Assembly (NCBI GenBank): GCA_051439505.1
Contig: JBFRWI010000145.1
Span: 1 to 64,000 of the forward strand
DNA: 64,000 nt
Direction of reading: 5' to 3'
Source: Hormoscilla sp.
Lineage (GTDB): Bacteria > Cyanobacteriota > Cyanobacteriia > Cyanobacteriales > Desertifilaceae
Positions 1-64,000 of the stretch are shown piece by piece. Numbering within the stretch: the stretch's first letter is position 1; every line of letters begins with the position of its first letter. The position numbers were made by a program, and so were the translations under genes. The notes below the pieces were generated by a model. That model searched no databases. It was given only the letters and a program-made list of their open reading frames with translations, and was not told where the DNA came from.

Positions 1-240
1 TACTGGAGTGAGGGCATCAAAGAAGGGATGAACCATAAAGGCGAATTGTATGCTCATGTGAGGTCATACCCCTCGGGTGCAAGATTGCAGGCTTATGAGT
101 TAGGATGCGAAATGGCCCAAAAGGGAATGGATATCTGCCTGACTTGCTCTCAGTCGGGTTATAAGGTCTGGATGAACATGAAATCATCGGTGACAGCTTC
201 TCTAGCAGAAGCTGAAACTTCAGAACTGGTGTTGGCCTAA
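1..240 (+). CDS. Hypothetical protein, 5'-truncated by window edge
   Basis: Frame is open from position 1 (YWSEGIKEGMNHKGELY...) to TAA at 238-240; no function recognised. Confidence 0.6.
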   Translation, partial: YWSEGIKEGMNHKGELYAHVRSYPSGARLQAYELGCEMAQKGMDICLTCSQSGYKVWMNMKSSVTASLAEAETSELVLA

Positions 241-414
241 GAGATCGATCGTGACGCAAATAGTGATGGGAAGGATGGGGCGATCGCGATCGCTAGTCCT
301 GGTCGGGATAAATTAGATCTATAAATATGGCTCAATAGGGCCAGGGTGCATTTGGCCAGGAATCAGGATCTCAGCTAAAATAGGAGAAAGCCAAGTAAGC
401 CAGATTTCACACCG

Positions 415-3400
415 ATGAAACTAATCAAACGGACAACCCTCCAATATCAGGAGGGAAAGTCAGATAAAATATATGAAGTAGACCTATGCCAGACGGCGGC
501 AGACCGCTATGTGGTAAACTTCCGCTATGGACGCCGTGGCAGTAAGCTCAAAGAAGGGGTAAAAACGGCTCAACCAGTGGTTCTGGACCAGGCCCAGCAA
601 GTATTTGACAAGCTGGTTAGTTCTAAGACAAAAAAAGGTTATCGCGATATTAGCATTCCCCAGCCAGAACCAGCAGCAACAGCAGCACCAGTAGCGGATA
701 GCAGTGAGGCCCGCAAACAAGCAATTCTCTCACGCCTAGCAGGACGGGGAAACAGCAAGTGGCCCCTGTCGCGGGCAATATGGCGGGCCGGAGAACTGCA
801 AATCTCGGAAGCGACCCCGCTAATGCTACCGTTAATTGGTAATAGTGATGCCCTGACAGATTATTGCATTGCTTGGGCTTTAGGATGCTGTGGGGGTGAA
901 GGTGCATTGTCAGCCCTGCATGGTCTCAGGCAAAATACCTCAACTCCGGAATTTGTCAGTCGCATCGCCTGGGAAGCAATAGTCAAACTTTCAGATAGTA
1001 AAACTAGGGCCGAGTTACGGTCCCAGCAGATAGAAATGCTGCCCCAACAGCTACGAGACTATGCCATAAATGGTTCGTCAGCATCCCTTTCGGCGGCACT
1101 AGAAAGCTATCTGGATGGGGGGGACTACCAGAAGTTTGCGGTGTTGGATACTCTCTATCAAATTGATAACCAGCACAGTCGCCCCGCCTTACTACATATA
1201 TTACGGACTGCGCCCCTACGCCCTAACTATTTTCAGCGGCTGCGTCACATTTTCAAAATGGCTGAATACCGCCATGATGGGGAAGTATTTGGCATTATTG
1301 CCTATCGCTTTGAACAAGAGAAGGCAATGTACCGCAGTGACTATGGGCGTGCCAATATCCCAGAGGTAGGGTATTTGCGGACCTATGAATATAGGTATAA
1401 CCGGGAAACGCGCAGGTATGAAAGATTGGAAAGTAATGAATTCCAGGAGGAAATGCAGCGCCCGGACTCGCGCATTGCCTACAGTGAAGCGACACGGGAA
1501 TATCTACAGCGCCGGGTGTGGCGTACTCTCAAGCAGTTGGGCGAAGAGGGGTCGCAAGACTATGTAAAAATGGCTGCGGGCATACTGCTGACCTATTCTG
1601 ATGATGATGCCGAGTCTGTAAGAGAGTCTATCTTTTATCGCTGGGATCGTTCTAACTGGACTAGCAATCAGTTCAGACGGCACTGGGATGCCTATGCTGG
1701 TTACTTGACATTTAACCATATTCTCTATGAAAATAGTCCTCGCTATGTTTTAATGCCTAATTCTCGGGGGTGGCGCTGTCGAGAAGGTTATCAACCGGGA
1801 GGACCGGAACCGGATGGGCGAGAGGAGGCTTTTCCAGAACTTTGGGAAGCAGATCCAGAGGCACTTTTGCAATTACTTTTAGCCAGCAATTGTCGGCCCG
1901 TTCATCACTTTGCGGTTAAGGTTTTGCGGGTCTGTCAGCAGTTTTGTGCTACTATCGATGTTGACAGTTTAATCGCACTGGTGAATAAACCCTATGAGGT
2001 GACGGCTCAACTGGGTTTTCAATTGCTAAGATCCCAATATGACCCAGATAATCCTAACATGGAATTACTGCTGGCTCTGGCTAATTGCTTGTATGCACCG
2101 GCCCGCAGTCAGGCCCATGAATGGATCTCAGCCGCCCCCGATCGCATCCTCTCAAATGCTGGGGCGATCGCATCCTTAGTGACCAGTCAGCATGGGGACA
2201 CCAGGGCCTTTATGCGGGGACTTTTAAGTGGGGCAGCGATCGGGGATAATACAGCTAAGGTATTAATTGGCCAGATGATCGCTGGGGTGCTAGCATTGGA
2301 GGAAACGGAAACAGAACTTGCCCAGTCCATTGGCGAAACTTTGCTAGCATGTTTTGGACAGCAGTTGCGGAAGTTAGGGTTGGGTGTTATTCTGGATATG
2401 CTATCCCATTCGATGCCAGAAATTCAGGCGATCGGGGCTAGGATCCTGTTAAATCACGAAACGCCAGCGGCGGAATTACCGCCAGAATTGATCGAATCCC
2501 TGATATCATCTCCTTATGAATCAGTACGCAGTATCGGGATAGGGCTATTCGGTCAATTACCGGACGAAACCCTGATGGGAGAACAGCGGGTGGTGATAGT
2601 AGCAATGACAGTAAGTCCTGACATCTCTATCCGCCAAGCTATCCAACCAATTATCCGCCGTCTCACCACAGAAAATCCAGCCTTTGGCACCCAGCTTGCG
2701 GGTGAATTTATCGAACTTTTGCTCATTTCGGAAAGACATGAAGGAGTCCACAGCTATTTAGTGAGTCTGCTGCGAGACTTTCCCACGGAATGGATGGCCA
2801 ACGTCACAAAAGAAACAGCATTGCAGTTGCTACGGGCTAAATCTTCAGCAGCACAGGAATTGGGTGGTTTAATCCTTGCTGCCCATCATAGCAGTTGGGC
2901 CTCGGAATTTGCAACTGCAGAGGTCGTTAAGCTGGCCAGTCACGAGATTTTAGCAGTGCGATCGGCTGCCAGGGCCATGTTTGCCGAAAGACTCGATCGC
3001 ATCCGCAGAGACCCCGAAGAGAAATTAGCAGGGGTGCGGTTGCTAGAGTCGAAATGGGAAGACACGCGCCAGTTTGCCCTAGAGACATTTACGAATAGTT
3101 TCAGTAATGAAGACTGGACCCCAGAAGTAATGGTTAGCATCTGTGACAGTATTCGAGAAGAGGTGCGTCAATATGGCAGAGACTTAGTCACGCGCCACTT
3201 CCAAGCCAGCAACGGGGAAGAATACCTGGTCAAATTCAGCGAACATCCGAGTGCGGACATGCAGCTATTTGCCACCAACTATCTGGAAAGCTATGCCGTC
3301 GATAACCCCGATCGGTTAGAGCAGTTGATGCCCTATTTTATCAGTATATTGTGCGGCGTGAATCGGGGGAGGGTGGCGAAGAAGCGAATCTTTGCCTTTC

Positions 3401-3582
3401 TGGAGGCGGAGGCCCTGAAAAGCGAAGCCGCTGCCAAGGTAGTGGCGGAAATTATGACGCGGCAATCTGTAACAATAGCCATAGGAGACAAAGCGGCAGC
3501 CATTGGCACAATGCTGAAAATTCACAAGCGCTATCCCCACATCCCATTACCCATTCAGGTAAAACCTGTTGTCTGTAGGTAG
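415..3582 (+). CDS. WGR-domain protein with long HEAT/ARM-like helical C-terminus
   Basis: 1055 aa; N-terminus has a WGR-type motif (SDKIYEV...VNFRYGRRG...K.KKGY), followed by Leu/Ala-rich helical repeats. Confidence 0.8.
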   Translation: MKLIKRTTLQYQEGKSDKIYEVDLCQTAADRYVVNFRYGRRGSKLKEGVKTAQPVVLDQAQQVFDKLVSSKTKKGYRDISIPQPEPAATAAPVADSSEARKQAILSRLAGRGNSKWPLSRAIWRAGELQISEATPLMLPLIGNSDALTDYCIAWALGCCGGEGALSALHGLRQNTSTPEFVSRIAWEAIVKLSDSKTRAELRSQQIEMLPQQLRDYAINGSSASLSAALESYLDGGDYQKFAVLDTLYQIDNQHSRPALLHILRTAPLRPNYFQRLRHIFKMAEYRHDGEVFGIIAYRFEQEKAMYRSDYGRANIPEVGYLRTYEYRYNRETRRYERLESNEFQEEMQRPDSRIAYSEATREYLQRRVWRTLKQLGEEGSQDYVKMAAGILLTYSDDDAESVRESIFYRWDRSNWTSNQFRRHWDAYAGYLTFNHILYENSPRYVLMPNSRGWRCREGYQPGGPEPDGREEAFPELWEADPEALLQLLLASNCRPVHHFAVKVLRVCQQFCATIDVDSLIALVNKPYEVTAQLGFQLLRSQYDPDNPNMELLLALANCLYAPARSQAHEWISAAPDRILSNAGAIASLVTSQHGDTRAFMRGLLSGAAIGDNTAKVLIGQMIAGVLALEETETELAQSIGETLLACFGQQLRKLGLGVILDMLSHSMPEIQAIGARILLNHETPAAELPPELIESLISSPYESVRSIGIGLFGQLPDETLMGEQRVVIVAMTVSPDISIRQAIQPIIRRLTTENPAFGTQLAGEFIELLLISERHEGVHSYLVSLLRDFPTEWMANVTKETALQLLRAKSSAAQELGGLILAAHHSSWASEFATAEVVKLASHEILAVRSAARAMFAERLDRIRRDPEEKLAGVRLLESKWEDTRQFALETFTNSFSNEDWTPEVMVSICDSIREEVRQYGRDLVTRHFQASNGEEYLVKFSEHPSADMQLFATNYLESYAVDNPDRLEQLMPYFISILCGVNRGRVAKKRIFAFLEAEALKSEAAAKVVAEIMTRQSVTIAIGDKAAAIGTMLKIHKRYPHIPLPIQVKPVVCR

Positions 3583-3690
3583 CCCCAACCCGATCGCCCC
3601 AACCCGGTGGCCCCAACCCGGTGGCCCCAACCCGATCGCCCCAACCCTAAAGGGTAGGGCTACAGGAACAAAGCCCGCCTGCGCGGGCTA
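3579..3690. repeat. GTAG REP-like double-hairpin element with left arm amplified as four 14-bp tandem units
   Basis: (GCCCCAACCCGRTS)x4, then GCCCCAACCCTAAAGGGTAGGGCTAC and AGCCCGCCTGCGCGGGCT; related copies at about 40676-40724 and 63360-63416. Confidence 0.8.
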
Positions 3691-3730
3691 AATACAAAAA
3701 GTCCCGTGTAATAATGAGGATAAGATTGCA

Positions 3731-4147
3731 ATGTCTGCCAAAGATAGATTTCATGATGCAGTCAAAACCGGATTAATTAAAGAGGGATGGAAAATCACCC
3801 ACGATCCTCTATATCTATATTTTGACAATACCCGAGTTACAGTATATTTAGCGGGAGAAAAACTGCTTGCAGCAGAGCGAAACTTTGAAAAAATTGCCGT
3901 TGAAGTCAATAATTTTATTGCGCCATCAACTATCGATGAATTTTATTTAGCAGTAGGTCAAGGTTTATCTTATCGTATAGCACTCGGAGAACAGGAACCG
4001 GAACGCCAACTATATCTTGCCGTGCCAATTTTCATATATCAAGCGTTTTTTCGCTTTCCTTTGGCTCAAAAAACTATTCAGGAAGCCAAATTAAGTATTA
4101 TTATTTACGAAGCAGATGAAGAGGCGATCGTGCAATGGATAAGCTAA
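3731..4147 (+). CDS. xisH: XisH family protein (PD-(D/E)xK fold), probably degenerate
   Basis: MSAKDRFHDAVK..LIKEGWKITHDPL...EKIAVE...ALGEQEPERQLYLAVP...IVQWIS is typical XisH; overlaps the xisI start. Confidence 0.85.
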   Translation: MSAKDRFHDAVKTGLIKEGWKITHDPLYLYFDNTRVTVYLAGEKLLAAERNFEKIAVEVNNFIAPSTIDEFYLAVGQGLSYRIALGEQEPERQLYLAVPIFIYQAFFRFPLAQKTIQEAKLSIIIYEADEEAIVQWIS

Positions 4148-4401
4148 ATCAGTATCGGGTTTGGATTGAATAAATTCTCGGTAAATATAGTGAAATAAAA
4201 CTCTCTTACGGGGAGATAGAGATCTATCCTTTCTTCGACCGAGAACGGGATCATTATCATATTTTTGAAGCGGGATGGAATAAGTATATGCGAGTGTTCG
4301 GCCCCCTAATTCATATTGATATTTTGGATGGTAAAATCTGGATTCAGCATGATGGAACAGAGGTTGGCATTATTTTCGAGCGTTTGAGAGCGATCGGTTA
4401 A
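4135..4401 (+). pseudogene. xisI: XisI family pseudogene
   Basis: ATG 4135: MDKLNQYRVWIE*ILGKYS...FDRERDHYH...GW...IHIDILDGKIWIQHDGTE. In-frame TAA at 4171-4173; C-terminus truncated. Confidence 0.85.
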
Positions 4402-4592
4402 GGCGTCGGAAGCCGATCGCATCTATCGGAGAAATGCTATAGTAGGGTGGGCACCGCCCACCAATTGTGCTCCATTTTTTTTTACTCCGGCAGGTATTTA
4501 TATTATCTAGGTTAGGCATTGTGTTTTTTCCGCTGAACTATGATACAATTATAAATGCCATGGAATACAGTTAAAAGCATACTGGTCAGATT

Positions 4593-4748
4593 ATGAATAC
4601 TGTAGTCACGCGACCCTCATCCTTAATTGGCAGAATCAAGCTGGAAAAAGTTGACCAACATACGCTGTTCAAATTTACCGATGACCTGCAAGAGCGTATG
4701 GAAGAACTGCTGTCCAGAAAAAAAATAGACAGTCCGAGCAACATTTGA
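4593..4748 (+). pseudogene. Short antitoxin-like ORF, apparently truncated
   Basis: 51 aa MNTVVTRPSSLIGRIKLEKVDQHTLFKFTDDLQERMEELLSRKK..., read manually (below the ORF-track cutoff); resembles small cyanobacterial TA-associated proteins. Confidence 0.35.
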
Positions 4749-4919
4749 TTAAGCCCTAGAGAGGATTACATGGCTGTGGTCACTTCCGGTGTTGGTTGTT
4801 GTTGCCCAAACCCGCTTCGGGGTGGGTCGATATATCCACGCCATGTGCGATTTTCCCGGGCGATGGCACATTGCTGTCCAGGCGATCGCGCCAGTTCCAG
4901 CCAAGATAGAATAACAATG

Positions 4920-5082
4920 GTAGGGGCACGGCATCGATCGCATCAGGGTATCAACCGAAATATATCTATTGCCGTGCCCCGGCGCCATACGCGCGATCGC
5001 ATTTTCCGGGCGATCGCATCGGGGCACGGCGGTAGTTACATTTGGCATCTTTGACGATCATCTATGGATGCCGTGCCCCTAC
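4920..5082. repeat. Pair of REP-like palindromes (GTAGGGGCACGGC...GCCGTGCCCCTAC)
   Basis: Two GGGGCACGGC/GCCGTGCCCC stems with GTAG/CTAC at the outer ends. Confidence 0.75.
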
Positions 5083-5148
5083 CTTGACGACTGCGCGATC
5101 GCACATGGCTGGACAGGCGATCGCGAAAGATGCACCGCATGCTTATGA

Positions 5149-5595
5149 TTAGGGAGAAGTAATCTCAGAGAGCAAAACTACCGATAAACCAGGAACTACT
5201 TGAAATCTCTGGTCATTAGTGAGAAAGGTAGAACATTGAGTCAGCAGCGCTGTTGCTGCATGGATAGCATCGGGTAATTTGAGGTTAACAGCGGCACGGA
5301 GTTCAGCCGCCTGAACCAAAACTTCACGTCTGACTGGAATAACTGATAACTTCAGTGAGTTACGAATAGTTTGTTTGTAGGTTGCCTGTTGTGCTAAGTT
5401 TCGCTCCTTGATAGGTTTGACCAATGCCTCAGCTAATGAGAGTTCGCTGGTAACAGCCATCAAATCTCCCCGATCTATGCTTTGGAATAGCTGGGTTAAA
5501 TCTTGTATGAATGCTGGATATCCTTCCAAGGCATAGATCAAAATATTGGTGTCCAGGTAGACTATATCACCATTAATTGCGTCTAGGATTCCCAT
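5149..5595 (-). CDS. vapC: VapC-family PIN-domain toxin
   Basis: YLDTNILIY, SELSLAE, LKLPDAIHAATA and FLTND PIN motifs. Confidence 0.9.
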   Translation of the reverse strand: MGILDAINGDIVYLDTNILIYALEGYPAFIQDLTQLFQSIDRGDLMAVTSELSLAEALVKPIKERNLAQQATYKQTIRNSLKLSVIPVRREVLVQAAELRAAVNLKLPDAIHAATALLTQCSTFLTNDQRFQVVPGLSVVLLSEITSP

Positions 5596-5816
5596 GCGTC
5601 TCGTTCTTGGCGAATAAACCGATCGACTTCTTCTGGTGTGGCAAAACAGCCTTTAGCAGATCCAATCAAGCTACTTAAAGATGGTGCTAACTCATCTGAG
5701 AGTGACTCTAGAAGTACGATCACCTCTACGGTAGCGCCATCTGGAAGTTCTGGAGAACGGATTTCTACGAGACCACCGGGTTTGACTATTGCTTTTTGCT
5801 TGAGTCCATTAATCAT
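5583..5816 (-). CDS. Cognate antitoxin of the PIN toxin
   Basis: 77 aa, upstream of and overlapping vapC; C-terminal GSAKGCFATPEEVDRFIRQERDAWE is typical of such antitoxins. Confidence 0.75.
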   Translation of the reverse strand: MINGLKQKAIVKPGGLVEIRSPELPDGATVEVIVLLESLSDELAPSLSSLIGSAKGCFATPEEVDRFIRQERDAWES

Positions 5817-6143
5817 TACTTCCTCACAGGTACTACGGCAGATATTTATAGTATAAGCTTAACAGACAATACCGACAATGTCAAGAGTCTGTTTTCAACC
5901 GACTTGAGCTATGACGCGGGGGTTTGAACCCGACCTGTATCGTGGGTAGTGCGACTAGCGCTCCCACGATACACGGAAGGCGGGCCGTGAGACAAATCGA
6001 GAATTGTTTTACTGCCTCCCGGTCATCTGTCGGGAGGCAGGATCCTCCGAAGGTGGTTCCAAGGCGGAGCCTCGGAACCAGGTATATTGTTTTATTTCCC
6101 AAAAGGTGCTCCGAGTTGATAGAATGTAAAAGCAGTTCAATTC

Positions 6144-8543
6144 TTGTCAACCGCAGTTGTGATTCAAGCAGAAACTTTAGAACTACTGGAATGGCCCCGC
6201 CTGTGCCAGCATCTATCTACCTTTGCCGCTACTAAACTGGGGGCGGTAGCAGCGCGTCATCTGGCAATTCCCGAAACCCCCGATCGCAGTCTCGCCCTCT
6301 TAGCCCAAACTAAAGAAGTATACCAGCTAGAAAGTCAACCGACTGCGGTACTGTCTTTTGAAGGCATTACCGATATTGGCGCATCCTTGGAACGGGCCGA
6401 ACTGCAAGGTATCTTGTCCGGTGCAGAACTATTAAATATCGCTACTACCCTGGTAGGAATGCGGCGTTTGCGACGCCAGATCGATGCCCAACCAGATCTG
6501 CCCGTGCTGATGGAACTGGTGGCGGATATGCGCACCTATCCCGACATCGAGCAGGAAATTAACCGCTGCATTGATGACCAGGGTAAAGTTACAGACCGCG
6601 CTAGTCCTAAACTTACCGGTATCCGCAGTCAACTTAAAGGTTTGCGAGACCGCATTTATCAGACTCTGCAAGGGATTTTGCAGCGCAAGTTTGCTGCGGT
6701 GCAGGAAAATATGATTACTCAACGGGGCGATCGCTTCGTGCTTCCGGTCAAGGCCCCCCAAAAGTCCGCCATACCCGGCATCGTTCACGATACCTCCACT
6801 ACGGGTGCGACTCTCTACGTGGAACCTCACGCGATCGTCCCTTTGGGGAACCAACTGCGCCAACTGCAACGGCAGTCCGAAGCAGAGGAAGAAGCGATTC
6901 TCCGAAGTTTAACAGAGAAAATTGCTGAAGTCAAGGAGGACCTGGAAAGATTATTGGCGATCGCGACGGCCCTGGACTTAGCAACAGCAAGAGCGCGTTA
7001 TAGTTTATGGTTGGAAGCAAACCCGCCCCGCTTCATAGATAGAGGGGGAGGAGAAAGCATAACCCTGCGACAACTGCGCCATCCCCTGCTAGTCTGGCAA
7101 CAGCAGCACGAACAAGGTCCGACGGTAGTTCCCATAGATTTAATTGTAGCACCGCCGATAAAAGTAGTGGCAATTACAGGTCCCAATACGGGTGGGAAAA
7201 CCGTGACACTGAAAACCCTGGGGTTAGCAGCATTAATGGCCAAAGTCGGTCTCTTCGTGCCCGCCCGAGAACCGGTAGAGTTGCCCTGGTTTGACAAGAT
7301 CCTCGCCGATATTGGGGACGAACAATCTTTAGAACAGAGTTTATCTACTTTCTCCGGTCACATTCGTCGCATTACTCGGATTTTACAGGCATTGGGAAAT
7401 GGCGAATTGGTACTCTTAGATGAAGTCGGTGCGGGAACCGACCCCTCCGAAGGCAGTGCCTTGGCGATCGCCCTTTTGCAGTACCTGGCGGATAACGCCC
7501 AGTTAACTGTTGCCACCACCCATTTTGGGGAACTGAAAGCGCTCAAATATGAAGACGATCGCTTTGAAAATGCCTCAGTAGAGTTTGACAATCAATCTCT
7601 GCAACCCACCTACCGCCTGCTATGGGGAATACCCGGTCGTTCCAATGCCTTAACCATTGCCCGCCGCTTGGGATTAGATCGGGAAATAGTCGAAGTGGCG
7701 CGAGGTTATGTAGGGGGTAACGAACAAGATGTCAACCAAGTAATTGCCGGTTTAGAAGCACAACGTCGGCGTCAGGAAAGGAAGACCAAACAAGCGTCAA
7801 AATTAGTCACGCAAGTAGAACGCCTCCATGAAGAAGTCTCCCAGAAAGCATCAGCTTTGCAAGCACAAGAGCAAAAGTTGCGACAGCAGCAGGAACTGGC
7901 CGTGCAAGAGGCGATCGCGGAAGCGAAGAAAGAAATTGCCCGAGTAATTCGCAAGTTACAGCAAGGACCAGTGCTGGCCCAACGGGCGCAAAGAGCCACG
8001 GAGGAGATAAATAAAATTGCCGAAATTCATCTGCCCTCCAAAACAGCGCCACCCAAACCGAAACCTGCTTACAAACCGCAAGTAGGGGACAAGGTGCGCA
8101 TTCCTAGCTTAGGTCAAACCGGCGATGTTTTGAATGTTTCCGAAGCAGACGGGGAAGTAACAGTGCGGTTTGGTTTGATGAAAATGACGATCGCCTTTAC
8201 GGAAATAGAATCTCTGGACGGACAAAAAGTAGAGCCCCCACCCAAACAGAAACCCGCAGCAACTCTTCCGCCCCCCAAACCCGGTCCCGTAGTGCAAACC
8301 GAAAGCAATACCGTGGACTTGCGGGGGAGTCGGGTGGCAGATGCTGAGGCAGACCTGGAAGATGCGATCGCGAAAGGATATGCTTCGGGAACGGGTGCCC
8401 TGTGGATTATTCACGGCAAAGGTACTGGTAAACTGAGAGAAGGAGTACAGGAGTTTTTGCAGCGACATCCCCAGATCGATCGGTTTGAGTTAGCCCAGCA
8501 AAATAGCGGCGGCACAGGCGTCACCATTGCCTATTTCAAATAA
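6144..8543 (+). CDS. mutS2: MutS2 family ATPase/endonuclease
   Basis: Walker A ITGPNTGGKT, DIGDEQSLEQSLSTFSGH, LLDEVGAGTDP, and a C-terminal Smr domain (IIHGKGTG). Confidence 0.95.
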   Translation: MSTAVVIQAETLELLEWPRLCQHLSTFAATKLGAVAARHLAIPETPDRSLALLAQTKEVYQLESQPTAVLSFEGITDIGASLERAELQGILSGAELLNIATTLVGMRRLRRQIDAQPDLPVLMELVADMRTYPDIEQEINRCIDDQGKVTDRASPKLTGIRSQLKGLRDRIYQTLQGILQRKFAAVQENMITQRGDRFVLPVKAPQKSAIPGIVHDTSTTGATLYVEPHAIVPLGNQLRQLQRQSEAEEEAILRSLTEKIAEVKEDLERLLAIATALDLATARARYSLWLEANPPRFIDRGGGESITLRQLRHPLLVWQQQHEQGPTVVPIDLIVAPPIKVVAITGPNTGGKTVTLKTLGLAALMAKVGLFVPAREPVELPWFDKILADIGDEQSLEQSLSTFSGHIRRITRILQALGNGELVLLDEVGAGTDPSEGSALAIALLQYLADNAQLTVATTHFGELKALKYEDDRFENASVEFDNQSLQPTYRLLWGIPGRSNALTIARRLGLDREIVEVARGYVGGNEQDVNQVIAGLEAQRRRQERKTKQASKLVTQVERLHEEVSQKASALQAQEQKLRQQQELAVQEAIAEAKKEIARVIRKLQQGPVLAQRAQRATEEINKIAEIHLPSKTAPPKPKPAYKPQVGDKVRIPSLGQTGDVLNVSEADGEVTVRFGLMKMTIAFTEIESLDGQKVEPPPKQKPAATLPPPKPGPVVQTESNTVDLRGSRVADAEADLEDAIAKGYASGTGALWIIHGKGTGKLREGVQEFLQRHPQIDRFELAQQNSGGTGVTIAYFK

Positions 8544-8608
8544 TACCAAATGTCTGCAAACGCCCCCCGGTTGGGTTTCGTGCTCCAGACCCAACCTACG
8601 CACTGCAC

Positions 8609-9349
8609 TTATTTCAGGCATTCTATGCCCATTATAGGTGGATAATCTAGAAAATCCTGCCAGAACTCCCGACCAAATTCGGACAGTCCTTCGGGAGAAA
8701 CGCTCACTGGATGCCAGCGAATTTCCTGAAAGCCAACTGTACGGAAAGCCCATTCATAGGTGGCGTGGCTGAGGTAATAGTTATCGAAGCTGACTGTCTC
8801 CTGACCACCGGGTATTTTCAATGTTATATTGATAGGCACCCCAGACTGAAGCGGTTCAGACAAGCTTCGATAGACTCCATATTTTTCCAATAAGGGATAG
8901 AACTCAGGTGGCATTTCAAGATTATTGTTGATTGCGACGAAACGACCGCCAGGTTTCAGGTTAGCATATATGGTCTGACACATAGAGAGCAGTTGTTCTT
9001 TACTTTGGGCGTAATTCAGTAGAAAGGTAGTCACAACCAGATCGAAGCTGCCAATTTACCCTAGTTCTCGGGCATCACAGAGGATATATTCAATTCCCAG
9101 GGGTTGTCGGGTTTCAGAGAGTCTTGCCAAGGAGAGCATTTTTTCGGAAATGTCCACCCCGACTACCCGTGCTGCGCCCCTCAGCTTCAATTTTCTGGTG
9201 TAGAATCCTTCACCGCAGGCCAGATCGAGGATTGATTTCCCAGCAATATCGCCGAGCAGATTAAAGTACGTATAGGCTTCAATATGCAGGCGAAAGGGAA
9301 GAGCGAGTGTTTTTTGATACTGGTCTGCGATGCTGTCGTAGACTGCCAT
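8609..9349 (-). pseudogene. Class I SAM-dependent methyltransferase (ToxA-like) with in-frame stop
   Basis: ATG 9349 MAVYDSIADQY...ILDLACGEG. The two track ORFs share one frame and are split by TAA at 9056-9058 (ELG*IGSFDLVV). Confidence 0.85.
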
Positions 9350-9490
9350 TTTTAACCTCACTTGCTTAAAGAGTCTGATGTCAGGATTAATCAGCAATTC
9401 GATGATATCATGCCTGTGACTCTTCCCGAACATACTAAGGCGATGAGTACGGGAGGCTGTGGCGATCGCGCTTCGGTGACCAGTCCTGGC

Positions 9491-10240
9491 CCAATACTTC
9501 GTAGGTTTTGCACCCTCGCAGGGAGCCCCTTCGCAGAAAGTATCCTCCCAGGGAGATTGCTTCGGGGGGGGGTCAATACTTCGTAGGTTTTGCAATAAAT
9601 TTCTCGGGGGGGAGTGGGGAGTAGGGAATGGGGAGTGGGGAGTGACATGGTGTTGACACCGACGGGTTGGACCTTCTCCCTTCTCCCTTCTCCCTTCTCC
9701 CTGCTCCCTTCTCCCTTCTCCCTGCTCCCTGCTCCCCTACTGGACCGAGGCCCTAGCTGGGTGTTGCCACCGGTTGAGGAAGCTTGCTGGCGTCACCCAA
9801 CCTACCAGTATTCGATTGGCAACTATGAATAGGGTTACAACTGAGCATCTTGCACCGTTTTTGATTTGCCTCATGGCCCGCCAGGGGTGGCCAAAGCTGC
9901 TGGTGCTTTTGGGAAGACCTAGTGCTGCTTTTGGGAAAGGATAGTGCTCCTTTTCCAAAAAGGATAGTGCTCCTTTTCCCAAAAGGATAGTGCTCCTTTT
10001 CCCAAAAGGATAGTGCTGCTTGTTTGTTTACCTGGGCCAATACCTGGCTGTGTCCCCATTAGGAGAGGCCCCAATACTTCTCGGCATGCCGCGCTTCTCA
10101 GCAGTGGGGAGCGGGGAGCGGGGAGTGGGGAGCAGGGAGGACGCGGGGACGCGGGGACGCGGTGACGCGGGGACGCGGTGACACCCCATCGACCTGTCTC
10201 CCCCTCTCCCTGTCTCCCCCTCTCCATTCTCCCTTCTCCC
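9491..10240. repeat. Cluster of repeat remnants: two CAATACTTCGTAGGTTTTGCA copies, 7-8 bp tandem repeats, 22-23 bp hairpin repeats
   Basis: Direct repeat at about 9492 and 9574; (GGGGAGT)n, (CTCCCTT)n, (GACGCGGG)n; TGCTCCTTTTCCCAAAAGGATAG units at about 9904-10020. Confidence 0.8.
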
Positions 10241-10247
10241 TAACCGA

Positions 10248-10573
10248 TTTACGAAAATAGAATCTATGGGCGATGTCTCCACGGCGCTAGAAGCACTACT
10301 GGTGGAAATATCGAACGGTCAAAAAGTCGAACAACCCAAACCGAAACCCGCAGTAACTGTTCCATCACCCAAACCCGGTCGGTGTAGCGCAAACCGAAAG
10401 CAATACTGTGGACTTGCGGGGGAGTCGGGTGGCAGAGGCACCAGGCCGTCGAACGAAGATGCGATCGGGGTACTGGTGCCCTGTGGATTATTCACAGGCT
10501 TTGGCACGGGTAAGTTGAGTTAGCCCAGCAAAATAGCGGTGGCACGGGCGTCACCATCGCCTATTTTAAGTAG
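10248..10573 (+). pseudogene. Degenerate duplicate of the mutS2 3' end (Smr region)
   Basis: Aligns by eye to about 8196-8543 (e.g. GCAAACCGAAAGCAATAC.GTGGACTTGCGGGGGAGTCGGGTGGCAGA; TTAGCCCAGCAAAATAGCGG...GCCTATTT.AA.TA.), with indels. Confidence 0.9.
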
Positions 10574-10648
10574 CGGGAACTAACTCCTAACCATCGCTGG
10601 CTTTTGGGAATTTCGATCTATATAAACTCCTTCACTTCCCGTCTGATT

Positions 10649-12691
10649 TTACCCCTGGAGGGGTAACTTCGTAGGCAAGAGAAGTTGACGCTCATTTTGC
10701 TCGAAATCAGCAGGTTCTTCAGTTAACAGCACCTCACGAATAAAACGGGCCACGACTCTTTGAGCCAAACCACTAGCAATTTGCTGACCCATATCTTGAG
10801 TTTCCCGCTTCATCAACAGCTCCGGAATCAAAGGTAAAATCTTCATCGGGTCAAAGCCACGAGTTTCCTGAAGAATGCCCCAAATTCGCCCGATATGCTC
10901 CATACTTTTCTGCTCCAGCGTCTCAGTTATTGTTGCAGCAGGGGGTTTATGACCATTCAGACCCACCCGTTGGCGCAGTTGAGAAGTGACGTTAGCAAAG
11001 GTATTGCGACCGAGAGTATCTACCCCTTTGATAATCTCATCAACCAGGCGATCGCGAATAAAAGCCCCCCGTGGAGAGAACAAAAAGTCGATCGTCTGAT
11101 TCAGGACCAGATCCAGGTCATAATCTTGACTATTACGAGCATTACGCAACAAATTCTCCAAACGATTCCAGCGGAAACTGCCATCCTTAAACAATAGATC
11201 CCGCAAAGAAGCCCGTAACTCGGGAGCCGGATCTGTCAACAGCCGCTTAGCTACATAAGGATAAGCTTTACTCAGCACCTTAAAATTCGGATCGACATTA
11301 ATCGCAATTCCCTCTAGAGTGACCAGAGAGCGAATAATCAGAGCATAGTAAGCAGGCACCCGGAAAGGATACTCATACATCAGAGCCGATAGCCGGTCAG
11401 TAATGCTCTTAAAATTCAGCTCCGCCACGCTAGCACCCAAAGCATTATTAAACACATTCTCCAGGGCCGGAATAATCGGCGACAGGTCAGTATCGGGCGA
11501 TAAAAACTCCAGATTTACATAATCATTCGCCAAACCCTCAAAATCCCGGTTCACCAGATGGACCACAGCTTCAATCAGTCCATAACGCTGGTAATTCTTC
11601 ACCTGGCTCATCATGCCAAAATCCAGGTAAACTAACTTCCCATCCGGCGATGCCAACAGATTGCCCGGATGGGGATCCGCGTGAAAAAACCCATGTTCGA
11701 GCAGTTGCCGCAAAGAACAATTCACCCCAACCTCAATCAAATGACGGGCATCCAGACCTTGGGCCGCGATCTCCTCCAACTTAGTTAATTTAGTACCAGT
11801 CACCCACTCCATCGTCAGCACCCGACGGCCAGTATATTCCCAGTAGATCCGGGGCACGTAAATATCTTGAAGATGGCCGTACAGTTCGGCGAACCGTTCC
11901 GCATTCCGTCCTTCCTGGGTGTAGTTCATTTCCTCATAGATGCGAGCCCCAAATTCATCCGCGATCGCCACCAAGTCGCTACGCACCCGTTTAATATTCT
12001 TTTTCGCCCAATCCGCCAAGCTGCGTAATATATATAGATCTAAGGAGATTACTTCCTCCAAGTCCGGTCGCTGTACCTTCACCGCCACAGTCTCGCCAGT
12101 TTTCAGCTTTCCCTTATATACCTGTCCCAAAGAGGCCGCCGCTACTGGATCCGGGCTTAGTTCCCCATACAGATTTTCCGGGCGATCGCCCAACTCTTCC
12201 TCTATAAACCGGTAAGCCACCTGATTTGGGAACGGCGGCAACTGGTCCTGCAATTTCGTCAATTCTTCCAGATAAACCGGCGGTATCAAATCCGGTCTCG
12301 TCGATAGGGCCTGTCCCACCTTAATGTAAGCTGGGCCCAACCAGGTAAGCATCTCCCGCAACTGGACCGCCCGTTTCGCTTCATTTTTTTCCCTCCGACC
12401 CCCATACTGGTCCCACCACAAGCCGGTCGCAAACCAGATCAATGGCCAGACAATTCTCAAACATCTCCCCCACACCGCCAGAGGCCGGTTGCGGTACTTG
12501 GCCATCAACTGCACCGGATTGTAATGGACGATCTCCATTTCCAGTTCCGCTGGGAAGCGATGCACCGGTGCCATAGCTTCCCGATGGTTTCTTGTGACTA
12601 AATCCCTTTGACGGGTTATACTCGTAGACACATGTGTGGGTGAACCGGAGATCGCCGGGGCGTCTGTTCGTGATGGCTTTGTCGCATTCAT
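10649..12691 (-). CDS. ABC1/AarF/UbiB family atypical kinase
   Basis: IKVGQALSTRPD, AAASLGQVY, VAVKVQRP, FFHADPHPGN, DFGM motifs; ATG 12691 preferred as start. Confidence 0.92.
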   Translation of the reverse strand: MNATKPSRTDAPAISGSPTHVSTSITRQRDLVTRNHREAMAPVHRFPAELEMEIVHYNPVQLMAKYRNRPLAVWGRCLRIVWPLIWFATGLWWDQYGGRREKNEAKRAVQLREMLTWLGPAYIKVGQALSTRPDLIPPVYLEELTKLQDQLPPFPNQVAYRFIEEELGDRPENLYGELSPDPVAAASLGQVYKGKLKTGETVAVKVQRPDLEEVISLDLYILRSLADWAKKNIKRVRSDLVAIADEFGARIYEEMNYTQEGRNAERFAELYGHLQDIYVPRIYWEYTGRRVLTMEWVTGTKLTKLEEIAAQGLDARHLIEVGVNCSLRQLLEHGFFHADPHPGNLLASPDGKLVYLDFGMMSQVKNYQRYGLIEAVVHLVNRDFEGLANDYVNLEFLSPDTDLSPIIPALENVFNNALGASVAELNFKSITDRLSALMYEYPFRVPAYYALIIRSLVTLEGIAINVDPNFKVLSKAYPYVAKRLLTDPAPELRASLRDLLFKDGSFRWNRLENLLRNARNSQDYDLDLVLNQTIDFLFSPRGAFIRDRLVDEIIKGVDTLGRNTFANVTSQLRQRVGLNGHKPPAATITETLEQKSMEHIGRIWGILQETRGFDPMKILPLIPELLMKRETQDMGQQIASGLAQRVVARFIREVLLTEEPADFEQNERQLLLPTKLPLQG

Positions 12692-12719
12692 GGGATATTT
12701 ATCTACTCTGCCAGCTACA

Positions 12720-12737
12720 ATTGTTAACAATTGTAAC
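12720..12737 (-). promoter_or_regulatory. HLR1-like (RpaB) direct repeat
   Basis: Minus strand GTTACAAT-TG-TTAACAAT matches (G/T)TTACA(T/A)(T/A)-N2 repeat with one mismatch; lies in the divergent ABC1/recN intergenic region. Confidence 0.5.
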
Positions 12738-12975
12738 AATTTGCTAATGTTCGAGACAATTGTGCGCTTAACTTTTTCTTCAACTTTGGTATGGGAGCGT
12801 CAATTATTGGTCGCTCAGGGACGAAATTCACGTGACTATTGGCGAATATGTGGTATAACGTCAAAAGCGGGCTAGATCCAATCGAACTACCGACCGCGAA
12901 TAGTTTCACGCTACCAATCGCCGTCCGATTTTGAAGGAACGCCTGGACCGTGGGAAAATTGACATGAGCGAATCC

Positions 12976-14721
12976 ATGCTGGTCGGACTGCGGATAGAAA
13001 ACTTTGCTCTGATAGATAGTCTCGATTTGCAATTTGGCGCCGGCATGACAGTGCTCACAGGAGAAACAGGCGCGGGCAAGTCAATCATATTAGAAGCAAT
13101 AGATGCAGCATTAGGAGGAAAAGTCAGCAGTAGATCGATCCGTGCGGGTGCCGCACGCTCAGTAGTGGAAGCAACATTTGAACTGGATGGCAAGGGGATC
13201 CAATGGCTGCAAGAGCAAGAGATAGAACCGCTAGATGGGTTGTTCTTAGTCTGTAGCCGAGAACTGACCAATAATGGAGAAAACCGGCGATCGCGTTGGC
13301 GATCGCGACTGAATGGCATAGTAGTAAACCGGCAGCAGATGGAGCAATTGCGCTCTCATCTGGTAGAAATCACAGCTCAAGGTCAAACAGTACAGCTGGG
13401 GCAACCGGCACTCCAGCGGGAATTGCTGGATGCCTACGGGGGCCCCGCAGTGCTGTCAAGGCGCGATGCGGTGGCCTCTGCCTTTGATGCTTGCCAAAAA
13501 GCTTGCCAGACTCTAGAACAGCGGCGGACATCAGAGCAGCTGCGGCTACAAAGAATAGATCAGCTAGAATACCAACTACAGGAACTAACAGCCGCCAACC
13601 TAGAGGAGGCCGACGAATTGGAGGTGCTAGAAAAAGAAAGCCAGCGATTAGCTCATAGCGTAGAATTGCAACAGCAGAGCTATCAGGTATATCAAGCAAT
13701 ATACCAAAACGATCGGGACGAGCAGGCAGCAGCAGACTTGCTGGGGAAAGCCGAGAGAATAATGTCCGAGATGATCGGCTACGATCGGGAACTGCAAGGG
13801 ATTCTAGAAATGGTTTCTCAGGCCCATATTCAAGTGACCGAGGCAGGCAGACAGCTGTTCTCCTATAGCGCGGCCCTGGAAAGCGACCCCCTTCGACTAG
13901 AAGAAATCCAAGGGAGAATACAGCAACTCAAGCTGATAGCCCGTAAGTATGGACCCACATTAGCAGAGGCGATCGCCCATACAGCGAGCATTTCGGACGA
14001 GCTAGAAGAACTCATGAGTGAGAGTATTACCCTGGAGGAGCTAGAAAAAAGCGTCGCCGGGGCGCTGCTTTACCTGAATGATGCCTGCTCAAAGCTACAC
14101 ATCCAGCGGCGAGCAGCAGCAGATCGATTAGAAACCCATCTAGTAGAACAGCTCAAACCCTTAGCAATGGAAAAAGTCCAGTTTAAGGTAACTTTAAGAC
14201 CAACTCCCCCCAGCACCACCGGATCCGATCGGGTCGTATTTGAGTTCAGTTCCAACCCAGGAGAACCCTTACAACCCTTAGCAGCAACAGCCTCTGGAGG
14301 TGAAATGAGCCGTTTTCTCCTAGCCCTGAAAGCCTGCTTTTCCCAGGTAGACAGTGGTGCTGGTACGCTCCTGTTCGATGAAATAGATGCGGGAGTTTCC
14401 GGTCGAGTCGCAGGGGCGATCGCCTCCAAACTGCATCAACTATCTCAACGGCACCAAGTCCTTTGTGTCACCCACCAACCCATTGTGGCAGCCATGGCCG
14501 ACCATCACTACCACGTCAATAAAGAAGTCATACACCAGCAGACATCGGCAGAACGCACCGTTGTGAGAGTCAAAGAACTCGACAACCAGCAGCGCTGCAC
14601 CGAACTGGCACAGCTGACTGGGGGACAATCAGCCACTCAAGCCTATGCTTTTGCCGAATCTCTCCTAGCTGAAGCGGCCAAATTGCGTCAAGCGAGCAGT
14701 TTAACCCCAGGCAGAGTGTGA
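12976..14721 (+). CDS. recN: DNA repair protein RecN
   Basis: LRIENFALI, TGETGAGKS, ASGGEMSR, LLFDEIDAGVSG, QVLCVTHQP. Confidence 0.95.
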   Translation: MLVGLRIENFALIDSLDLQFGAGMTVLTGETGAGKSIILEAIDAALGGKVSSRSIRAGAARSVVEATFELDGKGIQWLQEQEIEPLDGLFLVCSRELTNNGENRRSRWRSRLNGIVVNRQQMEQLRSHLVEITAQGQTVQLGQPALQRELLDAYGGPAVLSRRDAVASAFDACQKACQTLEQRRTSEQLRLQRIDQLEYQLQELTAANLEEADELEVLEKESQRLAHSVELQQQSYQVYQAIYQNDRDEQAAADLLGKAERIMSEMIGYDRELQGILEMVSQAHIQVTEAGRQLFSYSAALESDPLRLEEIQGRIQQLKLIARKYGPTLAEAIAHTASISDELEELMSESITLEELEKSVAGALLYLNDACSKLHIQRRAAADRLETHLVEQLKPLAMEKVQFKVTLRPTPPSTTGSDRVVFEFSSNPGEPLQPLAATASGGEMSRFLLALKACFSQVDSGAGTLLFDEIDAGVSGRVAGAIASKLHQLSQRHQVLCVTHQPIVAAMADHHYHVNKEVIHQQTSAERTVVRVKELDNQQRCTELAQLTGGQSATQAYAFAESLLAEAAKLRQASSLTPGRV

Positions 14722-15028
14722 TGTTTGCCCCCATGAGAGCACCACCAGGCTGCCAACTCCCCCGGGGCGATCGCGCCGCAAGCTCAATTGCATCAACAGT
14801 CTGCTCTTGCTAAAACTGGTAAAATACAACACATAAATATGGTTAATAGTCCTCATCAGCATCGTTATTTATCCAGAGCGAGCGAAAATCGCACTATTAC
14901 CCATGCTCAAATAACTTTTACAGAGTAAACTAAGGAAGAGTCTGTCATCTGTCAGCTCATCCACTCTTGAGAAGTGATAAATTTGTCTATTAATGACATC
15001 AATTGACAAATAGCCGTTAATCAAAGCC

Positions 15029-18000
15029 TTGGTGACATCTATGAAAGCTTCACCTCAGCATCAGCAGACTTTGGACGCCACTGCCACTGTAATAATCGAT
15101 GATGATACTCCCAAACAGGATAATAACCACCATCACGCTCCCGAAGACCGACAACAGGCAACTGCCACTGTCAGAGAAAGGGACGAGCGTCTGGAAGAAA
15201 ACACACCTACAAATACAACAGCGCCTCCAAAAGCATCCTCTGGGAGTGCATTAGTCACGGCTAAGGGCAGTTTCTCAGAATTTCTGGCCCCGCTGAAAAA
15301 GGACACCTTTAAACAAGTCGTCACCGATGTAGAAGAAAAACTAAAAACGGTCAATCAGACCCTGTCGATGCTGGACAACCTGCTGGACAACCAGGGGTTT
15401 GATGCCATTCTGGATGAGATGCTGCGTTCCATCACCCTGAAAACGGGAGAACTGCTCAATACAGATCGCAGCAGTATTTTTCTGTTCGATGAAGAAAAAA
15501 ATGAACTATTTACTATAGTAGCCAAGGATGACAATGGGAACGCTCTAGAAATTAGAATTCCAGCAGATAAAGGGATTGCCGGAGAAGTGGCCAGCTGGAA
15601 AAAGGTAGTCAATATCCCCTATGACTTTTATGACGATCCCCGTTCGGTAGCGGCCAAGGAATTTGACAAAAAAAATAACTACCGCACCTACACGATGCTA
15701 GCGATGCCCCTGTTGAATGAGGAAACAGGTGAGTTGGTGGCGGTTGTGCAACTGATTAATAAATTAAAGCATGATAGCGATCCATACGCTGACTTAGCAG
15801 AAAAAATAGATATAGAGGGGTTTACATCAGAAGACGAACAAGTATTTAGAGAATTTGCCCCATCCATTCGCCTAATACTGGAGTCCTCTAAGTCATTCTA
15901 TGCGGCAACCCAGAAACAAAGGGCGGCAGCAGCCCTGATGAACGCGGTAAACTCCCTGTCCAAGAGCAGTTTGGACTTGGAAGACACCCTGAAAAAGGTG
16001 ATGGATCAGGCCAGGGAACTGATGAATGCCGATCGCAGCACCCTGTGGCTAATAGACCAGGAAAAAGATGAGCTGTGGACGAAAATCCCGATCGCGGGTG
16101 AGTTGAGAGAAATCCGCATCCCCAGGACAGCAGGGTTCGCAGGCATGGTGGCCCAATCTCATCAGCATCTGCTGATTCCCTTTGACCTATATGAAGATCC
16201 CCGTTCGGAAACTTCCAAACAAACGGATCAGAAGACAGGTTATCGTACTTGCAGCATGCTGTGCATGCCCGTGTTTAACGCTGATGACGAGTTGATCGGG
16301 GTGACGCAGTTAATCAACAAGAAGAAACAGGGAGACTACCCGCCCTATGACCCAAAGGATTGGCCCAAAGCCCCGGAACAGTGGAAAGCGAGCTTTAATC
16401 GTTCCGACCAAGAATTCATGCAGGCGTTTAACATTCAAGCTGGTGTAGCCCTGCAAAATGCCAAGCTGTTTGCCGAAGTGAAGCAGCAGGAACAAATGCA
16501 GAAGGATATCCTGCGGAGCTTGACCAACGGAGTGATCTCCACGGATAAAAAGGGTATCGTCATGGCCGCCAACGAATCGGCCAAAGAATTGCTAGGGTAT
16601 GACTCCAAGGAGGTCATAGAGGGTAAGTTGATGCGGGATTTGCTGAAACTCAAGGAAGGGGATTTTGGCAAATGGTTCGACGCGGCACTCTCACCCCTAG
16701 ATGAAAAAGACCGGCAACAGTATTACCCAGATCAAACTTTGTTGTCTAAAGACAACCAACAGCAGAGCATAAATCTGTCGATTAACTCGATGTCCGATGC
16801 CAGCGACCCCAGCAAGGTAAACGGGGCCTTGGTGGTCATGGAAGACATCTCCGATGAGAAGCAGGTCAAAAATCTGATGTATCGTTACATGACGCCGGAA
16901 GTGGCAGAGGCTTTGCTAGCCAGTGGCGATACGGGCTTGGGGGGCAAGCGCAAGCATGTCTCGGTGCTGTTTTCAGATATTCGCAGCTATACCACATTAA
17001 CGGAAAAAATGCAAGCCGAAGAAGTGGTGGTGATGCTAAACACCTATTTTGAAGAGATGGTGGACGCGGTGCTGCACTACGGAGGTACTCTAGATAAATA
17101 TATAGGCGACGCTCTGATGGCCGTGTTTGGTTCGCCAGCACCCCTCAACGATCATGGTTGGTATGCGATCCAAACGGCGATCGCCATGCGCCAGCGATTG
17201 GAGAAATTCAATGAGACTCGCATTGCCGAGGGTAAGATGGCGATCAGCATTGGCATCGGCATCCATTCTGATGAAGTCGTAAGTGGTAATATTGGCTCCA
17301 GCAAACGCATGGAACTGACTTCTATTGGTGACGGTGTCAATCTGGCCTCTCGTCTGGAAGGAACGAGCAAGCAATATGGCACGGATATAGTCATCAGCGA
17401 AAATACTTACAAGCCCTATGCAAGGCGGCTGATAGTCAGGGAGCTGGACTTTATTACGGTGAAGGGAAAAAGCGAACCTGTGAGAATCTATGAACTGGTG
17501 GGTATCCAGGCAGGGAGAAGCAAGCTAGCTCGACCGATTTCAAATGCACAGCAGAAGATCATCGATCACTATCACAAAGGGCGCGAGTATTACCTGCAAC
17601 CGGCACAGGAAAAATTATCCTCAGAGGATACGATCTTCCTGTTAGAGCAGCTCGAAGAGATGTCAGAGTCGGAGGTCAAGAACATTTCCTATGATAAGGA
17701 GCGGATGTTACGGGAGCTGATAGAGCAGCTGCCATTAGATGAAATCGAGAAAATATTAGGGGCCAACGCCATCGGACGGCTGTCATTAGAGGAACTCAAA
17801 CAGATACCTTCTGAAGAAGCCCAAGAGTTATTGGCAGCTACGGTGAAAAAACTCACCCCCCGGGAGGTCAAGAAGCTGTTCGCATCTAAACTCAGGCAGT
17901 TCTGCGCCAAAGAAGCAGAACAACAGATGTTAGAGGATGAGGCCAAGGAAATGTCGCTACCTCAGATCGCCAAACTGATCGATCTAGCCAAGCAAAAGTT

Positions 18001-18172
18001 TGAAGCGAAGGCGAAACAGGCGTTTGGGAACGCTCAGGGTGAGTTTCAAGCGGTTTTGAACATCGATCCGAAGAACAAGGCGGCTAAATTACACATACAG
18101 CGTTGTATGTTGTTTGAAGACCAACCACCCAATGAAACTTGGGATGGAGTCTGGAAGCTGACGGAAAAATAG
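15029..18172 (+). CDS. cyaB: GAF-GAF-PAS class III adenylate cyclase (CyaB-type)
   Basis: Two GAF domains (QLINK motifs), PAS, catalytic FSDIRSYT / DKYIGDALMAVFG / GDGVNLASRLE, terminal WDGVW. Confidence 0.88.
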   Translation: MVTSMKASPQHQQTLDATATVIIDDDTPKQDNNHHHAPEDRQQATATVRERDERLEENTPTNTTAPPKASSGSALVTAKGSFSEFLAPLKKDTFKQVVTDVEEKLKTVNQTLSMLDNLLDNQGFDAILDEMLRSITLKTGELLNTDRSSIFLFDEEKNELFTIVAKDDNGNALEIRIPADKGIAGEVASWKKVVNIPYDFYDDPRSVAAKEFDKKNNYRTYTMLAMPLLNEETGELVAVVQLINKLKHDSDPYADLAEKIDIEGFTSEDEQVFREFAPSIRLILESSKSFYAATQKQRAAAALMNAVNSLSKSSLDLEDTLKKVMDQARELMNADRSTLWLIDQEKDELWTKIPIAGELREIRIPRTAGFAGMVAQSHQHLLIPFDLYEDPRSETSKQTDQKTGYRTCSMLCMPVFNADDELIGVTQLINKKKQGDYPPYDPKDWPKAPEQWKASFNRSDQEFMQAFNIQAGVALQNAKLFAEVKQQEQMQKDILRSLTNGVISTDKKGIVMAANESAKELLGYDSKEVIEGKLMRDLLKLKEGDFGKWFDAALSPLDEKDRQQYYPDQTLLSKDNQQQSINLSINSMSDASDPSKVNGALVVMEDISDEKQVKNLMYRYMTPEVAEALLASGDTGLGGKRKHVSVLFSDIRSYTTLTEKMQAEEVVVMLNTYFEEMVDAVLHYGGTLDKYIGDALMAVFGSPAPLNDHGWYAIQTAIAMRQRLEKFNETRIAEGKMAISIGIGIHSDEVVSGNIGSSKRMELTSIGDGVNLASRLEGTSKQYGTDIVISENTYKPYARRLIVRELDFITVKGKSEPVRIYELVGIQAGRSKLARPISNAQQKIIDHYHKGREYYLQPAQEKLSSEDTIFLLEQLEEMSESEVKNISYDKERMLRELIEQLPLDEIEKILGANAIGRLSLEELKQIPSEEAQELLAATVKKLTPREVKKLFASKLRQFCAKEAEQQMLEDEAKEMSLPQIAKLIDLAKQKFEAKAKQAFGNAQGEFQAVLNIDPKNKAAKLHIQRCMLFEDQPPNETWDGVWKLTEK

Positions 18173-18534
18173 TGCTGGCGATCGAGAGGCTGGGTCAGGT
18201 CGTTACACAGCAATCGCGTGAATTGATCTGTTTGCGGTCGCTGTGGAAAAACAGCGTATACCAAGAAGGGATGCTCACTCACGGGACTATCTGGGACTTC
18301 CAGGCCGTTCATCTGTAGCAATCTTGTTTAAGATGGTAATATAAGCAGATTTAATGAATCTTTTTGGTTCTGGAGTCCGCGGACTGTCGCTGTGGAGTCC
18401 GGCTGGATAGCCAGTCCCAAAAAACGGCAGTGCAACTGTAGCCCTTAGATGGGCAGCTGCAAAAAGTTACTCTTTAGTCGGGAAAAGTTACCTAATATCC
18501 TAGTCTTAGATATTGAAAACTACTAGCTTGAAAA

Positions 18535-19173
18535 ATGAATGACAATCTGTTGCAGTACGAAGAGAGAGAGTGGGTAGAGCAGGTGATTCAACTGTTGCGG
18601 GATATCGCTCGTGCGGGTCTGTCCGATCTGCCTAAACTACCAGAAAATATCTCTATCAGAGCTATACCACTAGCGAAAAAGGCAAAGAGCATCCAAGAGG
18701 AAGGTAACGGCCAAAGTGGTGCCGATGCTTGCCAGTCCCCAGAGATGGAGTGGGTAGAGCAGGTGATCTCCCTGTTGAGCGAGCTAAGTCGCATTTCTTT
18801 GTCCGATCGCCCCAAGCTACCAGACGCTATATCTCACAAGGCTCTGGAGCTGGCTAAACAGGGACAGAAAATCAAGGAAGCTTCCTTGGGACCGAAAGAG
18901 GAAACTGTCTACCAGCCAATAGAGGAAAGAACCCAAAGGACCGATCCATCTCAATCAGAGGCTCTTGGGAAGCAAGATGAGGAAAAACCAATAGAAGACA
19001 TCCCAGCTGACATAACAGCTAATCCCTCTCAAGCTCCAGGCCAATTGCTGGATCTCCTGGCATCCAGCCTGAAAATAGAATGGGCCAACAGCAAGCATCC
19101 TGATGCACCAGAATGGCAGCAATTGATCAATCTGCTGGATATCGCCAAGGGACTTTACCAACGAACCAAGTGA
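18535..19173 (+). CDS. Hypothetical helical protein with internal duplication
   Basis: 212 aa; EWVEQVI.LL...R..LSD.PKLP..IS..A..LA occurs twice. Confidence 0.7.
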   Translation: MNDNLLQYEEREWVEQVIQLLRDIARAGLSDLPKLPENISIRAIPLAKKAKSIQEEGNGQSGADACQSPEMEWVEQVISLLSELSRISLSDRPKLPDAISHKALELAKQGQKIKEASLGPKEETVYQPIEERTQRTDPSQSEALGKQDEEKPIEDIPADITANPSQAPGQLLDLLASSLKIEWANSKHPDAPEWQQLINLLDIAKGLYQRTK

Positions 19174-19240
19174 CTGGTGACTGGTGACTGGTGACTGGTG
19201 ACTGGTGACTGGTGATTGGTGACTGGTGACTGGTGACTGG
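19170..19240. repeat. Heptamer short tandem repeat (GTGACTG)~10
   Basis: Directly visible. Confidence 0.9.
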
Positions 19241-19665
19241 TGGTCAAGATGCAGTGATGTGCCGCAAGTCCTGACCACCAGATCCAGCGATTTATGAAGA
19301 GAAAGAGATATAAGGATTAAGAGATATTGAGATTGTGAGCAAAAAGACAAAATAATCGGCAGAGATAATTAAGATGAAAGGTAGAGGTAAGTAACGATCG
19401 CGAAAGCCAGTTGGTGCGAACTCCCAGGAGTAATGTTTCTAGAGGTAGGTAGTCAGTGGTCAGGGAGCGGTGGTCAGTGGTCTGGCAGATGAAAAATATA
19501 AATTGAAAATTATAATTTGGGATTGGAAGAAAATTTGGAAGAAAAAATTTATCGCTGTTAGATTTAAACGTCTTCCCTTACAATTAGCTTTGGGGTGCCA
19601 AGGATATTGATGGGCACCCTGGCTCTGACACGGGTCTGATTTTGCTGTTAGCGAGGAGTAGTAAA

Positions 19666-20181
19666 TTGGATTTATCGCGGATACCAGCCCAACCAAAACC
19701 GGGCCTACTGAATGTATTGATCGAAATCACAGCCGGAAGCAAAAATAAGTATGAGTATGATAAGGATATGCAAGCCTTGATCCTAGACCGGGTGCTTTAT
19801 GCTTCGGTACAATACCCTTACGATTACGGCTTTGTCCCCAATACCCTAGCCGACGATGGTGACCCCCTCGATGGTATGGTGATGATGGATCAGCCCACTT
19901 TCCCGGGTTGCATAATAGCGGCGCGGCCCATAGGAATGTTGGAAATGATTGACGGGGGCGATCGGGATGAAAAAATTCTCTGTGTTCCTGTAGATGACCC
20001 GCGCTATGCTGGGGTAAAATCCCTCCAAGATGTGGCACCCCATCGGTTGGATGAAATTGCCGAATTTTTCAGAACTTACAAAAATTTAGAGAAGAAAGTT
20101 ACGGAAATTCTCGGCTGGAAAGATGTATCAGAGGTGATGCCTCTGGTGGAAAAATGTATTAAGGCCGGAAAAAAACAGTAA
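19666..20181 (+). CDS. ppa: Family I inorganic pyrophosphatase
   Basis: [31 protein letters not shown] start at 19666 after GAGGAG. Confidence 0.95.
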
Positions 20182-20206
20182 CTGACGGTAGTCTGAGCTA
20201 GCTGGG

Positions 20207-21157
20207 GTGCATACGGTTGCAACTGGCAGCTCAGATAATAAACCATCACACGCAGCATTGCCAAAATCTTCACCCATTACAGCTAAGAAAGTGACGATCG
20301 CTCCTGACAAATTTATTGTAGAGTTCTGGGGAGTCCGAGGAGAGATTCCCACCCCAGGCAGGGAGACAGTGCGCTACGGGGGGAATACATCCTGCGTGAC
20401 AATGCGGGTGGCCGATCAATTCTTGATTTTTGATGCGGGTACCGGTGTGAGAGTGCTGGGAAAGCATCTACTCGGCCAGATGCCTGTGGAAGCCCATCTA
20501 TTCTTGACTCACTGTCATTGGGACCGGATTCAAGGATTCCCGTTTTTTGTCCCGGGTTTTATTCCGATAAATCGTTTTCACATTTACGGTGCGTCGGCAG
20601 CTAATGGGACTTCGATGGAACAGCGCCTGTACGAACAGATGCTGCCGCCCAATTTTCCAGTGCCAATTGGAATTATGGGGTCGGACATGAGGTTTTATCA
20701 CCTGGAACCTGGGTCCCAACTGGCTTTAGGTGAGGTAAGAATTGAAACGGTCTGCCTCAACCCAACTAATTGTGCTACTGGCTACCGGGTGAGTTGTCAG
20801 GGAAATACGGCAGTATACGCTACGGATACATTACTGCGCCCCGATCGCTTAGATAAAGATCTGCTGCATTTAGCTCGGAATGCGGATATACTAATTTACG
20901 ATGGGACAATAGAGTCGCCAGAAGATCGATTTCAATCCTTTAACAGTGACTGGAAAGATTTTATCTGGAAAACGGGCATCGAAGTGGCAAAGAAGGCAGG
21001 GGTCCAGAAGCTAGTTATTTGTCACCACGATCCCGGCCATAACGATCTATTTCTGGAACAAATGGAAGCCAAATTAAAATCAGTCTTTAAGAATGGCTTG
21101 CTGGCCCGGGAAGGCATGAGTTTGGAAATAGGAAATGTCCCAATCTCCAATTGTTAG
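20207..21157 (+). CDS. MBL-fold metallo-hydrolase
   Basis: FWGVRG..P.PG..TVRYGGNTSC, DAGTG, THCHWDR, HHDP. Confidence 0.85.
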   Translation: MHTVATGSSDNKPSHAALPKSSPITAKKVTIAPDKFIVEFWGVRGEIPTPGRETVRYGGNTSCVTMRVADQFLIFDAGTGVRVLGKHLLGQMPVEAHLFLTHCHWDRIQGFPFFVPGFIPINRFHIYGASAANGTSMEQRLYEQMLPPNFPVPIGIMGSDMRFYHLEPGSQLALGEVRIETVCLNPTNCATGYRVSCQGNTAVYATDTLLRPDRLDKDLLHLARNADILIYDGTIESPEDRFQSFNSDWKDFIWKTGIEVAKKAGVQKLVICHHDPGHNDLFLEQMEAKLKSVFKNGLLAREGMSLEIGNVPISNC

Positions 21158-22101
21158 CTGACTGCTGATAGCTGGGGCTGCAACTGTGACGGGTAAAGGG
21201 TTTTAACCAACTGTCGGAAATGGCGAATAGGGGGAATCTGAAGCCGAGCGCGGGTGGTGACCAATACCACTTGACGGGTCAATGCTGGAGATGATATGGG
21301 ATCTTGAGGCTCGGAGGCGATCGCTCTTACTGCCAGTGTGGGGTCAAGGCGTGCCTGTATCAAGGCCGATCGGGGTAACATGGCAATCAATTCTCCTTGC
21401 CTGACTACGCTTTGAAAGGGATCAAGGGTATTTAATTCCAAAACTGCCTTGAAGGTAAGATTTTGTCTCAAGAAGGCTTCTTGCACCAGTCGTCGCATAC
21501 CATAGCCATCCTTAAATACTACTTGTGGTTGGGAGGCTAATAAATTCATTGACAGAAGTTCATGCTGGGCCAGGGGATGATTCGAGGCCATCAATAGCTC
21601 AATGGGCTCGGAGAATAGCAGATCTACTACCATCTCGGAACTGACGGTTAAGAAGCGATTTTGCATGACGATCGCCACATCTACCATGCCGTCCTTGAGC
21701 ACTTTCAGCGCCCGATCGCTCCCCAATGACGTAACTCGCAACTGCACTTCTGGGTAGTCTCAACAAAATGAGAGCAACACTGGCGGTAAAGCGTTGGCGC
21801 AGATCGAAGGAATTGCTCCTACACAGAGTTCTGGCTGTTTTCCTAGCTTAAATTGAGCTAATTCGGTAGTAGCAGCATCCCACTCTTGACAGATTTTGCG
21901 GGCTCTCTTCAAGAACATTTCTCCCCCGATAGTTAATTTGGCCGAGGATCCCCTATGAAACAGTGGCATTCCCAAGTAATCTTCTAGTCTTTGAATCTGG
22001 CGGCTAATGGTCGATTGCGTTACCCCACAATTTTTCGCCGCCTGCTGAAAGTTACCGGTTTCGGCAACAGCCAAAAAAGCTTGTAATTGCTCAACTCGCA
22101 T
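21154..22101 (-). pseudogene. ntcB: LysR-type nitrate assimilation regulator NtcB with in-frame TGA
   Basis: MRVEQLQAFLAVAETGNF...GKQPELC...FC*DYPEVQLRVTSLGSDRALKVLKDG...PQVVFKDGYGM; stop at 21760-21762, both halves in frame. Confidence 0.88.
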
Positions 22102-22135
22102 GGTTATGTAGCCTGGACTACATCGATTTATTATG

Positions 22136-22177
22136 ACTTTAGCGCAGTCGGAAATAAGTTTTGTACCCGTCGATACA
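22136..22177 (-). promoter_or_regulatory. NtcA-activated promoter of ntcB
   Basis: TGTA-N8-TACA at 22162-22177, followed on the minus strand after 21 nt by TAAAGT (TAN3T). Confidence 0.75.
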
Positions 22178-22214
22178 ACCGATCGGATAGTTGATGATGA
22201 ATAGTAATTAGTAT

Positions 22215-24002
22215 TCAAGCCGAGATCACCCGATCGCGCCCAGAGGCTTTAGCCCGGTAAAGTGCGGTATCGGCGGCGGCTATGATTGCCTGTAGGGTAA
22301 GACCATGTTCTGGAAAGCAAGCGACGCCAAAGGAACTGGTGATGCTACCCAGCAGCTGACCGTCATGTTCGATTCGCAAAGACTTAATTCCCGATCGCAG
22401 CATCTGGGCTCGTTGTATGGTATAATCTAGAGTCGCTTCGGGAATGATGACGATAAACTCCTCACCGCCGTAGCGACAAGCCAAGTCTTTACCGCGAATA
22501 TTCCGATTCAAAAACCGCCCCACTTCTCGCAGCACGGTATCCCCAGCTTGGTGACCGAAGGTGTCATTAAATCGCTTAAAATGGTCAACATCCAGCAGGA
22601 TCATTCCTAAAGAATTTTGGGAACCTTTGGCTCTTTCGATTTCCCGTGCAGCGGTTTCTTCCAGGTAACGCCGATTAAACAATCCTGTCAGGGGGTCTTG
22701 AATACTCTGGGTGCGCAGGGTTTCCCGCAGTCTCAAGTTCGCCAAGGCCAGGGTAATGTGTTCGGCTACGCTGACTGCTAACCGCTCAGTGTCGGGGGTT
22801 AATTGCCCCGACTCTAGGGAACTCAAATATAATAGACCAATTGATTCTCCCTGCATCATCATCGGTAGGCAGCAATGTTGCCGACTATCGGATGACGGGT
22901 GCAGATGTTGACAGAGCAATTGTGCGAGTTCTTCATTTGTTCTCTGCTGCTTTTGTCCACACCATCCCTTCAGGACAAACTGCTTTTCCTTGACGATTGG
23001 TAAATTGCCCCATGTGGCCACTACTTCAATGAGATTTTTTTCGGCTTCAATGGCAAATACTCCACCCACTAAACCTGGAAACAGAAGCGATATTTTTTGG
23101 GCAATGACGGTGTAAGCTTCCGACAAGGTGAAGCAAGCTTGCAGTAACTGAGACAGTTCCGTTAGCAACTGCATCTCGCGGTTGCGCTGTTCTAATTTCT
23201 TGACCGAGGTGGTGAGTTGGGAGTTGGCCTGTTGTAATGCTGCTTCCATCCGCTTGCGTTCGGTAATGTCTCGACCGATATAGAGCCGGTTTTTTAAGTC
23301 CGCTATGTCACTGTCAATGATGGCACAAGAAAAAGCTACGGAAATTTGTTCTCCGGTTTTTTTCCGACACTGCACTTCTACATATTGCTCTTCTTTGAGA
23401 TTTTTGCTGACAGTTTGAATCCATTCTGTTTCAGTAATTATCAATGAAATCGGTTGTCTAATTAATTCAGATTCGCTATAGCCAAACATTTCGATAGTCG
23501 CTTGATTGACTGTTTTTATATTTCCCGATATATTGGTCACTAATAAAGCATCTGCCATTGACCGGATCAGTTGCTCTATATAAGTTTGATTTGCTGTAAT
23601 GGTACTCAGTAATAAATTAGCTCGGTTGGAACTTTGGACTAATTTCTGTTTCATTTCCATGGTTTCTGTAACATCATTAAACAAAACAAGCAGCCCTCCT
23701 TCTTCATTGTTATTCAGTACCGAGATGTCGAAATATATCGGAGAGTCCCGATCGCCTTTACGAGAAATGCATTGTAATTCAAAACTCATCTGCTGTCCTG
23801 ACATAACCTCTTGCAGAGACTTTTCTGACCCGAATAGTTCTGGAAAGCCTTCTCTGACATCTTTTCCCAGATCGATTTCTTCAGGTAACTCTGCTAATAG
23901 CTTCACTCCCGATGATATTTCCAGGATCCTTAAGTCCCGATCTACTTTTAAGTATTCCATGTCCCGTTGAGATAATAATTTTTGCCACAGGGGGATATTC
24001 AT
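22215..24002 (-). CDS. PAS-PAS-GAF-GGDEF diguanylate cyclase
   Basis: DPLTGLFNRRY, DVDHFKRFNDTFGH, RGKD I-site, RYGGEEF active site. Confidence 0.92.
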   Translation of the reverse strand: MNIPLWQKLLSQRDMEYLKVDRDLRILEISSGVKLLAELPEEIDLGKDVREGFPELFGSEKSLQEVMSGQQMSFELQCISRKGDRDSPIYFDISVLNNNEEGGLLVLFNDVTETMEMKQKLVQSSNRANLLLSTITANQTYIEQLIRSMADALLVTNISGNIKTVNQATIEMFGYSESELIRQPISLIITETEWIQTVSKNLKEEQYVEVQCRKKTGEQISVAFSCAIIDSDIADLKNRLYIGRDITERKRMEAALQQANSQLTTSVKKLEQRNREMQLLTELSQLLQACFTLSEAYTVIAQKISLLFPGLVGGVFAIEAEKNLIEVVATWGNLPIVKEKQFVLKGWCGQKQQRTNEELAQLLCQHLHPSSDSRQHCCLPMMMQGESIGLLYLSSLESGQLTPDTERLAVSVAEHITLALANLRLRETLRTQSIQDPLTGLFNRRYLEETAAREIERAKGSQNSLGMILLDVDHFKRFNDTFGHQAGDTVLREVGRFLNRNIRGKDLACRYGGEEFIVIIPEATLDYTIQRAQMLRSGIKSLRIEHDGQLLGSITSSFGVACFPEHGLTLQAIIAAADTALYRAKASGRDRVISA

Positions 24003-24009
24003 TGTCAGT

Positions 24010-24525
24010 TCAGGGGAGTTCTATCAGTCTCTGAGCTAAGGTTTCAAAAATTAGGTCCACGTCTTGGCCTGTTTTGGCAGAGGTTGCATAGGTGGCTAAG
24101 ACTTGCTGCTGGTCCTTAAACTGGATTCTGTCAAGCAATTCGGCAACTTCCAAGGGGTCAAATAGGTCTGCCTTGTTCAATGATACAATAATTAACCCTT
24201 CAGGATTAATTGATAAAAAGCGCTGAATATGATCTGCTAGCCCCTCCAGAGTTTCTCTACGACTAAGATCGGCAACTATTACGGCTCCCATTGCTCCTTG
24301 CAAATAGGTTGGGACGATCGCCTGAAATTTGGTACTGCCTTCTAAATCCCAGATTAGCATGCGGACGTTCACTTGTGGTAATTCCAGTGTCTTGCGGGAA
24401 ATTTTTACCCCGACGTTGGACAGATATTCGTCGCTGAACTGACGTTCGACAAAGCGGCGAATTAGGCTAGTTTTGCCGACCCCGTAGTCGCCTACTAAGC
24501 AGATTTTTTGTGTTATTGTTTCCAT
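24010..24525 (-). CDS. Rab-like (Ras-superfamily) small GTPase
   Basis: 171 aa; G1 GDYGVGKTS, G3 WDLEG, G4 NKAD, G5 TSAK. Confidence 0.9.
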   Translation of the reverse strand: METITQKICLVGDYGVGKTSLIRRFVERQFSDEYLSNVGVKISRKTLELPQVNVRMLIWDLEGSTKFQAIVPTYLQGAMGAVIVADLSRRETLEGLADHIQRFLSINPEGLIIVSLNKADLFDPLEVAELLDRIQFKDQQQVLATYATSAKTGQDVDLIFETLAQRLIELP

Positions 24526-24603
24526 GATTATGCTCCCGTTGCTCCCGGCGCGATCGGATCGACGATCGCAATTATAGCATGGGTGAGTCCGAATCTACTT
24601 TAT

Positions 24604-26430
24604 TTATCTCTCAGGGGGGAGCGAAAGATCTATAATTGCCGATTTAACTCCGGGTATTTGCTGTAATGCTTGGACGATATTCTCGGCCTCAGTTCTGTTC
24701 GCTACAACTCCGGTTACCGTTACTTGTCCGTCTGCATAGTTAGTGGTAATGGCAATGCCATCTATCTGATTGAGCAGGAGCGTGATTCGATGCAGTTCCG
24801 CTGCTGTTTGCTTCGCATCTGGCGGTACTTCCACGGCCAAGAGCTGATTTTCTAACTCTCGGGTGGGTGCAGCTGCCCTGGCGATCGCTTCTGCTTGTCT
24901 GCGCAGATCCTCAGAAGGCACCCTTCCTTTTAGCTTCAGGTTGCTCCTATTCACTTCCACATCCAGACGATAAACTGATAAGGATGGCGCCGCTGCTAAG
25001 GCATCGGCAACTTGGGCCTCAAGACGGCGATCGACTCCATTGCGATATTGATGAATTCCCCAAGGGAGGGCAATTAATGCTGCTAGGGCCAATCCGATCG
25101 CCTTGAGTACAGGAGACTGTTGAGGCCCTACCTTTGACTCCTTACTTATAACTAACTCTTGAAGTTGCTGATGCAATTGCTGGGGTATTGTCTCTGCTTT
25201 CCCCTTAAATTCCTCTATGGATTGACCGTAATTCAGGAGGATTTCGGATAATGTTTGCCGCATTTTCTGAATAAATTGCTTGGATTCTTCTCCCTCAATT
25301 ACTACTGCTAGATAGCAGGAACCCGCTACTTCTAGGATTATTTTGTCATTGCCATAGTTGATCTCATCTATTTCCGAGTCTTTGCCTGACTGAGCGAAAT
25401 ATTCTCCGACAAAGCTGCGGATCGCTGTTAGCATTCCTGCCACTAGATCTGATTCTAGTCGCGGACCTTCTGGCTGTTGCACTTCGGATATTACTATACC
25501 AGACGCTTTGTGTATCAAGAAGATGGCCCGGGTACTAAATGAAATCTCCTCGGCCAGCATTAGTTCTGCTTCGGAGACTCCTTGCAGTTTGGCCCGGATC
25601 TTCCTTTCTATCCCTTTTAGGGTTAAGGCATTTTCGATCTTCCGATTGATGTCCCGAATTGTTTCGCCGATGTATTTGCCGATTGTATTCCCTATTATCG
25701 GATACAGGGCATCTATCATCGCCGTCCGCTCCAGTTTGATCTGCTTTTTCACCGCTGTTGCTATTTCTGGCGCGATCGCATTTGCCACTTCTTCTGGAGC
25801 CGCTTTCATCTGTTGGGTAATTGCTGGCGATATTACTGGCGCGATCGCTGCACTCATGGACTCTTTATCCTGTAGGATCTTATTCTGAATCATTTCATCG
25901 ATCAGGGGCGACAGGGCTTTCACCATTGCGTCGCGATCTAACCGATTTTGTTCTTGCACTGCGCTGGCTATTTCTGGCGCGATCGCCTGGGCTATTTCCA
26001 GCGGCGATTCTTTGATATATTCTGATATTGCTCTGCTAACTATCGGTACTATTGACGCTTCCATTTCCTCCTTGTTTTCCCTCGTTCTGCCCGACATCGC
26101 TTTCCCTATTGCTGGGGCGATCGCCTCACTCATTTCCTGTTTCATCTGCTGTAGATTTTCCTTTATCCTTGCTTCTACTAGCATAGCGATCTTCTTTTTG
26201 AGGCCCTTCATCTCCTCTGCTACCTGGTTTGACAGCATCTCCTGCCAAAGCGGCTCCATACTCCTTTTTATCTCTTCTCGATCGTTAATCTTCTGCTCGA
26301 TTCTGGCAAGGTTTTGTTGGATTTTTTCAATTTCTTCCTCCCAGGCAAATATTTCCTGCGGGACCAGAAGCTGTTGTAGCTGTTCGAGAGGAGTAACAAT
26401 ATCGTTTCTTTTCTGCTGAGAATTACGCAT
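24604..26430 (-). CDS. Membrane protein: coiled coil, AIAP repeats, longin/roadblock-like domain, TM, BON domains
   Basis: 608 aa; paralog of 26725-30189 lacking OmpA; TM IGLALAALIALPW, BON-like LKLKGRVPSE and VTVTGVV. Confidence 0.8.
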   Translation of the reverse strand: MRNSQQKRNDIVTPLEQLQQLLVPQEIFAWEEEIEKIQQNLARIEQKINDREEIKRSMEPLWQEMLSNQVAEEMKGLKKKIAMLVEARIKENLQQMKQEMSEAIAPAIGKAMSGRTRENKEEMEASIVPIVSRAISEYIKESPLEIAQAIAPEIASAVQEQNRLDRDAMVKALSPLIDEMIQNKILQDKESMSAAIAPVISPAITQQMKAAPEEVANAIAPEIATAVKKQIKLERTAMIDALYPIIGNTIGKYIGETIRDINRKIENALTLKGIERKIRAKLQGVSEAELMLAEEISFSTRAIFLIHKASGIVISEVQQPEGPRLESDLVAGMLTAIRSFVGEYFAQSGKDSEIDEINYGNDKIILEVAGSCYLAVVIEGEESKQFIQKMRQTLSEILLNYGQSIEEFKGKAETIPQQLHQQLQELVISKESKVGPQQSPVLKAIGLALAALIALPWGIHQYRNGVDRRLEAQVADALAAAPSLSVYRLDVEVNRSNLKLKGRVPSEDLRRQAEAIARAAAPTRELENQLLAVEVPPDAKQTAAELHRITLLLNQIDGIAITTNYADGQVTVTGVVANRTEAENIVQALQQIPGVKSAIIDLSLPPER

Positions 26431-26724
26431 ATCTGCTATTGCCTCGCCTATACGCTGCCCTTACATTTAAGTTTTTTTCAACTGCCTCAGCTTAATAGCC
26501 CCAGGGCCCCTCAGGGATGCTGACTGCTGACTGGGCCTCGCGATCTGCTGACATTGTTTTCACCTGAGCGATGATAACATATTATAGATGTTATCATCCA
26601 GAAAAGCTGATGCTACCCTGGAAGCTATGGTTACGGAGATCGGCCTGTTTGGGATACCGGTGGGGGCGATCGCCACGAACTGATGGTGCAATTAACCACA
26701 CATGATTAACCTTTCAGCAGATAA

Positions 26725-29700
26725 TTATTGACCGTTTTCACCGGAGACGATCGGATAAAAGACTACGGCCCTTCTCAACCAGAGTGGCCCATTCGTATCT
26801 ACATCTAAAGGGGCATGGGTTTTCCCAACTGCTTCGGTGCGTTTGGGATCGATGCCTTGAGTCTCTAGGATATTTTTCACGGCCAAGGCCCGCCGCTCTG
26901 CTAATTGTTGATTTTCTCCAGAATCCTTGATATTATCTATATAACCGACGATCCGTAAATGCATTTGGGGATATCGCATCATCAATTCCTTGATGGGGGC
27001 GATTTTTATATTTACATCCACGGGTCTGATCTTTGCAGAACCTTTGGTAAAGTAAAGCCTGGTGGTAATTGTCAGCGGTTTTACTTGAATGGTGTTGGCG
27101 ATCGACTTAACTCCGGGTATTTGCTCAAATGCCTGGGTAATTTTATGGGCATCATTTTTCTGAATTACAACTCCATTTACTATAACTTTACCTGCTTGAT
27201 ATTCAGCGCTAATGTCAATAGCATCCATCTGATTGAGAGTGGCGGCGACTCTACGCACTTCCTGTTCTACCTCTACTGGATCTGGAGGAATTTCCACAGC
27301 GATGATGTTATTTTCTAATTCTAAGTTGCCAGCAGCTTCCCGGGCGATTTTTTCAGCTTTTTTTTGCAAATACTCCGAAGGCACCCGTCCTGTTAGTTTC
27401 AGCTTGCCGCGATCCACCTCGACATCTAGACGATAAATTGATAAGGATGGCGCTGCTGCTAAGGCATCGCTAACTTGGGCCGCAAGGCGGCGATCGACTC
27501 GATGGCGATGCCAATGCATTCCCCAGGGCACAGTAATTAATCCTGCTATGACTAAACTGAGGGTCAGGACTGTCCAAGGATATTTTTTACGTTTTGTTAA
27601 GCCCGGGTCTGTTGACATTAACCCTTCTAGGAGTTTGTGTACTTGCTGAGGGATGCTATCGGGGTCTCCTTCATAGGTCTGAATGGGTTTACTGTAATTT
27701 TGCAGGATCTCGGAGAATGTTTTCCGCATTTTCTCATAGAAAAAACTAGATGGTTCTCCATCAATAACTACTGCTAGGTAGCAGTATCCTGCCATTTCCA
27801 AGATGATTTTGTTCTTGCCATAGTTAATCTCATCGATCTCCGATACCCGATCGGACTGGGGTAGATATTCGCTGACAAAACTGCGGATCGCTGTTAGCAT
27901 TCCCGCTACCATCTCTGCTTCTAGTCTCTCCTGGAGTCCCGGTTGAATATCTGAGATAATCAGACCTGATGTTTTTTCAATTAGGAAGATGGCGCGGATG
28001 GTAAAGGGCATTTTCTCAGATAGTAGCAGTTCCGCTGCGGAGACTCCCTTAAGTCTGGCTCTAAACTGGCGCCAAATTGTCTTTGGCGTTAAGGCATTTT
28101 CGATATTTTCGTTGATTTCACGAATCGTTTCGGCGATGTATTTGCTAATGGTACTGCCTATTACTGGATAGAGGGCGTCGGCCATTGCTGGGTACTCTAG
28201 TCTGATCTGCTCTTTGATCGCTGCTGCAATTTCTGGCGCGATCGCCATCGCCACTTCTTCGGGTACTTCTTTAATTCTTTGGGAAATTGCTGGTGATATT
28301 ACTGGGGATATCGCTGCACTCATGGACAGTTTATCCTCTTGCGTCCTGCTCTCAATCATTCTATCTATCACCGGCGACAGCGCTTTCACGATCTCTTCTC
28401 GATCGACCCGATTTTTTTCTCCCACAACCTTAAATATCTCCGGGGCGATCGCCTGCACTACTTCTCTCGGATCTGCTTTGATATAGTCGGCAATTCCATC
28501 TCTTAAAACTGGCGATAGGGCCACATCCATTGATTGTTTATCTGATTGGATGCTCTGCCGGATTGTTTCTGCTATCATGGGAGAAAGTGCTGTTATCATC
28601 CCTGCGGAATCTATCTCGTTTTGCTGTTCGACGGCCCAGGCCAGTTTTGGGGCGATCGCCTCTGCTAGTTGTTCTGGAGAGTTGTTGATATATTCGGTAA
28701 TTGCCCCAGCAAGCAATTCCTTCACTGACCCATCTACCGCTCGCTCTATATCGGCAATTTTGCTATCTATGACTGACTCGACGCTGGGGGTAATGGCATT
28801 CACCATCGCTTCTTTGTCCAAGCGGGTTTGTGCCGCGATCGCCTGGGCCAGTTCCGGGGCGATCGCGCTGGCGAGTTCTGCGGGCGAGTTGCTGATATAT
28901 TCGGAAATGGCGGGATTGAATAATTCTGCGATCTCCCGCTCGATCTCCTGCTTGAGTTCGGGAGTTTTATATTTGATAATTAACTCGATGCTGGGCAGTA
29001 ATACTCTGACCATCTCTTTCTTATTCAGGCGCGTTTGCTCTTTAATTGCGCTTGCTAGTTCCGGGGCGATCGCCTGGGCCAGTTCCCCAGGAGAATTGCT
29101 GATATATTGGGAAATTGCTGCTTTCAGCACCGGGGATAGTGCTGCATCCATTGACTGCTTGTCTTCCGAGATGCTTTGAGCGATCGCTTCTGCTATCATG
29201 GGAGCAATAGCTGTTACCATCGCCTCCGAGTCTAGTTGATGCTGCTGAGTAATTGTCTGGGCCAGATGAGGGGCGATCGCGCCAGCGATCTCTGCGGGGG
29301 AGTTGCTGATATATTGGGAAATTGCTTCTTTGAGCACCGGGGATAGTGCTGCATCCATTGACTGCTGGTCTTCCGAGATGCTTTGAGCGATCGCTCCTGC
29401 GATCGTGGGAGCAATAGCTGTTACCATTGCCTCCGAGTCCAGTTGATGCTGCTGAGTAATGGTCTGGGCCAGATGAGGGGCGATCGCGCCAGCGATCTCT
29501 GTCGGTGAGTTGCTGATATATTTAGCAATTTCCTGCTTGAGAAAGTCTGACAGCGACCGATCGATTAACGCTTTCGCTTGGCTTATTTTCTCATCTATGA
29601 CGGTCTCGATAATTGGGGCCAGGGCCTTCACTATTCCTTCCCAGTCGAGGCGCGTTTGCTCCGAGATCGCTTTGGCAATTTCTGGAGCGATCGCCAGGGC

Positions 29701-30189
29701 AATTTCTGACGGGGCTTCCCTGATATTAATTTTAATTGCTTCTCCTAATAAAGGCGCGATCGCTGCACTCATAGCCTCCTTATCATTCTCGGTCTTTTTC
29801 TCAATGACCCGATCGATGACGAAAGCAAACACCTGAATGATTTCTTCTGAAGCTAGCTGACGAGTAATAGTGTGCAGGATCAGAGGCACCAAGCTCTTTC
29901 TTATCTCAATTGGATCGGGAATTCTCTGTTCGATCTCTCCTACTCTCTGTTCCAACTGATCGATTTGCGATTTTGGTTCCGAAAGTTCATTCGGTAGCAG
30001 TAACTGTCGCAACTGATTTAGTGCATCATCCTCTTGCTGCGCTTTTGCCCCATCTAGCTGGCTATCTTTTCTCCACGCCCTGCTCTCCTGGACAGAATGA
30101 ACCATACTGCCGATCGACCAATTTCCTAGCTCTGGCATCTGGCTGGATTTGCCCGGATCTGATTCTTGGTTATAATTATGTCTGGACAT
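26725..30189 (-). CDS. Membrane protein: about 8x69-aa helical repeats, longin/roadblock-like domain, TM, BON, OmpA-like C-terminus
   Basis: 1154 aa; C-terminal LYFTKGSAKI...LRIVGYID...NQQLAERRALAVK.IL...GI is OmpA-like. Confidence 0.82.
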   Translation of the reverse strand: MSRHNYNQESDPGKSSQMPELGNWSIGSMVHSVQESRAWRKDSQLDGAKAQQEDDALNQLRQLLLPNELSEPKSQIDQLEQRVGEIEQRIPDPIEIRKSLVPLILHTITRQLASEEIIQVFAFVIDRVIEKKTENDKEAMSAAIAPLLGEAIKINIREAPSEIALAIAPEIAKAISEQTRLDWEGIVKALAPIIETVIDEKISQAKALIDRSLSDFLKQEIAKYISNSPTEIAGAIAPHLAQTITQQHQLDSEAMVTAIAPTIAGAIAQSISEDQQSMDAALSPVLKEAISQYISNSPAEIAGAIAPHLAQTITQQHQLDSEAMVTAIAPMIAEAIAQSISEDKQSMDAALSPVLKAAISQYISNSPGELAQAIAPELASAIKEQTRLNKKEMVRVLLPSIELIIKYKTPELKQEIEREIAELFNPAISEYISNSPAELASAIAPELAQAIAAQTRLDKEAMVNAITPSVESVIDSKIADIERAVDGSVKELLAGAITEYINNSPEQLAEAIAPKLAWAVEQQNEIDSAGMITALSPMIAETIRQSIQSDKQSMDVALSPVLRDGIADYIKADPREVVQAIAPEIFKVVGEKNRVDREEIVKALSPVIDRMIESRTQEDKLSMSAAISPVISPAISQRIKEVPEEVAMAIAPEIAAAIKEQIRLEYPAMADALYPVIGSTISKYIAETIREINENIENALTPKTIWRQFRARLKGVSAAELLLSEKMPFTIRAIFLIEKTSGLIISDIQPGLQERLEAEMVAGMLTAIRSFVSEYLPQSDRVSEIDEINYGKNKIILEMAGYCYLAVVIDGEPSSFFYEKMRKTFSEILQNYSKPIQTYEGDPDSIPQQVHKLLEGLMSTDPGLTKRKKYPWTVLTLSLVIAGLITVPWGMHWHRHRVDRRLAAQVSDALAAAPSLSIYRLDVEVDRGKLKLTGRVPSEYLQKKAEKIAREAAGNLELENNIIAVEIPPDPVEVEQEVRRVAATLNQMDAIDISAEYQAGKVIVNGVVIQKNDAHKITQAFEQIPGVKSIANTIQVKPLTITTRLYFTKGSAKIRPVDVNIKIAPIKELMMRYPQMHLRIVGYIDNIKDSGENQQLAERRALAVKNILETQGIDPKRTEAVGKTHAPLDVDTNGPLWLRRAVVFYPIVSGENGQ

Positions 30190-30736
30190 TTTCTCAACCT
30201 GTAGATTTCCCTGATATTTAAATCATACGACCTTAGCAAAATTGCTTGCGATCGCTTGATTCCGACCTCCGCTTACCAGCTTTTGCTAAAATGTACGACT
30301 ATTTATAATATAACATCTCTCCTTGGCGATGTCAATGGGAACGGAGAGGATGTTGTCAATTTTCAACTGTCAGGTAAATTCAAATAATCAACAATTAGCC
30401 AGAATGCAGTGATGAATACTGACGATACCTGGGCCAGACAATCGGCAGACAAGCTGACTTACCGATCGCCGAATCGATCACTATTGCAGCGCGGCAGAAA
30501 TAATCCACCAGCCGGATAGTGCCTCAAAGCCTTGCTCCAAAAGCATTTTGAATGAGAGAATGAGAGAATGAGAGAATTCCGCGCAGCGGCACTACCCTTC
30601 CTCTGGACGAATTGGTAGCCCGTATCGCAACTATCATTTCCAACTCTTCGGTATTGGCATTCCGCCCAAAATTATTGAACAATATACTGATTATACTTAA
30701 ATATTCTGTAACTAAATATATAGCATTAATAAATTC

Positions 30737-30813
30737 GGCCTTGCACAACAACGGGATGATTCCGGTTGCGGGCTTGCTAGCAGCCGGAATCATCGGTGGA
30801 GTTGTGCAACGCC
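30737..30813. mobile_element. Miniature inverted-repeat element (GGCGTTGCACAA-type ends)
   Basis: Imperfect inverted termini of about 33 bp; the right end is identical over about 38 bp to the end at about 44137-44174. Confidence 0.65.
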
Positions 30814-30833
30814 AATTATTCTAATTCCGAAGG

Positions 30834-30986
30834 GGGTGTGGTCACAAGTAGTTGCATAAGGATCCCCCCCCAACCCCCCCCTTCGGAAGGGGGGGGCTGT
30901 CTTCGCCCCCCTTTCTAAGGGGGGTTTGGGGGGATCGGTGCGACCGGGAGGGCCGCCCGAACGATCAACTGTTTTTGACCACACCC
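30834..30986. mobile_element. MITE with GGGTGTGGTCA terminal inverted repeats and 9-bp TSD
   Basis: TTCCGAAGG at 30825-30833 and 30987-30995; internal poly-G/poly-C hairpins. Confidence 0.85.
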
Positions 30987-31138
30987 TTCCGAAGGTAGAT
31001 TAGCGATCGGGGATTATTTGCGATCCGATCGAACTCTTGGTCAAGTTTGGGCCTCTGCTACTCCAAACGGGATTTCCAATAACCCGGTTCTCAGTGAAGA
31101 TGCATTACTGCCAAGATGATTATGTTCTGACATCGCCC

Positions 31139-31333
31139 TCAATAACAGGATAGCGATTCGGCGATTCCTTTTTTGATTTCATCTCGTCGCCGTCTTGCCT
31201 CCGTCAGCCAAACCTTTTGAGTATTTTCATTTACATCCACCTCAATACTGGCTAATAGTTTATCTACTAGCTGTATTCTCAGATTCTTAGGCAAAGATAA
31301 GGCTTCCTGAGTAATTTTATCGACTGTTATCAT
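31139..31333 (-). CDS. Addiction-module antitoxin component, orphan and possibly truncated
   Basis: MITVDKITQEALSLP..RIQLVDKLLASI......W..EARRR.DEI pattern; no adjacent toxin. Confidence 0.65.
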   Translation of the reverse strand: MITVDKITQEALSLPKNLRIQLVDKLLASIEVDVNENTQKVWLTEARRRRDEIKKGIAESLSCY

Positions 31334-31427
31334 AGGACGTAGGACAGGCGTCTGGCCTGTCCGAATAGTTCGAGATCGAGAAGTCACCAAACCCAGTTTT
31401 TCCCCAAAACCGGGTTTGGTGACTATT

Positions 31428-32276
31428 TTAGTAGATCACCGCGCCTGGTCCTTCAGAGATGCCAGTATCCGGTATTTCCGTGTCTCCGGCCCACTCCGAA
31501 CCATCAAATATATTGCACCACAGCCACCCACTATCCTCTCGGCCTTGATGGAATACGTGTATTTGGTCGTTGTATACTACTGCTGATGGACCAGCCGTGA
31601 TTCCCGTGTCGGGCACCTTTTTGTCTCCCGCCCACTCCGAACCATCAAACACGTTGCACCACAGCCACCCATTATCGCCTCGGCCTTCGTGGAACACGTA
31701 TATTTGGTCGTTGTATACCACTGCTGCGGGATCGTCCGTCAGACCCGTGCGCTTTACCTCCGTGTCTCCAGCCCATTCTTCACCATCAAACACGTTGTAC
31801 CACAGCCAGCCGCTATCTCCTCGCCCCTGATGGAACACGTATATTTTGTCGTTGTATACCACTGCTGATGGACTAGAGGTTATCCCTGTTTTGGGTACCT
31901 TTTGGTCTCCTGCCCATTCTTCACCATCAAACACGTTGTACCACAGCCAGCCACTATCTCCTCGACCCTGGTGGAACACGTAGATTTTGTCGTTGTATAC
32001 CACTGCTGATGGTCCAGCGGTCATACCTGTTTTGGGTACCTCTTGGTCTCCTGCCCACTCGGAACCATCATACACATTGTACCAGAGCCAGCCACTATCT
32101 CCTCGGCCCTGGTGGAATACATATAATTGGTCGTTGTATACCACTGCTGATGGATCTCCGGTCATCCCCGTGTTGGGTACCTTTTGGTCTCCGGTCCACT
32201 CGGAACCATCAAAGGCATTGCCCCACAGCCATCCGCTATCTCCTCGACTCTGATGGAATACAAATATGTTGCTCAT
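31428..32276 (-). CDS. Six-bladed beta-propeller repeat protein (lectin-like), copy 2
   Basis: 282 aa = 6 x 47-aa repeat PSAVVYNDKIYVFHQGRGDSGWLWYNVFDGSEWAGD. Confidence 0.85.
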   Translation of the reverse strand: MSNIFVFHQSRGDSGWLWGNAFDGSEWTGDQKVPNTGMTGDPSAVVYNDQLYVFHQGRGDSGWLWYNVYDGSEWAGDQEVPKTGMTAGPSAVVYNDKIYVFHQGRGDSGWLWYNVFDGEEWAGDQKVPKTGITSSPSAVVYNDKIYVFHQGRGDSGWLWYNVFDGEEWAGDTEVKRTGLTDDPAAVVYNDQIYVFHEGRGDNGWLWCNVFDGSEWAGDKKVPDTGITAGPSAVVYNDQIHVFHQGREDSGWLWCNIFDGSEWAGDTEIPDTGISEGPGAVIY

Positions 32277-32520
32277 TATCTATCAATTCCCTCCAGCTAA
32301 TGGTTGATATCCAACTTTTCTCACACTGCGATCGGGCAGTTTTGGCCGCCAACTCACTTCAACCCGCAACCACTATATTTTGCTGCTGCTGGCCAACTAT
32401 GAGGGCGGCTCCTACCATTATTAATCCTGAGGTCGTTCTTGCCAATCTCCTCACAGAAACTCCCAAATATACTCTGCTTGTATAGTTTGGGAATTCCTGA
32501 TATTTCACGACCAAATCTTC

Positions 32521-33369
32521 TTAGTATACGACCGCCCCTGGTCCTTCAGAGATGCCCGTGTTTGGTATTTCCGTGTCCCCGGCCCACTCCGAACCATCAA
32601 ATATATTGCACCACAGCCAGCCACTATCATCTCGGCCTTGGTGGAACACGTGTATTTGGTCGTTGTATACCACTGCTGATGGTCCTGCTGTTATCCCCGT
32701 GTCCGGAACCTTTTGGTCTCCCGCCCACTCCGAACCATCAAACACGTTGCACCACAGCCACCCATGATCGCCTCGGCCCTCGTGGAACACGTATATTTGG
32801 TCGTTGTATACCACTGCTGCGGGATCGTCTGTCAGACCCGTGGCCTTTACCTCCGTGTCTCCGGCCCATTCTTCACCATCAAACACGTTGCACCACAGCC
32901 AGCCGCTATCTCCTCGCCCCTGATGGAACACGTATATTTTGTCGTTATATACCACTGCTGATGGACTAGAGGTAATTCCCGTATCGGGGACCTTTTGGTC
33001 TCCCGCCCATTCCGAACCATCAAACACATTGTACCACAGCCAGCCACTATCTCCTCGCCCCTGATGGAACACATAAAGAAGGCCGTTGTATACCACTGCT
33101 GATGGTCCAGCGGTGAGTCCCGTGTTGGGTACCTCTTGGTCCCCGGCCCACTCCGAACCATTATACACGTTGCACCAGAGCCACCCGCTATCTCCTCGGC
33201 CCTGGTGGAACACGTATATGTTGTCGTTGTATACTACTGCTGATGGATCTCCGGTCATCCCCGTGTTGGGTACCTCTTGGTCTCCAGTCCACTCGGAACC
33301 ATCAAAGGCATTGCCCCACAGCCATCCGCTATCTCCGCGACCCTGATGAAACACGACTATGTTGCTCAT
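32521..33369 (-). CDS. Six-bladed beta-propeller repeat protein (lectin-like), copy 1
   Basis: 282 aa, near-identical tandem paralog of 31428-32276. Confidence 0.85.
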   Translation of the reverse strand: MSNIVVFHQGRGDSGWLWGNAFDGSEWTGDQEVPNTGMTGDPSAVVYNDNIYVFHQGRGDSGWLWCNVYNGSEWAGDQEVPNTGLTAGPSAVVYNGLLYVFHQGRGDSGWLWYNVFDGSEWAGDQKVPDTGITSSPSAVVYNDKIYVFHQGRGDSGWLWCNVFDGEEWAGDTEVKATGLTDDPAAVVYNDQIYVFHEGRGDHGWLWCNVFDGSEWAGDQKVPDTGITAGPSAVVYNDQIHVFHQGRDDSGWLWCNIFDGSEWAGDTEIPNTGISEGPGAVVY

Positions 33370-33965
33370 TATTTATTAATTACCTCCACCTATTGGCTGA
33401 TATGAAACTCATTCTCGATCGGAGTAACTGTTTTACATCACCATTACACAGATCGCTCCTGCCGTCTAACTCCAGTCATCATGAAATTATTTTTCACCTG
33501 TTCTCTAACACACCGTTAGGGCAGCTTTTGTCGCCAACCCCTTGCCGCCTGCAACTGTTAATTCTGCTGCTGGGGGTTACTGGGGATCGCGACTCCTACC
33601 ATTATTGTGAACCATGATTTTCTTCATGTCAATAGGTGAAACTACTCATTCTACCTTCTATCTGGACAGCTACCCCGAACGTAATTCCCGGAGATCCCCT
33701 TACAGTCTGTTATTCTGTGAAATTTAATTTTACTGGGGCCCGATCGCCCGTCCGTCCGATGCCATTTCTATTAACTTGAGGGGATAATCCTCATGGGCAT
33801 AACTTAACATATATTCTGAATATTATATCCGAGGAAATTATTTCTGTCAAGGGCAGGTTATACTTTTTTTCAGGACTTAACTTGACTCTGCCCCGGGGTC
33901 TCCTCAAACAGCATCCCCAAAGGCCAGTGAGAGCAAAATGGCCACTTGACAAGATCTGCCGGTGA

Positions 33966-34296
33966 CGACCTAGCTCAATTTTGTCGGGTCCTCACTCAGT
34001 CCGGCCTCAGTACATTTACTCTGGCCACGGATTTGACTCCGGCCTGGGAGGGACTTTTTCCGGCCTGAGAGTGACTCAGATCGCCCTTGGCAATTGTGTT
34101 TCAAGTCAAAGCGAAACTTTTTGCCGCCAGAGAGAAACTGAGTTACTTCCGGGAATAACTCAGTTTCTCTTGAGAAGAACTGAGTCCCTCCCAAGAGGAA
34201 CTCAGTTTCTCCCGGGAGGAAACGGTTACTCCCGGGGAGAACTCAGTCCCTCGCGGGCAGAATTCAGTCCCTCTCGGGCAGGACTGAGTTATTCCA
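33966..34296. repeat. Degenerate array of about 16 quasi-palindromic 21-nt units
   Basis: ACT(C/G)AGT-like cores at 33973, 33994, 34053, 34074, 34116, 34137, 34158, 34179, 34200, 34221, 34241, 34262, 34283. Confidence 0.8.
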
Positions 34297-34463
34297 TGAT
34301 AAAATATCTCTATAGTTAAGGGGCGATCGCATTGGCAGCGACCTTTTCAGCCAACGCTGAAAAGGGAGAAAGCCCTTTGGAGGCGGCATTTTGTCCCGCC
34401 AGAGCAACTACCGGGCATCAGGGTCAGTATGTTTACCTTATCAATCGCGAAGAGGATATCTCC

Positions 34464-35126
34464 ATGGCCGACTATATTCCTTCCCCTGACAGTGATTTCA
34501 ACAACTGGCAAATAAATTTCGTTAACTACCAGCAAGCCAATAAAGCCGAACTTAACGTCAGCGACGAGGAGATTTCCACTCTCGTCGCCGCTCAATCTCG
34601 CTGGGAAACTTCCTACGAAGCTCATCTCAATGCCCAAGCAGCGGCCCAAAGCGCCCGTCAGCAAAAAGACTCGGACCGCCAAGCTTGGGAAAACGCCATC
34701 CGCAACCAAGTCCGCAAACTGCAAGCTAGCGACACCACCACTAACGGCCAGCGTGCTGCCCTCGGCATCACGATCCCGGAAAGCCACCGCACTCCCGCTA
34801 GCGTCCCCACGACGCGCCCGGTTGTGATTATCGCTGAAAGCAAACCCTTGAGTCACACGGTGCGTTTCTTTGACGAAACCACTCCTAACCGTCGGGCTAA
34901 ACCTGCTGGTGTCATGGGGGCGGAAGTTTGGGTGAAGATCGGGGACGCACCGCCGACGAATACGGATGAGTTGAAATTTATCGGCCTCGATACCCGCACT
35001 CCCTATGTATCGGAATTTGATAGCGAAGATGGGGGCAAAACTGCCTACTATCGGTTGCGCTGGGTCAACCCGAAAGGAAAGCCAGGGCCCTGGAGCGAAA
35101 TCGTGGGTGCCCCGATTATGCCATAG
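34464..35126 (+). CDS. Uncharacterised protein: N-terminal helical domain plus FnIII-like beta-sandwich
   Basis: 220 aa from ATG 34464 (GAGGA RBS); ends YYRLRWVNPKGKPGPWSE, an FnIII-like terminal strand motif. Confidence 0.8.
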   Translation: MADYIPSPDSDFNNWQINFVNYQQANKAELNVSDEEISTLVAAQSRWETSYEAHLNAQAAAQSARQQKDSDRQAWENAIRNQVRKLQASDTTTNGQRAALGITIPESHRTPASVPTTRPVVIIAESKPLSHTVRFFDETTPNRRAKPAGVMGAEVWVKIGDAPPTNTDELKFIGLDTRTPYVSEFDSEDGGKTAYYRLRWVNPKGKPGPWSEIVGAPIMP

Positions 35127-35261
35127 AAAGATATGTTTGTAGTAAGCACTTTAGTGCTTTAGGAGCGTAAGGACTAAAGTCCTTACTACGAACCGGCGCG
35201 ATCGCCTATAATCGGAGAAGAGTGGCCCATTTCGACCCCAGTCAGATCGATATCCAGCAGT

Positions 35262-35543
35262 TCTCTCTCTTCGCTGTCAGCCCGCCGGGGGTTCAAACCC
35301 TAAGGCTTTTAGCTAAAGTCGGTTAAAACTGATATCTTGCACCATTGTCAATTAGCCCGATAGCCCGCCGTGGGTTCAAACCCACGGCTAACAGATGAAG
35401 TGGGTTAAAACCCACTGGGAGCTTTATCGGGAGGGCATTTGGTCAACTTTTTACCCTCATTCCCGGGCTCCGCCTGGGAACGAGTTATTGAGGCTCCGCC
35501 TCTAGTTGAAAGTGGTGCAAGATATGAGTTAAAACCGACTAAT
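35262..35543. repeat. Dispersed palindromic repeat, interrupted here by a MITE
   Basis: CTTCGCTGTCAGCCCGCCGGGGGTTCAAACCC...AGCTAAAGTCGGTTAAAA|CCGACTAA; intact reverse-complement copy at about 53693-53769, partial copy at about 5886-5932. Confidence 0.8.
35329..35528. mobile_element. 200-bp MITE with CT(G/C)ATATCTTGCACCA termini and TTAAAA TSD
   Basis: Left CTGATATCTTGCACCA, right TGGTGCAAGATATGAG; TTAAAA at 35323-35328 and 35529-35534. Confidence 0.85.
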
Positions 35544-35670
35544 AATATAATGTTAAACTAATAGTAGCTAAGTAGCTAGACAGTGCGAAATTATTTAAAT
35601 AACTCTTGTCTGCTAAGGGTTTCAGCGATCTAAAGGCGAGAGGACAAAATTACTCACTTGAACTTGCGCT

Positions 35671-35860
35671 ATGATAACTGCGATCGCGATAGAAGGATTC
35701 AAAACTTTAGCAAAAGTTAGCTTAACTCTGGGAAACCTCAATTTCTTGAGCGGCACCAATGCTAGCGGTAAGTCTAACTTTTTTGATGGCCTGCGAGTCT
35801 TGCAGGGTATCGGTTATGGATTAACAATAGATGAAATATTCAATGGCAAACCCAAGAGAG
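35671..35860 (+). pseudogene. N-terminal fragment of an AAA_21/SMC-like ATPase
   Basis: MITAIAIEGFKTL...LNFLSGTNASGKSNFFDGL Walker A; recognisable similarity ends after about 62 aa. Confidence 0.75.
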
Positions 35861-36359
35861 TCCATAATATAATAGCAACAACCAAAGCACCTGCGATCGT
35901 CCATAGCCAACTCCAAGGGGACTTGCCAAAAACAGCCAACGCCCATAATATTGAAAGCAGAGATGTGCTCGTTACTGTCAATATTGCCAATAATTGCGAG
36001 GCTGTTATATAAAATACTATGAGCGTTGGCATACCCACAGCGGCTGCAAAAATTGCAATAAATGACAACAGGTATATAATCGATTTTAATCGCTCTTGTT
36101 CTTCTAGTTGATTTGTCTGAGGTACAACCTCCAATTTTTCTAATATCTGTAATAACTCTTCCTTTTCGGAAACGGATAAAATCTCTACTAGCGATGACCG
36201 TTGAGTCAGGATTTTATTTGTCAGTTCCCGAAATTTTATTTCTTCTTCCTGCGTGAATAGCGATGACTGTTGAGTCAGGATTTTATTTGTCAGTTCCCGA
36301 AATTTTATTTCTTCTTCCCGCGTTAAAATTGTATCAGTATTGTTTTGGGTTTCCATCAT
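35814..36359 (-). CDS. Hypothetical membrane protein with tandem EEEIKFRELTNKILTQ duplication
   Basis: ATG 36359 overlaps the upstream stop (ATGA); hydrophobic C-terminal half. Confidence 0.6.
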   Translation of the reverse strand: MMETQNNTDTILTREEEIKFRELTNKILTQQSSLFTQEEEIKFRELTNKILTQRSSLVEILSVSEKEELLQILEKLEVVPQTNQLEEQERLKSIIYLLSFIAIFAAAVGMPTLIVFYITASQLLAILTVTSTSLLSILWALAVFGKSPWSWLWTIAGALVVAIILWTLLGLPLNISSIVNP

Positions 36360-36745
36360 ACTACTCCGGATATTAAATAACTGCACAAAATTGCCAACAA
36401 CGAGCAACCTATTGAAGCAATTGCCAAAAATTGTAGATCTATCTCCTCTTCTTCTTGTCTCAATTTTACGTAATTACCTATGCTAAATAAAGCACTGGAA
36501 ACTAGAATATTGATAAGCAGCAAACTGAAACATACGCTTTCTAAATCATTATTTGGGCTCCCCTGAAAAAATCTTAGACTAATTGATGAACCAGAAAGGG
36601 TACTAGAGAAAATAAATAATTTTCCATCTTTTAATACCTGATACCATTCCTCACTAATATTCAATAGTTTCAGGAGCGTTAAGTTAATCACTATTGGCAT
36701 AAGAGGTAAAACTACATGGCTAAAAATCCAGAAATAAACTTCCAT
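36356..36745 (-). CDS. Hypothetical membrane protein (about 4 TM)
   Basis: 129 aa, AT-rich, four hydrophobic segments. Confidence 0.6.
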   Translation of the reverse strand: MEVYFWIFSHVVLPLMPIVINLTLLKLLNISEEWYQVLKDGKLFIFSSTLSGSSISLRFFQGSPNNDLESVCFSLLLINILVSSALFSIGNYVKLRQEEEEIDLQFLAIASIGCSLLAILCSYLISGVV

Positions 36746-36753
36746 GATACATT

Positions 36754-37011
36754 TTACTTATATTTACTCGTCGCTAACCCGGCGATAAAAGCTCCCAAAA
36801 TTGTCCCAGTCCACAAACCAGTAGTGCTTCCTTGCCATAGCGCCGTTGGCTTTACTAAACTGTCGCAGATGATATTCAATCCCCCCCATTTATTGTAGCA
36901 GGACTGGGTGCGATAGAATGTACTTACTTGGGAGCCCAGCCACATCCCAAATATTCCCGAACTTAGAGCGACAAAGGTGCAGATAATCGTTCTTTTGCCT
37001 TCATTGTTCAT
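36754..37011 (-). CDS. Small membrane protein (2 TM, Gly-rich)
   Basis: 85 aa; WQGSTTGLWTGTILGAFIAGL glycine-zipper-like helix. Confidence 0.6.
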   Translation of the reverse strand: MNNEGKRTIICTFVALSSGIFGMWLGSQVSTFYRTQSCYNKWGGLNIICDSLVKPTALWQGSTTGLWTGTILGAFIAGLATSKYK

Positions 37012-37092
37012 GATGATTGTTAATGGTTCATTGTTAATGGTTCATTGTTCATAACTGTAGTTACAAACAATGAACCCAAACACCCGATCGCC

Positions 37093-40000
37093 TCAACCGG
37101 TATTGCGCATGCCAGCGGCGATGCCGTTAATCGTCAACAAGGCCCCCCGCAGCAACTCCGACTTGCTGTAACGGGAAATCACTCCCGAGGCGGCATTATT
37201 TTGATGCTGGCGCAGGCGCTTCAGCAGGGATACCTGCAAGAACCCTAGGGGCACGATCGTCCCATTCCGCAACTGCACCGATCGCTGTAGTCCGGGGTCT
37301 CCATCCAACAGTCGTTCGTGCTCTGTAATTTTCAACACCAAATCCCGGGTGAGATCGTATTCCCCTAAGATTTGCTCGAACAACCGTTCAAAGCGGGGCA
37401 AATCTGCTGGTGGGGATAATTCCCGCAAGTAATATTTGGCAATTTGCATGTCCACCTTTGCCAAGGTCATCTCCACCTTCGAGATCGCCATTTTGAAAAA
37501 TGGCCATTTATCATAGAAACAGCGCATTAACTTCAAATGTCCCTCGGGAGACTGTTGCAAAAAGTCTTGCAAGGCCGTGCCCACTCCATACCAACTGGGC
37601 AGCAGATAGCGGGCCTGCGTCCAGCTAAATACCCAGGGGATCGCCCGCAGACCCGATAAACCCTTCTTCGCGCCCCCGCTGCGACGGGCGGGACGAGATG
37701 AGATTTGCAGTTGACTGATTTCTTGAATTGGCGTGGCGTGATGGAAGAAGTCGATGAAATCTGGCTCCTCGTAGATTAAGGCCCGGTAATGCGATCGGGC
37801 CTTGGTGGCCAACTCTTCCATGATTTCGTTCCAAGGTTGAATATCATCAAACCCGCTGCCCAACAGGCTAGCTTGCACCACCGCCGAGGCGATATTTTCC
37901 AGGTTGTATAGTGCCAACTCCGGTAAGGAGTATTTTGAGGCTAACACTTCTCCCTGTTCCGTGATTTTGATCCGTCCCGAGATGCTGCGGCCCGGTTGGG
38001 CGAGAATCGCTTCGTAGGCCGGTCCGCCGCCCCGACCTACCGAACCGCCCCGCCCGTGAAAGATCCGCAAGGCCACGCCGTATTGGTCTGCCACATCTTG
38101 CAAAGCTTTCTGGGCCTTCTGGATTTCCCAGTTGCTGCTTAAGAAGCCCGAATCTTTATTACTGTCCGAGTAGCCCAACATCACCTCTTGCACGATTACC
38201 CGCTTTTCCCCCTCGATCGCGGAGTAGCCTCCCGCGATCGCTGCTATATAGAAGGGCATATCGAACAGAGATTTCATAATCCCCGGTGCATTCTTCAAAT
38301 CTTCCACCGTTTCAAATAGGGGCACCACTTGGATGCTGGCCACCCCCGTGACTGGGTCGTACAGACCCGCTTCCTTTGCTAACAGCAACACCTCCAGGAT
38401 GTCGCTGACATCATTGCTCATGCTAATGATGTAGGTTTGGCTGATTTCCTTGCCAAACTCCTCTTGCAACTGGCGCAACATCCGTACCGTGGCGATCGTT
38501 TCGCTAGTTGCTTCTGAGAACGGCAGTTCTGCTGAAATTAATGGCCGGCGGGTTTGCAGTTCCGTCACCAACCAATTTACCCGTTCGGGTTCTGAAAGTT
38601 CCTCGTAGGGGCAGGGCAAAACTTGCATGTATGCTGCCACCTCGTTCAGGGCCGCACTGTGCCGCGAACTCTCCTGACGAATATCCAGATGGGCTAAATT
38701 GAACCCATATATTTCCACCTGACAGATCACTTCCTCTAGCTGCCGACAATTTAAATTTGTCTCCAGAAGCGATCGCTCGATCACCCGCAACTCTGCTAGA
38801 AACTCATCGGCATTTTCATAGCCATCTGCATCCCCCGATATTTCTGACAGCTGCGGTTCTGACTGGAGGTGAGATTTTCCCACCCTGCCCGTTTCCGTCC
38901 TTTTGCGAGCATTGCTTTTCTGGGTATTTTCCAACCGCTTGAGGATATAGGACAGCTTTAAGCGATAGGGTTCTTGCCGATAGCGAATTGCCAGTTCCTC
39001 GTATACCTTTGGCAAGCGCTGATGATCCTGTTCCAAAGACTCCAACAGTTCTGGCAACACCTCGCTCCAATGCTGCGACAGACTCAAGATATCGATCAAT
39101 TGCCGCACCGACTGAATGTATTTTTCCAGCACCAGATGTCGCTGATAGCACGCTGTTTGCCAGGTAACATCTGGCGTCACCGACGGGTTGCCGTCCCTGT
39201 CTGACCCCACCCAAGAACCAAACTTGCAGAAATTCGACTTGGGCGGTTCCAGGTAAGGAAAAGTCCCCTTTAATGCTAACTTAAACCGTTGATGTAGTTT
39301 GGGAATCACGTCAAATAGCACTTCCTGGAAGTAATGCAGCGTATAGTCTACTTCATCGAGGACTGTCGGTTTGAACTGATGCAGCTCATCCGTGCGCCAC
39401 CACAGGCGAATTTCTTCTGTCAGCTTCTCCAGCAACTCCCCTGCTTCCCCAGACTTTCCGGATGTCATTACCGCAGTCTGGCCCTCTGGACGTCCGATCG
39501 TCCCTTCTTCTAACTCATCCAACCGCTGTAAAATTTTCGCGATCCGGCGCTGCTTATCCCGGATCGTGTGGCGGACTATTTCTGTCGGGTGTGCCGTGAA
39601 CACTAACCGAATATCCAACTTGTCAATCAAATTCTGGATCTGACCCGGTGGCACGTTCAACTCCCGCAATTTGGGCAGCAGTGCGTGAAAATTGCGCAGA
39701 TCTCGCCGCTTCCCTCCTTCCGATTCTGATATGCTTTTTTCCAGTAGGCTTGCCTGGAACTTGCTCGTGCCGGCTTTTCCCCCCACCTCAACTGCATTTG
39801 TCCCGCTTTTCTTGCTGCCATTACCCGACGATCCGACTTCATCATCCTCCTTGACGATTTCTGCCCGATACTCTTGCTGTTGTCCCCGCTGGGTGTAATG
39901 CTGTTCTACTATATTTATCAGCTGAAAGTAAAGGGCAAAACCCCGCGTCGCCCGGATGGCTTCGTTGAAGTCCAGATTTTCGATCAACTGTTGCTCTTGG

Positions 40001-40284
40001 GAGCCAATTTTTCCCTCACCGTTGAATAAATTTGTCGGGGCCTGCCCTTCTGGAGAACTCATGGCCCGCATTGATGTCAGCAAGTTGATCAATTCTCGAC
40101 CGCACTCTTGCTCTAACACCGACTCCCACATTTGTTCCACCACTTTCAGGCGATGGCGCAGCAAGATTTCCGACTTCCAATTTGCTGTCATTTCTTCCGA
40201 TTCTCTAGCTGCGACACCCTCGCCCTTCGCTGCTGCTTTTTCTATACCGGTGCTAATTTCTTGATTGTAGACTGTTGAACTCAT
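37093..40284 (-). CDS. ppc: Phosphoenolpyruvate carboxylase
   Basis: [49 protein letters not shown], terminal GMRNTG. Confidence 0.98.
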
Positions 40285-40793
40285 AAGCTTTTCCGTGCTC
40301 CTTTTCTCTGATGCATCCGATTGTATACTTCTTTCAATTCCGATTACCTTTTGCTAGTTTCCTCCTTTCCCTTCCTACTGCTGCAAATTTTATCTTTTCT
40401 TCCATTTTTCAATCTTTTCGGCCATCGTTCTTGACTTTTCGGTGCAAGAGGCGATCTACACCTCTTAACCGGACAATAGCACTCGATCCCCTCACGCTCT
40501 ACTTGCGGCGAGTCGAACGCCGTCGTGGAGTCCTGGAGCGGATGGTTTGAGGAAGTAACGAACTATCGGCATGGCACACAATAATAGGATATTATATCAA
40601 ATAACTTGATTTTTGGGACCGACTGAACTGAAAAATCTGGCTGTCAGCGCACAGCCCGATTTTTCCACCAACGGTACCCCTCAAGGGTCCGGCTACACTA
40701 ACCTTCGCCCGCCTGCGCGGGCTAGAGTAGATGGGTTATCGTTGCACCCTAGATCTCAATAGAGGGTAGATTGACGACCGATTATGTTCGCTG

Positions 40794-41033
40794 TTAACTT
40801 TTTGCTGGGGAATTTTCCAACTGTTCGCGATTCAGCAGGGGCAGGCGATCGCCCCGGAAAATTTCTTCGCTGGTTAGGCCGAGACTGGCCAGCGCTTCTG
40901 AGACGGTATGGGCACAGGCCAAACCGATAAGCACCGGAGGTATGGCGAGACTCAATAGCATTTGAGACCCAACTGGACGATCGTGAGCAGCAAATGGCTG
41001 GCTATGAAGTATGGTGGAAGAGCGATCGGGCAT
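40794..41033 (-). CDS. Small conserved cyanobacterial hypothetical protein
   Basis: 79 aa; hydrophobic segment followed by SEEIFRGDRLPLL. Confidence 0.65.
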   Translation of the reverse strand: MPDRSSTILHSQPFAAHDRPVGSQMLLSLAIPPVLIGLACAHTVSEALASLGLTSEEIFRGDRLPLLNREQLENSPAKS

Positions 41034-41234
41034 GGTTGTCTGGGATAGAGTAGAAATCGCGATCGTAACATTTGTAACAAATATTGCTACACTTGTGGCA
41101 CGAAAGGGCCTGATAACTAGGGAATAAGCGTAGCATATATTTGAGAAGAATAACTTATAATCGCCCCCTACCAGTTGGATTTCGTGGGGAGACTCAACCT
41201 ACAGCTACTGACAATTGACAACTGATAACTGACA

Positions 41235-43949
41235 ATGGTGCTCAAAATTAACTTTGGTTCCGATAACGGTCGGTCGGACTTGCAAGATTGGATATCTGAG
41301 GCGATCGCCCTTGTGGGGGGGCGGGTGAGAGTGCGTCTGCGGGGGAATGACTTGCACGTGCTGTGCGAAGCACCTATCTGTCCCGATGCCGAGGCAGTCT
41401 TGCCGACTCTCAAGTCGGCGATCGCTTCTCACCTGGAGAAATTGCTGGATGGTAGGGACCGATCGCCGGTATATAAGGTGCTGGTCTACGGTCGTCAATT
41501 TGGCCTGCGGTACCCGGCCTGGACGGAAACGATCGCCCTGGACCAGTTAGACCGGGAAACGCTAGCGCTGTTGCCCAGGACTAAAGGGGCCGTGATCTCC
41601 AACCGGACTTTGGCCAGTCAGGGAGACCCACGGGCGATCGCCTGTTATTTGAGCGAAACCCTCAGTCCTTTAGGGGTGGGGGTGAAGGTGAAGAGCAAAA
41701 CTATGGGGAAAAGTGCGGGCTCTCACCTGCGGCTGTTAATTTCTTGCATTTCTAATTATAGCCCGGACTCGGCTTTGCTGGGACCGACTATTGCCCAGCA
41801 GTTGCGAGATTTGAATTTAAGGGGATTTATTGATGCGATCGTCCGCAGTTCGGTGCGGGGCGAGGAGACTCCCAACTGGACTCTGATTGTCGATCTGACT
41901 CCTTCGGAAGTCCTGCTGCGAGCATGGGGACGCTGGGGAGATGTGCCCGCGATCGCGCGACTGCTGAGTTTGAGTTTAGCCGATCGGGGAGTCACGGTTT
42001 CTGCCATTGGCAAGGAATCAACTCTGCACCTGTTCTGTCAGGCCCCCACGACCCCAGACCAACAATTTGTCAGGTATAAAATTGCCGATCTGCTGACATC
42101 TTTGCGGCCTCAAGGCATTCATGCGGCCACTATCTACGGTCATCTAATTGATGAACGGAAACCTCAGTGGGTAGAATGGCTGGATTTACCTTCTAAAGAA
42201 GATCCTCAAAGGGCGGTTTCTACCGTAAAATTGGCCGCACGGGGAGATCTGGAGGCTTTAGAATTTTTGCTCAATCGCTTATTAAATCCCGATCTGGAGG
42301 AGCAGTTGCTCACTGGCGGTATGCGAGTGCGGGTAGCGCGGAAAACGGACCTGTTACACGTGATGATCGACGCACCGGTCTGTCCCGACCAAAGTCATGC
42401 TGCACCGCTGATTGCTAAGTTTCTGCGGGAGCTGCAAATCCCCCAAATTGCTGGGGTTAGGGTTTACGGGCGCATGTCCGGTCAAAGGTTTCCGATCTGG
42501 AACTACGGTCTCGATTTTCGCCGCCGCCAACCTGCTGTTCCTACTTCTCAGCCGCTTGAAGATGAGCTGCTTTGTGATGATAGTTGGGATTTGTCTCTGG
42601 CTGCCAACCGCATTTCCGGTAAGCTAGTATTGGCAATCAAGCAATGTTTAATCCGATCGGGATTGTGCGTGCCTCAAATGGAGTTGGCCTCCACCAGAGT
42701 TCCCGGGCGATCGTCCCAGCCATTTATGATTAATTCGGAATTTTTAAGTACAATCGTCTGGACGGCTGTGGGATTGCTGCTGACTTTGCAAATTGATTGG
42801 GTGTTGGGAAATATCGTACTTCCAGCAGCGGTCATCGGTCAAGAAGAAGAGGGTCAGTTGGCGTCGGATGCCTCCTCTGAGGTGGTCTCCCCTTACCCCA
42901 GCTTTATCAATCCTTTACTGGACGAACATCTGGGGCGCTATCATCAATTATTAATAGAATCTGGTCCTCCTGATGTTATGGTGGTCGGCAGTTCCCGGGG
43001 ACTGCGGGGGATAGACCCAAAGGTACTCCGCCAAGTTCTCAGATCCCGAGGCTATGGAAACGTGAGTATTTATAATTTTGGCGTTAACGGTGCTACGGCC
43101 CAAGTGGTGGACGCGATCGTCCGCCGCATTTTAACTGCCGAACAGTTGCCGAAATTGATTCTCTGGGCCGATGGTACTCGCGCTTTTAATAGCGGTCGCA
43201 AAGATCTGACTTATCAGGTAATTGCTTCTTCAGTCGGTTACTCTCAATTGGCAGATGGCACTCTGGTCCGTCCTACCTATGGTGACTCTACTAATGCTAA
43301 TTCTTCCCCAAGAACGATCGCTGGTTATCAAGATGTCGAGCGTTGGTTCGATCGGGTGCTGGGTTCGGCCTCGGCCCTCTATCCTCAACGGGAACAGTTG
43401 AAATCCCTTTTGGGGGCACAGATCGCTAATGTCCTACCTTCTGTGAAACTGGATCGACTGGGCAATTTACAAGACCCGGAAGCACCGGAATTATTAACTA
43501 TTCAGGGGGTTTTAGAACCAGATGGCTTTCTGCCCTTTGACCTGCGCTTCGATCCCGATACTTACTATCAAAATCATCCCCGAGTCACTGGCAAATACGA
43601 CCAGGACTATCAAGCTTTTGACCTGGGCAGCACCCAAGGAGAAGCGCTCAATGCTCTGCTAGAGTTAACTAAGGATCGTGATATTCCGGTTGTTTTCGTC
43701 AACCTGCCCCTCACCGATCGATATTTAGATCCGGTCCGCAGAGAATACGAGCAAAAATTTCGCCAACACATGGAGAGTCTGACTGCCCCCGAAGAGTTTA
43801 TTTTCCGAGATCTAACTCTTTTGTGGGATGGCGGTCAATATGAATTTTTCTCCGACCCCAGTCACCTCAACCGTTATGGCGCTGCTGCGGTCTCGGCACA
43901 TCTGGCCTGGGACCCGATGATTCCTTGGCACGTACTTGCAGAAGATTGA
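41235..43949 (+). CDS. DUF1574-type protein (repeated N-terminal modules, TM, SGNH-like C-terminal domain)
   Basis: VVGSSRG, NFGVNGAT and FFSDPSHLN SGNH-like blocks after a TM helix. Confidence 0.8.
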   Translation: MVLKINFGSDNGRSDLQDWISEAIALVGGRVRVRLRGNDLHVLCEAPICPDAEAVLPTLKSAIASHLEKLLDGRDRSPVYKVLVYGRQFGLRYPAWTETIALDQLDRETLALLPRTKGAVISNRTLASQGDPRAIACYLSETLSPLGVGVKVKSKTMGKSAGSHLRLLISCISNYSPDSALLGPTIAQQLRDLNLRGFIDAIVRSSVRGEETPNWTLIVDLTPSEVLLRAWGRWGDVPAIARLLSLSLADRGVTVSAIGKESTLHLFCQAPTTPDQQFVRYKIADLLTSLRPQGIHAATIYGHLIDERKPQWVEWLDLPSKEDPQRAVSTVKLAARGDLEALEFLLNRLLNPDLEEQLLTGGMRVRVARKTDLLHVMIDAPVCPDQSHAAPLIAKFLRELQIPQIAGVRVYGRMSGQRFPIWNYGLDFRRRQPAVPTSQPLEDELLCDDSWDLSLAANRISGKLVLAIKQCLIRSGLCVPQMELASTRVPGRSSQPFMINSEFLSTIVWTAVGLLLTLQIDWVLGNIVLPAAVIGQEEEGQLASDASSEVVSPYPSFINPLLDEHLGRYHQLLIESGPPDVMVVGSSRGLRGIDPKVLRQVLRSRGYGNVSIYNFGVNGATAQVVDAIVRRILTAEQLPKLILWADGTRAFNSGRKDLTYQVIASSVGYSQLADGTLVRPTYGDSTNANSSPRTIAGYQDVERWFDRVLGSASALYPQREQLKSLLGAQIANVLPSVKLDRLGNLQDPEAPELLTIQGVLEPDGFLPFDLRFDPDTYYQNHPRVTGKYDQDYQAFDLGSTQGEALNALLELTKDRDIPVVFVNLPLTDRYLDPVRREYEQKFRQHMESLTAPEEFIFRDLTLLWDGGQYEFFSDPSHLNRYGAAAVSAHLAWDPMIPWHVLAED

Positions 43950-43953
43950 AAAT

Positions 43954-44172
43954 TGCGTTGCACATTTTTACCGATGATAGCAGCCAATTTTTCAACTTTG
44001 CGCTCTAGCTAATTGCTAATTGAAAAGAGTAAAGCCATCTATTCATGACGACAAATGACGATCTCAATTCACCATTGACAATAGCGCTCCTGCAGGCTCC
44101 GGGCCCCCTCCGCTGCGCGACTTCGTCCTCTGCAATTAGCAGCCGGAATCATCGGTGGAGTTGTGCAACGCC
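43954..44172. mobile_element. MITE-like element (GCGTTGCACA...CCGATGAT termini)
   Basis: Left TGCGTTGCACATTTTTACCGATGAT, right ATCATCGGTGGAGTTGTGCAACGCC; same family as 30737-30813. Confidence 0.65.
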
Positions 44173-44323
44173 AAGTAAATATCCCATGAGAGGGAAAAAA
44201 ATTATTAAACCCTTGACAAGTTCCACTCCCGTTAGCTATACTTTATTCAGCAATGAAGGTTCATGGGGGCTTGGAAAATCAACAAGCCCAAGCGAAACCA
44301 GGGATGCCCGGCCCGGACTGCTA

Positions 44324-44394
44324 ATAATTGATAATTGATAATTGACAATTGATAATGGGTAATTGTCAATTATCAATTATCAATTGTCAATTAT
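44324..44394. repeat. Inverted heptamer array (TAATTGA)n/(TCAATTA)n
   Basis: Directly visible; can form a long hairpin. Confidence 0.8.
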
Positions 44395-44516
44395 AGAAAG
44401 GATTTAGTCTATTTTGGTAGACTGGCAATTTTAGCCTCTCTTTTTGACCAGAGGCTGCTTGTTGCGACAGATGCAAGATATGAGTGTAACAACGGCGGCG
44501 TAACAACTAGAAGATT

Positions 44517-46001
44517 ATGAGTTTGACTTCGATCGCATATGGCATGTTCTTGCTACTTGTGGGGGCAATTTACTGGTCGGTGCCCCGCCAAAACTGGCGA
44601 CTCTGGACGATCTTAATTGCTAGTTTTGCCTTTTACGGTCAACCACAATATTTTCCCTTGCTACTGGCGATCGCCCTCATAAATTTTGCCTTGGGACGAT
44701 CGATGGGGTATCATAGATATGAGGAAAGTTGGGATTTAAAAAATGCAGCTTTTGCGGAACTGGACTGGGACCGCTATCGGCGCACCGTTCCCCTACTATT
44801 GGGGATTATATTGAACGTGCTGCTACTCCTGGGTTTTAAATATTTACCCTTTATTTTCTCTTTGCTGCCACCGATACTGGACCTGCCGGTACCTCTGGAA
44901 CGGGTAAACGCGATCGCCGATAATTTAATTGCCCCTTTGGGCCTGAGTTTCTTTTGCTTTGAGTCCATTGCTTACCTGATCGATGTCTATCGCGGGGCCC
45001 CGGCAGCAAGAAAGTTTCTCCCCTTTGCTGCTTACAAGCTTTTCTTTCCTAAACTGATCTCCGGACCCATTACTACCTACCATCAATTTGACAGTCAATG
45101 GGCCTCTTTGCGCTTTCCTAACGCTCAATTGCTGGCCGAAGCTTTGTGGTCGATCGCTTTTGGAATTGCTAAAAAAGTGCTAGTGGCCGATCGCCTGGGC
45201 ATTTTCGTCGCTTTATGCTTTGATAATCTCAACCGGGCCGGTAGCGGCGACCTTTGGTTGGCAACCTTTGCCTATGGTTTGCAACTATATCTGGACTTTA
45301 GTGCCTATGTTGATATTGTCCGAGGCACCGCTATCCTCTTTGGCCTGCATTTGCCCCCCAATTTTGATTACCCTTACTTTAGTACCAGCATTGCTGATTT
45401 TTGGCGGCGCTGGCATATTACTTTGGGAGATTGGTTGCGCAACTATCTCTATTTCCCCCTCGGCGGTTCCCGACGCGGTTTGGCCAGAACTTGCCTCAAT
45501 TTACTTATTGTTATGGCGATCGCGGGCATTTGGCACGGTCCCGCTTGGGGCTTTATTATCTGGGGCCTACTTCACGGTGTCGCTTTGGTCGTCCATCGCC
45601 TCACGGAAGCAATCTCCGGACCTAAATCTCTCTGGCACCGCTTTCCTGGGGTACTATTAGCTTGGGCACTTACTCAAGCTACCGTCTTTACTGCCTGGAT
45701 CTTCTTTCGCTTGCCCAATTTGTCAGACTCGACTTTGGTCTTTCAACATCTTTGGGGCTATAATGCTGACATCCAGTTCGCTCAAAAAGTCTATCTCGAC
45801 AGCATGGGGCTCGATCGCTTACAATTTGCTATATTGCTGGGATTCCTTTTCCTCGGGATGTTCTGCTTATTTGTTTTACACCGACTGCTGAAGTTGCAAC
45901 TTAACTGGCCTCTGAAGCTGCTTTTGGTCCCCCTTTGCCTCTATACTGTTTGGCATCTTGCCCCCCCAGGCGGTTTACCCTATATCTATTTTGATTTTTG
46001 A
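44517..46001 (+). CDS. MBOAT family O-acyltransferase (AlgI/DltB-like)
   Basis: PLGLSFF, FFPKLISGPI, LYLDFSAY, DFWRRWHITL, GIWHG. Confidence 0.93.
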   Translation: MSLTSIAYGMFLLLVGAIYWSVPRQNWRLWTILIASFAFYGQPQYFPLLLAIALINFALGRSMGYHRYEESWDLKNAAFAELDWDRYRRTVPLLLGIILNVLLLLGFKYLPFIFSLLPPILDLPVPLERVNAIADNLIAPLGLSFFCFESIAYLIDVYRGAPAARKFLPFAAYKLFFPKLISGPITTYHQFDSQWASLRFPNAQLLAEALWSIAFGIAKKVLVADRLGIFVALCFDNLNRAGSGDLWLATFAYGLQLYLDFSAYVDIVRGTAILFGLHLPPNFDYPYFSTSIADFWRRWHITLGDWLRNYLYFPLGGSRRGLARTCLNLLIVMAIAGIWHGPAWGFIIWGLLHGVALVVHRLTEAISGPKSLWHRFPGVLLAWALTQATVFTAWIFFRLPNLSDSTLVFQHLWGYNADIQFAQKVYLDSMGLDRLQFAILLGFLFLGMFCLFVLHRLLKLQLNWPLKLLLVPLCLYTVWHLAPPGGLPYIYFDF

Positions 46002-46109
46002 ACTGGGCGCGATCGCCCCTTCGACACCACGTGCGATCGCACCGGGGGCCGGGCAGGACTGTTTAGTCCACTTGAGAGAAGGATAATGATGAAAGTTGCA
46101 ATGTCGCTG

Positions 46110-46171
46110 GGGTGTGGTCATGCATTTGTTGCAAAGCGGATCCCCCCCCCAAACGGGTTTTGACCACACCC
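46110..46171. mobile_element. Short derivative of the GGGTGTGGTCA MITE
   Basis: GGGTGTGGTCA...TGACCACACCC, 62 bp; no TSD evident. Confidence 0.7.
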
Positions 46172-46300
46172 AACGTTCTATAGTAGTACGATAATTAAAA
46201 TCAAAAGTCACCATCGCTTTGGTAATATCATTTTTGATAAATTATTGTTCGCGCTCACTTTCCTATGCTACCATAAATATACAGTTGATTTATCCTAAAA

Positions 46301-48619
46301 ATGTCCGCTCGAAATAAAAATATCCCGTGGTTAATTTCATCATCAAACCCTCCCGACTGGTTCGTGCAAGCGGTGCAAGGCCACGCACCGAACTTGCCCA
46401 GGGTCGATCAGGCGGCCCAACTGCTATGGAGTCGGGGGATCCAAGACACCGAAAAGCTAGCAGTATTTTTAGATCCAAATCTGTATCAACCAGCGAGTCC
46501 CTGGGAGTTCGGTGCCGAAATGGACTGGGCGGTCAAAAGATTGCAGCAAGCGAGGGTTGCTGAGGAAATAGTAACCATTTGGGGAGATTTTGATGCCGAT
46601 GGAGTCACTTCTACGGCGGTGCTTTGGGATGGGTTGGGGCAGTTTTTCCCCCGCGAAAAACTATCATACTATATTCCCGATCGCCTCACAGAATCCCACG
46701 GCTTAAACTGCCAGGGAATAGAGGCGATCGCCCAAAAGGGTACGCAGCTAATTGTCACCTGCGATACGGGCAGCACCAACTTAGCAGAAATCGAGTATGC
46801 TAAATCCCTAGGAATTGATATTATTGTCACGGATCACCACACCCTGCTGGAGGAACGTCCTCCCGTGACAGCAATTATTAACCCTCGCTATCTGCCCGCA
46901 GAACATCAGCTATTTCACCTTTCGGGGGTGGCAGTTGCTTATAAACTAATAGAAGCCCTCTATCAAGCAATGCCCGATGTCCCCCAACAACCTCTAGCAG
47001 ATCTGTTAGATTTAGTAGCGATCGGTCTCATTGCCGATCTGGTGCAGTTAAGTGGAGATTGCCGTTATTTGGCGCAGATGGGGATTAAACAATTGCAAGC
47101 TGATTTTCAGAAAGCCGCCCAGTCTCGCAGGCGTCCTGGAGTGGGAAAGCTGCTGGAACTATGCCAGGGAAATGGCGATCGCCCCACAGACATTTCCTTT
47201 GGAATAGGTCCGCGCATCAACGCGGTCAGTCGCATTTACGGCGACGCTTCCTTTTGCGTTGAATTACTCACCAGTCGCGACATTAACCGCTGCCGGGAAT
47301 TAGCAGAAGCGGCAGAATTAGCCAACAGTCGCCGCAAAGCTTTGCAGAAAGATGTGGCTGCCGATGTCAACGAAAAACTAACTAAATTAGATTTATCTAC
47401 GACTGAGATTATAGTGCTTGACGACCCCCAATGGCATGTAGGTGTTCTGGGTTTAGTAGCTGCTGAAGTCGCCCAAAACTGCGATCGGCCCACAATTTTA
47501 CTCAGTACCGATCTGGATGAAAATCAACCTTTAGCCAGAGGTTCGGCCCGTTCGGTCGCGGGAATTGACCTTTACCAACTGGTAAAATCCCAAGCACAGT
47601 TGTTAGATAGATTTGGGGGTCATCCCTTCGCAGCGGGTTTGAGTTTACCAGTTGAGAATATCCCCTTATTTACTGAAGCAATAAATCAGCAATTGCGGAC
47701 CATGGACAGCGTAGTCACAGCTACAGCAGCATGGGAAGCTGACCTAGTGGTAACAGTAGCAGAATTAGGAAAAGAGTTGTTTCGCCAACTGAAATTGCTA
47801 GAACCTTGTGGTATTGGCAACCCCGTCCCCAAGCTGCTGATTGAAAACTGCTGGTTTGCCAATCCCTGGAATAAAAATATTATAGATGCTCAGGGAAAGA
47901 AAGTCCGCTACATCAAGACAGAATTTAGAATAGGAGATGATTCTACAGAAAGAAGCTTTAATGGGGTCTGGTGGGGTCACTATAAGGAAGAAATTCCCCC
48001 AGGGCGATGCGATGCGATCGTGGAATTAGATTACAATTCTTATCATAAACGTTATGAAGTGCGGCTGATGGCAGTGCGCCCCAGCAGGGAACCGGAAATG
48101 AAGATCCCACAGATATCAATATTAGACTGGCGGGGGAAGGATAATATAAGCCAAGAGAATCAATCTTTAATTATATTGACAGAATGTCCGGCAAGCTGGG
48201 ATGATTTAAACTTGTACTTGCGATCGGCCCGACAACGGCAACAACCAGTGGCGATCGCCTACCGGGAACCAGAGGCGATCGCGGCCCAGGAGGTCTGGCA
48301 ACAACTGCTAGGCATTGCCAAATACCTGAGTCGCACGGGTAAAACTGCCAACCGCCAACAACTGCAAGCAAAACTAGGACTAGGGGAAGCAGCGGTCAAT
48401 TTAGGACTGGAAGCCCTCAAGGATCTGGGTTTTACCATTATTACTCTAGATGCCAGCAGTTTGCAGATCGCTTGGCATCCCATTGAAGAAGCGATCGAAC
48501 AATCAGTTGCCATCAATCAATTTTTAGCAGCAGTCCAAGAAGAACAATTTCGCCGCCAGTATTTCTGTAAAGTAAGCATTTCCACAATTCACGCACAATT
48601 AGTGAATAGCGAATGGTGA
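46301..48619 (+). CDS. recJ: Single-stranded DNA exonuclease RecJ
   Basis: GDFDADGVTS, VTDHH, GPRINA, RGSARS, FGGHPFAAG. Confidence 0.93.
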   Translation: MSARNKNIPWLISSSNPPDWFVQAVQGHAPNLPRVDQAAQLLWSRGIQDTEKLAVFLDPNLYQPASPWEFGAEMDWAVKRLQQARVAEEIVTIWGDFDADGVTSTAVLWDGLGQFFPREKLSYYIPDRLTESHGLNCQGIEAIAQKGTQLIVTCDTGSTNLAEIEYAKSLGIDIIVTDHHTLLEERPPVTAIINPRYLPAEHQLFHLSGVAVAYKLIEALYQAMPDVPQQPLADLLDLVAIGLIADLVQLSGDCRYLAQMGIKQLQADFQKAAQSRRRPGVGKLLELCQGNGDRPTDISFGIGPRINAVSRIYGDASFCVELLTSRDINRCRELAEAAELANSRRKALQKDVAADVNEKLTKLDLSTTEIIVLDDPQWHVGVLGLVAAEVAQNCDRPTILLSTDLDENQPLARGSARSVAGIDLYQLVKSQAQLLDRFGGHPFAAGLSLPVENIPLFTEAINQQLRTMDSVVTATAAWEADLVVTVAELGKELFRQLKLLEPCGIGNPVPKLLIENCWFANPWNKNIIDAQGKKVRYIKTEFRIGDDSTERSFNGVWWGHYKEEIPPGRCDAIVELDYNSYHKRYEVRLMAVRPSREPEMKIPQISILDWRGKDNISQENQSLIILTECPASWDDLNLYLRSARQRQQPVAIAYREPEAIAAQEVWQQLLGIAKYLSRTGKTANRQQLQAKLGLGEAAVNLGLEALKDLGFTIITLDASSLQIAWHPIEEAIEQSVAINQFLAAVQEEQFRRQYFCKVSISTIHAQLVNSEW

Positions 48620-48639
48620 AGCTCAATAGCTAATCAAAA

Positions 48640-49584
48640 TTACCTACTATTAAACTGCGATTTCAAAACCTTGCCTACAGTCCTAGGAACACCATATAAC
48701 TTATTAAAAAACAGATTCCATAAATATCCATACTGCGGATACTTTTTCACTAATAAAACATCTGACACCACGTGAAATCTAGGAGGTTTCAATGACGGCT
48801 CCTTATCAATATATCGAATTTGTTCTGGTTTAGGCATCCAGTGACCGATGATTGCATCTTTCCGAAAAAATTTAGCCTGCACGAATAAACCCAGTAATCT
48901 ATCAAATCCTGATGAAGGTATCCACCTTAATGCTCCCATTAATTTTGTCACCTGGGACAACTCGGGAAGTGCTTCTTGAACCATCTGATTTTTCCAAACA
49001 ATATTATTGAAATTTTCAAAATGGTAACCGTGATTATCTTTTCTTTCCATCAGGGGCCAGATAGCATGTCGAATATCAAAATTTTTATCTAAAGGCGCGA
49101 TCGGCACTTCCAGTAATCCAGTATAATTTCCTTTCTGATATGGATAGGGATTCTCCGGTGTTTTTTTGCATATCTCTAGTTGCCGAACATCAGGAATAGC
49201 CTGCCATTCTTGTTGAATCCGATGAAAATCGGATATATCTATATTTTCTTTTTGTAACCTCAAAATCCAACTTTGAGAAAATCTGTTAAAATATTGCTCA
49301 GTTAACCTGACAACATCTTCATGGACAAAGTCATCATCATCAAGAGCCAGAACATATTCTCCCAATGCATTGAGTAAGCCAACGAATCTTTGCATCATTT
49401 CGCCTTTGTAGGGGCTGATAATCAATTTTATTCGCGGGTCTTTGACCAATCTTACCGGCGTATTTGGCGGATATACTAAAACCAACTCAACTGAACCTTT
49501 TACCTTTAACCATTGTGAAAGCCAATAGTCGGAAAATTTTCCTAAAGATGGCGTAACTATAGATAAAATAGGCTTGCTATCCAT
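48640..49584 (-). CDS. GT2/GT-A family glycosyltransferase
   Basis: LSIVTPS N-terminus, GEYVLALDDDDF DxD motif; AT-rich. Confidence 0.75.
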   Translation of the reverse strand: MDSKPILSIVTPSLGKFSDYWLSQWLKVKGSVELVLVYPPNTPVRLVKDPRIKLIISPYKGEMMQRFVGLLNALGEYVLALDDDDFVHEDVVRLTEQYFNRFSQSWILRLQKENIDISDFHRIQQEWQAIPDVRQLEICKKTPENPYPYQKGNYTGLLEVPIAPLDKNFDIRHAIWPLMERKDNHGYHFENFNNIVWKNQMVQEALPELSQVTKLMGALRWIPSSGFDRLLGLFVQAKFFRKDAIIGHWMPKPEQIRYIDKEPSLKPPRFHVVSDVLLVKKYPQYGYLWNLFFNKLYGVPRTVGKVLKSQFNSR

Positions 49585-49842
49585 TTTTTACTCTCCTTTG
49601 TTTGTGTACTGATTGACACAACTATTAATTAAGTTACCTCTTTCCAAGGCTCTCGGTATCCTTCCGTTCGGTGAAATCATTTTGCCAGCCCAATGGCTGA
49701 GTTCATCAGTTACCGCGTCGCCTCACCTTAGAGCGGGCTTTTGGTCGCGAGTGAGTTGGCGTTAAACCATATACTTTTATTGTAGACTACCTATGACATA
49801 ATTGGCCTGTATGTTTACATTTTTTTTATAAATGAACCTCTA

Positions 49843-49980
49843 GGCACTGGTTCAGTCGGATTAATAAAACTGCTGAAACCCTTACAGAACAGGGGTGCGC
49901 GGTGATTTGGGCTCAAATAGCTAGATACTTTACTGGGTGAGGGTTTCAGGCATGATTTTAATTAGACAGCAACCAGTCCC
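49843..49980. mobile_element. 138-bp MITE with 8-bp TSD
   Basis: AACCTCTA at 49835-49842 and 49981-49988; imperfect TIRs GGCACTGGTT / AACCAGTCCC; inner CTGAAACCCT / AGGGTTTCAG inverted repeat. Confidence 0.8.
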
Positions 49981-49991
49981 AACCTCTAATA

Positions 49992-50663
49992 CTACTGCAA
50001 ATTACCTTGATGTTCGCAATGAAAGCCTTGCTGTTGCCAAGAATTCATGTTAACCTGGGTTAGAGGCAACAGTTCCGAGCAACTCGGCTGGTAAAATTGA
50101 CTAAGGACAGCCCAGACTAAAGCGCGAGTGACATCGAGACTGGTCTTGAACCATGACTCGCGATTGCCAGGAATGCCTTTTTCCTTGACAGTATAAGTAT
50201 CCACCCAGATGCCGCGAGTACCAAGGATGATTTGACCCAGCCATTTCGCCCGAGGGAGGTGGGTGGGGGAGGTAATCACCTGCACCTTGCGTACCCCCCA
50301 TTGCTGTAAAATAGCTAGACTAAAGTAGAAGTTGCCAAAGGTCGATCGGGCGCATTTTTCCAGCCAAACTCCTGACATGGGTGCGCCATCCCGCTGAAAA
50401 ATGAGCACAATGCAGGGGTCTGGGGAGCCTTGGGAAATTAAAATGGGGATATCAGGCTGTTGCTTGGCTAACTGTGCCACGTAGATTTCCCGGCGAATGC
50501 TACCTCCAAGCACGAGATAGGCATCTACCGGTGCATGGGCAGCTTGCAGAAGGGCGATCGCATTTCCCAGTAGCATGATGGTGGCAAGCAGAGTCAACCC
50601 CAGCCCAGCGGCCCGTAACCACCGGCGACGCGATCGATGTTTGGATGTTGTTTGTGGCTTCAT
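49992..50663 (-). CDS. YdcF/DUF218 family protein
   Basis: N-terminal TM, LVLGGS, LEKCARSTFGN, ITSPTHLPRA. Confidence 0.85.
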   Translation of the reverse strand: MKPQTTSKHRSRRRWLRAAGLGLTLLATIMLLGNAIALLQAAHAPVDAYLVLGGSIRREIYVAQLAKQQPDIPILISQGSPDPCIVLIFQRDGAPMSGVWLEKCARSTFGNFYFSLAILQQWGVRKVQVITSPTHLPRAKWLGQIILGTRGIWVDTYTVKEKGIPGNRESWFKTSLDVTRALVWAVLSQFYQPSCSELLPLTQVNMNSWQQQGFHCEHQGNLQ

Positions 50664-50891
50664 GGTCTGGTGCGGTGGTAATGGTAAATCGGTCGGTGAA
50701 AGATATTAAAGCAGTTGAAAATTATCGGGAACAAAGGCAAGGGCTTGGCCTTCCTAAAGCTATAATAGAGAAGAGAACCCGAAGTTGAGAGAGCAGGAAA
50801 TGTTGCGTCTAGGCAGTCAGCATAGCGTCAAAGTATGCTTGCTGCAAATTATTGTGAGAAATCGCGAGCAAAAAACTGGGTAGGAACTAAG

Positions 50892-52235
50892 ATGAATCAG
50901 TATGAAAAAGGGATCGAGAAATTGGCCATAGTCAGTGCAGCGATCGCGGCGACGACCAGTTTGTCATTAATGCTGCCAGCATGGAGTAAGTCGGGACAGG
51001 CAGTTCTAGAGGATAGCCCCAAAACAATAGTAGACGAGAGCTGGCAAATTGTCAATCGGGAATATGTCGATCCGACATTTAATCAAGTAGATTGGCAAGA
51101 GGTGCGCCACAGTTTATTGAGTAAAGAATATACGAGCAAGAAACAGGCTTATGCGGCAATCCGGACAGCGTTAAAAAAGTTAGATGACCCCTACACTCGC
51201 TTTTTGGACCCCGAGCAATTTCAAAGACTAACTGAGCAAACGTCGGGGGAAATGTCAGGAGTGGGCATGAGTTTAGAGTTCGATCGCGAAACCAAAAGCA
51301 TTACTGTGGTCAAACCCTATGAGAATTCTCCTGCAGGAAAAGCAGGGATCCAAGCGGGCGATCGGATATTGGCGATCGACGGCAAATCAACGGAAAACAT
51401 GAGCTTGAAAGCTGCGGTTAAGCTGATCCGGGGGGAAGTAGGGACGGAGGTGACTCTAGAACTGTCACGACCGGGTCTAGGTATATTTGAAGTAGAACTG
51501 ACGCGGGCAAAGATAGAAGTCCCGGCGGTCAATTATGCCCTGAAGCAAGAAGGAAATTTACGCATAGGTTATATCCGCTTGTCGGATTTTAGTTCCCACG
51601 CCGCCGAACAGATGGAGCGATCGATCTCGGATCTCAAAGAGCAACAGGTGGATGGTTTTGTGTTAGATCTGCGAGGTAACCCTGGAGGTTTGTTGCAGGC
51701 GTCAATTGAAATTGCTCGGATGTGGATGGATAAAGGTGCTATTGTCAGCACTATAGACCGTGATGGAAACAGGAAAGCTCTCCAAGCTAATGGCAAAGCT
51801 CTAACCTTATTACCTTTGGCGGTGCTTGTCAATGGGAATTCGGCGAGTTCTAGCGAGATTTTAACAGGGGCTTTGCAAGATCATAAACGCGCTCAGGTGA
51901 TCGGTACTCAAACTTTTGGCAAGGCTTTAGTGCAAGCGGTACATACCCTCTCGGATGGCTCGGGGTTGGCGGTGACTGTGGCTCATTATTACACGCCGAA
52001 GGGAACGGATATTAGTCAAACTGGCATTACTCCCGATATCGAGATCGAAATGACAGATAAGCAGTTGCGGCGCTTGATCCGAAACCCCAGGTTACTCGCT
52101 ACTCAGCAAGACCCTCAGTATGCAAGGGCGATCGCCACTTTAACGGCAGAAATTGCTCCCAAACCTTTGGCAATTAATGAGAGTATAAATCAACCCGTCC
52201 ATCCGAATATATTGAAAATCACCGGTCACGAATAA
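50892..52235 (+). CDS. ctpB: S41 carboxyl-terminal processing protease (CtpB-like)
   Basis: DPYTRFL, PDZ, LDLRGNPGG, SASSSEIL, TFGK. Paralog identity within CtpA/B/C is tentative; an alternative ATG is at 50835. Confidence 0.8.
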   Translation: MNQYEKGIEKLAIVSAAIAATTSLSLMLPAWSKSGQAVLEDSPKTIVDESWQIVNREYVDPTFNQVDWQEVRHSLLSKEYTSKKQAYAAIRTALKKLDDPYTRFLDPEQFQRLTEQTSGEMSGVGMSLEFDRETKSITVVKPYENSPAGKAGIQAGDRILAIDGKSTENMSLKAAVKLIRGEVGTEVTLELSRPGLGIFEVELTRAKIEVPAVNYALKQEGNLRIGYIRLSDFSSHAAEQMERSISDLKEQQVDGFVLDLRGNPGGLLQASIEIARMWMDKGAIVSTIDRDGNRKALQANGKALTLLPLAVLVNGNSASSSEILTGALQDHKRAQVIGTQTFGKALVQAVHTLSDGSGLAVTVAHYYTPKGTDISQTGITPDIEIEMTDKQLRRLIRNPRLLATQQDPQYARAIATLTAEIAPKPLAINESINQPVHPNILKITGHE

Positions 52236-52725
52236 CAGAGAGGAGGTGAACGAGTTCGGGTAAAATGAGCTGTTCGAGGGCAAGTTTGACTGCACCGGTA
52301 GAACCAGGAATTGAAAAAATGAGCTTGGACTGATATACTCCCGCACAGGCGCGAGAGGCGATCGCCCTCGAACCAATTTCTTGAAAGCTAGCGGCGCGAA
52401 ACAATTCACCAAAGCCGGGCAATTGTTTTTCGAGTAAACCTTCAATGGCATCATAGGTAGTATCCCTGGGGGCAATACCCGTGCCCCCATTTAAGATGAG
52501 AGCATCTAGGTCCGGGCGACTGCATAACTCTTGCACCAGGGCTTTAATTTGGGCGGGTTCGTCTTTTAAGATCCTGTAAGCCGCGATCGCATGTCCAAGT
52601 TCTTCGAGTAACTGTTTAATTAGCTGACCGCTGCGGTCCGTTTCGGGCGTGCGGGTATCGCTGACGGTAATCACAGCACAATTTACCGTCATTCCAGGGC
52701 GATCGGGGTGAGGTAATAAGGTCAT
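52219..52725 (-). CDS. moaB: MogA/MoaB molybdopterin biosynthesis protein
   Basis: VITVSD, DRSG, NGGTGIAPRDTT, PGFGELFR, PGS. Confidence 0.88.
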   Translation of the reverse strand: MTLLPHPDRPGMTVNCAVITVSDTRTPETDRSGQLIKQLLEELGHAIAAYRILKDEPAQIKALVQELCSRPDLDALILNGGTGIAPRDTTYDAIEGLLEKQLPGFGELFRAASFQEIGSRAIASRACAGVYQSKLIFSIPGSTGAVKLALEQLILPELVHLLSVIRDR

Positions 52726-52816
52726 ATTTTCGTTCGTAGTAAGCGCGAAGAGCGCTTTCGCCGTGTGACTCGTTCCCAGGATCTGACAGGGAACGAGAGT
52801 AAGCAATTCATGACAA

Positions 52817-53155
52817 CTATTTAGATTTAGTAAAGCCCAGACCATGCTCCTCAGCATAGCGCTCCATGAAACGCATAAAACGGTCCCATGCTTCCTGGGA
52901 GTCCATCAGATAAAATGCTTCTATTGTTGCTGGCTGACCATTAACGAACTTGGCGTTCACCTCCCGAGTTATCAGTTCGCCCTCTTCATCAATCATATAC
53001 ATACCAGTAACTTCTTGGGTGTTGCCTTCTTGAAACACTGTGGGATTTTCAAAAATGAACTTGGCCGTACTGCTGCTGCCCCTCTTTGCACGGGTGAGAC
53101 CCACTTTCGGTACATCTGTTTCGGTAATGCCTTTGGAAAACTGAATTTCAGCCAT
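52817..53155 (-). CDS. psb28: Photosystem II assembly factor Psb28
   Basis: MAEIQF.KG..E...P.V.LTR...[20 protein letters not shown]...[12 protein letters not shown]. Confidence 0.95.
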
Positions 53156-53231
53156 AAGTAACAGGATTTTTTTGCGGATAACTTAACATTCTCTTAATTG
53201 TAAGCTAACTTGCGCTTCTCTTCAAATATTC

Positions 53232-53425
53232 GAGCCAGGACTAAAAGGCGGGACTTAGCCACCGGTGCTTGTCAGGGGTCGAGCGCCGGTCCCTAGCCAA
53301 CCCAAAGTGCATTTTCCTCCTTCCCCGGGGCCAGCGATCTACCGGTAATCACTCTCACCCCTCAATGCGCTCGTTGACAGAGACTGCCAAGGAGAGTTAA
53401 GCAGTTATGTCTCTGTTGACAGACC
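53232..53425 (-). ncRNA. Candidate structured RNA or leader upstream of psb28
   Basis: GC-rich non-coding island with stems CAGAGAC/GTCTCTG and ACCGGCGCT/AGCACCGGT; family not identified. Confidence 0.4.
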
Positions 53426-53843
53426 TCCCAAACAAGAGGAAGCATCCTCTCGAGCGATCGCAGTAGCGCCATCATCTGCTAAACTCTAAATAGCGTTCCT
53501 GTGAAATTATGCAACATTCTCAGAGTCTCGTCAAACCGCTACGAATGATAGTCTCAAAGCAGTGTTAGATGCCTCCACCCAAACCTGTTCTGGATGTTAG
53601 GTTTATTTATTTATATATACCTGCCTACTTAATACCATTTTATAAAGACAAGGCTACAACTACAATTATTTTAATCTTTAATCGTGATTTTATTAGTCGG
53701 TTTTAACCGACTTTAGCTATTAGCCGGGGGTTTGAACCCCCGGCGGGCTGACAGCGAAGTGAGAGAACTTTCGCAATTGTAGCAATATTTTTTACAAATC
53801 GTATAACCCGATCGCCCATTATTGAATATCCTTCTCTTCTAAA

Positions 53844-56594
53844 TCAGTCGCCGATATATTGCTTGACCAACTTGAGAATTTTGTCAATTTCAAACTCTGA
53901 CGCTAATTCCAGGAACTGACTAGCAAAAGGCGCGTATTGTTCGTCCAACTCTTTAATTCTATTCGCTTCTACTTCCACCTCTTCAATGTCACCGATCCGC
54001 GCCGCCTTAAACAAAGCCTCCAGTTCTACAGTCGGCGGCACCACCATTTCTGCGGTCTCAATAGGGGGCGACTCTGTTGTTTCTTCTATCTTATCATAAA
54101 TCCAATCCAATTGCAAATATTCCTGTAATTTTGATAGCAACAGATCTGTTTCGACAGGTTTCGGGATAAAATCATTACATCCAGCCTGGATGCATTTCTG
54201 CTGGTCTGATTCAAACACGCTAGCGCTAGTAGCAATCACTGCTACTTCCTGAAACTCACCCTGCGATCGCAGATGCCGAGTCATTTCCAAACCATCCATT
54301 ACAGGCATTCCCACATCAGTGATAATCAAGTCAGGTTGAAATGCCGCTGCTACTGCTAAACCCTCTTCTCCATTAGATGCCTCGGCGATCTCAAATCCCA
54401 TTGGGCCTAGGATATTTATAAATACTGCCCGATTTAAGGGGCGATCGTCTATCACGAGAATTTTTCTCCTTTCCCCTTGAAATCCTAAAATCTGAGAAGC
54501 TGATTTAACGGCAGCAGAGGCCACCTCTGTTCCTGACCCTGACAACTCTACATCAAACCAAAACCTGCTTCCTTCCCCCAAGCTACTCTCCACTTGGAGT
54601 TTACTACCCATCATCTCAACTATTTTCAGACTAATAGCTAATCCCAAACCCGTACCTTCAGCTTTACGCGAACTTTCTCCCACCTGTTCAAAGGGCAAAA
54701 ATATCTTCTGTAATTGTTCCGGCGTCATCCCCACTCCCGTATCTTCCACTTGGAAGCGGAATTTTACTAAATCTTTCTCCTCTCTTTCCGACTCTACTTG
54801 CTGCTTTTCTAGTACCTTAACTATTAAACTCACTCCCCCTTTGTCTGTAAACTTGATCGCATTCCCCAGCAGATTAATCAAGACTTGCCGCAGTCTTTTT
54901 TCATCCACCTGAATAGTCTTAGGGAGATCCTTTTCTGCTTCATAAGTAAAATCTATGTCCTTTTGCTCAGCCTTAATTCGGCAAATTTCTGCTACCCCCG
55001 TCAGCAAAGAAAGAAAATGCACCTCTGCCGGGTATAGCTCCATTTTCCGGGCTTCTATTTTCGACAAATCTAATATATCATTAATTAACGTCAGCAGATG
55101 AGAACCGCACTGATGAATGATCCCAATGCCTTTTTTCTGCGATCGGGTAGCATCTTTGTCTCCCTGCAAGATTTGCGCGTATCCCAAAATGCCATTCAGG
55201 GGAGTGCGGAGTTCGTGGCTCATATTTGCCAAAAATTCGCTCTTCGCCTTATTAGCAGCATCCGCTGCCACTTTCGCCTTTTCCAATTCCTGAGTGCGTT
55301 CCTTTACCTTTACTTCTAATGTATTATTAGCTGTTTCTAATTGCACGTTAGCTATTGCTAATTGTGAGTTAATTATCTTTAATCTTCTCAGATTATAATA
55401 GTTCGTGCTCAAAATCGACGCCGTTGCCAGAGCTAGGAAAGGGGCAAACACTGGCACTACCCAGCCTGCTAAAAATACTACATAGCTGCCACCCAGCAGA
55501 GATACACCTGCTAGGAAAATAAACATAATTGTCGCCAAAGCGTTTTTACTGAATAGCTTTAAATGTAGCAGCTTCCAAGTCCCCCCAGCCCCGATAAAAG
55601 AGCAAAGCAAAATCCACAGCCAACTTACTTCGTTACTTGCTCCTCGCAGTAGCTGCCGCCCGGCGATCGCCCCACGCAAAATCATGCTAGTCACATTAGC
55701 ATGAATCACTACACCCGGAGTTCGCTTAGCCTTATTCCCACTGAATAGTTTACTACTGTAGGGACTGTAGAACAAGTCGTTCAGACTCGTCGCTGTCGCC
55801 CCAACGAACACTATCCGATCGCGCATCAGTCCTGGTGGTATTCTATCTTCCAGCACATCTGTCATCGACACAGTCTCAAAGCGATCGATCGCTCCGACAT
55901 AGTTCAACAATATTTGATAGCTTCTTCCGACAATATCTTCCTTTCCATAGCCTCCCTCCTTTCCCTTCAGCGGGACAAACACAGCTTTCCCCAATCCATA
56001 TATATACTTGTCAGCATCTATAATATCCAGGCTAATGCCTTCAGCTTCCAGATACATCAAAGCCAGCTTCACCCCTAGTCCTTCTAAGTTTTCGACTAGC
56101 ACGAATGCCCGACGCACCTTCCCATCTGCATCCAGGAGCAAATCCGCTGCCCCCACCTGACCTAACTCTTTCAAAATCGGAGGTGGGGCTATTTTATTCC
56201 CACCTGCTTTCTCTACGCCAACCAGGTTCGGTGTTGTCTTGAACACCTCCTCCAATTGAGCATGTCCCGGTTCTACTGGTAAATCTCGATATATATCCAG
56301 ACCTATCCCTCTGGGTTGCTGGCTTTTTAGCTTCCCCAGCAACTCAGCTAGCACCCGATCGGACATTGGCCATTGTTCTACATATTTTATATCCGACTCA
56401 TCTATCGTCACGATCGCGATTCTTTCGGATACTGGTTCTGTCGGACGCATGCGAAAGAACTGATCTCGGATACCCCACTCCAGTAGGTGGAACACTCCTG
56501 TCATGCTCCCAGCTATGACTACAGCTGCTACGCTGGGAGCAATCTTCAGGACTGAGCGCCATTGGACGATTTCCTTTTTCAGCCTTTGCCACAT
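53844..56594 (-). CDS. CHASE2 hybrid sensor histidine kinase/response regulator
   Basis: CHASE2 ([15 protein letters not shown]), TM helices, [14 protein letters not shown], HATPase, receiver domain. Confidence 0.93.
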
Positions 56595-56597
56595 AGA

Positions 56598-57557
56598 TTA
56601 AAACTGTTCTGCGATCGGCTGGGACGCTACTGCTTCTAGCCCCACCTGTTTTAATAGATCTTCCCACTCCTTAACTAAGGTAGCATTTCCCGGCTGGGCT
56701 AGTCGCGCTGAAGCTAGCACTTCCAGGGTCTCGTACCATACCCCCAACTTGCCATACAACACCGCCCGATCGATCGCCGTCATGGATGTTTTCTGTTTAT
56801 CTTCTGTTGGGGCATCCACTCGCTTAATCCATCCACTCACCTCATAACTATCTGGCCGCATAATCTCTCCTTTCTCAACCATCACGAAATGCCAGATATA
56901 GTTTTTGCCCTTCTCTAATGCTGGTGCCTCCTTCGGCAATGTGAAGCTCACCACTCCCCCTTTACCCGCTATTTCAAAGCTTGTTTGGTAGTGATGATTC
57001 CTGTTTTCATCTTGCAGGCTAAAAAACACCTGTTTGGCTCCGATGTGAGGCACATAAACAAATATTGTCGGATGTCCTGCCACTGTGTGCCCCATCTTTG
57101 TCGATGGAATTAGTGGGATAACTTGCCTCAGTTCATCACTTCGTACTCCTCCTCCTGCCGTTTCATATTCTCCTGCCCCTCCTTGATTTGGTGCGGCAAA
57201 TGTCACCCCGTTCCGTACTCCTCCTCCTGCCGTTTCATATTCTCCTGCCCCTCCTTGAGCTGGAGCGGCAAATGTCACCTCCCCTCGCGTTCCTCCTCCT
57301 GCCGTTTCATATTCTCCTGCCCCTCCTTGAGCTGGAGCGGCAAATCTCACCGCACCCCGCACTCCTCCTCCTGCTGTTTCATATTCTCCTGCGCCTTCTT
57401 CAGCTGGGGCGACAAATCTCACCGCGCTCCCCTCTCCTGTTTGTGCCAAAGCTGGCAATATCCACGATCCTGATAGTGCCAGCGGTATAGCTAGGGCGAT
57501 CGCACCCAGCCGGCGATTCATTTTTCGGTTCTGTTTATTCATCATCTCTGACCTCAT
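56598..57557 (-). CDS. DUF928 protein with signal peptide and four tandem repeats
   Basis: GHTVAGHPTIFVYVP...GWIKRV...GVWYETL...W..LL.QVGL. Confidence 0.88.
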   Translation of the reverse strand: MRSEMMNKQNRKMNRRLGAIALAIPLALSGSWILPALAQTGEGSAVRFVAPAEEGAGEYETAGGGVRGAVRFAAPAQGGAGEYETAGGGTRGEVTFAAPAQGGAGEYETAGGGVRNGVTFAAPNQGGAGEYETAGGGVRSDELRQVIPLIPSTKMGHTVAGHPTIFVYVPHIGAKQVFFSLQDENRNHHYQTSFEIAGKGGVVSFTLPKEAPALEKGKNYIWHFVMVEKGEIMRPDSYEVSGWIKRVDAPTEDKQKTSMTAIDRAVLYGKLGVWYETLEVLASARLAQPGNATLVKEWEDLLKQVGLEAVASQPIAEQF

Positions 57558-57987
57558 TTAATGAATTGTTTTTTCATTCTACAACATCTTATCCCACTCC
57601 CACCTTTAGCCAATCTTTATTTTCTGCTAGTTGCCGTTTCCTGTTTATTCTATCACTTCCACCCCCTGCTGACAATCTTGGCAACCAATGTTATCTAGAA
57701 CACATTCCCTATGCACGATCATTTATTGTTGATATTAGAGAATATGTAGCTAATGAAGAAGAACTACTTAGCACCTCCAGAGAATAAATAAGTATTTTTG
57801 TTGAGTTCCACATTCGTAATTTCTATCAGAAGAGCGCTCCGTCCCCTGGGATGCCGTCACAAGTAGTCCCCTTAGGGCCTTTTCGATCGCCGGTTACCAA
57901 TTCTGCAAGTCCTACCGCACCGGCGTCGGGCTTTGGCTCCCCCTTAGGGCCTTTTTTCGATCGCCGGTTACTACTTGTGGGGGTTTG

Positions 57988-58057
57988 AGCCATTAGCCAT
58001 TAGCCATTAGCCATTAGCCATTAGCCATTAGCCATTAGCCATTAGCCATTAGCCATT
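57988..58057. repeat. Heptamer short tandem repeat (AGCCATT)10
   Basis: Directly visible. Confidence 0.9.
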
Positions 58058-58065
58058 AGCATTAA

Positions 58066-60600
58066 TTACAGCCAATTGCCTACCAATACAAATGGTGCCC
58101 AGAAGAAGGGATGATTATAGCGGCGGTCCTTTAAAAGGGCCAGTTGAGCTGCACGCAGGGCTTGAGCTTTAGTAATATCGCGCTTTGTTAACTGTCGGTA
58201 AAACTCAATCATCAGCTCAGCAGTAGACTGATCGTTGACAGACCACAGGGTTGCTAGGGTACTGCGGGCTCCCGATCGCACGGCCATGCCAGCCAATCCC
58301 AGGGCCGCTCGACTGTCTCCATCGGCGGTTTGACAGGCACTGAGCACCAATAATTCGATCGGGCTAATCTCCTGTTGTCCTCTATTTTGCAGTAGCCGAT
58401 CGAACTCTTTAACATTTATCCGCCCGTCCCAGGTAAGCAGAAAAGTTTCATCTGGGTTAGAGGAAAACTGACCGTGGGTGGCCAGGTGAACCACAGAAAA
58501 GTCTACTGCTTCAATCTGATCCTGGAAGCTTTGACTGGTAAACTCTCGATCCAGCAATACCTCAGAATCTATTTTCTCGGAAATTTCCTTCACCTCCAAC
58601 TCTACCCCTGGCAAGGCAGAAAAACCGCTGCGGGCCTCCGTCAGTCCCACCGTTAATGCTTTGATTTTGTTCTGTGCCAACTTTTCTGGTTCCAGCAGTT
58701 GCAACCCACTGCTCATAGCGATACTGTATTTCTCGATCAGATATTCTTGACCGTCGTAAAGGGCTGCCATCGGTAAATTCTGCAAGAAACCATCTAGTAC
58801 GAACACTAGGGTTTTCACATTATGCTTGGCTAGATCCACCTCAGCGGGTCGGATCAGCCAGTCATATACTTGCTGGGAAAGCTGTAAACGCCGATCGCCA
58901 TCATAGGCTAGGTGCAGAGAAGAGTATAGTTGCTTGAGGGTACTGTCCACCGACTCACTGGATGTGGCGTAGCGATCGAGAGTGCCATCTGGCAGGGACA
59001 GGATTACTTCTAACCGGTCTGGCAGCAGGATCGGATAGATGACTGCTGCTGTTGCATCCACTTCGTCCAGCAGCACTGGTTTTGTTTCTAAACAAGCTTC
59101 TTGAAAGAAGTTTTCTAACTCCGCCAGTTGCAGGGCTTCTATCACTTCCCGGGCTTGCTGGAGGTCTGCTTGACTCGAATCGGATCTCAACAGCAGGCTG
59201 ACAAGCTGCCGATATACTGGTTCGACAGTTTCCTTAAAGTTAAACTGCACCTCGGGGTTGATGGCTACTAAGTCACGACCCAGAGTTTCCAGAGTGTTAA
59301 ATGCCGTTTTGTAAGCCCCGATCGCTTCTGTTATCTCCCCTTCCTGCTTGAGAACTTGACCCAGTTGCCAACTAGCCCGGGCCACTATTTCGGCAGCATC
59401 GAGGTTCTGGGCTATTTTTAGGGCCTGTTCTGTCAGTTTTTGGGCATCAGACCATTGGGACTGCCGTGCATATAGGGAACCTAACTGATTGAGAGCATAT
59501 GCTTCCGCTTTGGCGTCCCTTATATTTCGTGCCTGCTGCACCCCCTCAGCCAGTAATAAACTCGTTTTGCGAGTATAATTCTCTGGCATTTTCATCAAGC
59601 TAGCGGCCATATTCACCCGGGCGTATACCGACGAGCGACTCTCTGGCAACTGGGACAAAAGGGACTCTATTCTTGGGATTAAAGCTGTTGCCTGTGCCCA
59701 CTGTGACATTTCCACTAGCAGACTCAGTTGGTTTAGCTGCGCTTCCACTCGGCCCATGGCCTCACCTGAGACCTTCGCCGCTTCCCGATAGTAAGCAAGC
59801 GCCACATCATATGCTTGTAAATCTCTAGCAATGTTACCAATGCTCAATAAAGTCCCACTGGTTTCCGCCCCTGCTCCTAAGGAGCGACTAATTGCCCAAC
59901 TTTGTTCTAAAATTTCCTTTGATTCAATTAAGTCGCCCACTACTTGCAATGCCCGTCCCAAACTCCGCAAGGCGGCTGCTTTCAGCAGAGAATCCGGTTG
60001 GCCTTGCAACTGCTCATTCACCTGCTCTAATTGTTTCTTCGCCTTCCGATACTGTCCTAGGGTTTGCAGGGCTTGGGCTTGGTTAATTTGGCTGCCCACC
60101 TTGCCCATTTCATTGCCCGCCTGTTCGTAGACTGCTTCTGCTTGGATCCAGGTCTCCAAAGCTGCTTGAGTTTGTCCCCTGGCTAGTTCTATATACCCTT
60201 TAGCATTCAAGCTTTGTGCTTCCAGGGACAGGCTCTGATTATCGGGCTGTTCTATATTCTCTAATATTTCCAGGCTGTTGGCGATCGCCTGCCCGGCCTC
60301 CGACCACCGTCCCAAATCTTGATAAGCATGGGACATATCTTTCCAGATCGACGCCGTTCTGAGGATATCTCCCTGTTCCTGGTATGCCTGGGCTGCCTGT
60401 TGCCAGACCCTCGTTGCCTCTGATAATTTCCCTACCTGATAGAGTTCTTTTCCTCGTGCCAACAGTTGCACTGCCCTCTGGGGAGCTACTGCTAGGGATC
60501 TCTGGGATACTGCTGGCACCACTGTCGTCACCAGCAAGAACGTCAGCAATCCTAATATTATGTTTAACCTTATCCTTTTTCGGGGCGATCGCCTGATCAT
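58066..60600 (-). CDS. TPR + CHAT (caspase-like) domain protein
   Basis: Signal/TM segment, TPRs, VHLATHGQF and VLSACQTA dyad motifs, WAPFVLVGNW. Confidence 0.93.
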   Translation of the reverse strand: MIRRSPRKRIRLNIILGLLTFLLVTTVVPAVSQRSLAVAPQRAVQLLARGKELYQVGKLSEATRVWQQAAQAYQEQGDILRTASIWKDMSHAYQDLGRWSEAGQAIANSLEILENIEQPDNQSLSLEAQSLNAKGYIELARGQTQAALETWIQAEAVYEQAGNEMGKVGSQINQAQALQTLGQYRKAKKQLEQVNEQLQGQPDSLLKAAALRSLGRALQVVGDLIESKEILEQSWAISRSLGAGAETSGTLLSIGNIARDLQAYDVALAYYREAAKVSGEAMGRVEAQLNQLSLLVEMSQWAQATALIPRIESLLSQLPESRSSVYARVNMAASLMKMPENYTRKTSLLLAEGVQQARNIRDAKAEAYALNQLGSLYARQSQWSDAQKLTEQALKIAQNLDAAEIVARASWQLGQVLKQEGEITEAIGAYKTAFNTLETLGRDLVAINPEVQFNFKETVEPVYRQLVSLLLRSDSSQADLQQAREVIEALQLAELENFFQEACLETKPVLLDEVDATAAVIYPILLPDRLEVILSLPDGTLDRYATSSESVDSTLKQLYSSLHLAYDGDRRLQLSQQVYDWLIRPAEVDLAKHNVKTLVFVLDGFLQNLPMAALYDGQEYLIEKYSIAMSSGLQLLEPEKLAQNKIKALTVGLTEARSGFSALPGVELEVKEISEKIDSEVLLDREFTSQSFQDQIEAVDFSVVHLATHGQFSSNPDETFLLTWDGRINVKEFDRLLQNRGQQEISPIELLVLSACQTADGDSRAALGLAGMAVRSGARSTLATLWSVNDQSTAELMIEFYRQLTKRDITKAQALRAAQLALLKDRRYNHPFFWAPFVLVGNWL

Positions 60601-60761
60601 CTTACCTTACATCCTTGCAATTAGCCCTAGTTATTGCCAATAATCTGTTGTCGATTCCCTTCTGGCACAGCAGCCACTAACTCTTCCCTTTTTATCGCTA
60701 CTTACTTATACTGCTGATGGGTAAACAATTGGTTAAGGTTTCCTAGTCCAATGGTTAAATA

Positions 60762-63227
60762 TCAGCGCCCTGAGAAGTTATTGCAGTCAACCGGTTTTAA
60801 CCTTTGTTCCCTGACATGAGGCAAAACTGCGACTAACTCTACCGTCCCATCGGGATGTTTCACCCAACCTGTTGCTTCGGTCAGTGGCTGTTGACTTTCT
60901 CTCATCAAGGGTTGATTTTGTCTGTAACTACTCCCAGTTCTTAGTCCCGAGTAATCTTCTTCGTCTCGCCAGACTGTACTTCCCAGGATCGTCCCCGTCG
61001 GATCTTCTGCTAAACCTCCCCGTCCTGTAATTGTCAAGGCGTTTTCTTCACCCACCCGACAGCCCGCGATAATGCGATCGCTCGGGTCCGTGACCTTCTC
61101 TGGTAGTTTCACCAAAGAGGAACTGGAGTCTACATCCGGGTTGTTGATCGTCACCGTACCATCAACTCCGAGTTCTGAACTCGCAGTAATTTCACTGCTT
61201 GGGGACACAAACATTCCCCGAGTCGTAATCGCGATATTTCCTCCATCTCCACCGAAAGCATCGGCATTGATATTACTAGACTGTAGCAGCACCAGGGTAT
61301 CGGTATTTATTTCCAGGTTGCCGCCGTTCCCACTGCCCCCCGCTTCCGCTGATATTTCACTACCCCGACGTGCGAGCAATAATTCTTCGACGTTGATGGT
61401 AATATCCCCTCCTTCACCGGATGCCGTGCTCGCAGTTATGCCCCCTTCATCCTTCAGGATAATCTCACGGGCTAAAACTTGCAGATTTCCTGCCTTTCCC
61501 AGCCCTTCATTTCTGACCGCGATCAGACCTGCATCAGTCACCCTCAGCACCGGAGTGTTAACGGTCACATTTCCAGCATCTCCACTTGGCGAATCTGGCA
61601 GTCCAAACTCTTGTCGGAAGGCAACATCGACAATATTGGCAGAGGAACCCACCTGACTGGGCTCGATCGACCCTGAAGACCTACCACTTACAACTACCGA
61701 CTCCGAAGCATTGACTGTTACGCTGCCACCATTGCCATTTGTAGCTGTGTTACTACCTACCCGACCTCCATCCAGCAGAATTAGCCTGGAAGTATTGACC
61801 GTCAAGTTGCCAGCATCTCCATTACCAATAGTTGCAGCATTCATACTGCTAGCCGAAGAAATCCTTTGATTCACGCCTATCAGTTCTATAGACTCAGTGA
61901 CATTTACTGTCACATCACCGCCTTTGCCATCCCCCAGACTTAGAGAGCCTACAGATCCTCCATTCACAGCCATCAACCGCTCAGTTGATAGCGTCACATC
62001 TCCTGCATCTCCATTACCTACAGTTCCAGCAGTAATCGCACTGGTCCGATTATTATTAACGGTTAATTCCACAGATTCTGCTGCCGACACGGTTATATTG
62101 CCACCCTTGCCATCACCAAAGGTTCTAGAGACGATCGAACCTCCATCCGAGAGCACCAATCTCTCCGTTGAAACTCTAATATCACCAGCCTTTCCCGATC
62201 CTACTGTTTGATTGTGCAAGCTGCTACTCAATATCTCTAATATCGCGCCACTGACAACCACTTCTTCCGACGCCTCCAGGGATATCTGACCCCCTGGTTG
62301 CGACCCTTGATTTTGCATTAAAATGATGGAACTGTCTTCTAGTGAGATATTTTGTCCCTGTAGGTGGATCGACCCCGCTTCCATCCCACTCCCATTTACT
62401 GCTGCTTTTTCCAGTAGTCTAATATCCCCGAATAAATCTACTCCTTCATAGTCTAAAGTCCACCCATCCAGACCAACTGTACCAGACCGCACGCTGCCTA
62501 AGGAAATTCTTCCGGACTCTGCTGTCAGAGTGCCCCCTGCTAAAATCACATCACCTCCCACCAAGATAATCGTCTTTCCCGGGCTTACCTCAATACCTGC
62601 ATTGCCACTACCGAGGTCAAATGGCGAGAACCCGGCATCTATACCACCAAATGTTGTCAGATTGTGACCCGTCCCTTCTACTCTAATCGAGCCGGGTGAT
62701 GGTCCGTATTGTAAGCCAATGGGTACATTAATTGTCAGCAGTGGCGATGTCTGAGGTTCTGTAGCGCTGAATACCTTTCCATCATCAAACAACAGACTAT
62801 CTGCGGTACTGCCCAAAAATGAACCGCCGATATCCAGTCTGGCGTTCGGACCGAACAGTATTCCGTTCGGATTAATCAGAAATAGGTTTGCCGTCCCGTT
62901 AGCTCTAATTAACCCATCTATATTAGATATTTTCCCACCCGTCACCCGCGATATTATATTTGATATCTCTGCCCCGTTGTTAAAGAATGCTGAGTCACCA
63001 GTGGGCACTGAAAATTCCCGAAAACTATGGAATAGGTTACGAGTTGCCGTCGTTCCACCCTCAATGGTGAACGTCCCTCCTTGCTGCGTTACCGTTGTAT
63101 TTAATGGCAGGGTGGCGTCCGGAACTATTTGGGCTACCGTCGCACCACTACTTATCCCATAACAGATCGCGCTGATGGCACTGACTATACCTATAGGCAA
63201 CCTCCTACCCGTCTGAGACCATCTCAT
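60762..63227 (-). CDS. Filamentous haemagglutinin N-terminal (TPS) domain protein
   Basis: AQIVPD, NLFHSFREFS, NLFLINPNGILFG, Gly/Asn-rich beta-helix repeats. Confidence 0.92.
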   Translation of the reverse strand: MRWSQTGRRLPIGIVSAISAICYGISSGATVAQIVPDATLPLNTTVTQQGGTFTIEGGTTATRNLFHSFREFSVPTGDSAFFNNGAEISNIISRVTGGKISNIDGLIRANGTANLFLINPNGILFGPNARLDIGGSFLGSTADSLLFDDGKVFSATEPQTSPLLTINVPIGLQYGPSPGSIRVEGTGHNLTTFGGIDAGFSPFDLGSGNAGIEVSPGKTIILVGGDVILAGGTLTAESGRISLGSVRSGTVGLDGWTLDYEGVDLFGDIRLLEKAAVNGSGMEAGSIHLQGQNISLEDSSIILMQNQGSQPGGQISLEASEEVVVSGAILEILSSSLHNQTVGSGKAGDIRVSTERLVLSDGGSIVSRTFGDGKGGNITVSAAESVELTVNNNRTSAITAGTVGNGDAGDVTLSTERLMAVNGGSVGSLSLGDGKGGDVTVNVTESIELIGVNQRISSASSMNAATIGNGDAGNLTVNTSRLILLDGGRVGSNTATNGNGGSVTVNASESVVVSGRSSGSIEPSQVGSSANIVDVAFRQEFGLPDSPSGDAGNVTVNTPVLRVTDAGLIAVRNEGLGKAGNLQVLAREIILKDEGGITASTASGEGGDITINVEELLLARRGSEISAEAGGSGNGGNLEINTDTLVLLQSSNINADAFGGDGGNIAITTRGMFVSPSSEITASSELGVDGTVTINNPDVDSSSSLVKLPEKVTDPSDRIIAGCRVGEENALTITGRGGLAEDPTGTILGSTVWRDEEDYSGLRTGSSYRQNQPLMRESQQPLTEATGWVKHPDGTVELVAVLPHVREQRLKPVDCNNFSGR

Positions 63228-63553
63228 TTTTTCAATTTACTATCCTTTGATTTCTCTTCCCTTTTATCATCCTGATGCTGCTGATGGGTAAACAATTGGT
63301 TAAGTTTTCCTAGTCAAATGGTTAAATATCAGGGCCGGGTGTGGTCAAACCCGTTGGTAGTAGCCCGAACCCTAAAGGGTCCGGCTACACGAACAAAGCC
63401 CGCCTGCGCGGGCTACACATGTACCCGGCTATCAACATGTGGCAACCGGTGCAGAAAGGAACGGGGCGATCGGGAAGCTTTCACCTTAAGCAATTCCCAA
63501 TTCCCAAGTTAAAAAAGAGGCGATCGCCCACTCTCCAAACTTCCACTTCCTCA

Positions 63554-63859
63554 TTATTCAATCGCAAATTTAAACCCCAGGGCCTCTAAAAACTCAACAA
63601 AAGTATAAATTTCAGCACCACCGCTTTCCGAGATAATTTTATCTAATTGCTCGTACTTTTCTTTGGCAGACTCTGAGAGAGCATCCATGGCCGATCGCGC
63701 ATCTATGACATCTTTAAGTGCCGCCGATAGCAGTTGTGGTTCTGGGTCTTTTTCTTCCAAAATTGCCTCAATAAAACCTGCGGCGTGTTCTGGGTCTTTA
63801 AGGGATTCGATTAATGCATCTCGCCAGCTATCGCTAGTTGGCATTTTGACTTGTATCAT
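63554..63859 (-). CDS. Addiction-module antidote-like DNA-binding protein
   Basis: LIESLKDPEHAAGFIEAILEE...LL.AALKDV..A...LEALG pattern. Confidence 0.65.
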   Translation of the reverse strand: MIQVKMPTSDSWRDALIESLKDPEHAAGFIEAILEEKDPEPQLLSAALKDVIDARSAMDALSESAKEKYEQLDKIISESGGAEIYTFVEFLEALGFKFAIE

Positions 63860-63921
63860 TGTAATCCCTCCACCGGAGGACTGAGACTCCTACAAAGCCC
63901 CTGTCCAACTCCTGCACTTGG

Positions 63922-64000
63922 TCATAGCCCCAATCTTCGGCGCATTTCCTCGCTAGAAATACCCCCTTCCGCACGACGCCGTGCCCGCGATCGCTCGATC
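63922..64000 (-). CDS. C-terminal end of a probable antitoxin, cut by window edge
   Basis: ...IERSRARRRAEGGISSEEMRRRLGL* with TGA at 63922-63924. Confidence 0.45.
   Translation of the reverse strand, partial: IERSRARRRAEGGISSEEMRRRLGL

Follow-up and report, generated by a model that had tools for sequence, protein, structure and literature searches.

A tandem array of 21-nt palindromic units and the gene directly downstream of it, found in the genome of a Hormoscilla sp., represent a real and widespread two-part module that is apparently undescribed. The pair lies in a stretch of 64,000 nt (contig JBFRWI010000145.1), referred to here as the window, and the gene encodes a protein designated P0001. 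Homologues of P0001 carry such an array upstream in most loci, and paralogues within one chromosome carry arrays of distinct unit sequences (words). A literature search, mostly outside the subscription journals and exclusive of supplements, returned no description of the module, and the available part of a review of small repeats (PMC3184786) contains nothing resembling it.

The array and its gene in the window

The features of the locus, in window coordinates, are listed below.

33981..34319, + strand: 112-codon ORF spanning the array, taken to be a by-product and not a gene
33983..34129, unstranded: decayed distal units in the same register, five of seven slots above background by consensus score, with lag peaks
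34130..34296, unstranded: core array of eight pseudo-palindromic 21-nt units with the centre ACT[C/G]AGT, each matching the consensus at 13-18 of 21 positions
Within the unit starting at 34214: 1-nt deletion, the following unit starting at 34234
34297-34305, + strand: candidate promoter, extended -10-like TG-n-TAAAAT, directly after the last unit (by eye)
34311-34316, + strand: second -10-like element, TATAGT (by eye)
34317..34463, + strand: leader with a GCGATCGC octamer at 34323
34450-34456, + strand: Shine-Dalgarno-like AAGAGGA
34464..35126, + strand: P0001 gene, 220 aa, helical hairpin plus FnIII (structure prediction, fold search)

TRF reports a period of 21 with 7.4 copies and 71% matches at 34136-34290. 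By autocorrelation, the identity at lag 21 is 0.62 for 34120-34300, falling to 0.35 for the distal part at 33940-34120, and the background lag identity of the window is 0.27 +/- 0.06; the array peaks at lags 21, 42, 62 and 63 only, the distal part peaks at lags 21, 42 and 63, and every lag in the two flanks is at or below 0.34. The eight consecutive core units were scored against the consensus given in an earlier note on this DNA, as were the seven distal slots, which score 11, 3, 10, 13, 14, 6 and 11 (background mean 5.4; P of a score of at least 10, 0.028). In total there are eight clear and about five decayed units; the period of 21 claimed in that note holds, but its count of about 16 units is a slight overestimate. 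The clear units are self-complementary at 10-14 of 20 pairable positions, and 167 nt separate the array end from the ATG, close to the 170 bp given previously. The reported 1-nt slip near 34241 is genuine but lies a few bases to the left, in the unit starting at 34214, and the spanning frame is open and changes its encoded heptad as claimed.

Two familiar classes of repeat were rejected, in agreement with the earlier note. The units run head-to-tail with no unique spacers, unlike those of a CRISPR array, and all Rfam families score below the gathering threshold against the array; a cyanobacterial heptamer STRR is rejected by a lag-7 identity of 0.16 and the absence of a 7-nt period.

For the candidate promoter, the -35 position would lie inside the last array unit. 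A sigma-70 scan does not call the site (34297..34316); a similar AT-rich stretch also follows three of the orphan arrays described below, and inspection by eye suggests a promoter between the array and its gene in many family loci. Sigma-70 matches occur in 23 of 74 spacers versus 16.4 in shuffled sequences, which is not significant. At this locus the interval from 34296 to 34464 contains, by a simple pattern scan, nothing resembling a terminator on the plus strand. In loci L001-L004, which come from congeners, an additional array, of 18-nt period, lies between the candidate promoter and the gene, approximately 130-420 nt upstream of the latter.

The neighbours of the gene in the window are beta-propellers and an AAA fragment. 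Two tandem genes on the minus strand (31428-32276 and 32521-33369) each encode 282 aa with six 47-aa repeats that hit Kelch weakly, and at 33822-33850 (minus strand) a promoter matching the sigma-70 consensus perfectly is aimed at them. A truncated AAA ATPase start (35671-36012) and a lone addiction-module antitoxin gene (31139-31390) flank the region. On the minus strand, 24604-30189 holds a pair of long paralogues with helical repeats; one of the two also has an internal repeat of 207 nt. Homology to congeners ends at 35130. Directly 3' of the gene, at 35134-35550, is a cluster of short palindromes that is repeated genome-wide and in other cyanobacteria.

The P0001 protein

Structure prediction (pLDDT 91.5, pTM 0.49) gives P0001 helices at residues 9-25, 34-88 and 94-99, followed by a seven-to-eight-stranded sandwich at the C-terminus (residues 112-220) that a fold search identifies as FnIII (Z 12.0, rmsd 2.3, 98 residues aligned), confirming the helical-FnIII architecture proposed from sequence. 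P0001 matches no family in Pfam, NCBIfam or PADLOC, and its best match among PDB sequences has an E-value of 0.065. A search of the ESM Atlas returned unnamed clusters, plus one cluster with fn3 in 32% of its members; the sole match to the N-terminal half is an unnamed one at 0.86. No nuclease or recombinase fold is present, nor is there an HTH, RHH or ParB fold. P0001 itself has no signal peptide or TM segment and is probably cytoplasmic, because TM-like stretches occur in only two of 140 relatives and a hydrophobic N-terminus in one.

For two copies of P0001 the prediction is an antiparallel homodimer whose length is roughly that of one repeat. The homodimer prediction score is 0.76, compared with 0.00 for the best control, and the mark applied is one that 20 of 30 solved homodimers attain, as does one of 23 single chains; contact agreement among runs is at least 91%, with pLDDT of at least 85. 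The predicted contacts (75/47, 68/54 and 61/61) correspond to an antiparallel coiled coil of helix 34-88 about a twofold axis. This helix would be approximately 81 A long and 21 bp of DNA approximately 71 A, as calculated by hand from textbook rises rather than measured on the model. The conserved basic residues are K68, R72, R80, R97, R118, R144, K146 and R199. Two features count against DNA binding: P0001 lacks a net basic charge, and the predicted dimer interface takes in K68, R72 and R80.

Distribution of the family and linkage to arrays

The P0001 family accounts for 498 matches among 678 candidates and for 6,947 clusters at 50% identity, and is unnamed. Longer forms of the protein number two among 8,000 candidates, which is weak evidence either way. 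The family is present in all four congeneric Hormoscilla genomes and in 10 of 251 genomes of a second sample; none of 400 other cyanobacterial genomes has it, and no match was found in sets of plasmid and phage records. Five viral contigs carry a member. These five homologues (L097-L101) group in a single clade, in which two have an array upstream, one of them adjoining a capsid gene. In locus L030 an apparent second family gene (1150-1800) lies 162 nt downstream of the first.

Linkage was assessed in 103 fetched loci, 92 of them full-length forward matches and 84 of these with at least 300 nt of upstream sequence; the set includes the locus of the window and a few near-duplicates, and an array was called at a lag-21 identity of at least 0.5. 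A 21-nt array is found upstream in 72 of the 84 loci and downstream in only two of 86, and in the control regions it occurs in two of 52 (far upstream) and none of 57 (far downstream). The expectation that homologues would have adjacent arrays detectable by autocorrelation is therefore borne out. The median array has 10 units and ends 138 nt before the start codon (73 arrays). Another 23 full-length loci were collected, 19 of them new, and all 19 have a 21-, 42- or 43-nt array, down to approximately 27% identity; very distant relatives, matched over the N-terminal half only, have one in four of 12 cases. Of the two-part module proposed in the earlier note, the coupling of array and gene is thus supported by its recurrence at homologous loci, while P0001 would, we infer, be the cognate binder of its array.

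Arrays as DNA, RNA or coding sequence

The best dyad exceeds the best mirror symmetry in 61 of 73 arrays. Conservation of array columns shows no codon phase (p 0.60, versus 0.011 for seven coding repeats used as a control), so the codon-position bias suggested earlier as the mark of a decayed coiled-coil gene is absent. Open frames span 53 and 58 of 77 arrays on the two strands, with no strand preference, and in the arrays of three congener loci every one of the six frames contains a stop. Mismatches of the G-T and A-C types are about equal (747/686 and 702/688 in 64 dereplicated arrays), with no G-U excess. Because codon phase, strand preference and G-U bias are all absent, a double-stranded DNA element fits the array sequences best; of the two options left open previously, a binding-site array or a hairpin RNA, the dyad, mismatch and frame tests lean to the former.

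It is unlikely, though worth retaining, that the array acts as a single-stranded (RNA) partner of the protein. In its favour, gene-specific repeats upstream of a gene are the type III toxin-antitoxin layout as given in the available part of PMC3401426. The array of the window folds well as RNA (-158.7 kcal/mol, z -8.1), and adjacent units pair to form a 20-bp stem that is 90% complementary. Palindromic repeats fold well whatever their role, so a strong fold is expected here in any case. Besides the missing G-U excess, local covariation is almost nil: pairing at the nearest dyad is 0.475/0.467, compared with 0.443-0.466 at distant dyads (64 arrays). Arrays occur in both orientations relative to the gene (related words do so in 32 of 179 pairs, with a tally of 14 versus 24 among 38), and a quick tree needs only two changes, which is compatible with a single inversion or one origin. 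The pattern scan of this locus revealed no terminator-like site between array and gene, and a coiled coil with an FnIII fold is not Kid/MazF-like. One RNA-labelled run contains a contig across the array and gene of a relative, a configuration that cannot show transcription.

The notion that the array is a live or decayed gene for a heptad-repeat peptide is scarcely credible, since the open 112-codon frame and a period divisible by three are set against the absence of codon phase and strand preference, the six-frame stops in three congener loci, and the toleration of a 1-nt slip.

One gene, one word

Array similarity correlates with protein identity across 77 loci (rho 0.65), which is not proof of recognition because co-inheritance alone would give it. 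More informative are the seven full-length paralogues in one congener chromosome, whose words comprise five different 21-nt sequences (one shared by two near-duplicates) and one of 43 nt. Pairs of paralogues at 59% and 65% identity have array similarities of 0.34 and 0.25, against a shuffled null of 0.31, although such pairs are few. The words of paralogues are thus distinct, and their binding may be orthogonal. Some are only weakly palindromic, and orthologues at 82-85% identity show fast turnover of both unit number and word. The 77-locus comparison yielded no convincing specificity-determining residue column. In a reciprocal word search the words of the seven congener paralogues had no matches in the host; two orthologue words also had none, which marks the test as too strict.

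Gene-array pairs and orphan arrays in the host genome

The host genome contains 100 lag-21 arrays. The largest families have 21, 19, 10, 7, 5, 5 and 3 members, P0001's array belonging to a family of five, and in each of six families, 60 arrays in all, one member adjoins a gene of the helical or helical-FnIII kind. This arrangement of several gene-array pairs per genome together with many gene-less copies had not been recognised in the earlier note. Six of the nine host genes of these types have an adjacent array; of the arrayless genes, one is intact and 256 nt from a contig end, another is intact, and one is frameshifted. Three host genes homologous to P0001 (96.5% over 194 columns) match Pfam fn3, and arrays accompany 14 of 17 loci of the congener relatives of this fn3-matching group.

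All-helical families without FnIII, also accompanied by 21- or 42-nt arrays, are represented at host C135:40253-40726 (L108) and C130:32008-32667 (L107). One type has its array upstream in six of eight loci and is related to P0001 with a profile probability of 86%, a value in which coiled-coil bias is possible. In the other type 19 of 23 loci have the array downstream and none of the 23 upstream; this type shows no detectable homology to P0001 (0.7%), and a fold search with its model gave no match at E<=0.001. A downstream array is ill suited to an operator role, which counts against a self-regulatory reading.

Gene-less orphan copies number four for the array family of P0001 and up to 20 for others. 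Their abundance mostly, but not always, tracks the gene among congeners, and the counts are not independent, the compared genomes being related and 93-97% complete. One array family has 121 pattern matches in the gene-bearing host; a search of four congeners found no copy of the gene, and one or two matches in each. Another has 58-137 matches in four congeners that possess the gene (broken in one of them), against none in a family member without it. As a counter-case, one congener has the word of a paralogue at four places, and that gene was not found there.

Array family 2 consists of a conserved leader, a variable 21/42-nt array and a conserved tail (C228:26309-26889 and nine more, L264-L273). 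A search of the host assembly, 93% complete, found no gene for its 10 copies, and four congeners lack the array. Two further observations concern fragments and related layouts. One congener chromosome carries about nine copies of a 30-codon piece of a family gene that includes a stop (L163-L165, G496), and the three copies inspected adjoin 21-nt array units and an unrelated conserved stretch. At C174:29218-30251 is a 240-residue open frame, putatively HU-like with a beta-sandwich tail, with an array of 22-nt period downstream.

Mobility and genomic context

Neighbouring genes vary freely between loci. A total of 92 neighbours were scanned from 155 picked ORFs, those dropped being mainly array-overlapping ORFs, duplicates and ORFs of arrayless loci; they include seven polysaccharide flippases, five restriction-modification genes, ParE and Fic, and no transposase, integrase or partition NTPase was found among them. 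In two pairs of loci homology extends only from the start of the array to the stop codon (93.5% over 1,122 nt and 86.8% over 930 nt), whereas two other pairs share more than the module. Inspection by eye revealed no terminal repeats or target duplications at module ends, and at the window locus neither terminal inverted repeats nor a target-site duplication was seen.

The host also contains a hairpin element of about 150 bp bounded by GGGTGTGGTC...GACCACACCC (for example C135:7130-7279), with 569 copies of the end motif and 111 pairs of ends 125-174 nt apart; no target duplication was found for it. An end of this element lies within 150 nt of 24 of 66 family arrays, compared with 19 of 244 heptamer arrays within 250 nt, and no such MITE-like end is near the array of the window. 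Because 24 of the 66 adjoin a MITE-like end, orphan arrays may be moved by MITE-type machinery. A RAYT was rejected as the mover of this element, its motif being near none of the four Y1_Tnp matches of the host.

Comparison with known systems

By analogy, the module would work most like the partition-site or operator arrays bound by the product of an adjacent gene, of which the F-plasmid sopC/SopB, parC/ParR and tubC/TubR pairs are examples. Likenesses are the helically phased, dyad-symmetric tandem sites beside the gene of a small protein that forms dimers (here by prediction), and the differing sequences of co-resident systems. The module differs in having no NTPase partner, in the absence from P0001 of an HTH, RHH or ParB fold, and in its chromosomal location; membership of a par locus was rejected, there being no ParA, ParM or TubZ NTPase gene among the 92 neighbours.

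The type III toxin-antitoxin systems toxIN, cptIN and tenpIN likewise have tandem gene-specific repeats upstream of one gene and spread horizontally, but their repeats, as given in the available part of PMC3401426, are 31-62 nt long in 1.9-5.6 copies, unlike the 21-nt palindromic units of the module, which number about 10 and occur in both orientations. The upstream tandem array of this class is present at the P0001 locus, and the simple pattern scan of this locus revealed no terminator between array and gene. A Kid/MazF-like toxin of the ToxN, CptN or TenpN kind was rejected, P0001 being a helical hairpin plus FnIII with no Pfam match.

REP/REPIN-RAYT systems, so far as the accessible portion of PMC3116915 describes them, are alike in placing a gene beside its own palindromic repeat family, with many intergenic gene-less copies and several gene-repeat groups per genome; the module differs in its head-to-tail arrays, rather than inverted doublets, and in having no Y1/HUH domain. 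Neither P0001 nor its relatives match Y1_Tnp and the four host matches lie elsewhere, so membership was rejected. Array family 2 resembles the BrickBuilt and MITEPgRS/464 elements of Porphyromonas gingivalis, dispersed intergenic elements built of a leader, tandem 23- or 41-nt repeats and a tail, but these have IS5-type terminal repeats and a period other than 21, and no cognate gene is described in the part of the source available (PMC4596501). The family DUF6261 (PF19775) was also rejected: it has no match to P0001, two among 118 relatives at E 0.013 (far below the cut-off), none among 140 at E<=0.01, and none in the host genome.

Proposed mechanism and alternatives

We give roughly even chances to a self-addressed DNA-protein module, in which dimers would coat their own array and the whole would constitute a self-regulating, portable cassette. 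P0001 would form a rod-shaped antiparallel dimer with twofold symmetry, as predicted, and each dimer would bind one dyad-symmetric 21-bp unit of double-stranded DNA. The two-turn period would place successive dimers on one face of the helix, giving a cooperative coat, and in the P0001 subfamily this coat would abut the promoter, limit expression of the gene and store the protein. With a word for each paralogue, several modules could reside side by side without cross-talk. The cassette, having no enzyme or partner gene, would travel as a passenger between hot-spot regions, and gene-less copies, presumably spread by MITE-type machinery of the host, might serve as extra docking sites.

A different use of the same contact, which we consider improbable but not negligible, would make the array a DNA antitoxin. 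The coiled-coil dimer would act as a two-turn ruler held inactive on its own chromosomal array, and the protein would be set free once that array was lost or degraded, whether through segregation or because a phage attacked the DNA of the host. Spreading gene-less arrays would then serve as immunity sites, and the pairs of paralogue and word would be orthogonal lock-and-key sets. If true, this would be an unrecognised one-gene class comprising thousands of families, with a new mode of sequence-specific DNA recognition.

A little less probable is an array with a cis-regulatory role, as a minisatellite that is recognised by some factor of the host or that works through DNA shape or copy number, beside a protein that does something else, for example at the surface or in a filament. 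FnIII is usually an adhesion or protein-binding fold, P0001 is not net basic, the array abuts a candidate promoter, and unit number and word turn over fast between orthologues at 82-85% identity. Yet a single factor would ill explain at least six words per genome, each beside its own paralogue, or a period of 21 conserved across phyla, and the near-absence of signal peptides and TM segments among the relatives speaks against a surface role.

We judge it slightly less probable again that the module is a selfish element like REP/RAYT, whose protein drives the copying or spread of the array, for instance by fork stalling or through host recombination. Gene-less copies are plentiful where the gene is present, two pairs of loci have only the interval from array to stop codon in common, and the spread is patchy (four of four congeners, none of 400 other cyanobacteria). 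Against this, a nuclease or recombinase fold is absent, module ends inspected by eye have no terminal repeat or target duplication, two other locus pairs share more than the module, and the excess of MITE-like ends beside family arrays over heptamer arrays offers another mover.

That the arrays are neutral minisatellites hitch-hiking beside the gene in MITE-rich intergenic islands is very improbable. The host is indeed rich in dispersed repeats, with its 100 lag-21 arrays and 569 copies of one element end, and the available part of PMC4596501 describes minisatellite-bearing MITEs in P. gingivalis; but side, period and dyad are fixed across phyla, no MITE-like element end is near the array of the window, and the upstream-to-downstream contrast in linkage (72 of 84 versus two of 86) largely refutes it.

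Under the self-addressed module, several consequences would follow if the protein reads its word. It would represent a new DNA-binding architecture, in which an antiparallel coiled coil combined with FnIII fits two turns of the helix. Since nearly all full-length copies inspected have a phased array with a word of their own, the family would also constitute a natural library of orthogonal protein-site pairs, of use in programmable binding. Finally, with 60 of the 100 lag-21 arrays of the host in six gene-linked families, the module would account for how a large class of dispersed minisatellites in bacteria arose.
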